This document shows positions 1 to 64,000 of a stretch of DNA of 64,000 bases, in pieces. The notes beneath the pieces are model-generated. The model ran no database searches. It was not told the DNA's origin and saw only the letters and a program-made list of their open reading frames with translations. The translations under genes were made by a program, and so were the position numbers. Origin of the DNA: the human T2T-CHM13v2.0 reference genome, Homo sapiens. Location of the stretch: the NCBI RefSeq assembly GCF_009914755.1, contig NC_060931.1; one strand, 5' to 3'. Every line of letters starts with the position of its first letter. Positions within the stretch are counted from its first letter, which is position 1.

Positions 1-110
1 TCTCCCAAACACTGACACTAAACTGGGAAAAGGCTGAGAGACTGAGACAGGAAAAGACACCAGGAAAAGCTGCAGGCATTTTCCCAGGCATGGGAATAAG
101 AGGAAAATGC

Positions 111-407
111 TTTTTTTTTTTTGGAAATGGAGTCTCACTCTGTTGCCCAGGTTGGAGTGCCGTGGCATGATCTTGACTCACTGCAACCTCCTGCCTCCCG
201 GGTTCAAGTGATTCTCCTGCCTCAGCCTCCTGAGTAGCTGCGATTACAGGCGCCCACCACCACACCTGGCTAATTTCTGTATTTCTAGTAGAGACGGGGT
301 TTACACCATGTTGGCCAGGCTGGTCTTGAACTTCTGACCTCAAGTCATCCACCTGCCTTGGCCTCTCAAAGTGCTGGGATTACAGGCTTGAGCTACCACA
401 CCCAGCC
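111..407 (-). mobile_element. AluS-family SINE inserted in the L1 5'UTR
   Basis: Poly-T followed by reverse-complement Alu dimer ending ...CACACCCAGCC. Confidence 0.95.
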
Positions 408-2915
408 AGAGGATGCCATTTCTAATCTGGGCTCATGCAAAGTAAGTCACTGTTTGGCAACCTGGCAGCAGCAGCCATTGCAGGCATTTTAGTCTCAGGC
501 CAGAGATTGAAGCACTTGCCCTGGAGTGGGGAAAGGACCCTCACAGTCAGAATTGAGTGGCGAGTGTGGAAAGCACCCAAGCAGCAAGCACTGAAATTAG
601 ACTTTCCCATCACAGGACTGGAGCAGGAAGAGACTTGTGAAGCTGAGGTTTCTCCTAGGATGCAAGACTTGCAGCCAGGGACAGCTCTGCGACTTAAAAC
701 TGGTCTATGTGTGTCACTGCTGGGCACCCCAGTCTGCTTTCATGGACAGTTCAGGGAGAGTGTCTCACTAGTTCTGAGGAGCGGGAGGGAGGCAGACTCC
801 ACTCCCATGGAGATCTAACCCTTGGCAGGGACTGCCCCTGAGGGAGAAGGGAGAGCACCCCACCAAAACCCACCTTGGGTCAAAGGAAACACAAGTGTGG
901 TGCCAGCCACAAAAGGAGGGACCACCAAAATCTGGGAATGAACTTGAAGAGGGGGTAATCTCTTAATCCCCACCACTCCCCAGTGCACTGTTGCAGAGAC
1001 AGCAGTGGCTCTTCCCACTGGGGTCCAGGGAACGGGGTCTGAAAGGGGCCATTTCTTAGACTTCTCCAGAAGCTTCACCCTCACCAAAGGTGAGCACACC
1101 CTCACCAAAGGTGGAGCACTTTTCAGGCTTCTCCACCGCCTCCACCTCTGCTGAGGGTAAGCATGTGCAGAGTTAAGAGCCCACCTGCCAATTCTTAATC
1201 TTAAGTGCCACCTACTGGACTGCAGCCTAAATCATAACACCAAACAAAAATATGTTGCTACAATAAACAATATCTGACAAAACCACCATACGAATTTATC
1301 TGCAACCAAGGAACCCATACAGAGCCTTGGCCCTCTGAAAGCACCCAGAAACAAAGCCAACTGATCACAAGCAACATACGTCAGTCATACCCTCAAGGGA
1401 AAACAGAATTTAAAAATCAAAAAGCCCGAGCCAAACAATAGCAAATTAACAAAAAAAAAAAAAAAAAAGCAGCAGCATCGGCTCCCTCAGATGAGAAGGA
1501 ACCAGCACAAGAACTCCGACAATACAAAAGCCAGTGTTTTGTCACATCCAAAGGATCACACTAGCTCCCTAGCAATGGATCCTAACCAGAATGAAATATC
1601 TGAAATGACAGTATAAAATTCAGAATATATATGGAGCAAAGAAACTCAATGAGGTCCAAGAGAAAGATGAAATCCAACACAAAGAAGCCAGAAAAACAAT
1701 CCAATTCAAAAGATGACATAGCTGTATTAAGAAAGAACCAAACAGAACGTCTGGAATTGAAAAATTTCAAAATACAGTTGGAAGCCTTAGGAATAGACTA
1801 GACCAAGCAGAAGAAAGAGTTTCAAAGTTCAAAGGCCGATCCTGCAAATCCACCCAGTCAGACAAAAGAAAAAAGAATTTAAGGAAATGGGAGAAAAAAA
1901 AAAAAGACTTCGAGAAATACAGGATTATGTAATGCAATCAAACCTATGCCTTATTGGCATTCTTGAAAAAGATGAAAGTAAGCAACTTGGAAAACACATT
2001 TGAGGAAATAATTCGGGAAAATTTCACCAATCTGTCTATAGAGATCAACATACAGATACAAAAAAATTCCAGAGAAATCCTGCAAGATACTGTACAAGAT
2101 GACAATCTGCAAGACACATAGTAATCAGACCATCCAAAATAGAAAAAATCTTCAAGGCAGCTAGAGAAAAGAGCCATATTACCTATAAAGGCAAACCCAT
2201 CAAACTAACAGCGGACTTCTCAGCAGAAATTTTACAAGCCAGAAGAGACAGGGGGCCCATTTTAAGCATTCTTAAAGAAAAGAAATGCCAGCCAAAAATG
2301 TCATATCCCACCAAACTAAGCTTCATAAGTGAACAAGAAATAAAGTCCTTCCCAGACAGTCACTAAAGAAATTTGCCACCATGAGACTGGCCCTACAAGA
2401 GAAGCTTAAGGGGGTTCTAAACATGAAAACAAAATAACAATACTTGCTGTCACAAAAGCACACGTAAGCACATGGTCTCCAGACCCCATAAAACAACTAA
2501 CAATCAAGATTATAAAGCCAACTAGCTAACAACACTATGGCAGGAACAAAACCTCACATATCAGTATTACCCTTGAATGTAAATGGAATAAACACTCCAC
2601 TTAAAAGACACAGAATGGCAATTGGGCAAACAAAGACCCATTCTTTTACTACCTTTAAGAGACTCATCTCACATGTAATGACACCCATAGGCTCAAAATA
2701 AATGGTTGAAGAAGGATCTATCACACAAATGGAAAACAAAAAAGATAGAGGGATTGCTATTCTTGTATCAAATAAAACAAACTTTAAACCAAAAACACTA
2801 AAAAAGGACAAAGAAGAGCATTATATTATGATAAAGGTTCATCAACAGGAAGATGTAACTGTCCTCAATATACACACACCCAACATTGGAGCACCCAGAT
2901 TTATAAAATTACTAC

Positions 2916-3350
2916 TGTTAGGGACAAGCTGCCCCAGGACCCCCGCCCCTCTATGCAGCTGACCCTTACCCTGAATACTCTGCAGCTGCATTCCTGAACC
3001 CTTACCTAGGCGCCACAGCAAGGTCACCAGACTTGCTGAGCAAAACCCTGATTACAGCCCCCTGGGCGGCACTGGGGAGGTCACAAGAAACCTGGATAAA
3101 CCTAAGTTACACCCTCTTGTAAATTCCTATATTGTAAGCCCATCAATGGTATGCGGTAAAGTCAACCGACAAACAACCCCAGGGTCTCTCTCCCCCATAT
3201 AAACACCACACTTTTTAAGATCAGGGCTGCCTCCTCTGACTGTGGTGGAGCAGCCCAACAGGTGAAGGAACTTACTCACCTGACCTTGGAGGTGTGTCTC
3301 TGTCTGTCTGTCTGTCTCTCTCTCTCGTCCTTTCTTTCAGCTAACCTACA
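2916..3350 (+). mobile_element. Solo ERV LTR (435 bp) inserted in L1 ORF2
   Basis: Begins TG(TTAGGGAC), ends (CCTA)CA; 5-bp TSD ACTAC at 2911-2915 and 3351-3355; CATATAAA TATA-like box ~3197; L1 sequence resumes afterwards. Family not assigned. Confidence 0.85.
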
Positions 3351-5556
3351 ACTACTACACCTAAAACAAGACTTAGACAGTCACACAATAATAGGGACTT
3401 CAACATCCAACTGACAACATAAGATAGATCAACAAGGCAGAAAACTAACCAAAAAATCCTTAAGTTAATTTGACACTTGACCAATTGGACCTAAGAGACA
3501 TCTACAGGACACTTAACCCAATGACTGCAGAGTACACATTCTTCTCATCTGCACACAGAACATACTCTAAGACTGTCCACATTGCTCTGTCACAAAGCAA
3601 GTTTCAACAAATTCAAAACAACTGAAATCATACCAAGTATCTTCTCAGACTACAGTGGAATAAAAATAGAAATTAATACCAAGATGACTCTCAAAACCAC
3701 AAAAAAATACATGGAAACTAAACATCCTGCTCCTGAATGACTTTTGGGTAAACAAGAAAATTATGACAGAAAACAAAATCATTTGTTAAAAAATGAAAAC
3801 AGGCCAAAACCTCTGGGTTGCGACAAACACAGTGTTAAGAGGACTAGACAGCACTAAACGTCTACACCAAGGAGATAGACAGACGTCCAATTAACAACCT
3901 CACCTCGCACCTAAAAAAACTAGAAAAACAAAAACAAACTCCAAAAACGAGCAGAAGAATAAACTCATAAACTAGAAGAAGAAAGCAAATAACTAAAATC
4001 ACAGCAAAACTCAATGAAATTGAAAGCCAAAAAACATACAAAGGATCAACAAAATCAAAAGTTGGTTATTTGAAAGGATAAATAAGACTGACGGATCATT
4101 AGCTAGCTAAGCAAAGAAAAAGAAGATTCACAAATAACCACAATCAGCCATGAGAAAGGTGACATTACAAGCAACCCAAGAGAAACACAAAAGATCCTCA
4201 GACTACTATAAACATCTGTATGTACATAAACAAGAAAATCTAGAGGAAATGGAAATATTCCTGGAAACTCACAAACTCCCAAAATTGAACTAGGAAAAAA
4301 TGGAAACCCTGAACAGATCGATAACAAGTTCCAAAATTGAATCAGTAACAAAAGAAGAACGTATCAACCAAAAAAAAAAACCCTGGACCAGATGGATTCA
4401 CAGCCAAATTCTACCAGATATACAAAGAAGAGTTAGTAACAATCCTACTGAAACTATTCTCAAAAAAACTAGGAGGAGGGATTCCTCCCTAACTCATTCT
4501 ACAAAACCAGAATCATCCTGATACCAATTTCTGGCAAAGACACAGCAAAAAAGGAAAACTATAGGCCAATATCCCTTATGAACACAGACGCAAAAATCCT
4601 CAACAAAATACTAGCAAACTGAACCCAACAACATATGAAAAAGAAAATTCACCTCCATCAAGTGGGCTTTATTCTTGGCATGCAAGGATGGTTCAACATA
4701 TGCAAATCAATAAATGTGATTCACCATATAAACAGCATTAAAAACAAAAACCACATATGATCACCTCAATATATTCAGAAAAAGCATTCAGTAAAATCCA
4801 ACATCTCTTCAAGATAAAACCCTTCACAAACTAGGCATCAAAGGATCATACCTCAAAATAGTAAGAGCCATCTATGACACACCCACAGCCAACATCATCA
4901 TAAATGGGCAAAAGCTGGAAGCATTCCCCTAAGAACTGGAGCAAAACAAGGATGTCCACTCTTGCCACTCCTATTTAACATAGTACCAGAAGTCTTAGAG
5001 CAATCCGGCAAGGAAAAGAAAGAAAACGCATCCAAATAGAAAAAGAAGAAGTCAAATAATTTCCCTTTGCTGACCATATGATTCTATACCTAGAAAACTC
5101 TAAAGATTCTGCCAAAAGACTCCTAGACCCGATATACAACTTCAGTAAAGTTTCAGGATACAAAAATCAATATTATTTCTATAGACCAATAACATTCAAG
5201 CCAAAAACCAAATCAAGAACACAATCCCATTTGCAACAGCAATAAAAAGAAAAAAATACCTAGGAATACAGCTAATCAAGGAAGTGAACGACCTCTACAA
5301 ACAGAACTATAAAACACAGCAGAAATATGTCAGAGAAGACACAAACAGGAAAAAAAAAAATCCATGGTCATGGAATAGAAGAATCAATACTGTTAAAACG
5401 GCCATAGTGCCCAAAGCAATCTACAGATTCAATGCAATTCCTATCAAAGTGTCAACATCATTTTTCACAGAGTTAGAAGAAACTATTCTAAAATTCATAT
5501 GAACTACAAAAGAGCCTGAATAGCCAAAGCAATCCTAAGCAAAAGAAAATAGGTAT

Positions 5557-5606
5557 CACATTACCTGACTTAAAACTATACCACATTACCTGACTTAAAA
5601 CTATAC
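5557..5606 (+). repeat. Perfect 25-bp tandem duplication in L1 ORF2
   Basis: CACATTACCTGACTTAAAACTATAC x2. Confidence 0.9.
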
Positions 5607-7537
5607 AAGGCTACAACAATCAAAACACCATGGTACTGGTATGAAAACAGACACACAGACCAGAATAGAGAACCCAGAAATAAAGCCACACACCTACAAC
5701 CAACTGACCTTCGACAACATCGACAAAAATAAACAATGGGGAAAGGACCTCCTAGTCAATAAACAGTGCTGGGAAAACTGGTTAACCTCATACAAAAGAA
5801 ACTGGACTACCTCTCACCATGTATAAAAACTAACTCAAAATGAATTAAAGACCTAAAACTGTAAAAACCCTAGAACAAAACCTAGGAAATACGCTTCTGA
5901 ACATTGGCTTAGCCAAAGAATTTATAAGTCCTCAAAAGCAAATGCAACAATACCAAAAATTGACAACTGAGACATAATTAAACTAAAGACCTTCTGCACA
6001 GCAAAAGAAACTATCAACAGAGTAAACAGACAACCTACAGAATGGGAGAAAACATTCGCAAACTATAAATCTGACAAAGGAATAATATCCAGAATCCGTA
6101 AGAAACTTAAGATGAATCAACAAGAAAAAAAAAAAAATTTAAAAATGGGCAAAGGATATGAACAGCCACTTCTCAAAAGACATACAAGCAGCCAACATAT
6201 TTTTTAAAATGCTTATGACTAATCATTAGAGAAAAGCAAATGAGGTATCATCTCACATCAGTCAAAATGACTATTATTAAAAAGTCAAAAAATAACAGAT
6301 GTTTGTGAGGTTATGGAGAAAAAGGAAATGTTAATACACTGTTGGAAGTAAATTAGTTCAGCCCCTGTAGAAAGCAGTTTAGATATTTCTTAAAGAACTA
6401 AAAATGTAATTACCACTGGACCCCACAATCCCATTACTGGGTATTTACCCAAAAGAAAATGAATCTTTCTACCAAAAGGTAATCTGCACTCATATGTTTA
6501 TCACAGTACTATTCACAATAGCAAAGGCATGGAATTAACCTAGATGCCCATCAATGGTGGACTGGATAAAGAAAATGTGGTACATATACTACGCAGCCAC
6601 AAAAGAGAATGAAATCATGTCCTTTGCAGCAACATGGATGCAGGTGGAGGCCATTGTCCTAAGCAAAATTAACACAAAAACAGAAAACTAACTACCATGT
6701 TCTCACTTAAAAGTAGGAGCTAAACATTGGGTACACACGGACACAAAGACGGGACCAAAAGACACTGGCCACTGCAAAAGAGGGGAAGAATGGAGGGAGC
6801 CAAGGGTTGAAAAACTACTTATTTAGTGCTGTGTTCACTATTTGGCTGATGGAGTCAATAGAAGTCCAAACCTCAGCAATGCACAAAATACCCATGTAAC
6901 AAACCTGCACATTTATCCCCTGAACTTAAAATAATTTGAAAAACAAAAATAGTTGGTCCATATACACCTAAAAATCAGAAAAGCCATAAATACTAAATAA
7001 CCTACTTAGTGTTCTCACCACCCTATTATAAGGTGACATACTATAGCAAAGTCAAATAAAAGCCAAAATTTTCCTCAGAAAGCAGCTTCGAATATATTCC
7101 AACATAACTAATGTTGTCCTGAGTTACCAGAATTTCATACCATACAGTTCAGTAGAAATAATTTTGGTTAGAAATTCTCAGCCAAATGATGTCACCTACA
7201 ATAGCCAAAGAAAAATCTTAATAGCATTCCTACAAATAGTCTGAAACTGTATCTATAAAACACAACTTAGAAATGTACCCCTAGATGACAGACAATTGAT
7301 CTAATGTGCAGAGTTCTATAACAAATACCCGAGTTTTAGAAAAATTGATACTATTCATATCCACCTAAACATCAGATAAGTCAATGAAAGCAACTCAGGA
7401 GGAGGAAAGCGAAACAAGCATCATTTAACGTAATTGCTCTTCAGTTTTTATCTTGCACATCTAAAACATCTAAAACATGAATACAAAAGATACATTATAA
7501 AAATGTATGTCACTCAGCTACTAAAAGTTTACTTTTG

Positions 7538-7712
7538 GGCTGGACAGGGTAGCTCACACCTGTAATCCCAGGACTTTGGGAGGCCAAGGCAGTAGGATCA
7601 TTTGAGGCCAGGAGTTCAAAACCAGCCTAGGCAACAGTGTAAGACCCCCATCTCTAAATAAATTAATTAAATTAATGAATGAGTAAAGAATAAAATTTTA
7701 AAAAGAAAAAAA
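7538..7712 (+). mobile_element. FLAM-type Alu monomer
   Basis: Left-monomer Alu sequence, A-rich tail, degenerate TSD AAAAGT(T/A)..CTTTTG. Confidence 0.85.
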
Positions 7713-9339
7713 AGTATCCTTTTGATGTGGCCTAAATCCCCATGACTTAAAACAGGCTTCATCTATCTGGTGTCATAGCCTCAAAAAGTTACCTTGCGTT
7801 TCACAATTCAAACACAGGTGAAATAAGATCGCTATACGCAAAATAGACTAATGTTTAAAAGTATAAAAGCTTTAATCATGATATCTATTTCGCTTAGTAA
7901 AAGCACATGGGTTTTAATTACTAGTTAACATGATATACTATAATTATGTGAAAGTCTTGTTTTCACTTAGCAATTTTCTTATTTCTAAAACAAACTGTTA
8001 CCAAATTTACCATTTTACTACTTACCTTATTCTGACCAAAAATATATTTGAATATTTTTGAGAAGGTTTGAATGAACTCTTCATTCAAAAGCAATTTCAT
8101 AGTTCTCTTGCATAACTAGAGTAGCTCTTAAAGCCTACACATACACTGTACTTTTAAAAGCTTTCTTTAATTGTAAAAGAAAAATAAATTTGAAGCACTC
8201 TGTGGGCGGTGATGTCTGATGCTCTTATATTTCAAAGTTTAACAGTGAAAAAATACAGAAATCAAGTTACGTGTCAAATTAATAAAATGAGTTGCAGTTA
8301 ACCCATTTATTCTTACAAAAACTTTGAATCAGTGCAGCAATTATAAATTTCCAGCCCCATATACCGTTTATACTTTAATCTAAGTAAGAGGGTTCTTTGT
8401 GAATTTCACTTTGATTCTCTATGCATAAAAATTCTAATGCATAAATAAGAAGAGTTTGCCTAGATAATATATAAGGCCCTTTTTCACTCTAAGTCTATAT
8501 CATTTCTTGTATGTTGAAAAAGTGAAACCTATAAATAGTTGCTCACAAATCTAGAACTGGACAATTTAAAGTGTTCCTGAAAAGTATGAAGTATAAAAGT
8601 AAAGAAATAGTAAAGGCTTTGCCATCATTTGGTGCAGCAGCGTGTACTCAGCCAAGCAGCGCACTGGAGTGAGAAGAACAAATCTGACCAAACCTTAAGA
8701 CTTCACAGCCTCCCCCGCCAGTGTTAGAAAAGACTCCAACCACTATCAGGAGCCTGTGGGACAACAGCCCCAAACTCTAGGGCTCTCCTTAGATCTTGCA
8801 CAATCAATCCAAACCCCTTACCAGAGGATACAAGGATAGGACTTCCTATGAAATTCAGTCTATCAAGGTCTGGACTGACTCCTAAGAACTGTATACCCAA
8901 TTCCCAATTATTGGGCACTACAGGACTGCTGGATGTGTTCTCTAGACTAATAATGAACCCACTAAGCCTTGTTATCCTTGTTCATCATAGAGAGATAAAT
9001 ACATTCAGTTATCGATTCTCTCCTACACTCTGACCACTGTACTGTTCTTGCTTTTTCCTCCCTTATACAATTTCCCAGTGATTCCATCCCTCCTAAACTT
9101 TCCCTCTAGGATCACTCTGTTCCAAAGTCAAAACAAACACTTCCATATCCCCGACAACTTCACTATTTTTGCTTCAAGTAAAAGCTGCTTCTCCTGCAGC
9201 TCTCTCAAACAAAGGCTGCTTATTCTTTCATTAATCATGTACCCAACTTCAGAATGTAGGGTCACGATCAAAACCATAACTCCCAGCCCATTTCCTGTAA
9301 AAGCCCCTGTTGTTCCTGTATAATTCCTGCCCATTAGCA

Positions 9340-9531
9340 TTACCTGGGGAAGTAGGGGGATTTTAAAATCCCACTACCCAGCTTACGCCACATACAAATT
9401 AAATCAAAATAGCTAGGTATGTGAGCCATGCATCAGAATTTCCAATGTTCAGGAAAGCTGATATAAGAGCATTGTTAGTTTGTGAAGTTCCCCAGATGAT
9501 TGCAATATGCAGTTACTTTTGAGAACCACCG
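9340..9531. mobile_element. MER5A-like hAT-Charlie DNA transposon relic
   Basis: ...TTCCCCAGATGATTGCAATATGCAG...TTGAGAACCAC end typical of MER5. Confidence 0.6.
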
Positions 9532-9872
9532 ATGTATGCACTACTAATCCATAAACATTCTTCTCTATCAGGAATGCTGAATAACCTTCAGTTATTTTAA
9601 CATACATGTGGATAATCCATCAAATATGCTACTTTTAATATCATAAGCATTTCACCTCCACCAACATTCACTACAACTTCACTTTAGACACTACAAGACC
9701 ACACACCCTCATTTACATAACCCACTTCTGTACTCACTTTCCTATCTAGATTGGACTCCATGGTTCACCATTCCAACCATTCTCTAGCAAATATCCTCAT
9801 TTATCACATTATGTTGGAACTGCCTGCCTACTAATGGAGTAAACAGGTCACACAGGCAGTGAGCACAGGGTT

Positions 9873-10065
9873 ACAAATACTCATTTCCACTTTTGGAGGA
9901 GTCCTGTTCTAGTTGCGGCTAGCCAGGGAGAATACTCACAACAGGGCAGTGGAAGAGGACACTGCAGAATTTAAAGCTAGTGGGGTCTTAGTTTCCACTA
10001 CAAAGCACAGCAGTTGTTAATTATTCAGCACTGCTACATGTAAACCCAAGCCCCCACTGCCCTCA
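9873..10065. repeat. Copy 1 of a dispersed ~195-bp direct duplication
   Basis: Closely similar to 11382-11582 (shared GGGCAGTGGAAGAGGACACTGCAGAATTTAAAG and GTAAACCCAAGCCCCCACTGCCCTCA). Confidence 0.9.
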
Positions 10066-11381
10066 TGTATATACCACATACTGTAAGTCTCCTGAGGGCA
10101 TAAACTGTGTATGTTTTGTTCAGTGTTGTCTCATGCCAAGTATAACAACATCTGCCACACAAAGTAGGCTCCCAGTAAGTATGTGTTAACTAAGTAAAAC
10201 AAAAATAGAGTAGAACTTCTGATTAATCATCTAAACCAATGTTTTCTAAATCGAGATTTTTTTCTTCAGTGAACATCTTCACAAGTTTATTTTCCTTTCT
10301 GATCATTAATTGGCATCATAACATTTATGTTCAGCTTGACCCTGGTTTCTGTATCCAGTCAATTCACTGGGCAACTACTATCTTCAGAGCAGAAAGAAAG
10401 GGAGAAGATTTAGAGTACGAAGTGTAGCAATAAACAAAAACTACTGGGAAAAAAAAGATAAAGAGAAAATTATCAAGGCAGAAAAACATAATTCACAACA
10501 CTACCTTTAAGAGTAATTTTTTAAAATGTAATGAAAAATCATATGTGCTTACTCAGAAAAAGGTATGAAAGTAGACATGCAGACTGTTTTTAAAATGAAA
10601 ACGGTAAACAATATTTTAACTTTACTTAATACACTTTCACACTGGTTTACTTTTCAAGTAGCAGGTAGTATTATAAACAAAAAAATGCATTGCAAATAAT
10701 ATTTTATTTTTAGATAGCACATACCACTTTTCTACAAAGAACACACCACATGGTTAACTCATTTACATTCAGTTAACACTCATTTAAAATATTTAAGTGA
10801 AGGCATTACTCCTAACATTTATTTCTACCATGCAAAAGTCATAAGGCTGTCCCAAAACTTGTACTCCACCACGTGAAAAAACATGAAATATCCTGTTTGA
10901 GAAAGCAAAACAAGAAAGTTGGTCCAAATTGTGGTAATAATCAGGAAAAATAACTTACTATACACAGGATCTTTAAAACAGACTTGTATATAGAAAGTTT
11001 TAAAAAGAAAATGAATATGTATTTATATACTGTCAAGGTTTAACTATTTAAATGGCAAATAAAACTTTTAAAACCCCTCAATGAGAAAAGGTGTAACATT
11101 AGGAAGGTGGTAGCAATGAGGGCAAACAGACTGCTGCCAAGTGACTCTGTTAAGAGGCAGCTGGACCAAAAACAGACGATCCTCAAGAATACCATGATTT
11201 GAGCTATAATTCTTAGACCTGGAGTGTTGCTAAAAGAACGGGTCAGCCCAGTAGGGATCTCCAAAGCCAAAACCCAGAGAGAATGTGCTGAGAGAAAAAA
11301 TAACAGAAAGCACCCCAATAATCCAGGAGATCATGAAGCAAGGAGAAGAAAACAGATCACATATGCAGGGAGAACAGAGAA

Positions 11382-11582
11382 ACAAATACTAGTTTCTACT
11401 TTTGGGAGTCCTCTTCTTCTCGGAGTTGTGGCTAATCAGGAAGAATACTCACAATAGGGCAGTGGAAGAGGACACTGCAGAATTTAAAGTTACTGGGGTC
11501 TTAGTTTCCACTACAAAGTACACTGGTTGTTGTTAATTATTCGACACTGCTACAAAGTAAACCCAAGCCCCCACTGCCCTCA
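11382..11582. repeat. Copy 2 of a dispersed ~195-bp direct duplication
   Basis: Closely similar to 9873-10065. Confidence 0.9.
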
Positions 11583-11789
11583 AATCCTCAATAAAATATT
11601 CTATAAATATATACACCATCTAGATATGATAGAATTCATCAAAAATACATTTATTCAAAACTCAATTTGGGGAAAACTATAATGGTTTAACTTCAGCTCT
11701 TCTTTTATCTATTTATCTTGTATATATGCTATTTGACACCACTAATGAAGCTAACTTTTTAATGCATTACAGAATTTAAATAATTATCT

Positions 11790-13130
11790 TTTGACACCAA
11801 AAGCAACAAGGTAAACATAAATCAGACTACATCAAAATTAGAAAATCCTGTGCTTAAATGACACCATCAAGAAAATGAAAAGCTGTCCCATAAATGGGAG
11901 AAAATATTTGCAAATCATGTATCTGATTAATAGACTTCTACTCGAAATATACAAAGAATTATTAAAACTGAGTAAGAAACATGAATAACCCAATTTAAAA
12001 ATGGGCACAAGACTTGAATAGACATTTCTCCAAAGAAGATATACAAATGAAATATGAAGATATACACATGAAAAGGTGCTCTCTAGAGGCACTAGAGAGA
12101 TGCAAACAAAAACCACTAAGAGATGCTACTTGCGCTCACCAGGATGACTGTAATCAAGTGTTCTGGAGGATATGGAGAAAACAAAACCTTCCTACACTCC
12201 TGGTAGAAATGTAAAATAGTGCAGCCACTTTGAAAAATAGTTTGCAGTTTCTCAAAAGGTTAAAGAATTACTGTATAACCCAGCAATTCCATTCCTAGGT
12301 ATAGACTCAAAAGAAATGAAAACATATTTCCACAAAAAACACTGTGGAAACACAATACAAATGTTCACAGCAGCATTATTTGTAATGACCAAAAAGCAGA
12401 AATAACCCATATGTCCAGCAACTGATGAAAGGATAAGCAAAATGTAGTATATCCATACAATGGAATGTTACTTGGCAATAAAAATAAATTTGAAGTCCCA
12501 TTACATGATACAACATGGATGAATCTTGAAAACAAGCTAAGTGAAATAAGCCAGTCACAAAGGCCCACATATTGTACAACGCCACTCATATAACATGTTC
12601 AAAACAGGCAAAACCGGCCTGGCACAGTGGCTCACCCCTGTAATCCCAGCACTTTAGGAGGCCAAGGCGGGCAGATCACTTGAGTTCAGCAGTTCAAGAC
12701 CAGCCTGGCCAACATGGTTGAAACCCCATTTCTACTAAAAATACAAAAATTAGCTGGGCATGGTGGCACGTGCCTGGAATTCCTGCTACTCTACTCAGGA
12801 GGCTGAGGCAGGAGAATCACTTGAACCTGGGAGGCAGAGGTTTCAGTGAGCCGATATCATGCCACTGCACTACAGCCTGAGTGAAAAAGTGAGACTCCGT
12901 CTCAAAAAAAATAGGCAAAACCATAAAGACAGATTAGTGATAGCCTGCTGTGTGAAGGAGAAAGAAGTGTGGAGTAAAAGGAGGAGGGGTCTTCAGTTTG
13001 GAGTAATGAGGTACTTCAACTTATTTTGATGACAGATGCCCAACTCTGTGAATATAGCAAAAGCCGTTGAATTGAATGCTTTAGTTAGGTGAATTGCATG
13101 GTATATGAATTATATCTCAATAAAGCTACT
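11790..13130 (+). mobile_element. L1MB-type LINE 3' fragment, interrupted by an Alu
   Basis: ORF2 C-terminal remnant (NRHFSKEDIQM), CCCAGCAATTCCATTCCTAGG, 3' end GTATATGAATTATATCTCAATAAAGCT. Confidence 0.8.
12616..12910 (+). mobile_element. AluS-family SINE
   Basis: Full dimer; TSD A(C/T)AGGCAAAACC on both sides. Confidence 0.95.
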
Positions 13131-13291
13131 TTTCAAATTACAACTAAACAACCCAGAGAAGTAAAATACATAAGCAGAATAGGCTAAAGGACAGACATAC
13201 AGATCAAGGGAACAAAACAGATTCAAGATAAAACAAAATAAAAGCAATTCTAAAAAATAAGTAATTTAAAAAATAAGGTACTATCTCTAGT

Positions 13292-13452
13292 GCAGTGGTT
13301 CTCAGCCAAGGGCAATTTTGCTCCCCATGAGACACTTGGCAATGTATGGAGAAAGTATGGATTATCACACCTTGTTAGGGAAGGCACTATCATAGACCAG
13401 GCCAGGGATGTTGCTAAGCATCCTACAATGCACAGGACAATCTCTCACAACA
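13292..13452 (+). mobile_element. MER20 DNA transposon fragment
   Basis: CAGTGGTTCTCA start; GGCCAGGGATGTTGCTAAGCATCCTACAATGCACAGGACA. Confidence 0.8.
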
Positions 13453-14293
13453 ATGAAGAGGACGAAGAAGGGGAAAAAAGAGGAGGAGAAAGAGGAAAAG
13501 AAAAGGAGAAAAAGAGGAGAAAGTGGAGGAGGAATAAAGGTATTCTATATTAAAGAAACATAACAATCACATTACTGAATTAGAACCTGGTTCTAACTGG
13601 GAAAATTTGCACATACCAAGTATTAGATTATAATTGGGAATTGCCGATAATTTTACTAGGTGTAACAATAATGTTGTGGTTATAGGTATTTTTTAAATTC
13701 TTTAGCCTGGGAGATTCAGGAGAGCATTTTAAAAAGTGACATAATATCAGCAATTTACCTTAAAATAGTTGAGCTATAATAACAACAAAAATAACAGAGA
13801 AAGTTGGGGCACATCCATAGAGCTAAGGTAACAGAAGATAAATACGAAGAAAGTAGAGAGAAAGCAAATATGACAGTTTTAACAAATCTAGGTAACTGTA
13901 TAACGGGTGCTAGTGACAGTATTTTTTTTCAGGGTTTCTGTATGTTTGAAAGTGTGCTATATAAAAAATTAATTTAAATTAGGAATATTTTTCCCCTACA
14001 AAACACATCACAAATATACTAACAATATGTAGAAAACTGCTTGGAAATTCTGGCTTAAAAAAAGGTAAATTGTTGTACTATCTAGGGCTGGGAAAGGTCA
14101 TTTTTAGAAAGGCAAAATCTATAGAAAAAGATCAACATATTTGAAAACATAAAATTAATTTTTTCCTAATAACAAAACAAAATCAGAAAGTATACATATA
14201 CTTGTAAAAATACATGCACCATATGCAACAAAATATTATAATCCATGAGTAAACAGATGTTTATAAATCATTAAGAAACAGACTACTACTCCA

Positions 14294-14595
<302 letters not shown>

Positions 14596-14833
14596 CTACT
14601 ACTCCAAAGAAAAACAGGGTATGAACAGCAATTCAAAACAGGAAATATAAATGGCTAATAAGCATATGAAAAGATTATCTACCTTACCAGCAATCAAAGA
14701 AATCCAAAATTTTAAAGCAAGAATGTAATTTTTCACCTATGTAATAAGCAAAGATAAAAACTTATGTCAAATTTTTTGTTTTAATAAGCTAAACAAGATT
14801 AAAAAATATAAACTATGCTCTTGACATTTTTGA

Positions 14834-14948
14834 CATATATATACATTACATATATGTTTATATATTATGCGTGTACATATAATATATATGTGTATATATA
14901 ATATATATGTGTGCATGTGTGTATATATATATATGTATATATATATAT
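14834..14948. repeat. (TA)n/(TG)n simple repeat
   Basis: Alternating TA/TG tract adjoining an Alu tail. Confidence 0.85.
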
Positions 14949-15233
14949 TAGAAACAGTGTCTCACTCTGTTGCCCAGGCTAGAGTGCAGTGATGCGATCA
15001 TAGCTCACTGCAGCCTCCAACACCTGGACTCCAGCAATCCTCCCGCCTCAGCCTCCTGAGTAGCTAGGACTACAGGCACACACCACCATGCCTGGCTAAT
15101 TTTTTAATTTTTTGCAGAGACAAGGTCTCCCTACACTGCCCAGGCTGGTCTAGAACTCATGGGCTCAAGCAATCCTTTCACCTCAGCCTCCTGAAGTACT
15201 GGGATTACAGGCATGAGCCACAGCACTCAGCCA
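14949..15233 (-). mobile_element. AluJ-family SINE
   Basis: Reverse-complement dimer with AluJ features. Confidence 0.92.
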
Positions 15234-15905
15234 GAAATTAAAATATTCTTGACTGTCCAGGTTTCTCAATAATTTTCCTATTCCATAAATACTCTGTTCT
15301 CTTTAGATTGCCTGTCCTTATGACACTAAACCAAAATAAAATTTATTATTTTGACATAATACAACACTACACTTGGCATTTCTAACCTTCTGTCTACCTC
15401 CTAAGCACTCTGTTTGGGCCACATGATAGTACTTAAAATCCTCAAGCATCAAGACCATTTCTATCATTACCTCATACTAAAAATAAGCTCAGTTACATGG
15501 AAATTCACCTTCAATTCCTTTAACTGAGTTAGAACAAATTTAGTTTATATATCAGAAGATTTCCACTCACAAAGTGTTCCTCTACTAAATAAAGTACACA
15601 AAACTTTTATCACAGCAGTTCCCTGGTACAAAAGCAAGATAAAACAGGCCATATTCACAAATGTCCCCCCATCCATCTCTCATTCATACAGGACTACAAT
15701 ACAATAAAAGTCCTAATATTTACAAGTTTTGACTTCTGCTTTTCTCCATAATACAGACTCCAAGGGGAAATCAAAGCAACACAATCCTACCACAGCAGAG
15801 AAAGCTAGATCCTCAATGCATGGTATTAACACTTCATTTCTTTCTTATGAAAAGGAGCACCCTCTAAAACAACAATAGGAGCTATCATTTATTAAGTGCT
15901 TACTT

Positions 15906-16030
15906 GGCCAGGCACAGCAGCACGTGGATGTAGCCCCAGCTACTCAGACTGAGGCAGGAAGGTTGCTTGGGCCCAGGAGTTTGATTCCAGCCTGGGCAAT
16001 ATAGCAAGACCCCATCTCTAAAAAAATATA
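15906..16030 (+). mobile_element. FLAM_A-like Alu monomer inserted in a MIR
   Basis: Short monomer with A-tail; TSD TATTAAGTGCTTAC. Confidence 0.8.
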
Positions 16031-17750
16031 TATATTAAGTGCTTACAGTTGGCTAGGATTTGCTAACCACTTTAACTATATCTAGTTCTCACAATTCTAT
16101 GACATAAGTTATACTAACTATTCTACAGATTTAAGAAATAACAGCTAAGTGATAAAACTGGAGCATGAACTGAGCTTTGGCTTAAAACCCAAGCATGTTC
16201 TTGAACCATTACTTTACACTGACTCTCAAGGTTTTTTAAAAGGGAGGATGGGCAAAATTCTGCACATAATATCTAAATAATCAAACACAACTGATTAACT
16301 TAGATTCAAAAAATTCAATTATGAGAAAAAAACAGAACAAACTAACCCGCCACTAACATCTTAAAATCCTTGATGCTTTTTAGGAATCTGATGTAGATTT
16401 TGTAGGTGTTAAGATAACTTTCAGGGTATGTTCTAAAGTTAGCAACAACTCAATATCAGAACAATGACTCTGACCCTGAAAATACTACAAGATTCTTTTA
16501 ACTCACAATAAAAAGTAAGATTAATAGTGTTCATTTAAGTCCAAGATGATGTCTTTTCAATCAAGATAAATTCAGATAAGGGGTATATGAGAAAATTATA
16601 CTGGGCTCTACTGCTCATGAAAAAAGTATATAAACCATTCTATTTGTTACCCTTTTAAATTAACAATAAAAAGCATTTTTCAAACCTATAAAGTATAACA
16701 AAAAATAGAAGTTAAATTTTCTATTTTGGCTTTTTTAATCTATTTGAGAAGGGGTAGAAAGATTAAAGGCTAGGGAATATACCCTGAGAGAGAAACTTGC
16801 AGGCCTGTAGACACAGAGAAGAATAATGAATACAGAAAGGAGAAAAAACAAATCAACAAATACACAAAGCATCAGTGACAAGAAAGAAAAGATGGAAAGC
16901 ATAGAGTGTAACTATATAAAGGAATAGAGAGAGATATAGATTCACCCATAAAGGACCTTAATGGCATAATCTCCAACTAAGTAAAATGTTACTGTAACAG
17001 GCAGAAGACCCCACTCCTTGAGTATAATAGTTTATTCTATTATTATGTGAAAAGATAAGCAACTGCTGCATATAAAGGGACTGAAATTATGTATATGCTT
17101 AATATCTACAATTTAAATTTATATCAGCACAAATTTTATTTGTAATACCTTAGCCCTAAGTCTCTTTACCTACTGCACAATACTATTAACACCACTCAAG
17201 TCAACTACATATTTTTAAAAAAAAAGATTTTTAACACTCCTCACCTTTATGCTCTAAGACAATTCAACAGAAGAGCTTATATAAATGAGAGCCACTTTAC
17301 ATAAAACTTTATCAAACTGACAAGAACCATAGTACTTCTCATGTCAGAAAACTACAATAATAGCATTTCAAAAGCATAATATGCAAGTGTACTACAATCT
17401 TTCCTTTTCATTTCATCTACAGTAAAAGTTTTAGTGTCCAAAAGAAACATACTGGTTAGCCAAAAATTGTGGTTATGATCAATTCATATTACACAGGTGT
17501 CATCCCTTTGTATTTCCTCCCGAAATTCAGTCTAAATCTCACTCTTAGTATTCACTTTGGAAATGCAATACGTAAATTGAGAAGTTAGTAAAAACTGAGA
17601 TAGCAAGTAAGGAAAGAATTAGATCATCTGGGTCATACAGGATTACTCTTGACATTTTAAAACTACCTCAATCAAAGAACACTAAAACAACTTCAAACAT
17701 ATTAAATTCTAAGTTTTGAAAATAAACCACTTGCTATTTACATCAGAGGA

Positions 17751-17835
17751 AATAAGAATAAAGAATAAGAAAAAGAATAAAGAATAAGAATAAGAATAAA
17801 GAATAAAGAATAAGAATAAAGAAATAAGAATAAAG
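17751..17835. repeat. (AATAAG/AATAAAG)n simple repeat
   Basis: Direct reading. Confidence 0.9.
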
Positions 17836-18050
17836 ATTTATTGTTACTGTAGGAAACACTGCACAGTACATGTGTTACTTCACTTAATACTTGCAACAAC
17901 CCTATGAGGTCAGTACCATTCATTTATAAGTCACACATATAAGAAAACTGAGGCTCTGAAACGTTAGCAACCTTTCCAAGGTCAAAATGCTCGGAATCGA
18001 GAAAACTTAGATTCAAATCCAAATAATCTGACACCAGCCATCACTCTTAA
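17836..18050 (-). mobile_element. MIR SINE
   Basis: MIR core (reverse) CAACCCTATGAGGT...GAAAACTGAGGCTCTGA...CAAGGTCA. Confidence 0.7.
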
Positions 18051-18384
18051 CCAAAAGTATACATTTTTATTCAGAAATTAGGAATATTTGGTTTGGGACT
18101 AGAGGAGATATATATACATATATAAAAAAGATGATTAACACTGAATCCTAGTATAAAGATAATCTTTCATCATCACATAAATTTTGTGTTAGTGCCTATT
18201 ATATGATTGAATATTCTGAGCTGCTGTTATTAATTTCTGGAATTTCAGATTCATAAAATACATTTTTAATGCATCATAAAATACTCTCAAGTCTACTTGG
18301 TTTTTCTAAACCTTTATGCAACCAATACTCACTATTTGGAAAGTATATTATTTCAGTTTCTTTTCCTGTAACTTTGTGGTGTTC

Positions 18385-18731
18385 TGCCCTTCAACCCCTG
18401 GGCCACAGAGCATTACAGGTCCATGGCCCATTAGGAATCAGGCCGCACAGAAGGAGGTGAGCAGCAGGGGTTAGTGGCGGGGAGTGGGCTTTTCCACCTG
18501 AGCTCAGCCTCCTGTCAGATCAGCTGGGACATTAGATTCTCATAGGAGCACTACCCCTATTGTGAAGTGCACATGCAAGGATCTAGGTTGCATATTCCTT
18601 ATGAGACTCTCATGCCTGATGATCTAAGGTGGAACAGTTTCATCCCGAAACCATTCCCCCCAACAGCCGTCCGTGGAAAAACTGTCTTCCACAAAACCGG
18701 TCCCTTGGTGCCAAAAAGGCTGGAGACTGTC
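18385..18731 (+). mobile_element. MER1B DNA transposon
   Basis: CCTCCTGTCAGATCAGC..GGACATTAGATTCTCATAGGAGC; end TCTTCCACAAAACCGGTCCCTTGGTGCCAAAAAGGCTGG. Confidence 0.85.
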
Positions 18732-20951
18732 ATTGTAGCCCATTTATTTTACTCTCCTGACTCCCACCAGGATTAACACTATTGCAATACTTTAAGTGTT
18801 GAGCAGTTGGGTACCATACAAGAAAAAGATCAGATGTTAGTAATTAATACCACATGTAAAATAGCTGATTATATTAATAGTTGCAGTCTGAATTAAACAC
18901 CAGTTGTGTTTCTCAGCTGAGAAAAATTCTGAGAAAACAAGCTATCTCAAACTCTGGAAGAGAACAAATTGCAAAATACAATATTACAGCTTGGAGAAAC
19001 ACTGGATAACACAATATCACATCTTAAAGTCAGAACATTATTTCCTAATATTTATGTAATAACAGAAATACGGTGAAATTTTATTTCACATTTAACTCTT
19101 CCACTAAAATTGTACAACTTCAGTTTTATAATTTCCAAACTTCACAGGACAATGAATCCAAAGGCCATTCTCCACAACTCTAGCTCGAAAATAAAAGAAA
19201 TCACAAAACAAAGAATCACAACTCTTTCCTATGCTAAGCCAGTCAGGCTAAAAATAGCCCCCAAATTTCAGGTATAATACCAATTCAGGTTTAAATGGAA
19301 TAAGAACCAAGGATTCTCCAACAATGCACAGCTAAGGTCAAGAGCAAAGCTGGATTCACCTTAGGGTCTTCACAGATGCATCAGAATAAAAAGATCCCTT
19401 AGGAAATCAGAGAAAACAGTGCAATAAGTAAACAATGGTGAATTATTCCAGTTAATATACATGATCCTCTCATAAGTATATTTACAGACCATTATTCTAC
19501 TTGAACAGTGGAACAGAGCAGAATCATCTTATTGAACTTTTCTGGTATATATTATTTCTGAATATACAGTGGAATTACAGATGGGCAAACGACATAACAG
19601 TACTCTGTCTCCAACATTGAACAGAGACGCATTTTAGTTAAGAGACTGTGGTAGCAGCTGCCCTCCTTAAAAATGGACCCCCAAAATTTCCAACTTTGAA
19701 ACCACGGCCAAATTTTTACTGATACTTACAAACTTTCAAGATAGCATCAAAGGTCATACAAATTGAAACAGTCAACAAAGTGCCATGAAAATCAGCATTA
19801 TTGTACTATTACAGACAAAGCTTTCTTTAAATGTATCTAGTTTAGGAATTAAACTTTAAGTAATATTAATGAAATCATAATATCAAGTAGTAAGAGATAC
19901 AAAACAAAATCCAAGTCCCTCTTGCATTTATAATTGGTTATATCAAAGTAACAACCTAATCAGATTTTTCCCTGTAGGAAAAATTAAGACAGAATTTCAT
20001 TCCTAACTAAAAGCCTCAGGTTCAACTTTTTTTTGTCCCATTGCTCTTAAACACAATATTTAACCACAATGTACTTACTATATAAAATGTCTAATGAACA
20101 GATAGTAACCAATCCTTTAAGGGTAATTAACATGATGGTTTAAATTTATCACTGACAATTTCATCTCCGTAATTTTTCACTTTAATCTTAATTTTTCTTG
20201 AGGAAATATTCAACATTCATTCATTCAACAGATATTTAGTGAGGCCTACTAAGTATCAAGCTCTATTCTAGGCTCTGGGAGTACACCTATGAGGCCCATC
20301 CTCAGGAGTTTACTCTATTAGGGAAAAACATGTAACAAGCAAATAAATATATACATAACACATGGAGGTGGGAACAGCAGGATCAAGTACTACTTTCACC
20401 AGGTTGACTCTTCAATTGCAAGAAATCCATTTCAGAGCTGCTGTCTCATCCAAACTAGTAGATTTACCAGGAGTTGTAAAGCTAACCCAAGTCACAGTTA
20501 TCTTTTAATTATATTCTCCAATCTTTTCCCCTCTTAACTTTTCACCCTTTAGTGGTATCATTTTATTCTGACAAAAGACCTCAAGGCTCCCACTTTGATG
20601 GCCTAAGTGGTACAATGCTAAATTTAGCGCTGATAGTGATTTCTGAGGACAGGTTTCCCAACTGACTCACCACTTCAACACTAGAACTTATCAGCATGTG
20701 CCTAGTACAAAGTAGGCATACTCTTGTTTGGTGAAGAAATCAATCCATAAAAATCAATCTCCAGCACGAGTTATAACAAAAGCCTTATAAACATTATCCT
20801 TAATAACAGCTTTTCAAGGATTTACCAAGTCTGATTAAAAATAAAAGATTTTTCTTCCCACAAATGTTTGGGAATATGTACAGACAAATGACTGGTAACC
20901 CTCAAATAAATCATCTTTTTCAAAACATTTTTTAGAACTTTGCTTTAAGGC

Positions 20952-21322
<371 letters not shown>

Positions 21323-22053
21323 TCACTTCTTTTAGTCTATTCCCTGTCTCCCCTGTAACTGCACCACTAGCCAGGAGACTCCCCTCCTAATTTCCCCTCA
21401 GGACCCACCCACCTATCCACCAAGAAAATAGTGAGCAATAAAACTACATGGAGCCTAGGATTTACATTCATTAGTACAAGGAATATACAGAAAAAAAAAA
21501 AAACCCGATGTACTACCACTATTTCTATAATGACTGGCAATTTACAAAGTTATACCCTCCATCATCTTATATGATCTTCATAACAATGTAAGAACAGCAA
21601 GAAAGGTGCTATTACCCCAATTTTACACAGAAGGAAATTAAAAGCTTAGAAAGTTCAAACTAGTTCCCCAAAATCCCATCATAAATAAGTGATAAAGTTG
21701 AGACTCATCCCTTATAGTGCTTAACATACAGGTTTGTGTGTTGCCATATGTATAATTTGTTGATAGACACAGTACTTATCACTATCACTCCAGCCTATTT
21801 ATTCATTTAATTCCAAATACTTTTAAAACGTTAAACAGTTTAAGAGCTATCTGCTTGCTTCAACGTTTCCTCTCCTTACACATATTTAAGGCTTTGTGAC
21901 ACCAAAATTAAACCTGACTCTGAAATAGAAAGTCAATTCCAGATTACAATCAATTGAGGAGGCACTTCATGGTCTATGAAACCACAAAATTTCAAAGCAC
22001 AGTTTAAAAAGCCATAATCTGAGAACCTCATTCAGGGAAAGCTGTAAAGTCAT

Positions 22054-22308
22054 TGTGGTGGATAATTTTAGATGTCAACTTGACTATATTAAGGAATACC
22101 TAAAAACCTGGTAAAGCATTCCTTTGGATGTGTCTGTGAGGATGTTTCCAGAGGAGACTGAGATTAGCATGTGAGTCTGAGTAGACTACCTGGAGGTCTG
22201 CCTTCCATGTGGGCAGGCACCACCCAATCTGCTGGGGGCCCAGAGATAACAAAAACAGAAAGAGGTATATCTACCAGAGCTGGGATACACTTTTCCACTC
22301 CACAACTT
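22054..22308 (+). mobile_element. MLT2 (ERVL) LTR 5' fragment
   Basis: TGTGGTGGATAATTTTAGATGTCAACTTGACT...GTGTCTGTGAGGATGTTTCCAGAGGAGA. Confidence 0.8.
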
Positions 22309-23330
22309 GGGAGAAAGTGTAAACCATACATGTGATAAGTGGTTAACAGACTAAATATAAAAGGAACTCAACACAATTTCAAGAAAATAACCATTTTTAA
22401 AATGGGCAAAGGGCTTGAATAGACATGTCTCAAAGGAAGACATAAATCTGGCCAACAAATACATGAAAAACTGCTCAGCATCACTAACCATTAGGAAAAT
22501 GCAAATTAAAACCACAATGAGATATCACCTCACACCTGTTAGAATGGCTATAATCAAAAAAATGAGAGTAAGTGATGCCATGAATGTGAAGAAAAGGGAA
22601 TTCTTGTACACTGTAGGTAGAAATGCAAATTAATACAAACATTATGAAAAATGGTATGTAAGTTCCTCAAAAACCTAAAAATAAAACTACCATACAATCT
22701 CACTCCTGGGTATATTTCCAAAAAACGGAACTCAATATGTTGAAAGGATATCTGCACTCCCAGGTTCACAGCAGCATTAGTCACAAAATCCAAGACAAAG
22801 AATCAACCTAAGTGTCCATCAATGGATAAACAGATGAAGAAAAGGTGGTAGATACAATGGAATACTAATTGGGCTTAAAAGAGAAGGAAATTCTGTCACT
22901 TGCTACAACATGAACGAACATGGAGAACATCATGCTAACTGAAAAAAGCCAAGCATGGGAAGACAAATACCACACGATCTCACTTATATGTGAAATTTAA
23001 GAAGTCAAACTCACAGAAGTAGACAGCAGAATGACAGATACCAGAGCCTGGAGAAGAGGGAGCAATGGGGATATACTGCTCAGAGTACAAAGTTTCAGAT
23101 AGATAGAAGGAAGAAATTTTTAGATCAATTAAACAACTGTCAACAATCATGTATTTTATTTTTTAAATAACTAAATTTCAATTGTCTCACCATAGAAAAT
23201 AATCAAGGTGATATGTTATTCAGCTGCACTTAATCATTCCACATTGTACACACATTTCAAAATATCACCCTGTACCCCATAAATGCATAAAAATGACTGT
23301 CAATTAAAATAATATTTAAAAAGAAAAAAT
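22309..23330 (+). mobile_element. L1MA-type LINE 3' fragment
   Basis: ORF2 C-terminal remnant ([21 protein letters not shown]) and L1MA-like 3'UTR. Confidence 0.85.
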
Positions 23331-24982
23331 TCTTTAAGAATGTTTATCAATATTCCTCTTGGTTTGTCAAAAGATGCCAAGTAAGGCTGTGTGTAGAGTG
23401 GCAAGCCAAACTCATTTTAGATACTGATGTCCTTCCACTCCCGTTATAAAATCCCTTTCCTACCTCTTGACACCTCTGAATGCCAGTGGACCTATGGTCT
23501 TCTTGCTTTGGTTAGTAGCTCTTGCAGTGTCATTAATAATTGAAGAAATAGCTTATATAGCTTAAAGATTAATGTGCCCCAAGAGTATTTCTATTACAAA
23601 TATATTAATCAACAAAACCAAGTCATAATATTTTACTAAGCACTTATGGGCAAGACAACTGTGTGTGAGCGTGGATGTATGATGTATGTGCATGTGTGTG
23701 TTCAAAAGGACCCCTGGATGTTCAGGGAGCCTTTCTTGATACGTAACTCATCACTCCAGGATTTCCCTAAGTGAAATACAAGAAAGTGTATTCACCTCCA
23801 TGGTTAAATGACTCTGCAATATGCTGTAAATTCTATCATCTTCTTTGAAAATAAATCACCTATCAAAAACTAACTATGTTAAGTCATCCAGAGAAGAAAC
23901 CTATTAACTTTCTTTAGGCAAATATCCTCCAAATTTATTTCAACTACAAAACCTTTTACTTAACAACTATTAACCTGGAACTTCTCAAAGTGCTGCATTT
24001 TTTGCCTTTTCCCATTTATATCAGATCTGTTAACTCTGAGAATCAGTGTTAATATTGAAAAAGCAACAAATCTGGATGGAAGTAACAACACAAATAGAAA
24101 CTATTTTTATTTAATAGTCACTTAATGATTCATATTTACAGACAACTCAAACAACTAATAGCTTTAAATAGCTACACTGTTTATTATTTTTTAAAACACA
24201 GGACAAGTGACAACACGTTGATAACTGGTTTCCATGCAAAAACAACCTCCAAAGTATGCCACAACACTGGAATGTATTCAGCACATTTTCCCACATTTCT
24301 TACCTTTAGTTTTCTGTAATAATAAATGCTCAGAATTATAATCCTAATTGCTCCTGGTATCAAGAAAAGTTTAAAAGTGTGTTTGATAAAAATTCACTGA
24401 TAAATATTTCATTATCTTCTAATGTTGTGAAAACTCGGATTAATTAAAACAAATTCTCAGGTAAACAAACATCCCATGCTCTAATTTCGATATATGAAGT
24501 TTACTGTTAGGGGAAAAGAAAAAAAAAAAGAAAAAAAAAGAAGGGATAGAGGGAGAGTGAGGAGTGAATATTAAACAAGTAACTTTCATGTACACTATGA
24601 CAAATTTTTTGCCAAGTATAGCAGGAGTCACATTAGAAGCAGGAAGTCCTAACAGGAGCAAGGACAACAGAAGGGGAAAAAAACTAACATTAAAAAAAAT
24701 AAAATAAAATAAAAAAAAAAAAAACTAGCTAGACGTTACATACAGCTCATCCCTGTATGTAAAATGCAAAAAAAAAAAAAATACATACATAAATATGACT
24801 AGCAAGTTTTCTAAATAATTCCATTGTATTTAAGATAAAATAATATAAATTGAAGCCAAAAAGTTTACATCGAGAACTATATGGGAGCTATACTTTCAAT
24901 TTACATTAATCTATATTTCATAGGCTCAAAGTTCAATGTACATATTAGTTTGCTCAACTGAGTGATATTCCATTTTAGCTTA

Positions 24983-25258
<276 letters not shown>

Positions 25259-27973
25259 TCATATGAACACTTATCATTACTATTCTCATTATGTATCTAT
25301 GTACTTAGTATCCTCACCTTGGTTAAAAAAAAATAAAAATAGTATGCTGATTTTATCAGCTACAAAGAAAATTAATGATGCATTCCACACTGAGTCATAA
25401 AAAGCACACAATGTGGAATAAGAGGACCTAAATATGATTTCTGTCTCCTCCATTCTTTATACAACTCTAAGTAAGCTCTTTCAACTTTCTCAACCTGTTT
25501 TATCATTGGTTAATGGGGATATCACCTACCTCAGTGTTGAGATGTAAAGAATCCAGGCACATACTACAATTCACCACTTTCTGAGCACAGTAAATGCTTG
25601 CTGAGCATGACTAATATAAAGACAGGAGAATCTTTCATAGCACAGCTCATCACTACACATTTTGAGACCTAACATGAATTAAATCACATCTCCTAAAAGC
25701 TGCTGATCTAAGTCAGCAATGTCTAGCAGAAGCAATAAAAAGGAAGTCTCACACTAATTTTGTAGTAGCCAATATTGAGTGAAATTTTATATCTAAAATA
25801 TCTCAAAATAGGACTAGTTTACGAGGCTTAGAAGCCTTGTTTAAAAAATGAAAAGGAAAAAAAGCTAAGGTAAAGCAGAAAGTCTTTTTTAAGTAATAAT
25901 CATTTTCAGTTTACTGACAATATTCAGACAAGGAAGTACAATAGCATGTTTTAAAATCTATCAAGAGAGCTGAAAACTACTTGAGAGGCAGCTGAGCAAA
26001 ACGGTCAGAGCTCTCTACTGAGAGTTAGGAGATGAGATTCCAGTTTCGACTGTCACTAATATTTAATAATTGACCTTGGACAAGAGTCTCTGGCTTCAGT
26101 TTCCTAATCTATAAACGACTACTGAAAACTATAGGGAAGACTTTAGTACAATTTAATCTGGGTCTTACTTTGGCGAGGCAATCTAGAAAAGTTAACAGAA
26201 TGGGCTAGGTGGCAACTGCCAAGGTTGGAATCCTGCTTCTGCCACTTATAAGTTGTGCAGTGTTCACACAAAAAGTACTAAAGTACAGTTTACTTAATAT
26301 TATCATTGATTTACTGTTTAAAATATTTCCCTAAAACGCAAAATTGCATTAAAATACAGAAGCTGAGAAAGCTCCATCTTTCCAAATCATTTTACTGGCA
26401 GACACACAAGTAGTTCATTTGAAAGTATTAAAACTCTGAAACATGTTAACATAAGCTAAGTTTAAGGAAAAGATCATATCATATAATATTACACATTAGA
26501 GACAACACTAAACACTTATTATAAGGCTAACTGTTCCCACTAAAATATCACACTTAAGGTAAAAATGAAACTTCTGCTACTTATAACTCTTTTTTCTAAT
26601 CTATTACTGCTAATCACAACACAAACTTATGCTATAACCATAATCTCAATTAACTCCAAGAATGAAAAATCTGTAGAATTTAGAAATATAAAATGAACTT
26701 CAAACAACTAAAAATACGTACTGTAGAAGTTACAATCAACCAGTAAGTATTTATCATATGCCAGGCTCTGTGCTTAGATTAAGTACAAACAGCAAAGTAT
26801 AAAGTTCCTCAAAGTTAGTCACGTTCCAAGGACCTGAAATTTCAGGCAAGTACGTGCTTTACCATCACTTTTCACAAAATAAAAGCCACTCACCTACAAA
26901 TGTTTGTATTTCCTTTTTGGCCCATGTAGGAATACTTCCCATTGCCCACTAAAACTGTTTCCTATTCAGTTCAGCCCATAAAAATGCCCAATCCGGTCAG
27001 TTCCTCACGTCAGGATCCTCACAGTACTTAAAGTGAAAGGCTTCGAAAAAGGTATTTCATCAAATCACAAGGTTCAGTATTTTATGTTCAGTGACACCTA
27101 CACCTGCAGATACTACAACACATAACTGGGCTAACCTGGGTCAAGTACCTAGTTGCACCGATTTAGTTCTTCCCCTTAAAGTGTTGCTAGTAAAGGCAAA
27201 CTCTACTTCTTCAAAAAGTCGGCTTTTTGCAATGCCCATTAGGCACTAGAAAAGGGAAATTGATTGGTTCGTCATAGTTGCCCTACTTCCATTTCAGGTC
27301 CAAAGAAAAAAACTATTCCATAGGGAGTAACAAGGGGGCCACACGCAAATCAAGGTGGCAGATGCTAAACTGAACTTTGTGATGACCACGATTTAACCGA
27401 AAAGGTGATGGATGTGGGGGAGGGGGATGACCCAACTGAGCCATACATGTGCAGCTTGAGATAAAAAAGTCCACTTCATGAAGCAGTCAAAGTAGAGGGT
27501 GGGAAACAAACCGGTCGGGCCGAGCAACAACCCCAGGGTGCTGACCGAGCTCGGAGGCGGAGGGCCCTGGAGCCCAGGGACCAGAGAAAGGAGACCTAGG
27601 GCAAACCATAGGATCACAAGAACCAGCAGTAACGTGGAAAGGCCAACGCTGCCACAGAGTAGCGTGTAAGGGGACACGAAGAAGGGAGCGATGAGTTAGA
27701 AGGGAGTGACAGCAGGAGGGAGACCAGTGCCAGGGGCGAGTGGCAAGTGGCAACTGCGAAAGGCGAGGCACTGGCAGCCGGAGGTGGTGGGACTCTGTTG
27801 AGTCAGCACAGCTCCTACTCTGAGGGCACTTGTAGGATCCCCGCTGCTCCTCGGGCCCTGGAGCCCACGGCGAAGGGTCAGGCCCACCTTCCGTACAGAT
27901 GATGTTCTCTGACGGGCTGGCGCCGGCCCCTTCCCCATTTCACAGGTAAACACTGGCCACCGTCGCCGCTTAC

Positions 27974-27985
27974 CTCAGTTAACAT
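27974..27985 (-). CDS. SNX13: SNX13 (sorting nexin 13 / RGS-PX1) first coding segment, codons 1-4 (MLTE)
   Basis: Minus strand ATA ATG TTA ACT GAG|GTAAGC: A at -3 and a consensus 5' splice site inside the CpG island. MLTE matches the recalled SNX13 N-terminus (MLTEASLSIWGW). I did not find exon 2 in the window, consistent with an intron 1 >28 kb. Confidence 0.85.
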
Positions 27986-28014
27986 TATTACACCCCGGGG
28001 AAGTGAGGTCCTCC

Positions 28015-28173
28015 CTAGCCTCGCCTCATGGCAACAGCCGTAGCAGCAGCGAAAACTGCTCGGGCCGCCGCCAACGGCGGCAACTGCTCCTTCAGTCTTC
28101 TCCCGGGCGGCGGTTTTACTCGGCTTCGCTGGCCTCCCCTCGGCCCGGTCGCTCGCGACGGACGCGCCGCCAT
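28015..28173 (-). other. Candidate upstream ORF (52 aa) in the SNX13 5' leader
   Basis: AAGATGG start to TAG at 28017-28015; out of frame with the main ATG and ending ~30 nt before it; translation unproven. Confidence 0.5.
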
Positions 28174-28177
28174 CTTG
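28166..28177 (-). promoter_or_regulatory. TISU / YY1 element CAAGATGGCGGC
   Basis: Exact match to TISU consensus SAASATGGCGGC and to the YY1 core. Confidence 0.8.
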
Positions 28178-29989
28178 GAAGAGCGACGTCCGCGTCTCGC
28201 TGCAACGTGCGTTCCCATTGGCGGGCGCAGGGGCTGCTGGCGTCTCGTGACCGTCTCCATAGCGCCGGCGCGCGGAGAAGCGGAGGTAGGCTGTCGGCAG
28301 TCGGCTTGGCGCTGACTTGTAGGACCCCGGGACCGGGCGCCTGGGCCAACTTGGGACCGCTGGGAGTGCAGAGGGGCCCCAGCGCCCGAGCCTTCCGGGA
28401 ATGGACGTGCGCGCCCTTGGGGCCGGCGCATCATCCACCGCCCACTAGCGTTGGCCCGCCCTGGGGAGAGGAGAAAATGCCAGAGGCCGACACTTGACTG
28501 ATGGCGCTGCGGACCTCGCTGGTCTTGGGGACAAGGCGGCAGATTTCCTTTAGAAAAACTTCCCTCTCGCGTCTCCCTGGCCCCGCGGCGACCGAAGAGT
28601 TGGGGTTCGGCTTTCTTCTCCTGGGATTTAAGTGTTATTTGAAACAGCTCCCTGCGCGGCCCTTTTCTCCTAAACTTTGACAGAAACTTCCCTTTGTCCC
28701 TACCAATCCTCAGTGAGTTCTTTACAGGGGTCCGAGACAGGTTGTAGATATGATGCGGCTTATCGGCTTTACCCCGATCCTAGCGGAGTTAGGACTTGCT
28801 GATGTAATTGGCCAGCACCTGCCTAACAATGAAGGTTTAGTTATGCTACAAGTAATGCACCTCTAAAAAAACGTAAAACAGGCTTTACGTTTTACCTGCT
28901 ATCTCCACAGGTTTACTAGCTGCTTAATACAATATGCTTGTATATCAAGGTGAGCAAATTTCAGCAAATGTCATTGTAAATAGTCCCAACTTAAATGGAA
29001 TTGAACTCTGGAACTCAATGTGCATAGAAGTCCCTGAGACTGACGCCATTCTAGATCTACCACTAGATGGTTTGCGATGTACGGAATTAAAGGCAGTCAC
29101 TTCTACCTGAATTGTGATGAAAGTAGTTTACCTGAACATGCTGGGAAAGTGTGCTACCCTGTTTTGTATTAGAAACCAGTTTCCAAGTAAATTGAAAAGC
29201 AAATTTTCAGACTTGACATTAAAAACACCTCCATGTCATTCTTACAAGAGGTACAAAAGCATTTTAGAAAACTAAAGCCAGGAGTTTCTTCCCTTTTACC
29301 AGAATCTTTTCCCTCCATTTAACAATAGTACTGTTGTGCTAAATGAAATTTACTTAATGTATTACTCTTACAGTCTCAAAACAATAAGGGCATTGCAAAC
29401 CTTGTATTATCTCTATCGTGTCAAGGAAACAAAACGGTTCATTTAAGCAGTCATGCAAAAAATTCAAGAAAAACTGATTTTGCTCAATTCAACTAATTGA
29501 AGCAAAGTAGTTTTTCTTGTTGTTTTAATCTGCATTTTGTACATCATTTCCACATTGCTGGACCAGCAAAATTCTGACCTCTGCAATACAATAAAATGTG
29601 TTACTGGTATTGACAGATGAAGCCACAAATAGAAAATGAGCATGGAAATCCTACCTGGACTGAGGTATCAAAGGATACCAAGAGATACTAGAGACAACAA
29701 GGAACCTGGAAAAAGATAGTGTTCCAACCTGTAAATAAGAAAACAGAGAAGGAGGTTCATTAATATTTAAGATACCAGCTAGTAAATTAAAACAGCAATG
29801 TAGTTGTCTGGCTTGAGTATTCAGTTTTATTTACTACATCTTTTTATCTTTTCTAGAAGCAAGGCATTAAGTGTTGACACTTGAGTATTGAACCAATCTG
29901 TGATATGACATGAATATGCCTTTAACTTTCAGAAGTTTGTCTACAGACTTACAAGGAAACCAAAAGTAGTCGCTCTTCCAATGGCTTCC

Positions 29990-30560
29990 TAATTTTCTCA
30001 GCCTGAGTCTTTTCTGCAACCTAAAAATCCTATGCTAGCTGGCCTCCCAAGTCCTACCTCACCTCCACCCCTCTGACCTCATTTCTGCTAAGCACTTTGT
30101 TCCAGTTACACAGACCTGCTCCCTGCTTCTGTAACACCAAGGCATCTTCTTGCCCTGAGGCCCTTACACTGTGTATAGTTTCTATCTGCAAAGATCTTTC
30201 CACCAAATACCTGCATGGCTAGATCTTCCACTTCTGTCCAATCTTTGCTTAAAAGTCATCTTTTTTCAAAGAAGCCTACCCTAATCATCTCATTTAAAAT
30301 ATTGCCCCTTCCCCAGAATCCTCCCTTCCTTGCTTCTGTTTTTTTCATAGTACTTACCTTCTAACCTTCTAACATCGTCATTTTCTATTTTTATTTTCTA
30401 TTGCCTTCCCTCCGCTAGAATGTAAGCTCCACAAGATCGGGGATTTTTTTTTTTTCATTTTGTTCAATGTTTCCTTAGTACCTAAAATACTAGAATAGTA
30501 GATGGCACAGAGTAGATGCTCAATAAATATTTCTTAAGTGAATAAATGAATGGGTGAATC
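29990..30560 (+). mobile_element. L2 LINE 3' end
   Basis: CTAGAATGTAAGCTCCACAAG...GCTCAATAAATATTT...GAATAAATGAATG. Confidence 0.8.
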
Positions 30561-30799
30561 ATTGCCTAAAAGACACTAAAAGGAAAAGACCTAATTAAAA
30601 CTATTTAAAAACAAAATCCTTGGTGTTGAAAGATTAAATTATTTAAAAGTTGGCCATTGTGTGTTCTCTTGTCTTCCAATTAATAGGAACATCACTTCTG
30701 CCACTGGAATGTCGAAGTGTATGACAATTGTTACTTCCACTAGAATGCTACAGAAAAGTTTAGGACAAAATTGTGAGCTATGCCTTTTCCTTCACCTTT

Positions 30800-30943
30800 T
30801 TTCTTTTCCTTTTTTTAAATTTGTTGTAGAGATGTGTTCTCACTATGTTGCCAGACTAGTCTCTGGACTCCTGGCCTCAAAGATCCTCAGGCTTTGACCT
30901 CCCAAAGTGCTGGGATTGCAGGAATGAGCCACCACACCTGGCC
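30800..30943 (-). mobile_element. FLAM-type Alu monomer
   Basis: Reverse left monomer preceded by a T-rich tract. Confidence 0.8.
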
Positions 30944-31364
30944 TCCTTCACTTTCTTAAATACATCTTGGGCATGAGTCAAAGTTAATTTCCTAGGAAGG
31001 GAAGCAACAAAGCGAATAAGGTATACTATTTAAGAGACTTACGGAAATTAAGGAGTTATATAGTTGGAAAAGAGAATGCTTATAGAAACAGCTAGCTTAA
31101 AAAAAAAAAGCACCTAATTTGATACAGATTCCATGTCTTAAAAACATCCTATTCATATCAGTTGTTACAGAGGAAACCTGGGACAGGGTGATCTGAGATG
31201 CCTGGTTCTTTGGCTATCAGAAATTAAAACAAAGCAAGCTATCGTAAGGGATGCATCTGTGACTGTTACTGCAAAAGGTTTGATTCCTCAGCAGCAGTGT
31301 CCAGTCTGTCTGATTAACACAGGAAAGCATGACAAAAAGAGGTAAGAGGCAAAAGTCAAGTGTG

Positions 31365-31663
31365 TTTTTTGAGACGGAGTCTCGCTCTGTCACCGAGGCT
31401 GGAGTGCAGTGGCGCTCTCTGCTCACTGCAAGCTCCGCCTCCCGAGTTCACGCCATTCTCCTGCCTCAGCCTCCCGAGTAGCTGGGACTACAGGCGCCTG
31501 CCACCATGCCCGGCTAATTTTTTTTATTTTTATTTTTTTATTTTTAGTAGAGACAGGGTTTCGCCATGTTAGCCAGGATGGTCTCCGTCTCCTAACCTTG
31601 TGATCCGCCCGCCTCCACCTCCCAAAGTGCTGGGATTACAGGCGTGAGCCACCGCGCCCGGCC
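31365..31663 (-). mobile_element. AluY SINE
   Basis: CTGCAAGCTCCGCC...TTCACGCCATTC, GTTAGCCAGGATGG diagnostics; CpG-rich. Confidence 0.95.
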
Positions 31664-32599
31664 GTAAGATGCTTTTAAACAAGCCACTGCCAGTGATTTC
31701 TAAACCTACAAGCAAAAATTCGGAATATCCAAGTTGCCTGTTTTTTAGTTTTGAAACAAAAACAATTTCTTCTACATATTCAGGTTGTCACAAATTGGCT
31801 CTAATTGCTTTTTGAGAAGCAGGAAAAGTATGCCTTTAACCTCCTAGGCAAATTGCATCTAGCAAACAGTTGTGTCATTTAATCTTTTGATGTCTTAAAG
31901 CATTCTATTAACTCCAGTTTCTTCATAATGCAATATTGTCAGTGTCATCTACCATCTCTACTGAACATTAAATACTATATACTCATTAACAAGGATTGGT
32001 GTCAAAACCTGCAAATTGGTATTGAAATCATGCATTGACAACAGAGGAGACATCCTAAGAACAGATAAGAGTTGGATATCCCGATTCTTTTTTACAGCTT
32101 TAATAGGGCAGTAGTAAGCAGAAATCTCAGAGCATTTAAGAGTACTCTGAAGTCTAGCCCAGCATGTACTTTTTTCTTGCATGATTCTTTTTGAGGCAAT
32201 GTTGAGCCAACTCAAGACAGAAAGACAGAAGCAGAAATAATATGAGGCTTTACTAACAAATGCAGCCATAACAAAATAATAATGTACACAAATGCTTTCA
32301 ATATTAGCTCCACAATGCAAAGATCTAAATAGAAAGAACCACATTATAAATTTGTAAAAGTCTATAAAATAATTAAGAGGTATTACTACATCAATGACAC
32401 CTCAGTCAATCATTTTGAAAACAAAAATTTAGAGCACTTTTCAAACATTTAATTCTTAATTATGGATACTGTTTTTCAGTATCTATTATGGGCCAGGCAC
32501 TGGTGGTAGACATTTTGCATGTATTATATTTAACATTTGAAAAAGACCATTACAGTAGATCACTACCCTTAGAGGCCACTAGAGGTTTAGTAATTTGCA

Positions 32600-33860
32600 C
32601 CACATTACCTATCAAGGATTCATACTATCAACATGATTTATCACTGGTGATGTTGACCTTTATCACCTGAATGAGATAGTGTTTGTCAAGTTTCTCCACT
32701 GTAAAGTTACCATTTTCCCCCGTTCTATGCTATCCTCCTTGGATGGAAATCACTATGTGCAGCCCACACTTAAAGAGTGGGGATTTCTGCTTCTCCTTTT
32801 GCTGGTGGAATATGTAGATAAATTATGTGGCATTTTTTTTTTGCATGGGAGATTTGTCTTTTCTCCCTTTTTATTTAATCATTTATGTATATGAGTATGG
32901 ACATATAAATATTTGTTTTATACTTTGAGTTATAATCTAATACTACTTTGTTGTTCAAATTGTCCCAGCTTTGGCCACTGGAGCTCTCTTAGTTGTCCTA
33001 TTTCCTTTTAATATACTCCCATCAATGTGGTATGGTTTTTTGTTTGGTTAGTTTTGTTTTTAAGCACATGGTTACTTTCTAGTACTATAAGATGCTCTGG
33101 GGTCATCATGCCCCAGGCCTAGAATTAGCCATATCTTTCAGAAATCTTGGTTTCTTTTATTGGAGAATGGTGTCAGAAACCAAAATCTGGGCTCAAGAAG
33201 TGCTGTTTGCTGCTTCAGTGTCAATTCTTTTAAGACCTCGTAGCTGACACAGCAAGGAATTAAATACTTGTATATTAACCCATGTATATATGCCTATGTA
33301 TAAATATTTCTGCATGTAATCATCTGTATTTATATTAAGCTAAATGTGAATTCATACTGGTATCTCCAACTCTAATCCATTATCAGATGGATCATTCTAG
33401 TCTCTTCCCCTAGCTTATCTGTATGTAATTTCCACTTCAACAGTGAGAAACTGACACCTAACATCTACCATCCATTTACTTAATTGTTCAGTTTGAAAAT
33501 ACATATATGGCAATTTCAGAATTGTTAACCCATACTCCCATTGGAAACAAATTTATCAACTAGAGTACATTGCCTACATGCAGTCCCTTCAGTCTTATAG
33601 ACAAATCATTCCTAAAGTCACTTAGTTCAGCACCTTTTCTCCCAACCCTTTCATTGAGGTTGTTTCATATGTTTGCAATACATTTAAATTCTCTTGTCAA
33701 AGTCAGCATTCTTTCCTGAGATCTGCCTACCTCCTAAATGATTTGATTTTTAATTTGCATACATTTTCACTCTTTGTGCTGCAAAGTTCTGCAAGTTCTG
33801 ACAAATGCATTATGTCAGGTCTCCACTTTATAGTATCATACAGAATAGTTTCATAGCCCT
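32600..33860 (-). mobile_element. Old L1MC/L1MD-type 3' region
   Basis: Reverse-strand L1M 3'UTR-like sequence (TTTCTCCACTGTAAAGTTAC..., TGTCCCAGCTTTGGCCACTGG, GTATCATACAGAATAGTTTCA). Confidence 0.65.
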
Positions 33861-36800
33861 AAAACATAAAGGAAAAGAGAAGTACATAACAAAATTGCCT
33901 TTACATATTTATCTGTAGACCCAAACAACTGATCATTGTATTGAATAAACTTCACTTGAATCATAGAGATATTTATATTGATATATAATATGTAATCGAT
34001 TTCTCTATAATACCTAATTACCTAATACTTGTTAAAGTCTTACCATATGCTAGTAGCTGTTCTAAGTGCTTCACAATAATCCTATAAGATAGAAACTGTT
34101 ATTTCCATTTTACAAATGAGTAAACTGAGGCTCAGAGAGTTAAAATTTTTTGCTGAAGTTTACATAGCTAGTAGAAGAGCCAATATTTAAAGAAAAAATT
34201 ATATATATACATTTATACATAACTGTGTATATGTATAAACTTATCTATATGTACGTATATATGTCATGTGAAGTTGTATGATACAGAATTGTGTGTGTAC
34301 TGTGTCAAGTATATTAATTAAGCTAACTTTAAGAACTAAAAATTTTCAACCATCTTTGTCCTTCATTTTTTAATGTGAATCATAAATGTTGTGGTGGGTC
34401 CTTGAACTCCTGTTTTTGCCTTTAGCCAAAGAAGGAAATGAGAAAAGGAATCAGTACTCATAGATGAAGCTTAATACGTGCCTATATTTAAGGCTTACCT
34501 CAGCTGGTTTCATTTTTACAGAAGAAGGGTGAAATCAAAGGCTGTCATTATATTGCTTCCTGTTTTACTATTTTAACAACTGAGGTAAAATAATGAGATT
34601 ATTCTAAGAATTGCTGTTGTTTTTAAATGATAATATGATAATTTGCACAGTTAATTTGGCATGTCTTCACCCTTGCATATATGGTGATCTTTTTGTTTTG
34701 AATGAAAATTTTAAATTGAAAACTATTTATAATAAATGTATATACAATTAAATGGAAGAGATGTTACACACATGCCCCATAATATTGGCTGTGGAATAAA
34801 AAGAATACAAGCGTGGAAAGATTTGCACTGTGGCCTTGCCTTTGCTGTTTAATGAGATTAAACCTTGGAAATGAAAGATCACCATTTGTTGAGCTTCAGT
34901 TTCCTTTTCTGTAAAGTAATGAAATTAAAACATATAATTAGAGTAACACTAATATACTGTCTACATTAATACGGTGGGTTATTATTGTAATCATTGGACA
35001 ATGCCTTGTGGCTCAAGATCAAATGCTTCATAAGGTTTCTTTTCGTGTTAAAACTGTTATACTTAATGAAAGTAAGTTGCAGTTCATTTTCTTATCACTT
35101 TCCTTCAACAAACATATGCATCATCACCTTTTTACAAAAACCTTGCTACCAAGCAGTGGCACAAACTGCTGTGAACTATTTTGTGTATGATAATGAACTC
35201 CTTGAATTACCACCTTTCTATTTAAAATGAGACACCTCCTACCTTATAATGGCCATATGTGCAAATATCCATGAACAGAAAAATCAGCAAAAATGTCAAG
35301 AAAAGTCCTGGTGTATAAAGACAAATCAAATTATCAAATAAAAGACATGTAAAATCAGGCTATTTGTTCTTGAAATCTATGGGATGTTCACCTAATCTCG
35401 ATGGATAAGATTTGTATTCTGTCTTGTTCACTAAATCAGCAAAATGCTGAGGGCTTCACATTTTATTTTTAAAAATAGATGTCCTTTTCGAGTTTTCCTG
35501 TTGCTGGGGAAGTGTTCTTGCTGTTGCTAACAGAGAGCTAAATGTTCTGCTTTGAATGGGATGTGTTTGTTTTTATTGGTAGGAGTGGCAGAAGGATGAA
35601 TGAAGGAATTCATGTTTTTTAACTGTGTTTCTTTAAGTGACATGTCTGCCTTCTGGGTAGAGGTACCCCATTGGCTATTTACCAGATAATCTGTCTATAC
35701 AATCATAGAATATGCTCATTTGTTTACATATTATTTTATTCATTAAATCTTAAATGGGCTAACTATTCAAATTTAGAGAGCATAAGGTTATGGAATTCAT
35801 ATCAGGAACATCAATTATCGCTCAACATCTAGTGGTTAGAAGGTACACAGAAGATACTTAAACCCTTTACATGTTTGCCTAATGTAATTTAGCCTCAAAA
35901 AAGGGAAGAAAAATAGATGAGATCTGGCTTTTTCTTTAAATCTTCTGATCATATAATTAAAATACAAGCCATTGTTTCTTAATCTTTATATATTACTCTT
36001 TGCTCTATTTACCACAGGAAACTGATGAGAGAAATATCACAGACAAAATATTACAAATTATTACTTTGGTATATACTGTGCTTAAAACTGCATGGAAAAA
36101 CAGTAGTTATTCTGGCTATCCCAAGCTTAAAATAGGAATTACAGAATTACTTTTTAATGTAATTTTATTGCCCTAAAGTTAAGTTCTATATTATTATGAT
36201 TTTAATTCTGTTGTAGTACTCTGTAAAAGATTGTTGATTTCTTAAACAAGAGCTTTTACTTTGTTTGAAGTTATGTCTGTTCTTCTGAGTAATTCATTGA
36301 ACTTTATGGATATGCCAGAAAATTTGGTAATGCTGAAATTCTACACTGTGAAAATATAATTGAGTTTCTAAATTTCATGTTTGTCTTTAGGGGAAGGTTG
36401 TTAATCTGTGAGTCATTGGTTTATGGGGAGGAGGCAATATTTCATAATATCTCTCTAAATCAATCTGTAGCATGACGATGCTATGTGTTCACCTAATTAT
36501 TTCATTTTCCTCATTGATGTTGAAAGAGCTTACATGCTCTACCTATTTGGGCAGGGTGGTCTAACTAGCTTACATCAAAGGAGTGTAGCAATCCTCCCAT
36601 CTCTCCATCTTCCAAGGTGACCTTGGATGCTACAGATTGAGATAATAGAAACTCAAACTGGAAGGAACCGCACAGGAGAACCCATCTACTAGATCAGGAA
36701 AAAAATACCTTTGGACTTTGCATGAGTGACAAATTCTTTTATTATTATGGGTGGCTGTTACAGCAGCTGGCAATATATGCCCTGAATTAAATGCCCTCTA

Positions 36801-37046
36801 ACTCTACTTACTGAGAATAGAAAGTTTCTAACCTAAGGAATGTTTGCCCTCTTTTTCCCCCCACCCTTCAGAATGAGGGGACTGTTTTAATTAAGTGATA
36901 TTACTTAAGTAGATCTCCAATTGATTTACAATTCTCTAAGGACTATGGCCTTAATAAATCATGTCCTAGGTGTTATAGATTAGAACACACACACACACGC
37001 AGATTAAGATTTCTGGGTGAAAAGGGTGACCTCAAAACCCTGCTGT

Positions 37047-37357
37047 GGCCGGGTGTGGTGGCTCCCAAAGTGGTAATCCCAGCACTTTGGGAGGCCGAGG
37101 TGGGTGGATCACTTGAGGTCAGGAGTTCAAGACCAGCCTGACCAACATGGTGAAACCCTATCTCTACTAAAAAAAAAATACAAAATTAGCTGGGCGTGGT
37201 GGCACACACCTGTAATCCCAGCTACTCGTGAGGCTGAGGCAGGAGAATTGCTTGAACCCAAGAGGCGGAGGTTACAGTGAGCTGAGGTCGCACCATTTCA
37301 TTCCAACCTGGACAACAAGAGCAAAACTCCATCTAAAAACAAAAAAAACAAAAAAAA
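37047..37357 (+). mobile_element. AluS-family SINE
   Basis: Full dimer; TSD AAAACCCT(G/A)CTG. Confidence 0.93.
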
Positions 37358-37938
37358 CCCTACTGCAACCAGGTTACACAGAAAAGAAAACCAAGGAAGC
37401 AATGAATAGCAATAAGGATGAATAAGACAGTTATGGACCGGAAACAGTGAACAGTTACTCTGAAAATCCTGAGAACCTCTCCAGAGAGTTCCGATAGCTA
37501 ATATAATCCAAGGATGTGGTCAAATTGGAAACTAAGGGAGTACACGTAGGTGTTTTGCTTAGGAATCTGCATCAAAGAATAACTCAAGTCACCTGGATTG
37601 GGGTGGATTTTGCCCTGGGGATGTTTGACAGGTGCTTCTCACCTCTGACAGTCACCCACACTGACAGTTCACTTGGGTGAACAAGGGAACTAATGCTTAT
37701 TGAATGCCTCCTCTGTGCCAGGCACATTATGTGCGTTACCTTTAAACTTCATGGGGTAAGTATTGCTGGCCCCATTTACACAAGGAAATAAAATTCAGAT
37801 GGATAATTTGCCCAGGAGTTATTTGCCAATAACAGGCAAATCAATTTGAGTCTAGACTTTTTTTACTTGGAACTTACTCTTTTTTCTGTAAGCTCTCACA
37901 AGTTGAATCTCAGTTCTAGGAGTTAGTACACCTTTTGA

Positions 37939-38346
<408 letters not shown>

Positions 38347-38973
38347 TAAAGAACTCTTTAAATAAACTATCATTTATCTAGTGATGATGAGTTTTTCCAG
38401 TTTACCTACTTTCTCCCCTCTCATGTAAGAGACAAGAGTGAGTCCAGTAGTTTTATCTGATTTCTCTTGTTAATTTGTGAAAATCTAACCGTAGTTCTAT
38501 TCTGATCTTAACAAACTTTACCTCTCCTCTTTGTAAATTGCTAATCTGACACATTTATTTTTCTCATTGATTGACATGACATTATACATTTGGAAAATCC
38601 AAAATGGCAAATAATCTAAAACTTGTCAAATTATAAAGTAAAGCAATTCAAATTTTAGTGTTTGACACTGGATATTCACCTAAATATAGTTACTGAGTAT
38701 GTTGTTTTAGATAAATCACAGGGATGCCGTGGCTGAATCTTGATTTTACATGTCAGCTCTCTAAGTTATTAATAATAACTTCAAATTATTGTTTCTTAAT
38801 TTAAATCTTCTTCATAAGAATCATGCAAAACATCTTTCATGATTTGCTGTTACTTGTTTGAACTGGCTCACAAAACAATTGTTAAATTTTTGGAATTTTG
38901 CTAAATGATTTCTAATAACAGCCATTATTAAAAAATAAAGTATATAAACTTACAATTAAATAGATGATATATA

Positions 38974-39036
38974 GGGGCACATGTCATCAGGACCTCTTGA
39001 GGCTGTGTCACAGAAAAAAATATAAATAAATAAATA
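38974..39036 (+). mobile_element. 40-bp MER4-group LTR fragment retrocopy with A-tail and 16-bp TSD
   Basis: GGGGCACATGTCATCAGGACCTCTTGAGGCTGTGTCACAG + A-rich tail; TSD AAATAG(A/G)TGATATATA at 38958-38973 and 39037-39052. Confidence 0.75.
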
Positions 39037-39336
39037 AAATAGGTGATATATAAAACGAAGGTAGTGAATATTCAAAAATCTTTACTTATTATTTTACCCT
39101 TTTTTACTGTTATGTATGTGTTTGAGGTTATGTATGTCTTGTATGGTGAAAATAATATAGATTGGGGTATTAGTGCACATCTCTGTGTTCAGTGATGTCC
39201 TGTCAGTAGCTTAAAACCAGCTGTAGTGGGAGAATTTACACAACAGAAATAGCCAAGTGAAAAATTAAGGCTTGAATTATTGCTTTCCTGATTTTGTAGA
39301 GTTAAGATCAAGAGAAAACGTTAATAATGAATAATA

Positions 39337-39633
39337 GGCCAGACATCGTGGCTCACACCTGTAATCCCAGCACTTTGGGAGGCTGAGGCAGGAGGATTGC
39401 TTGAGGCCAGGAGTATGAGACCAGCCTGGGCAACATAGTGAGATCCTGTTTTTACAAAAATAAAATAAAAAATAGCCTGGCATGGTGGCACATGCCTGAA
39501 ATCCCACCTACTGGAGAGGCTGAGGCAGGAGGATCACCTGAGCCCAGGAGTTCAAGGTTGCAGTGAGCCATGGTCACGCCACTGCACCCCAGCCCAGGCG
39601 ACAAAGTGAAACCCTGTCTCAAAACAAGAAAAC
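39337..39633 (+). mobile_element. AluJ-family SINE
   Basis: Dimer with AluJ features. Confidence 0.92.
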
Positions 39634-39699
39634 ACACACATAAAGGTGTCATGACTAGCTGTACATGATGTATAGCACAAAGAACTATCCTTCAAGTAT

Positions 39700-42144
39700 T
39701 AGGCACAGCCTTTTTCTATTGTAGTTTGTTTTATCGCGATTTGCTGATACTGCGGTTTTTACAAGTTGAATGTTTGTGGCAACCCTGCATCAAGCAAGTC
39801 TGTCAGCACCATTTTTCCAACAACATGTGCTCACTGGTAATTCTCACAATATTTCAAACTTTTTCATTATTATTATATCTGTTATGACGGTCTGTGATCA
39901 GTGATTTTTGATGTCAATATTGTAATTTTGGAGGGGTAATGTGTACCACATCCATATAAGACTGCAAATTTAATCAATAATGTGTTCTGACCGTTCCACT
40001 GACTGGTCTTTCTCAGTCTCTCTTCCTCTCTTCGGAACACTTTATCCCCTGATACACAAGAATATTGAAATTAGACCAACTGATAACACTATAATGGCCC
40101 CTAAATATTCAAGTGAAAGGAAGAGTCACACATCTCTCACTTTCAATCAAAAGCTAGAAATGATTAAGCTTAGTGAGGAATGCATGTCAAAAGCTGAGAT
40201 AGGCTGAAAGCTAGGCCACTTGCACCAACAGTTGGCCCAGCTGTGGATACAAAGAAAAGGTCTTGAAGGAAATTGAAAGTGCTACTGCAGTGAACACCTA
40301 AAAGATATGAAAGTGGAACTGCCGTGTTACTAATATGGAGAAAGTTTGAGTGGTCTGGATAGATCGACCCAGCCAGAACATTCTCTTAAGCCAAAGCCTA
40401 ATGCATAGTAAGGCCCTAACTCTCTTCAGTTCTATCAAGGCTGAGAGAAGTAAAGAAACTGCAGAAGAAAGGCTTGAAGCTAGCAGAGGTTGGTTCAGGA
40501 GGTTTAAAGAAAGAAGCTATCTCTATAACATGAAAGTACAAGGTGAAGCAACAAGGGCTGATGTAGAAGCTGCAGCAAGTTATCCAGAAGATCTAGCCAA
40601 GATCAAAGATGAAAGTGGCTATATTAAACAATATATTTTCAAAGTAGATAAAACGGCTTTCTATTGGAAGAAGATGTCATCTAGGATATTTACAGCTAGA
40701 GAAGAGAAGACAATGCCTGGCTTCAGAGCTTCAAAGGACAGGCTGACTCTCTTATTAGAGGCTAATGCAACTGGTGAGTTTACGTTGAAGCCAATGCTCA
40801 TTTGTCATTCTGAAAATCCCAAAGCCCTTAAGAATTATGCTAAATCAACTCTGCCTGTGCTCTAGAAATGGAACAACAAATCCTGGGTAACAGCACATCT
40901 GTTTACAAAATGGCTTACTGAATATTTTAAGCCCACAGTGGAGACCTACTGCTCAGAAAAAGGGATTCATTTGAAAATATTACTGCTTACTAACAATGGA
41001 CCTGATCACCCAAGAGTTCTGATGGAGATGTACGGGAAAGTAATGTTGTTTTCATGCCTGTTAACCCAACATCTGTTCTGCAGCCCATGAATCAAGGAGT
41101 AGTTTCAACTTTCAAGTCTTAGTATTTAAGAAATGCACTTCATAAGGCTGTAGCTGCCATAGATTAGTGATTTCTCTGATGGATCTGAGCAAAGTAAATT
41201 GAAAATTTTTGGAAGGGTTTCACTCTGCTAGGTGTCATTAAGAATATTTGTGATTCATAGGAGGAGGCCAAAATATCAATATTTATGTAGGAGTTTGGAA
41301 GAACTTGATTCCAACCCTCATAAATGACTTACAGAGGTTCAAGACTCCAGTGGAGGAAGTTATTTTAAATGTGGAAGACATAGCAAGAGAACTAGAATTA
41401 GAAATAGAGTCTGGAGATGTGACTGAATTGCTGTAATCTCATCAACAAACTTGAGTAGATGAGGAATGGCTTCTTATGGATGAGCGAAGAAATGGTTTCT
41501 TGAGATGGAATGTACTCCTAGTGAAGATGCTGTGAACATTGTTGAGATCACAACAAAGGATTTAGAATATTACATAATATTATTATTAATATAATAATAT
41601 ATTATTAGTTGATAAAGCACCAGCCGAGTTGGAGAGGATTCCAATTTTGAAAGATGTTCTACTGTGGGCCAAATAGTATCAAACAACATTGCATGCTGCA
41701 CAGAAATCTTTCATGAAAAGAAGAGTCAATCAGTGCAGCAAACTTCATTGTTATCTTATTTTCAGAAATTGCTACAGCTACCCCAACCTTCAGCAACCTG
41801 CTAGCCTGATCAGTCAGCAGCCATCAACCTTGAGGCAAGGCCCTCCACCAGCAAAAAGATTACCACTGGCTGAAAGCTCAGATAATTGTTAGCAATTTTT
41901 AGCAGCAAAATACTTTTAAATTAAATTATGTATATTTTGTTAGATATAATGTATATTTTGTTAGATAAAATGTATATTTTGTTAGATATAATGCTATTGC
42001 ACACGTAATAGATTACAGTTTTACATAAACATAACTTCTATATGTACTAGGAAGCCAAAAAATTTGTGTGACTTGCTTTATTGAGATATTTGCTCCATTG
42101 CTGTGGTCTGGAATTGAACCCACAATATCTCTAAGGTATGTCTG
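39700..42144 (+). mobile_element. Full-length Tigger1 (TcMar/pogo) DNA transposon with disrupted transposase
   Basis: 5' end AGGCA...GTTTGTGGCAACCCTGC; transposase from ATG 40094 (MAPKYSSERKSHTSLT..., [22 protein letters not shown]); 3' end AATATCTCTAAGGTATGTCTG|TA; ~2.44 kb; multiple stops and frameshifts. Confidence 0.93.
41928..41990 (+). repeat. 21-bp unit x3 tandem repeat inside Tigger1
   Basis: ATGTATATTTTGTTAGATA(T/A)A x3. Confidence 0.85.
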
Positions 42145-42689
42145 TATTCAAAAACTTGATTATCCAATTTAGTAAAGAATTTGCTCACATGAAGTTGTTC
42201 ATTGACAAATGAGTGAAGTTCTGACATTTTACTTGCTAATGAAAAAGAAAATATCAGCCAACACTCATGTTTATGGAACACTTTTTATTAATTGCAACCA
42301 TAATTTAGGGAGGATACAGGAATTCAGCAAAAGTCAGCAAAAGCATTAGAAGAGATTTAATTGGCTATATGAAAATCATAAACCTCATGAGTATATCATT
42401 TTTAATAATTGTGTGCCATTTATTCTTTATGTTAGTAAAGTATATTTCAAAAATATATACGTGTATGTATTTTCTTTCCTAGAGAGCAAATTTATCAGCG
42501 CAGCACTGACACTGTTTTACCCCCTTCACATTGCCTTAGTTTATCCATTAATTGCCAGCTCGTTTCCTTCTTTGACATTCTCACATTTGTTTGGCTGAAA
42601 CTTGAAATAGTTGTCAGACAGAAGTTGAGAAAGGTAATTTCTCACCATTATCTCTGTGGTCTTAGATACTTGATACTGGAAGTTGTGGA

Positions 42690-43195
42690 TATTGGTGATA
42701 GTGTTTAAGGTATTACATTCTCTTTCTTCTAGTTACAAAATTTGCCTCTCTTGCCTTCCTGCCACAGAGGAAACTATGAGACTCAGACTTGATTAATTTG
42801 AGCAACAGTGATTAGTGGATTATCAAGTGTCCTAATCAGAGAGAGAATTTGTCTCTGGGTTTGATACATAGATGCTCAGGGGAACTTCTTCCTAGGGTGG
42901 CTAAGCCAGATCTTCTGGCAAGTTAAGTTCTCCACCATGTGAGGAAGGTATCTCTACAGCAGGAGAAAATGAGATTACTGTGCCAAGAGAGATAATTCCC
43001 ACAGTAGTGAACAGCAGATAGAGTACATCCTGGTAATGCTGACTCTCCAGACCCAGTTCCTGTGGGCATTATTTCCTACAGCCATTGAGTTATTGTACGG
43101 TTTTCCCAGCTATATGGGCAATATATTGATATTTGCCTTAAGATAATATGAGTTGGCTTTCTCTTATTTGCAACATTGGTGTCCTGACTCATACA
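42690..43195 (+). mobile_element. MLT1-type MaLR LTR relic
   Basis: 3' end TGAGTTGGCTTTCTCTTATTTGCAAC...TCCTGACTCATACA. Confidence 0.55.
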
Positions 43196-44440
43196 AATCC
43201 CAGTATATTTAGTGAGCAGGCTTCACTGAGTTTGCAAACTTTCTGAAATTCTATGCAAGATTTGTGTGTTTCTGTTTAGGTGCATTTTTACCCCCTGGGA
43301 ATAGGGTTCATGGCTTTCCTCAGATTTGAAAAAAGAACCATACACCCACAAAAGCTGACTAAAGTTAATGTGAATCAAAATAAGCTAAATACATAGCTTT
43401 CTATGTCAGAATTTGTTCAGCATGTATCGCACAAATCAAGTGGTGGTTACATTCACCTGAGCATGAATTTGAGTCTTTCTTTGATGTTTTTGACCTAGAT
43501 TTCAAAGCTTCCTAAGAGTTGTAAGTCCCAAAGGCACTTAATTTCCATTTGATTTCTTCCTTGTTACTTTCTTCACATAGTAACCTTTTTGTATATGTGT
43601 GATATTGTTAGCATATTTCTCAGGAGAGACTAAAATGGGAGGCACTTGTTATTCACTTGATTTATGAAATTCCAAGAAGGATGAACAGTGAATAAGAAGT
43701 AACTGTATTTTATCAAAACTTCAAAAAATGACTTTTATCTGTCTTTAGAAATAACTTTCAAGGAAATGACATCAGGCAGTAAACTCAAATTTGGTGACTA
43801 TTTCTCAGATGTTTTAAGATTACTTTTACAAAGACTTCTAGGTTAAGAGGACAATGAAATTAAGTTATAGAGTGGGAAGAACCTTTAGTGGGGGCAAATT
43901 AAAACTAGACTTATTGTGAATGAGAAAACAGTAAAATATAAGAAACCTATCTTTTTCTCTTGAGATGTTAGCTATCAAGTGGAAAATAATTGCATTTGGT
44001 AAAAGGCAAAATAAAGTGTTCCCAATACTATACATTTAATACCTTTACTTCAGAAACAGCTAAAGCAATTTCAGAGGATGATTTTTGTCTAAAAAGGTAA
44101 TTTATTGCTTGGATAAGCATGACACAGAAGGCTGTACAGGTTATGCTTGCCTAACTGAAGCAATATTTTGTCAGCCTCTGTAAGAGTTTTGATTGATTGT
44201 ATCTATGGCCCTAAAAAGAAATTATTTAAATCTTCTTTAAAATGTAATGCACACAATAAAGTAATATAGTGAGTTATTTGAAAATAAATCTTAATTAAAA
44301 ATTAAAATGCAGTATATTTTACTTTATAAAAAATAAAAACACTTTCTCACTAGAGCCAATAGACAACATTATAAATATCCCATCAAAGTTGAAGTAAATA
44401 AACAATGTTTAAGGCTTACGGAAGAATACAAATAGACTAA

Positions 44441-44836
<396 letters not shown>

Positions 44837-47549
44837 TAAGAAGAATTTTACTACATTTAAATTTGTGCACTTAGTTGAAATTTAGCGTTACTTCTCTAAA
44901 TCATACAAACCATTAAGTTACTAGTTGAGAATGATTAATTAATACACAGAAAGAAATTCTATCCTTAGTTCTAAGGCTGCAGTAGTTTATACCTATTTAA
45001 TGGGTAGTTTAGCTAGTCTAACCCTTAAGGCTAGCTCACATTCTTGGAATCTATATATTCACAAATACCTCTCATGCTATTGGCAATAATATTAAGTCAA
45101 ACATATGCAAAGATAAGTTGATATATAAGCATGACACAGAAAGCTATTAAGTCCTTGTTCACTGAACTGAAACAATATTTTGCCATCCTTTACATGAGTG
45201 TGTGCATGTGTGTGTATGTGTGTGTGGGTGTGTCTAAAAGAAAGGTTTGGGTACAAGATTAATGAATTGGCCCCTAAATGTTTCTGATGACAGAACTCAG
45301 ATTTTCATGATAATTCATTACAACAGAACTGCAAATTAACATGGCTTTAGGTGTTGTGTTCAGCACCAAGAAGAAAAAGTTAGATGCAAAGAAATCTGGT
45401 TTGAGACAAGAAATATGTGACTTATAATTCTTTATTATCTACTTATTGAAATTCTTTATTACTTCCATAAGATACCTTACCCTGATGTCGAAAGTAGTAA
45501 CTGATCTCAAACTAAACCGTGCTGTAAAACAGTTTGGCACCTATTTAAGTTGTTATTTTATTTGACATGCAGATGGAGTTTTAAAACACAAAATAAATAA
45601 CCAACAGATCCATGTGGCAACTCCTCACACAAAAGACTTTATGCATACTAAGGTGTATATAAAACACCACACTCTCACCTGTGGATAATACTAATACTGA
45701 GTTAGAAGATTTTCACCCTTATACTGCCAGAAAGGAAATTGCAAACAGATGATATACACAGTTCATTGATATGCTTAATACACTTACTCCATGAAGTGTA
45801 GAAAAACTGCCAAAAAAGAAATTATGAACAGCATTCCAAACGCTTAGGAAGTTAATGTTATATTTTAGAAAAGTAATGACCGAAAACCATTTTCTACTTC
45901 ATACATGATACTTACATATCTGCACAAGCTTTCCCCTCACATATAAAAAGCTGAAAATAAATGGAAAACACCAATAAAGCTGGCCACTAATATTGCCACT
46001 TCCAGAAGAAGGACAATAATGTGACATCTTTCATAGCTGACAGGATTTCTGCCAGAGGCTTGGTAGATTGTCCTCTACTGAGTTACTTCTTCTACCTATT
46101 TCTCAATTACAAGCTTATGTTCCTGCAAAATACTAACCTAGCCAAATAAACAACCATTGTTTCTGAAAACAGCATCTGCCCTGTGTCCTTTATTCTATTC
46201 TATCTTAATAAATCAGGGTCAGTACATGACAAAAACAATCTGAAATCTTCTCTACTAGTCTCTTCGGAAATACAGCATCCAAATTTAATCCTAAGCATCC
46301 ACTTTTGTGCTTTCTCCCCTCATACCTTATAATGACCCCTCTACCTTTTCTGATTCACAGGTAACTCTTAAACTAAAGGTACAACAGACCCAACAGGCAG
46401 AAAAAGAGCCTGCAAGGCAAGAGAATGAGACCCAAATGCTGCACCAGTTCAAGCTGAAGTACAAAGGAGGCCAAAAGTTTACCCTGCTGTGTTCGATTTT
46501 TAAAATTCTATAGCCCATTTTAGGTTAAAGATCCTATCTCCTCTTTTTTCAAAATGTCTAACCCCATCCCAAACATGAGAACCATTTTTTCTACCCTCTT
46601 CCAAATGTGAAACCTGCTGAGCAATTAAAAAGAACAGAAGTCAATAGGCACTGAGGAAAAACATGGGTCTCAGAGTTGGTTTGTGGTAGGGACAAAACAT
46701 TTAAAGTATTAGTATAAGCCCTTTAACAAAAGTAAGAGAATTCTTTTACTTTCAGAATTTTTATTTGCATAACTTCATTTAATAGACAACTGATTGAACT
46801 TTGATTATAAAATAATTATGAAAACCCCAAAATGAATGTGACTGCTTGCCATAATTGATGCAGCTACAGTTTGAAAATAACACATGAGGCAAGGAGAGGA
46901 CGCAGCAGAAAATTTAGAATAATAATATTTTAGGCAGTAACTGTTGATGAATGCCAATTTTGAATTATTTTAAAAACCAGAGATTAATAAATAGTTTTAT
47001 AGGACACAGTTTTATAAAACTTAAAAGTAAATTTTTTTGTGAACTCTCTAGAGAATAACTTTTGGCAAATATACTAGTGATGAAACACTTTCTATTCTGT
47101 AATAATTATATTGCATGCAATCATTACTTTGTAGGTCTTTCCTCTACTACATTGAGCTTAATAAAGTGCTTATCTTTGTATCTGCAGGTCCTATACAAAA
47201 TGTAACTCAAATGTTTGCACACTTACTTAATTTACTTATTTATACCTTATATTGTTATGGAATACATTCTTGAGAGTTTACATTAGAATCAGTTCTGAAG
47301 CTTTTTATAAAACAAATGCTCAGGCCCCACTCTGCACATAGGGCTAGATATGTTTTAAAAGCTGTACAAATTGATATACATGCTATGAAATGATGGATAT
47401 ATAGAGACATGATGGAAACATTCCTGCCAAAGTCAGGAACAAGGTAAGGATAGCTATCAGCTCCACTACTACTAAACTTAGACCAAAGCTACTAGCTGGT
47501 GAAATCATACAAGGGAAAATAAGCAGCACTGTAAGAATTTGAAAAGAAA

Positions 47550-47705
47550 GGACCCAGTGCAGTAGTGTGTACCTGGCAACTGAAGTCCTAGCTACTTGGG
47601 AGGCTGAGGTGGGAGGAGGGCTTGAGTCCTGGAGTTTGAGGCCAGCCTGGAAAATGCAGGGAGATCCCATTTCTTAAAAAAAATAAAAAATTAATAAATA
47701 AATAA
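47550..47705 (+). mobile_element. FLAM_A-like Alu monomer
   Basis: Short monomer plus A-rich tail. Confidence 0.75.
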
Positions 47706-48172
47706 AGTAGAAAACAAAGAGTAAAACTGTATGTAAAGACATATGATATGTTGGTGTACTGAGAACACAGAAGATAATGCTAAGACTAACACAAGTAAGA
47801 AAAAACATTTAATAAGGTAGCAGATATTAAAAATATATAATTAAAGAAACAAATGTTTAAAATAAGGACAGAAAGAAATATTTAGAAATAAATCAACAAA
47901 AACTGTGCAAAACCTATGTAAGAAAAACCTTAAAATATTCAAATGCAGAAAGTAGGCCTGAAATAATGGAAAGACATCCCTTCTCTTTGGGAAAGAAAAC
48001 TCAATATTATAAAGACGTAAATTCCCTTCAAGTTAATATATAAATTAAATGTGATCCCAGTAAAGATACTCTGAAGTTGTTGTTATTTGATGAAGATAGA
48101 TTAATGCTAAGATTCATGTGGAAAAATAAACATGCAAGAATATGAAGGGAAACTCCAAATAAAGAAAAGCTA

Positions 48173-48989
<817 letters not shown>

Positions 48990-49024
48990 TTAACAAAAAT
49001 TGTATTCAAATATTAGAATTTTGG

Positions 49025-49322
49025 AGCCAGGTGCAGTGGCTCATGCCCCAGCACTTTGGGAGGCTGAGACAGGAGGATCACTTGAGGCCATGAGTTCAAG
49101 ACCAGCCTGGGCAAAATAGTGAGACCTCGTCTATACAAAACATTAAAAAAATTAGCCGGACCTGGTGGCATGTGCCTGTGGTCCCAGCTACGGGGGAGGA
49201 TGAGGTGAGAGGATCACTTGGGCCTTTGGAAGTTGAGACTACAGTGAATGGTGATCCCGCCACTGTACTCTATCCAGCCGGGGCATCAGAGCAACACTCT
49301 GTCTCAGACAAAAAAAAAAAAA
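49025..49322 (+). mobile_element. AluJ-family SINE
   Basis: Dimer with AluJ features and A-tail. Confidence 0.9.
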
Positions 49323-49463
49323 TTTGAAAAAAGACAAAATTAGATCCATACTTCATCTATTCAAAAGACAATTCTCCAAACACATCAGGTATCCAAATGT
49401 AAAATATTAAATCATATAATTACTAGAAGAGAACATGAATGAGTTCATTTAAGACATGAATGT

Positions 49464-51291
49464 CAGTGCCGCTACACACATGATCCCATACCAGACACTG
49501 TATATAGGTGATCTCAATGAAAAGTTGCTCAAAACTCAGTGAGGAAGATACATTGTCATCATACCCACTCTGTCGATGGAAAAACCTGATGCAGATAAGC
49601 TATGAGATAGAAGGCCACATATTTCCCTGGGTGGTCTCTCTCAGCCTGATCATGTAAATTAACACCTTATATTCATAGGGATATTCAGAGTCTAAAGAAG
49701 ATTTTAAGAAACAAGGTATCATACCCATTACAGGCAGCCTTGCAGCCTTCTTCAAATTCCTCATGCCACAGAACCTGCAGTGTAATGACACTAGTTAAGT
49801 CCAGGCCTTTTCGGGAAAAGCAAGGGAAGATACTGCCGAAAGGTCGCAGGCTCATTGCAGACGATCTGAAGGCTGGAGCTGTGCTGAAAGTTTTCTTCTC
49901 TAGCCATCTATAATACATAAAGAAGCTGCTCATCGATAAGCTGAAGGGTGTCAGCTTCATTAAGATGAAATTCGAGGACATCAAGGATTGGTCCAACCTA
50001 GTAATGCCACGAGAATAATGGGGATTTTTGCCAAACCTGACCATGCTAACATGACATATCCAAAGACTCAGCTTTAGCACTCACTGCCTTTATTATTGAT
50101 TTGTGACAATCTCTGCGACCCTGGGAACCTGGGGACAATTCTGAGATCTCCAGCTGGGGAAGGCTGCAGCAAAGTGTTACTCACTTTGAAAGGATGTGTG
50201 GATGCCTGGGAGCCCAAAGTGCTACAGGCGGGTATGGGTGCACATTTCCAAGTGCCCATTATCGATAATCTGAAAACGAAACAGTGCCAAATTACCTGCC
50301 CCCTGACACCCAGGTCTGTGTGGCTGACAACTGAAGCCTTTATGCTCAGGCTCAGATGTCTAATAAAGCCAGTGACCATGGCTGGGTGTAGGATTGGCGA
50401 TTCCTGAAGTTTCACAAGTATGAAGAAAAGCAAGGTCTAGAAACTGGAGCCAGTAAAGGTTTGCTGCCTGTTATTGAGGTTCAGAGTTATGACTTGGACT
50501 GGACAGAGGCACCAGCAGCTGTAATGGTTGGTGGCGTGACCTACGGCATGATCCTGGAATCTCTGTAGTTTGCCGAGAGCCCTGCGGGCAAGAGGCTGCT
50601 GATCCCTGTTGCACCTGGAGTGGACAGCCTCAACTCAGCCATGGCTGCACGCATCCTGTTTTTTGAAGGGAAAAGACAACTGCGGGTGAGGGCGGAACAC
50701 TTGAGCAGGGACAGGAGTTACCACGGAGAGGGGACAGAAAAGTGAGTTCTGCTGAGGACATCTCCAGCTCCCCCTATGCTGGCACATCGTTAGGAGGCTG
50801 GCAGAGTCGGAAACTGTGGCCTCTCAGTTGGTGACTGTGGCCTCCATGTTCAGGAGGCAACAGGTAAGCATGATACCATCATATGGTTATAGGAAAAATC
50901 AGAATTTCCATAAATTTCTGCTATTCCTCAGAAATAACAGGTCAAAATCCTTCCTGAGAACCCCCATCTCTTCACTGATTTTGAGGTTATATCTTATTCT
51001 TTTCCTTGGTGACAATACAAATAGGGGATCCACATGGCTCTGTATGTGTGTTTTTAAAAATTGTCCACTGAGAAGCATTTCGTGCCCAGAAAGCTCCTGA
51101 AAGCATCATCTCGGGCAGGGAGGAATTTGCTCCACCAGCTGGTGGGTGTTTTGCAATCATCGAGCACTGGTTATAGGTCATGGCCAAGTCACTCACATGT
51201 GATCATTGGTCAATGGTAAATAAAATAAAGTGTAGAACCAGCAGATTACATTGAAAAGTTTTATTTGTGTGATCAAAAAAATAAATAAAAT
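49464..51291 (+). pseudogene. MRM3P2: Processed pseudogene of MRM3/RNMTL1 (mitochondrial 16S rRNA 2'-O-methyltransferase, SpoU family); symbol from memory
   Basis: 49778-50727 is an intronless match to MRM3 from SVMT(L)VKSRPFREKQGKIL through ICDNL.DPGNLGTILRS, GCVDAWEPKVL.AGMGAHF and VDSLNSAMAA to LSRDRSYH. It has in-frame stops (e.g. CTA TAA, CTT TAG, CTG TAG) and frameshifts. 3'UTR, AATAAA at 51219, A-rich tail at 51275-51291, TSD AAGACATGAATGT (49451-49463) / AAAACAGGAATGT (51292-51304). Confidence 0.93.
49725..49774 (-). pseudogene. GLOD4 exon-2-like 50-nt fragment (antisense within the MRM3 retrocopy), with flanking splice signals
   Basis: Minus strand cag|GTT CTG TGG CAT GAG GAA TTT GAA GAA GGC TGC AAG GCT GCC TGT AAT GG|gtatga = VLWHEEFEEGCKAACNG, versus recalled GLOD4 VLRHEEFEEGCKAACNG. 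Confidence 0.85.
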
Positions 51292-52081
51292 AAAACAGGA
51301 ATGTAGGGAAATCCTTTCTAACTATGACTCAAAATCTAGAAGCATTAAGAGAAAATATTTTACTTTGCAGCTCTTATTGCCAAAGGGATTTTTATCCAGT
51401 GGAAGGCTGACTTCACCAGAGCAAGAAAAATCAGCCAGAGGCATCTGGGATGAATCTTGCAGCTACAGGACCAGCACCCAGACCATCTGTGAGATTTGGG
51501 CAAAACTGTGCTCATCAAGTGCAGCCTACCTCTACCCTCACAGTGTTGCCCACTTCATTCAACTGGGATTTTTTTCTCTATTAGTACTCCACCAAAATTA
51601 GAGCCTCTAGTCTGTTTCTCCAATACCCAGAGGCCCTGCATAGAATTTACTACCATTTTCCTACCAAAGGCCACATCCTATTCCGGAATTCCCCATACTA
51701 TTAGTCGTTAACTAAGGACCTGCTTTAAAATAATAACTCAGAACCAGAATGCCATCAAATTGACTTCCTCTGGTACTTACACTTCCTTGTACATATTTAT
51801 ACCCTGATATGACATGGACCCCTTGCATTACCTGTCATCTCTAATAATTACTGCACAATTGGTTCTTCTCAAATAATGACTCCTGTTAGGACCAAGACCA
51901 GGGCTTCTTTCAACTTTGCATTTTGGACTACTAGCTTGGTTTCCTCAGTTTTTTACCTGCAGTGAAGTCACTCTTCTCAGTGATGCTTTTCCCACACTAT
52001 CCTGCCTTTCCTTTCCTGTGTCCAGTCCCTATTGCTAGAATTAGCTAGCTTTCTTTAATCACCAAATTGCCTTTTATTATG

Positions 52082-53196
52082 CTGTGGCAGACATTATAGC
52101 GCTCACTTATATCTGTTCTTTCTTTCTGGAAACGTATTGCATAAAACTTCCCTGTCCACCTTTTAGTTAGGTGATATTGTCTTAGGTCAAGTTTCCCAGA
52201 TCCAATCTGTAAGACAAGAATGTATATGCAAGTGATATATTAAGGAAATATTCTCAAGGAAGACTGTAAGGAAGTGATAGAAGCAAGACAGAGAATGAAA
52301 TAAAGCCAAGCAAGGCAAAAGTCCCACACATGGTAGGCTTTAGGAAGATCCTACAAGAGAATTTTGGAGGGAAAACAATTTCTCAGAGTTATCCCAACCT
52401 GAAGCAAGGGAGCTGAGCTAATATTCCTGTACAAAACAGTCTCTAATCAACAGCCACAGACAGGCACGGTGGCTCACGCCTATAATCCCAGCACTTTGGG
52501 AGGCTGAGGCAGTCAAATCACTTGAGCCCAAAAGTTCGAGACCAGCTTGGGCAACATAGTGAGAGTCCATCTCTACAAAAAATTAGCCAAGCATAATGGT
52601 TCTCACCTGTAGTCCCAGCTCCTTGGGAGGCTGAAATCACTTGAGCCTGGGAAGTCAAAGCTGCAGTGAGCTGTGAACACACCACTGCACTCAGCCTGGG
52701 CGACACAGTAACACCTTGTCTCAAAAAAAAAAAAAAAAATCAACAGCCACTTCAAAGTATGCACCAGGCATTTCTGGCTCTTGATGCAAAGGGGCTCCAG
52801 TAACCCAAATGGAAGCTATTGAAGAAGAGTCACAGGTGCTGGCCATTGAACACATGCCAATCAGGGATTTAAGCCAATGACAGACATTATCTGTTTCAGG
52901 TCTCAAGTGAGTAGTTCTCTGGCCAATGATTTTTGAATGGAAATTATTGTCACAGTGAATTTCACTTTCCGTGTGCACTCCTCCAGCAATTTTTTCTCCT
53001 TCCTTGTGTCAATCTAGAAGTCTATCTGCTTTAGAAAATGCAGCACCATAAGGTGGTAGAGTCTGGTCAGATTGCATCTTTGAGTTATGGAGGCAGAGCC
53101 TTCTTCTGACCTATGTTAGACATTTCTATTAAGTGAGGAATAAACTTAGTATGTGTTTGTTATTATAGCACATCCTCTCCTATCCTGACTAATACA
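52082..53196. mobile_element. Nested LTRs: MLT1-type LTR (+) interrupted by an LTR16-like LTR (-, ~52177-52898), itself interrupted by an Alu
   Basis: TGTGGCAGAC start and CCTATCCTGACTAATACA end (MLT1); TGTCTTAGGTC...AGACAAGAATG...GCAAGTG (LTR16-like, reverse). Confidence 0.6.
52458..52739 (+). mobile_element. AluJ-family SINE
   Basis: Dimer; TSD AATCAACAGCCAC. Confidence 0.92.
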
Positions 53197-54066
53197 TATC
53201 CCATATATGCATTTTTCATTCAAAAATATTTGCTGAGCAAATATCATGTGCTAGATATTATGCTAGAGAATATAAAGACAAAAAAGAAATGTTCCTTTTC
53301 CTCAGAAAGCCCCTTATCATAATAGAGTCTAGTTAGTGCCATGATAGAGATATGTGGTGGGACCCAGAATGCTTTGTGAACAATGAGTAGGAGACTCTAA
53401 AAGAGACAGCAAGGCCAGGCAAGTCTCCTTAGAGATTCCACATGAGTCACATTATAAAGCATGAGTTAAAATTAGCTAGAAAAATAAAGGGGCTGGGAAA
53501 GGAAGGTCAACAGAAGCAGCCAGAACATGAGATGCAAAGTTCTGATTTGTGAAGGACAGGATACACTGATGACTCACTAATATATAACAATATACAAAGT
53601 AGTATTTTGATATTTTATTTGTTGTAGCTTGGCCTGTCAGATTGAACCACAGACTAGTTAATTGACAGGAAGTAATTTCAAATGATGAGCTAGTTCATGA
53701 CCTAAAGCAAATTATTATTTTACTTCTCTGTGTCCTGTTTACCTATTCTGAAAGATGAAAGTACTGACCTGCTTCATAGAGATGTTGTTTAATTACTCTT
53801 CAAAGTTGCTTTGAAAATATCAAGGCCTTCTCAAACATAAAGTACTAGTACAATTTCCTTAGGAGCTGTGCTAACAGAAGAAAATGTAGGTTTAAATCTT
53901 TAGACTGGAATAAATCTAAAGAAGAAAATAATTATTGATTCCTTTCCACTAGTATTAGAGCAATTTCTACTGATACGTCTTTAATGATCTCAGGATAAAA
54001 AAAAAATGGTAAAGGTATGATTATTCCATGACAAGAATAGGAAAATTTTTAAAGTTACCACCCCTG

Positions 54067-54358
54067 GGCCGGACGTGGGCTCACGCCTGCTATGCTAGCA
54101 CTTTGGAAGGTCAAGGTGGGCAGATCGCTTAAGCTCAGGAGTTCGAGACCAACCTGGACAAGCAAAACCCCATTTCAACAAAAAATTAAAAAAATTAGCT
54201 GAGTGTGGTGGCGCATGCCTTTAGTTCAGGTTACTTGGGGGACTGAGGTGGGAGGATCACTTGAGCCCAGGAGGTCGAGGCTGCAGTGAGCCGAGATCCT
54301 GCCACTGCACTCCAGCCCGGGTGACAAAGTGAGACCCTGTCTCAAGAAAGAGAAAAAA
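54067..54358 (+). mobile_element. AluJb-like SINE
   Basis: Dimer; TSD AAAAGTTACCA. Confidence 0.92.
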
Positions 54359-56499
54359 GTTACCATCACTGGAAGGGGCTTCCAGGGAAAAAGTACTCAG
54401 ATGACCCATTTTACCCTTTTAAATTTAAATACAGATGATCATGATAACTAACATCTAATGAGCAAAATAATATGTTCTAGAATGGTTCTATGTGTTTTTC
54501 CATGTATAATCTTTGGAAATTATCTAGGCAACTTTATCTCTAGATAGTAAAAAACCTAGATAGGTTTATTATTATCTCTGTCTTGCAGACAAGGAAATGC
54601 AGGCACAGAGAGTTTAGCAATGTGCCCAGGGCCACTCATTATATTCCACGGTACTCATGATATTCCTGAGTACTTGTGTGGCTCTGAGAAACTCTGTTTC
54701 TCTGTGTCTTTTTAAAACATCCACAATTTTCCTTTAGGGCTCACGGGAAGAACAGTACCTTTAAGGTATTTCTATACTCGTGGTAAAATTTCTGCTTATA
54801 TGACCAGATTAATAAAAGCCGTTATCTTAGAAGGCAAACTGTATAGAAAAGTTCATCTGAATTCAGCTTTTCCCTGACCACTTTTATTGACATTACTCAG
54901 TTGACCCGTCTGTTTCCCAATTTAGCTTCCCTCAAGATTGTGGGAAATTTCTGATTTTTCTCAGGAACAATTGTGGATATGACTTTTTTGTGCACCACTG
55001 TTTCTGAAACTTCTGCCCACATTTAATGCCACTTCCTTATTAGGAATTATAATTATTAATGTCACTGTCTTACTATTGTCCCTAATTTGTCTCTAGAATT
55101 GAGACAAAACTAGAAAGCCTGCCATAGTTTCATTTCACTTACCAGACCAGTCCCTGGCTTTCTTCTTTGCCCATGCTGGTATATGACATTGAGCAATAAT
55201 ACACACTAAAATAATCCCCCATATTTTCTGTTTTTTAAATACCAATAATATGCACCTTCCTGTAGCGTATTTTTAGTGTTCTCAAATGTATTGAAGTATG
55301 GAAATCATCTGTGATCTACATACTGAACAAACAATATTAGTATTGCTTAATGTTTCCCTTCATAGACTTTTTTCTGAGGCCCCCATTCAGACTACAGCAT
55401 TAAAGAAAAGCTAATGTCAATCAAAATTCAAGTGAATTATAACTAGCAGTGTGTGAGCAGTATAATCGATTAGATCAATCTGAAAAGATACAATTATGAA
55501 AGCAGAATTGTGTCTGCTTCTCTAGTGGGCATGTCTAATTATTTTTATTTGCATGGAATATTAGTCAGACATTTAATAATTAAATATAGATTCACTTATA
55601 GAACAGCAATGCAAACAATAGCTAATATTTATTGACCACTTACTATGTGCCCAGCAGCGTGCTAAGCATTCAGTTTGCATGATTATCATCTAATACCTCC
55701 CAAACTCTATAACCTATATCATATATATATATATACATATATAAATAGTCCATATGCTAGTTGATACGCTGATTGATAGATGGCAGAACATATTCCCATT
55801 ATATAGACTGAACAGATGTTTCATTGATATGGTTTTATGAGGGCTATGAAAATTTATCTCGTCGCCCTACATTAACATGCAGTTTTCGCACTTATCACCT
55901 ATTTCATGTAGAAAATATCTTTTGTTCTCTAAGGGTTAGATCATTTATTCCAGCGAGTTCTATCAGGAAAATTAGCCTGACATTTAGCAGTCTTTAGCAA
56001 GAGTCAAAATTTACCAGAATGAACCGTAAGGAGAGATTAGAGGAGGAAAGGATTGTACCTGGGGCTTAGGATCTTTATCAGTTCAAACAACAGCCAACAA
56101 AAAGACAGTATTAGGTTGGAAGAGGCATAATTGGGAGTACAAAAGAAGGAAAAAGAAAAAAAGAGTCACAACTTTGGATTAGAATCATAATATTGGCTAA
56201 AGGCAGATATAATTTCCATTTCACACAAAGGGAAATTAAGAGATCAATAACCACACAAAGTTACACAGGTGGTAAAGCCTGGAATCAAATTCCAGGAGCC
56301 TGGTTCCAAATCCTTTCTACCATTTTTAAAAAATTATTATTATATAAGAGTGCTGCCTGGATCCGTTGTGTTTTTTCACTGCAAAAGGTGAGATGACTTC
56401 CTAAACCCTTCTTTAATCAGCCTAAATCTATGTTTTCTCATGTCTTTTGAGGTTCATGGCTAGCATTGGGTAAAAGCAGTTAGGAAGAAAAGCTAAAGC

Positions 56500-56740
56500 A
56501 GTATAGCCTAGTAACGAAATCTATGGACTCTGGATTCTAAACTTTTTGAGTTTCAAATTCCAGCTTTATCACTTACTGACTTTTCTTTTGGACAAGTTAC
56601 TTGAACTCCTGCATAGCTTTCCTTATCTGTAAAATGAGCACAATAAGAATGCTACTCTCATGGAGCTTTTTTAAAGGAAAAAGTAATACAAACTGCAAAG
56701 CATGCAGAAGAATCCTTTTCACACGGGGAATGCTCAAGTC
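56500..56740 (+). mobile_element. MIR SINE
   Basis: GCAGTATAGCCTAGT...GGACAAGTTACTT...CCTTATCTGTAAAATG core. Confidence 0.7.
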
Positions 56741-57397
56741 ATGTTGCAAGGTATTTCAACATAAATGGTAAGACACTGTTAGGACTGGGCATGGAGATGA
56801 AAATCACAAAGGCAATGAGGATAGAAATCCTCTAAAATAGACAAAAATGGCTTCATGAAAGTGACAGAAGAAACAGAGGAGATGCAGAGGTATGTGTTGG
56901 CAAGCTGACTGAGCAAATAAGGTGTAAGTGTTAAATAATGAGGAGGAAAAGAATGCAGTTTAACGTGTAGAAATTTCTAGGGAATAGGGAGGAAGCTTGC
57001 TTTGCCTACATTTTGGCTGTTTATAGAAGCAGTGGAAGGCAAGAGCTTCACAGAGGAAACTGTAAGAGATGCAAAGACATGGGAAGAGTTTAGAAGAGAT
57101 GGAAGGAAGCTATAGAAACAGACAGGATTAAACACAGGTTTTCCCTCAGAGGACTGGGCCATGGGGGTTACAAAGAGATAATGGAAAGGAATGTTGAAAC
57201 AGAATTTTATGGGAGGAAATGAGGATAATAAACTTGCCCTGGGAAAGTGGGTGGGGAGGATAAGAATGAGGAATTATTAGAGGAGAAAGAAGTAGGAAAT
57301 TATATTTGGCAGAAAAGAGTCAACAACCTATTTTCCATGCTCTGACAGGCTTAAACATAAACCAGGTACGTAGCCAGGGTTAAGAATTCGAGTAGTT

Positions 57398-57705
<308 letters not shown>

Positions 57706-58033
57706 ATTAGTCAGGTGGCAGACAAAGTAGAATTTTTCAGAGGACGTATTAGCGTTGGCTCTCTTCTAAATCTTCATCTCATAGACCCATCTGCTTGACC
57801 CAGAAAAGCTCAACACTGCCATGACATACACACACAGACTTAAGGCTTGATCCATGATGTGCATGAGTAGTTAGATGTAGAAATCCTTTTTCTACTTGTG
57901 ACTGGGTGAAAATTTGGGGTAGGAATGGCTGTTCTCAATTTTTGAAACTGTCTGGGTTCTTTTATAGCTACTCCATTAATTTTAGGGATTCTGACAAGAG
58001 TATGGTTTTAGAGTAACCTAGTTAAGGAGGTGA

Positions 58034-58387
<354 letters not shown>

Positions 58388-58533
58388 AATTTACTGTTTT
58401 ATTTAAATTTGAGTAGCTCACACAGTGAACTGTTATGACAGTGATCCTACTGAGTGGTAAAAGCCTCTGACCCACAGTGTATATGTAAGTGAAGCAGGAA
58501 GACAAATAGGTTATGATTGAAAGAGCTGGGCTG

Positions 58534-58595
58534 AATATAATATAATATAATATAATATAATATAATATAATATAATATAATATAATATAATATAT
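58534..58595. repeat. (ATATA)n microsatellite at an Alu tail
   Basis: ~12 units of TATAA. Confidence 0.9.
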
Positions 58596-58597
58596 AC

Positions 58598-58920
<323 letters not shown>

Positions 58921-59859
58921 TAGAACATAAGACATTCTAAATAATTTGACCTTTTGTCTGTGAATAATTTGCATATGTTAATATATTAAATATACTTTCC
59001 CAAAGACTATTTTAAAAAATATAGCCAACAGATAATAACATATATAACATTTTTACTTCTAGTAATCTTGTACTGTACTCATTCAATAAAAACCTTTTTT
59101 TTTTTTTTTTTTTGCAGAACTTCCAAATTTATAGAGACATAGACTCTACAGATAAAGGATGAAATGGACTCTATAGTGAAGGTCTTTGGTGTACATGTTA
59201 AATATGTGAGATTTAAAAATCTTGGACTGATAGGGTCATTTTTATATTAGATATTGAACTGAATTTAAATCTCAACTCTAGGTGGCAGTTTACACCATCA
59301 CTTACTTTAGTTCTTTTAACAAGCAGTAGATTCATTCACAGTTTTTCCATGAATGCATAATTTTGTGTAAAAATTAGTCCCTGGCTCTCGGTATCTGTTA
59401 AAAATAGATTTGATTTTAGGAATAAAATCATGGCTTGAGATGCAGGTTTTCCATGTATCTTGTCATTCTTGGTTTCATTAAGCCGACAGAATAAAGCAAA
59501 AGAAAATAGATAAAAATGAAGGTTTTAACCGAATTTTTTGGAGAAATATAATATTTTAAAATCATAGCAATAGTTCTACATCAAAGTTGTGCTTCTATCG
59601 TGCAGAATAGATCTTAGTATGAATAATTTTTCCATGAATACCCTGATTTTCAGAACTATCAAGGATATTTGAGATTCTGGGTTTTCTGAGATTGTTTAAG
59701 CGTATTGATTTAATTGAAGGAAAAACTGTCCTACAGAAAAGGAAAATGACTCATAGCTGTGTTTCTTTGCATCTTATTGATGAAAATAGCCAAAGCTGGA
59801 GTTTAATTGGGTTGTCAAGGACCAAAATACTCAGGCTGCCCAATTAAAAGCAATATATC

Positions 59860-60181
<322 letters not shown>

Positions 60182-60190
60182 CATATATCA

Positions 60191-60375
60191 GGCCAGGCGT
60201 GGTGGCTCATGCCTGTAATCCCAGCACTTTGGGAGGCCTAGGTGGGCGGATCACTGGAGGTCAGGAGTTTGAGACCAGCCTGGCCAACATGGTGAAACCT
60301 GTCTCTACTAAAAATACAAAAAGTAGGTAGGCGCAGTGGCGGGTGTCTCAAAAACAAACAAACAAACAAACAAAA
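60191..60375 (+). mobile_element. AluS with internally deleted right arm
   Basis: Complete left arm and linker, then GGCGCAGTGGCGGG|TGTCTC and an (AAAC)n tail. Confidence 0.85.
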
Positions 60376-61223
60376 ACTCCCCCACCACATACCCCAACAG
60401 TCCTGCATGAGGCATTTTGTCCTGATTCATATTTGCAAGAGCCCCAACGATAGGATACACAGAACAACTCCTGGGCACTTATCACATAAAAAACTTGCTA
60501 CACTTCACAGTTCTTTCATTGTTTCAGTTCTAGCAGGAGAAAAATGCATAAAGGATTTAAATTTTGTCCTAAAATTAGATTTTCTTTAAATTGGGGGTAA
60601 TAACTGTGTTGTGAGCATGAAATAAGATTATGTTTGCATACAGTGACTGGCACCTGGCATTCTGCATATTAGTTATTCTTATTCTTACTATTCTTATTTT
60701 TATTAATAAGAAATGTTAACTACAATCCCAAAGAGACTGGCCAATGTGGCAAACTCATGAGCAGCTTTTATTTAGGGAGTTGCATGCCTTCGGCTCCCCT
60801 GGGCCTATCCCTGTCTCCATACTCGCCTATGTGTAAAAGGAACATAGGAAAAAGCCATATGGCATGGGCGTAGGGGGTGAGGATATTAGTCACTGGAGTG
60901 TGAAAATTAACAATTTCCAAAATGTGTCTAATTGTTTATAAAAATGAATACAAAATTATATTTGGCAAAACTTGGAATCATTTCTGCATTTCTCCTTGAT
61001 ATATATGTGTGTGTTATGTGTATGTATATATATATGTGCATATATAATATAAATGCATATATATTTATAATATGTGTGGATGGAGAGAGAGGTATACATT
61101 TTAATGTCATCACCATCTGCACTCTCAATTTATTGAATGATATTCTTCAGGATTTATGTAGAAGTCAAAGGTACCAACCCTATTAATAGAATGTAATCTC
61201 TCATTTCACTCAAGTTCCATTTA

Positions 61224-61714
<491 letters not shown>

Positions 61715-62139
61715 TCAACAGTTAAAAGCCTCATCTATTTAACCCAATGTGCTATAAAAATATTCTTCTATGCATAGCCTCATGTGAAAAAAGTTGGAGA
61801 GAACTATTCTAGCATTGCCAGGTATTCTCATTATCAAGGTCTGAATATGTTCCCCCATTGCCTGTCGAGCAAAGGCCAAACTTCTTATGGTGCTATTCAA
61901 GTCCCTACAGCACCTGGTTCCAGGCTGCCCTTGCAGGTCTATTTGTCATCAATATCCTTCCACAACCCACATAGGGATGCCGTGTTTCCACCTCATTTCC
62001 AAATGCCCAAATCCTACATGGTTCAAATGCAACTGTCTCTACACAGTCCTGATTCCTCCAACCGGAATGAATCCCCTCCTTTTCTAGAGCATTTGTCACT
62101 CTGTATGGCTATTCTCATGTTCTACAATAATTTAAATCT

Positions 62140-62650
62140 TGGTGTTAACTAGGATTAAGCTCAGCTACATGTAACTGAAAATTATCCAAAATAATAATAG
62201 CTTAAACACATATATTCTTTTCTCTTTCACATATTGAAGTCCTGAAGGAGGCAGCTGAAAGCTGTTTCACTGCTTCATGGTGTCATCAACTTAGGTTCTT
62301 CTGTCCTGTTGCCCTGCCGTCCTTGGCACATGGCTTCAACCTCAGGGTTTAAAATGGTTGCTCAAGCTGGGGCCATTGTATCCACAATCTAATCAGCATG
62401 AAAGAGGAAGAGAGGAAGAAGAGCATCGCCTCTGCACTTCAAGGGCCCATTCTGAAAGTTGTATATACCACTTCCACGTATATTACACTAGCCAGGATTG
62501 AATCACACGTCCATATCTAGCAACCAAAGCAGCTGACAAATGCAGCCTTTATTCCATGTGGCCATATGCTGAGTTTAACAATATAGGGGTTATATTAATA
62601 GGGCATAAAGACAGGATGATATAGGTACAACTATTAATCTCTGCTCCATT
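62140..62650 (-). mobile_element. MLT1-type MaLR LTR relic
   Basis: AATAGCTTAAAC...; AAAATGGTTGCTC; CACTAGCCAGGATTGAATCACACG...CCATATCTAGC. Confidence 0.55.
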
Positions 62651-62904
62651 TACCTATGAGAAGTATAAACTTTTTGATCTATGTTTGATTAACTTTGTAA
62701 TATAAATCAATACATTTGATCTATAGTTGATCTAACTTTATAGTCTTAGAATCAGGAACAGTGTCATATATATTAATATTGAATGAACAACTACATGGAT
62801 AAGAGTAAGGTATGGGGATACTAGTCCTCTGCACTTTTATTGACTCTGTCAATTCAAGTGACATTGAATATTGAGCTTGAATACCTCTGGCATTGATTTT
62901 ATTT

Positions 62905-63223
62905 TCTCTTTAATTTTTATTTGATTTTATTTTTGAGACAGGGTCTCGCTCTGTTGCCCAGGCTGAACTGCATTGTCACAGTCATGGCTTACTGCAGTCC
63001 CAGCATCCTGGGCTCAAGCAGTCCTCTCGCCTCAGCTTCTCGAGTAGCTGGAACAGGCACGTGCCACAACGCTTCGATAATTTTTTTTTTTTTTTTTTTT
63101 TTTTTGTAGAGACAGGGTCTCATTATTTTACCCAGGCTGGTCTGGATCTCCTGAGCTTGAACAATCCTCCTGACTCAGCCTCCCAAAGTGCTGGGATTGC
63201 AGGTGTGAGCCACTGCACCTGGC
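62905..63223 (-). mobile_element. AluJ-family SINE
   Basis: Reverse dimer. Confidence 0.9.
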
Positions 63224-63299
63224 TTTGATTTTATCTTATTATGCTCACATGCCTACCAGACATTGAGAACCAAAGTGATATTTAAATATAGGGAAGTAA

Positions 63300-63615
63300 G
63301 GCCGGGCATGGTGGCTCATGCCTGTAATCCCAACACTTTGGGAAGCCTAGGTGAGCAGATCACCTGAGGTCAGGAGTTCAAGACCAGCCTCGCCAACATG
63401 GCGAAACCCTGTCTCTACTAGAAATACAAAAATTAGCTGGGTGTAGTGGTGCATGCCTGTAATCCCAGTTACTCAGGAGGGTGAGACACAAGAATCGCTT
63501 GAACCCGGGGTGGGGGTGGGGGGAGGTTGCAGTGAGCCGAGATTGTGCCACTGCACTCCAGCCTGGGTGACAGAGTGAGACTCTGTCTCAAAAATAAAAA
63601 TAAAAATAAATAAAT
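63300..63615 (+). mobile_element. AluS-family SINE
   Basis: Dimer with a G-run expansion in the right arm; TSD A(T/C)AGGGAAGT. Confidence 0.92.
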
Positions 63616-63769
63616 ACAGGGAAGTGAGATGAAAGTGATTACTCCAAATATTTTGAGCAATGGATATCTGGAAATCATGTGTATTATACTTATGCTAACG
63701 TCAAATTTAAATGCCATTATTGGCAAGCTTACTGTTATTGCTCCACTCCAAATATCTGTATGGTTCAGA

Positions 63770-64000
<231 letters not shown>

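What the first reader, a model, noticed from the sequence alone, without database searches (positions are those of the whole stretch)
49464..49800. MRM3 retrocopy begins with antisense GLOD4 exon 2 + intron: fossil of an overlapping antisense-initiated MRM3 transcript
Seen: inside a single TSD-bounded, polyadenylated insertion (49464-51291), MRM3 homology starts at 49778 (C AGT GTA ATG, SVM...). The first 314 nt are not MRM3 coding sequence. Read on the minus strand, 49774-49725 is a 50-nt exon encoding VLWHEEFEEGCKAACNG, flanked by cag and gtatga and followed by ~260 nt of intron-like sequence. Recalled: this peptide is GLOD4 exon 2; GLOD4 and MRM3 are head-to-head neighbours at 17p13.3; and the junction falls at about MRM3 codon 105, where I recall exon 2 begins. 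Inference: the L1 machinery captured an RNA that initiated inside GLOD4 intron 2 on the opposite strand, ran antisense across GLOD4 exon 2 and both its splice sites, and was joined to MRM3 exon 2, skipping exon 1 and its mitochondrial targeting sequence. This would record a germline sense-antisense unit that could mask GLOD4 exon 2 splicing and, via the ATG at 49785, encode an N-terminally truncated, possibly non-mitochondrial MRM3. Alternative: RT template switching at the CTGCAG junction.
Basis: partly seen in the sequence, partly recalled or inferred. Interest (0 to 1): 0.82.

Follow-up and report, generated by a model that had tools for sequence, protein, structure and literature searches.

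The report
Retrocopy of a DBIL5–MRM3 read-through RNA
This dead MRM3 pseudogene preserves an old spliced RNA that started at the neighbouring testis gene DBIL5, crossed GLOD4 exon 2 on the opposite strand and joined MRM3 exon 2; it is a fossil of a read-through transcript, which is a known kind of thing.

Summary
The core observation holds. Window 49464-51290 is one polyadenylated insertion bounded by a target-site duplication (TSD). MRM3 homology starts exactly at the exon 2 acceptor (49778). The 96 nt before it are the antisense of GLOD4's second coding exon plus flanking intron, and the parent has a GT donor right after ...CAGAACCTG.

The reading of the other 218 nt is wrong. They are not GLOD4 intron. 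They map colinearly on the same strand to two blocks 25-28 kb further upstream on chr17:
- 49464-49591 matches the first exon of DBIL5P. The same exon and donor are captured by the chr2 retrocopy DBIL5P2.
- 49592-49679 is an 88-nt excerpt of a ~410-bp repeat about 70 nt past the DBIL5 poly(A) site. In the parent it is bounded by cag| and |gtaagg.

So the template was a six-exon read-through (transcription-induced chimeric) RNA: DBIL5 exon 1, a repeat exon, a GLOD4-antisense exon, then MRM3 exons 2-4. It did not initiate in GLOD4 intron 2, and RT template switching is not needed.

The copy is dead: 5 stops and 2 frameshifts, about 14% diverged. Rebuilt from present-day chr17, the isoform has four upstream ATGs before MRM3 Met108, so a truncated MRM3 protein is doubtful. 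Two upstream junctions are off by 3-5 nt. No transcript data or primate genomes were available. The closest known case is PIPSL. Interest is modest.

The parts
49450..49463 (+). 5' copy of the target-site duplication (TAAGACATGAATGT), preceded by TT (an L1 endonuclease-like TT|AAGA site)
   Evidence: It is 12 of 14 identical to 51291-51304. In the control, 19 of 3000 random placements reach that match.
49464..49591 (+). Block A1: copy of the first (non-coding) exon of DBIL5/DBIL5P, at about chr17:636975-637114. It lies at the edge of a CpG island.
   Evidence: 49485-49591 versus 637009-637114, 81/107 identical, E = 6e-16 in a 110-kb target; the same exon opens the chr2 retrocopy DBIL5P2 (90/132 over 49463-49591). 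There it is spliced at ...ATGAGC|gtaaga (637117) to the ACBP-coding exon. CpG observed/expected is 0.8-1.15 over 636900-638000. The first 21 nt align ambiguously to the present parent.
49592..49679 (+). Block A2: 88-nt excerpt (an 84-nt exon plus the acceptor's cag) of an interspersed repeat at chr17:640382-640468, about 70 nt downstream of the ancestral DBIL5 poly(A) site
   Evidence: 75/88 identical, and the highest-scoring of 37 repeat-type matches genome-wide; the repeat in chr17 spans about 640270-640680, but the window holds only the piece between ...cctaaacag| and |gtaagg. DBIL5P2 ends in poly(A) at about chr17:640314.
49680..49684 (+). Junction A2/A3 with 5 nt (GATAT) not explained by the present-day splice sites. 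The last 3 may be the parent's tag.
   Evidence: Unresolved.
49685..49777 (+). Block A3: exon antisense to GLOD4, at chr17:665088-665180. 49685-49724 is the complement of the start of GLOD4 intron 2, including its gtatga donor. 49725-49774 is the complement of the 50-nt second coding exon. 49775-49777 is the complement of the acceptor cag.
   Evidence: 95%, E = 3e-34, the only genomic match. (94/101). (parent gtgtag|TCAGAG...AACCTG|gtgtga). (GLOD4 identity and exon order). Only 4 of 93 positions differ.
49778..50021 (+). MRM3 exon 2 (chr17:669514-669758). Met108 equivalent at 49785-49787.
   Evidence: (214/247). One 1-nt deletion at 50013 and a stop at 49911.
50022..50192 (+). MRM3 exon 3 (chr17:674393-674560)
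   Evidence: (94.5%). Boundaries are good to about 2 nt.
50193..51273 (+). MRM3 exon 4 with its 3' UTR up to the MRM3 poly(A) site (chr17:677793-678784)
   Evidence: 78% including gaps; 150/990 substitutions, 19 gap events; stops at 50332, 50389, 50566; 1-nt deletion at 50272.
51274..51290 (+). Degraded poly(A) tail
51291..51304 (+). 3' copy of the target-site duplication (TAAAACAGGAATGT)

Best explanation
MRM3P2 is an L1-mediated processed pseudogene. Its template was a six-exon read-through (transcription-induced chimeric) RNA from 17p13.3.

Proposed path of the template RNA:
1. Transcription started at the promoter of DBIL5, the gene for the endozepine-like peptide of male germ cells, now the human pseudogene DBIL5P.
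2. The exon 1 donor skipped DBIL5's coding exon and its poly(A) site.
3. It spliced to an 84-nt exon inside a repeat just downstream.
4. It then spliced to a 93-nt exon lying antisense over GLOD4's second coding exon.
5. It then spliced to MRM3 exons 2-4 and ended at MRM3's own poly(A) site.

The primary transcript therefore ran about 42 kb, antisense through the whole GLOD4 gene. The mature RNA was reverse-transcribed and inserted on chr7 tens of millions of years ago, and it has decayed since.

Shown here: the mapping, the block boundaries, the splice motifs, the TSD, the tail and the disablements.

Inferred: that the blocks were joined by cis-splicing of one long transcript, that this happened in the germ line, and that L1 did the copying.
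For: - Six blocks map in chromosomal order on the + strand of chr17: 637009-637114, 640382-640468, 665085-665180, 669514-669759, 674392-674555 and 677791-678784.
- Homology stops at each block end even when 60-100 nt of parental flank is offered.
- The parent has GT immediately after blocks 2 to 5, and 3 nt after block 1. It has AG at or within 3 nt of each block start.
- Block 1 is a real first exon. The independent retrocopy DBIL5P2 on chr2 has its own 14-nt TSD and poly(A). It begins within about 16 nt of the same 5' end and uses the same donor (637117|gtaaga) to reach the ACBP exon.
- Block 2 is an exon-sized excerpt of a ~410-bp repeat, not a repeat insertion of its own.
- TSD and tail.
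- There is no masked repeat of 100 bp or more between 49273 and 52456.
- DBIL5/ELP is a post-meiotic male germ-cell gene and a pseudogene in humans (passages in PMC2711954 and PMC7057175).
Against: - Junction A1/A2 reads ATG-CAG-ATAAGC. The canonical sites predict ATGAGC + ATAAGC, so there is a 3-nt discrepancy.
- Junction A2/A3 carries 5 extra nt. The present parent has no AG that would explain them.
- Block 1 is only 75.7% identical to the parent. Its first 21 nt align ambiguously.
- The fast whole-genome search with the parental exon 1 found only itself.
- No transcript evidence (ESTs, long reads, CAGE, GENCODE exon models for chr17) could be consulted.
- RefSeq gene extents give no model linking the two genes: DBIL5P is 637710-640622 and MRM3 is 668784-678768.
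- Cis read-through cannot be told apart from trans-splicing using DNA alone.
Confidence: 0.85

Rival explanations
1. An RNA initiated inside GLOD4 intron 2 on the opposite strand, ran unspliced for about 310 nt across GLOD4 exon 2, and was spliced to MRM3 exon 2.
For: The last 96 nt before MRM3 exon 2 are indeed GLOD4 antisense, and the GT-AG junction to MRM3 exon 2 is exact.
Against: Homology to the GLOD4 locus ends at 49682, next to an AG in the parent. A local alignment offered chr17:665000-665260 and did not extend. Sensitive blastn found nothing for 49464-49681 in GLOD4 intron 2. It found two upstream blocks instead.
Confidence: 0.02
2. The retrocopy starts at about 49682. On this reading, 49464-49681 is older chr7 sequence, including an unrelated copy of the repeat, that merely lies next to the insertion.
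For: The 88-nt block belongs to a repeat family with many copies at about 80% identity. Junction A2/A3 is untidy.
Against: - The TSD sits at 49450-49463, not at 49682.
- Blocks A1 and A2 both map to the 32 kb just upstream of the A3 block, in order and on the same strand.
- The repeat piece is cut exactly at a parental acceptor and donor.
- A1 is shared with DBIL5P2.
Confidence: 0.04
3. The chimera was made during reverse transcription, by L1 RT switching templates between separate RNAs. Alternatively it was made by trans-splicing of separate DBIL5 and MRM3 pre-mRNAs, rather than by one read-through transcript.
For: Two junctions deviate by 3-5 nt from the canonical sites. DNA alone cannot separate cis-splicing from trans-splicing.
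Against: - Template switching would need three switches that each land at or next to splice sites, in chromosomal order, on one strand, within 42 kb.
- Blocks A2 and A3 lie outside both genes' mRNAs. A2 is downstream of the DBIL5 poly(A) site and A3 is antisense in GLOD4. This is what continuous transcription predicts.
Confidence: 0.07

Closest known systems
PIPSL (retrocopy of the PIP5K1A-PSMD4 read-through transcript, hominoids)
   Same: Two neighbouring same-strand genes are transcribed into one RNA, joined by intergenic splicing, and the chimera is retroposed by L1 to another chromosome. PMC2773790 (abstract and background passages) calls this co-retroposition from a read-through transcript.
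   Different: PIPSL fuses two coding regions into an expressed, testis-specific gene. Here the upstream gene contributes only its non-coding first exon. Two non-genic exons are interposed, one of them antisense to a third gene, and the copy is a dead pseudogene.
Transcription-induced chimeras / conjoined genes
   Same: The upstream gene's terminal exon and poly(A) site are skipped, and its donor is spliced to exon 2 of the downstream gene, dropping that gene's exon 1. The abstract of PMC2174484 describes the mechanism and its prevalence.
   Different: The evidence here is a genomic fossil, not an RNA. The two partners are about 28 kb apart, with an opposite-strand gene (GLOD4) lying wholly between them.
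Ordinary processed pseudogenes of MRM3 (MRM3P1, chr10)
   Same: Same parent, intronless, on another chromosome.
   Different: MRM3P1 carries the canonical exon 1-exon 2 junction and then runs into intron 2. MRM3P2 replaces exon 1 by three foreign exons.
Processed pseudogenes as records of past splice isoforms
   Same: A retrocopy preserves an alternative isoform of its parent.
   Different: This is an idea I recall from the literature. My phrase search listed no paper holding that phrase, so I cite none.

Membership tests
L1-mediated processed pseudogene (retrocopy) | Intronless copy of a spliced RNA, colinear with the parent's exons | tested here: met
   Six parental blocks abut in the window.
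L1-mediated processed pseudogene (retrocopy) | Poly(A) tail at the parent's polyadenylation site | tested here: met
   Homology runs to chr17:678784, and the RefSeq MRM3 end is 678768. An A-rich run follows at 51274-51290.
L1-mediated processed pseudogene (retrocopy) | Target-site duplication flanking the insert, at a TT|AAAA-like site | tested here: met
   14-nt TSD, 12 of 14 identical. 19 of 3000 random placements reach that match. The site reads TT|AAGA.
Retrocopy of a read-through (transcription-induced) chimera, PIPSL-like | Contains exons of two neighbouring genes on the same strand | tested here: met
   DBIL5 exon 1, validated by DBIL5P2, plus MRM3 exons 2-4. Both genes are on the + strand.
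Retrocopy of a read-through (transcription-induced) chimera, PIPSL-like | Junctions at the parents' canonical splice sites | tested here: inconclusive
   Three of five junctions are exact: A3/E2, E2/E3 and E3/E4. A1/A2 is off by 3 nt and A2/A3 by 5 nt. GT and AG are present at or within 3 nt of all block ends.
Retrocopy of a read-through (transcription-induced) chimera, PIPSL-like | The chimeric RNA is seen as a transcript | not testable with these tools
Literature searches found no paper linking DBIL5P and MRM3 transcripts.
Retrocopy of a read-through (transcription-induced) chimera, PIPSL-like | Fused open reading frame / functional retrogene | tested here: not met
   The DBIL5 coding exon is skipped. 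The copy has 5 in-frame stops and 2 frameshifts.
Natural antisense transcript of GLOD4 | Exonic overlap on the opposite strand with a GLOD4 exon | tested here: met
   Block A3 is the complement of GLOD4's second coding exon and both of its splice sites.
Natural antisense transcript of GLOD4 | Present-day expression and an effect on GLOD4 | not testable with these tools
   No expression data were available.
Template-switch chimeric retrocopy | Breakpoints unrelated to splice sites; partner RNAs from unlinked loci | tested here: not met
   All partners lie within 42 kb, in order, on one strand, with GT/AG at the breaks.

The most novel reading that the evidence does not exclude
The DBIL5P-to-MRM3 read-through, with its exon antisense to GLOD4 exon 2, is not just a fossil. 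On this reading it is still made in the human or primate male germ line from the DBIL5P promoter and has a role. It could damp GLOD4 and canonical MRM3 expression through about 42 kb of antisense or interfering transcription across their shared head-to-head promoter. Or it could yield an MRM3 lacking its first 107 residues, including the mitochondrial presequence, starting from Met108. All parental splice motifs are still intact in the human reference. That keeps this open.
Probability: 0.1. Interest if true: 0.55.

Novelty: new member of a known kind. Interest (0 to 1): 0.35.

Why it matters
- It corrects the anatomy of an annotated pseudogene. RefSeq's MRM3P2 (49777-50909) omits 313 nt of 5' sequence and the 3' UTR, both of which belong to the same insertion.
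- It gives DNA-level evidence that, in an ancestral primate, the testis promoter of DBIL5 drove transcription through GLOD4 in antisense and into MRM3. That is a three-gene sense/antisense read-through unit.
- It names three splice junctions that can be looked up directly in long-read testis data: chr17 T2T 637117>640385, 640468>665088 and 665180>669514.
- If the isoform persists, it is a candidate regulator of the GLOD4/MRM3 bidirectional promoter. If it does not, this remains a tidy but ordinary example of retrocopies recording past transcripts.

Tried and rejected
- GLOD4 intron 2 as the source of 49464-49681. Rejected: there is no homology there.
- An independent repeat insertion as the source of 49592-49679. 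Rejected: only the splice-site-bounded 88 nt of a ~410-bp element are present.
- MRM3P1 as a second witness of the isoform. It is not one. It carries canonical exon 1 + exon 2 + intron 2. One search, the same comparison on a wider locus, was swamped by Alu matches, and only its last lines were used.
- A whole-genome search with parental exon 1 to find further retrocopies. It returned only itself. The fast search misses copies this diverged, so the blank means little.
- Literature. DBIL5P: 15 papers, 14 listed, none on transcript structure judging from the listing and the passage in PMC6453468. MRM3P2 and MRM3P1: 0 occurrences. DBIL5P together with MRM3: 0 of the 19 papers; one CNV paper holds DBIL5P with RNMTL1. 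Six hyphenated fusion or antisense names: 0 papers. One search was badly designed, with generic terms, and none of its 20 listed papers held GLOD4 or MRM3. Supplementary tables of chimeric-RNA catalogues were closed and could hold this pair.
- Resolving the two untidy junctions. I considered adjacent substitutions, indel pairs, or ancestral acceptors 3-6 nt upstream that have since mutated in the parent. None can be chosen without outgroup sequences.
- Dating by presence or absence in primates. Only divergence was used.
- In one search the exon 3/4 boundary was set 2 nt off (50190/50191 instead of 50192/50193). The effect on the counts is negligible.
Full report
**What is in the window.**
- Window 49464-51290 is a single insertion.
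- It is flanked by a 14-nt direct repeat: TAAGACATGAATGT at 49450-49463 and TAAAACAGGAATGT at 51291-51304, 12 of 14 identical.
- In a control, 19 of 3000 random placements in the same window gave a 14-mer match that good.
- The 5' copy is preceded by TT, which is an L1 endonuclease-like site. That motif is from established knowledge.
- The insert ends in a degraded A-run at 51274-51290.
- No masked repeat of 100 bp or more lies between 49273 and 52456.
- RefSeq annotates only 49777-50909 as MRM3P2.

**The MRM3 part.**
- A whole-genome search with 49778-51291 gave 5 matches: itself, three chr17 blocks and the chr10 pseudogene MRM3P1. The chr17 blocks are 669514-669759 at 87%, 674392-674555 at 95% and 677791-678784 at 78%.
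- With parental flanks in view, the window joins MRM3 exons 2, 3 and 4 exactly at ctacag|CAGTGTAATG, ATGG|gttagt...tcag|GGATTT and CAAAG|gtaagg...ttccag|GCTGTG.
- MRM3P1 joins chr17:668789-669123 (exon 1) to the same first base of exon 2 and then continues into intron 2.
- Joining the four exons in a script gives the 420-aa MRM3 open reading frame. Exon 1 holds 314 coding nt, so the junction is in codon 105. The first in-frame ATG of exon 2 is codon 108, which is window 49785-49787.
- The copy is dead. Relative to the parental codons it has 5 in-frame stops (49911, 50075, 50332, 50389, 50566) and two 1-nt deletions (50013, 50272).

**The 314 nt in front.**
- A whole-genome search with 49464-49777 listed 40 matches.
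- Apart from itself, the best match was chr17:665085-665180 on the + strand. It is 95% identical at E = 3e-34, but covers only query 219-314, which is window 49682-49777.
- On the minus strand, 665177-665128 encodes VLRHEEFEEGCKAACNG. This matches residues 32-48 of PDB chain 9csj_A, named as isoform 2 of glyoxalase domain-containing protein 4, at E = 8e-7.
- Residues 1-30 are encoded at 668597-668686. That is about 100 bp from MRM3 exon 1 and head to head with it.
- So the piece is the antisense of GLOD4's second coding exon (50 nt), plus the 3 nt of its acceptor and 43 nt of intron 2 including the gtatga donor.
- The parent reads ...CAGAACCTG|gtgtga on the MRM3 strand. The join to MRM3 exon 2 is therefore a clean GT...AG splice.

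- The other 218 nt are not GLOD4 intron.
- A sensitive blastn of window 49300-51450 against chr17:580001-690000 gave 9 hits.
- Three of the 9 were low-complexity hits at 49300-49350. The other six form one colinear + strand chain.
- The chain starts with 49485-49591 matching 637009-637114 (81/107, E = 6e-16) and 49592-49679 matching 640382-640468 (75/88, E = 6e-19). It continues with the GLOD4-antisense block and MRM3 exons 2-4.
- Local alignments that were offered 60-100 nt of extra parental flank did not extend beyond these block ends.

**What the two upstream blocks are.**
- The gene table puts DBIL5P on the + strand at 637710-640622, inside the span of GEMIN4 (minus strand) and upstream of GLOD4.
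- A Pfam ACBP scan of the genome (15 matches) places the DBIL5P coding homology at chr17:638271-638489. It places a second copy at chr2:63126103-63126267 on the minus strand, which is the annotated DBIL5P2.
- DBIL5P2 is itself a retrocopy.
  - It has a 14-nt TSD with one mismatch and a poly(A) tail at the equivalent of about chr17:640314.
  - It joins ...ATGAGC (chr17:637117, followed in the parent by gtaaga) to CTTCTAGC (chr17:638229, preceded by ctccag).
- Its first exon aligns with window 49463-49591 (90/132). Its TSD-defined 5' end lies about 16 nt upstream of the CAGTGC with which MRM3P2 starts.
- Block A1 is therefore the first, non-coding exon of DBIL5, and both retrocopies record the same promoter.
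- That exon sits at the edge of a CpG island (CpG observed/expected 0.8-1.15 over 636900-638000). This fits its low identity to the decayed copy.
- Block A2 lies in an interspersed repeat. In chr17 the repeat extends over about 640270-640680 when compared with five other copies. The window holds only the 88 nt between ...cctaaacag and gtaagg.
- A2 is thus an exon cut out of the chr17 copy, not a repeat insertion on chr7. It lies about 70 nt beyond the poly(A) site recorded by DBIL5P2.

**Mechanism.**
- The simplest account is a read-through, intergenically spliced RNA. It consists of DBIL5 exon 1, with the coding exon and poly(A) site skipped, then the repeat exon, the GLOD4-antisense exon and MRM3 exons 2-4 with MRM3's own poly(A).
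- This RNA was copied by L1.
- The primary transcript would span about 42 kb (636,975-678,784) and be antisense to all of GLOD4.
- DBIL5/ELP is described as a post-meiotic male germ-cell marker in rodents and as a pseudogene in humans (passages in PMC2711954 and PMC7057175).
- The primary paper on its inactivation in primates was seen only as a reference entry.
- A germ-line promoter fits two heritable retrocopies from one start site. This last step is inference.

**Age.**
- Substitutions against the parent are 236 of 1685 aligned positions (14.0%). Outside CpG they are 180 of 1556 (11.6%).
- By block:

| Block | Differences |
|---|---|
| A1 | 25/106 |
| A2 | 12/84 |
| A3 | 4/93 |
| Exon 2 | 32/244 |
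| Exon 3 | 13/168 |
| Exon 4 | 150/990 |

- A3 is less diverged than the rest (binomial P = 0.0014, uncorrected). This is expected if the parental side is frozen by selection on GLOD4.
- Taking 4-8% for the retrocopy branch, or about 15% for two neutral branches, and a neutral rate of 1-2.2e-9 per site per year (general knowledge), the insertion is on the order of 30-60 million years old. This is a rough figure.
- By the same yardstick DBIL5P2 (about 79-81.5% identity) is older, and MRM3P1 (89-92.6%) is younger.

**Weak points.**
- Junction A1/A2 reads ATG-CAG-ATAAGC. DBIL5P2's donor and today's acceptor predict ATGAGC + ATAAGC.
- Junction A2/A3 has 5 nt (GATAT) between CATAGG and TCAGAG. The parent has ...ccgggtgtag| there.
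- Small mutations in the copy, or acceptors a few nt upstream that have since changed in the parent, could explain both. I cannot decide without outgroups.
- The first 21 nt of the insert align ambiguously to the present parent.

**Coding potential.**
- I rebuilt the isoform from present-day chr17 blocks.
- It has four ATGs upstream of Met108, opening ORFs of 24, 26, 19 and 46 codons. The last of these starts in the GLOD4-antisense exon and overlaps Met108 out of frame.
- Efficient translation of an N-terminally truncated MRM3 is therefore doubtful, and the RNA looks like an NMD substrate. Both points are inference.

**Rivals.**
- A retrocopy starting at 49682 beside older chr7 sequence is contradicted by the TSD position, by the colinear origin of A1 and A2, and by the splice-site-bounded repeat excerpt.
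- Template switching would need three switches landing at splice sites in chromosomal order.
- Trans-splicing cannot be excluded from DNA alone. A2 and A3 lie outside both mRNAs, which favours one continuous transcript.

**Comparison with what is known.**
- Retroposition of a read-through chimera is known from PIPSL (PMC2773790, abstract and passages).
- Intergenic splicing that drops the upstream terminal exon and the downstream first exon is the usual pattern of transcription-induced chimeras (abstract of PMC2174484).
- This case differs in three ways. It fuses no coding regions, it passes through an exon antisense to a third gene, and it is a dead copy.
- In the searchable library I found no paper linking DBIL5P and MRM3 transcripts.
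- RefSeq gene extents contain no linking model.
- GENCODE, EST and read data and supplementary tables were out of reach, so the isoform may be catalogued elsewhere.

**Verdict.**
- The origin of the RNA was misread. It is a DBIL5-MRM3 read-through fossil, a new member of a known kind.
- Interest is modest (0.35).

Noticed in passing
L025/L026 (chr2:63124165-63126520, minus strand): DBIL5P2 is a full retrocopy of a two-exon DBIL5 mRNA. It has a 14-nt TSD (one mismatch) and a poly(A) tail at the equivalent of about chr17:640314. It carries an Alu-sized insertion at chr2:63124756-63125043. Its 5' end is about 16 nt upstream of that of MRM3P2.
   Followed up: partly
L012 (chr10:21412970-21413900): MRM3P1 holds canonical MRM3 exon 1 + exon 2 and then continues into intron 2. 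It lacks chr17:669783-670068, an Alu-like segment of the parent. So either that Alu entered the parent after the copy was made or it was lost from the copy. The RefSeq annotation ends at 21413548, but homology runs to at least 21413900.
   Followed up: partly
L020 (chr17:640678-641000): A tandem array of about 85-bp units derived from the 3' part of the same interspersed repeat that supplies block A2. It lies just downstream of the RefSeq end of DBIL5P.
   Followed up: no
window 49685-49777: The GLOD4-antisense block differs from its parent at only 4 of 93 positions, against 232 of 1592 elsewhere (P = 0.0014). This is probably because the parental side is held by selection on GLOD4. It suggests the retrocopy's own branch is short, about 4-8%.
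   Followed up: partly
chr17:668784-672323 (gene table): RefSeq's GLOD4 extent reaches 672323, about 3.5 kb beyond the head-to-head start of MRM3. At least one GLOD4 model must therefore start inside MRM3 intron 2 and overlap MRM3 exons 1-2 in antisense. Exon tables for chr17 were not available to check this.
   Followed up: no
window 48986-49323: A masked repeat (48986-49272) followed by a poly(A) run at about 49310-49322. It has Alu-like matches to chr17 and chr10 Alus, and lies about 140 nt upstream of the retrocopy's TSD.
   Followed up: no
chr17:665178-665186: The donor of the antisense exon (CTG|gtgtga) is the reverse complement of GLOD4's own acceptor and the end of its polypyrimidine tract (tcacac-cag). 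One stretch of DNA therefore serves as an acceptor on one strand and a donor on the other.
   Followed up: no
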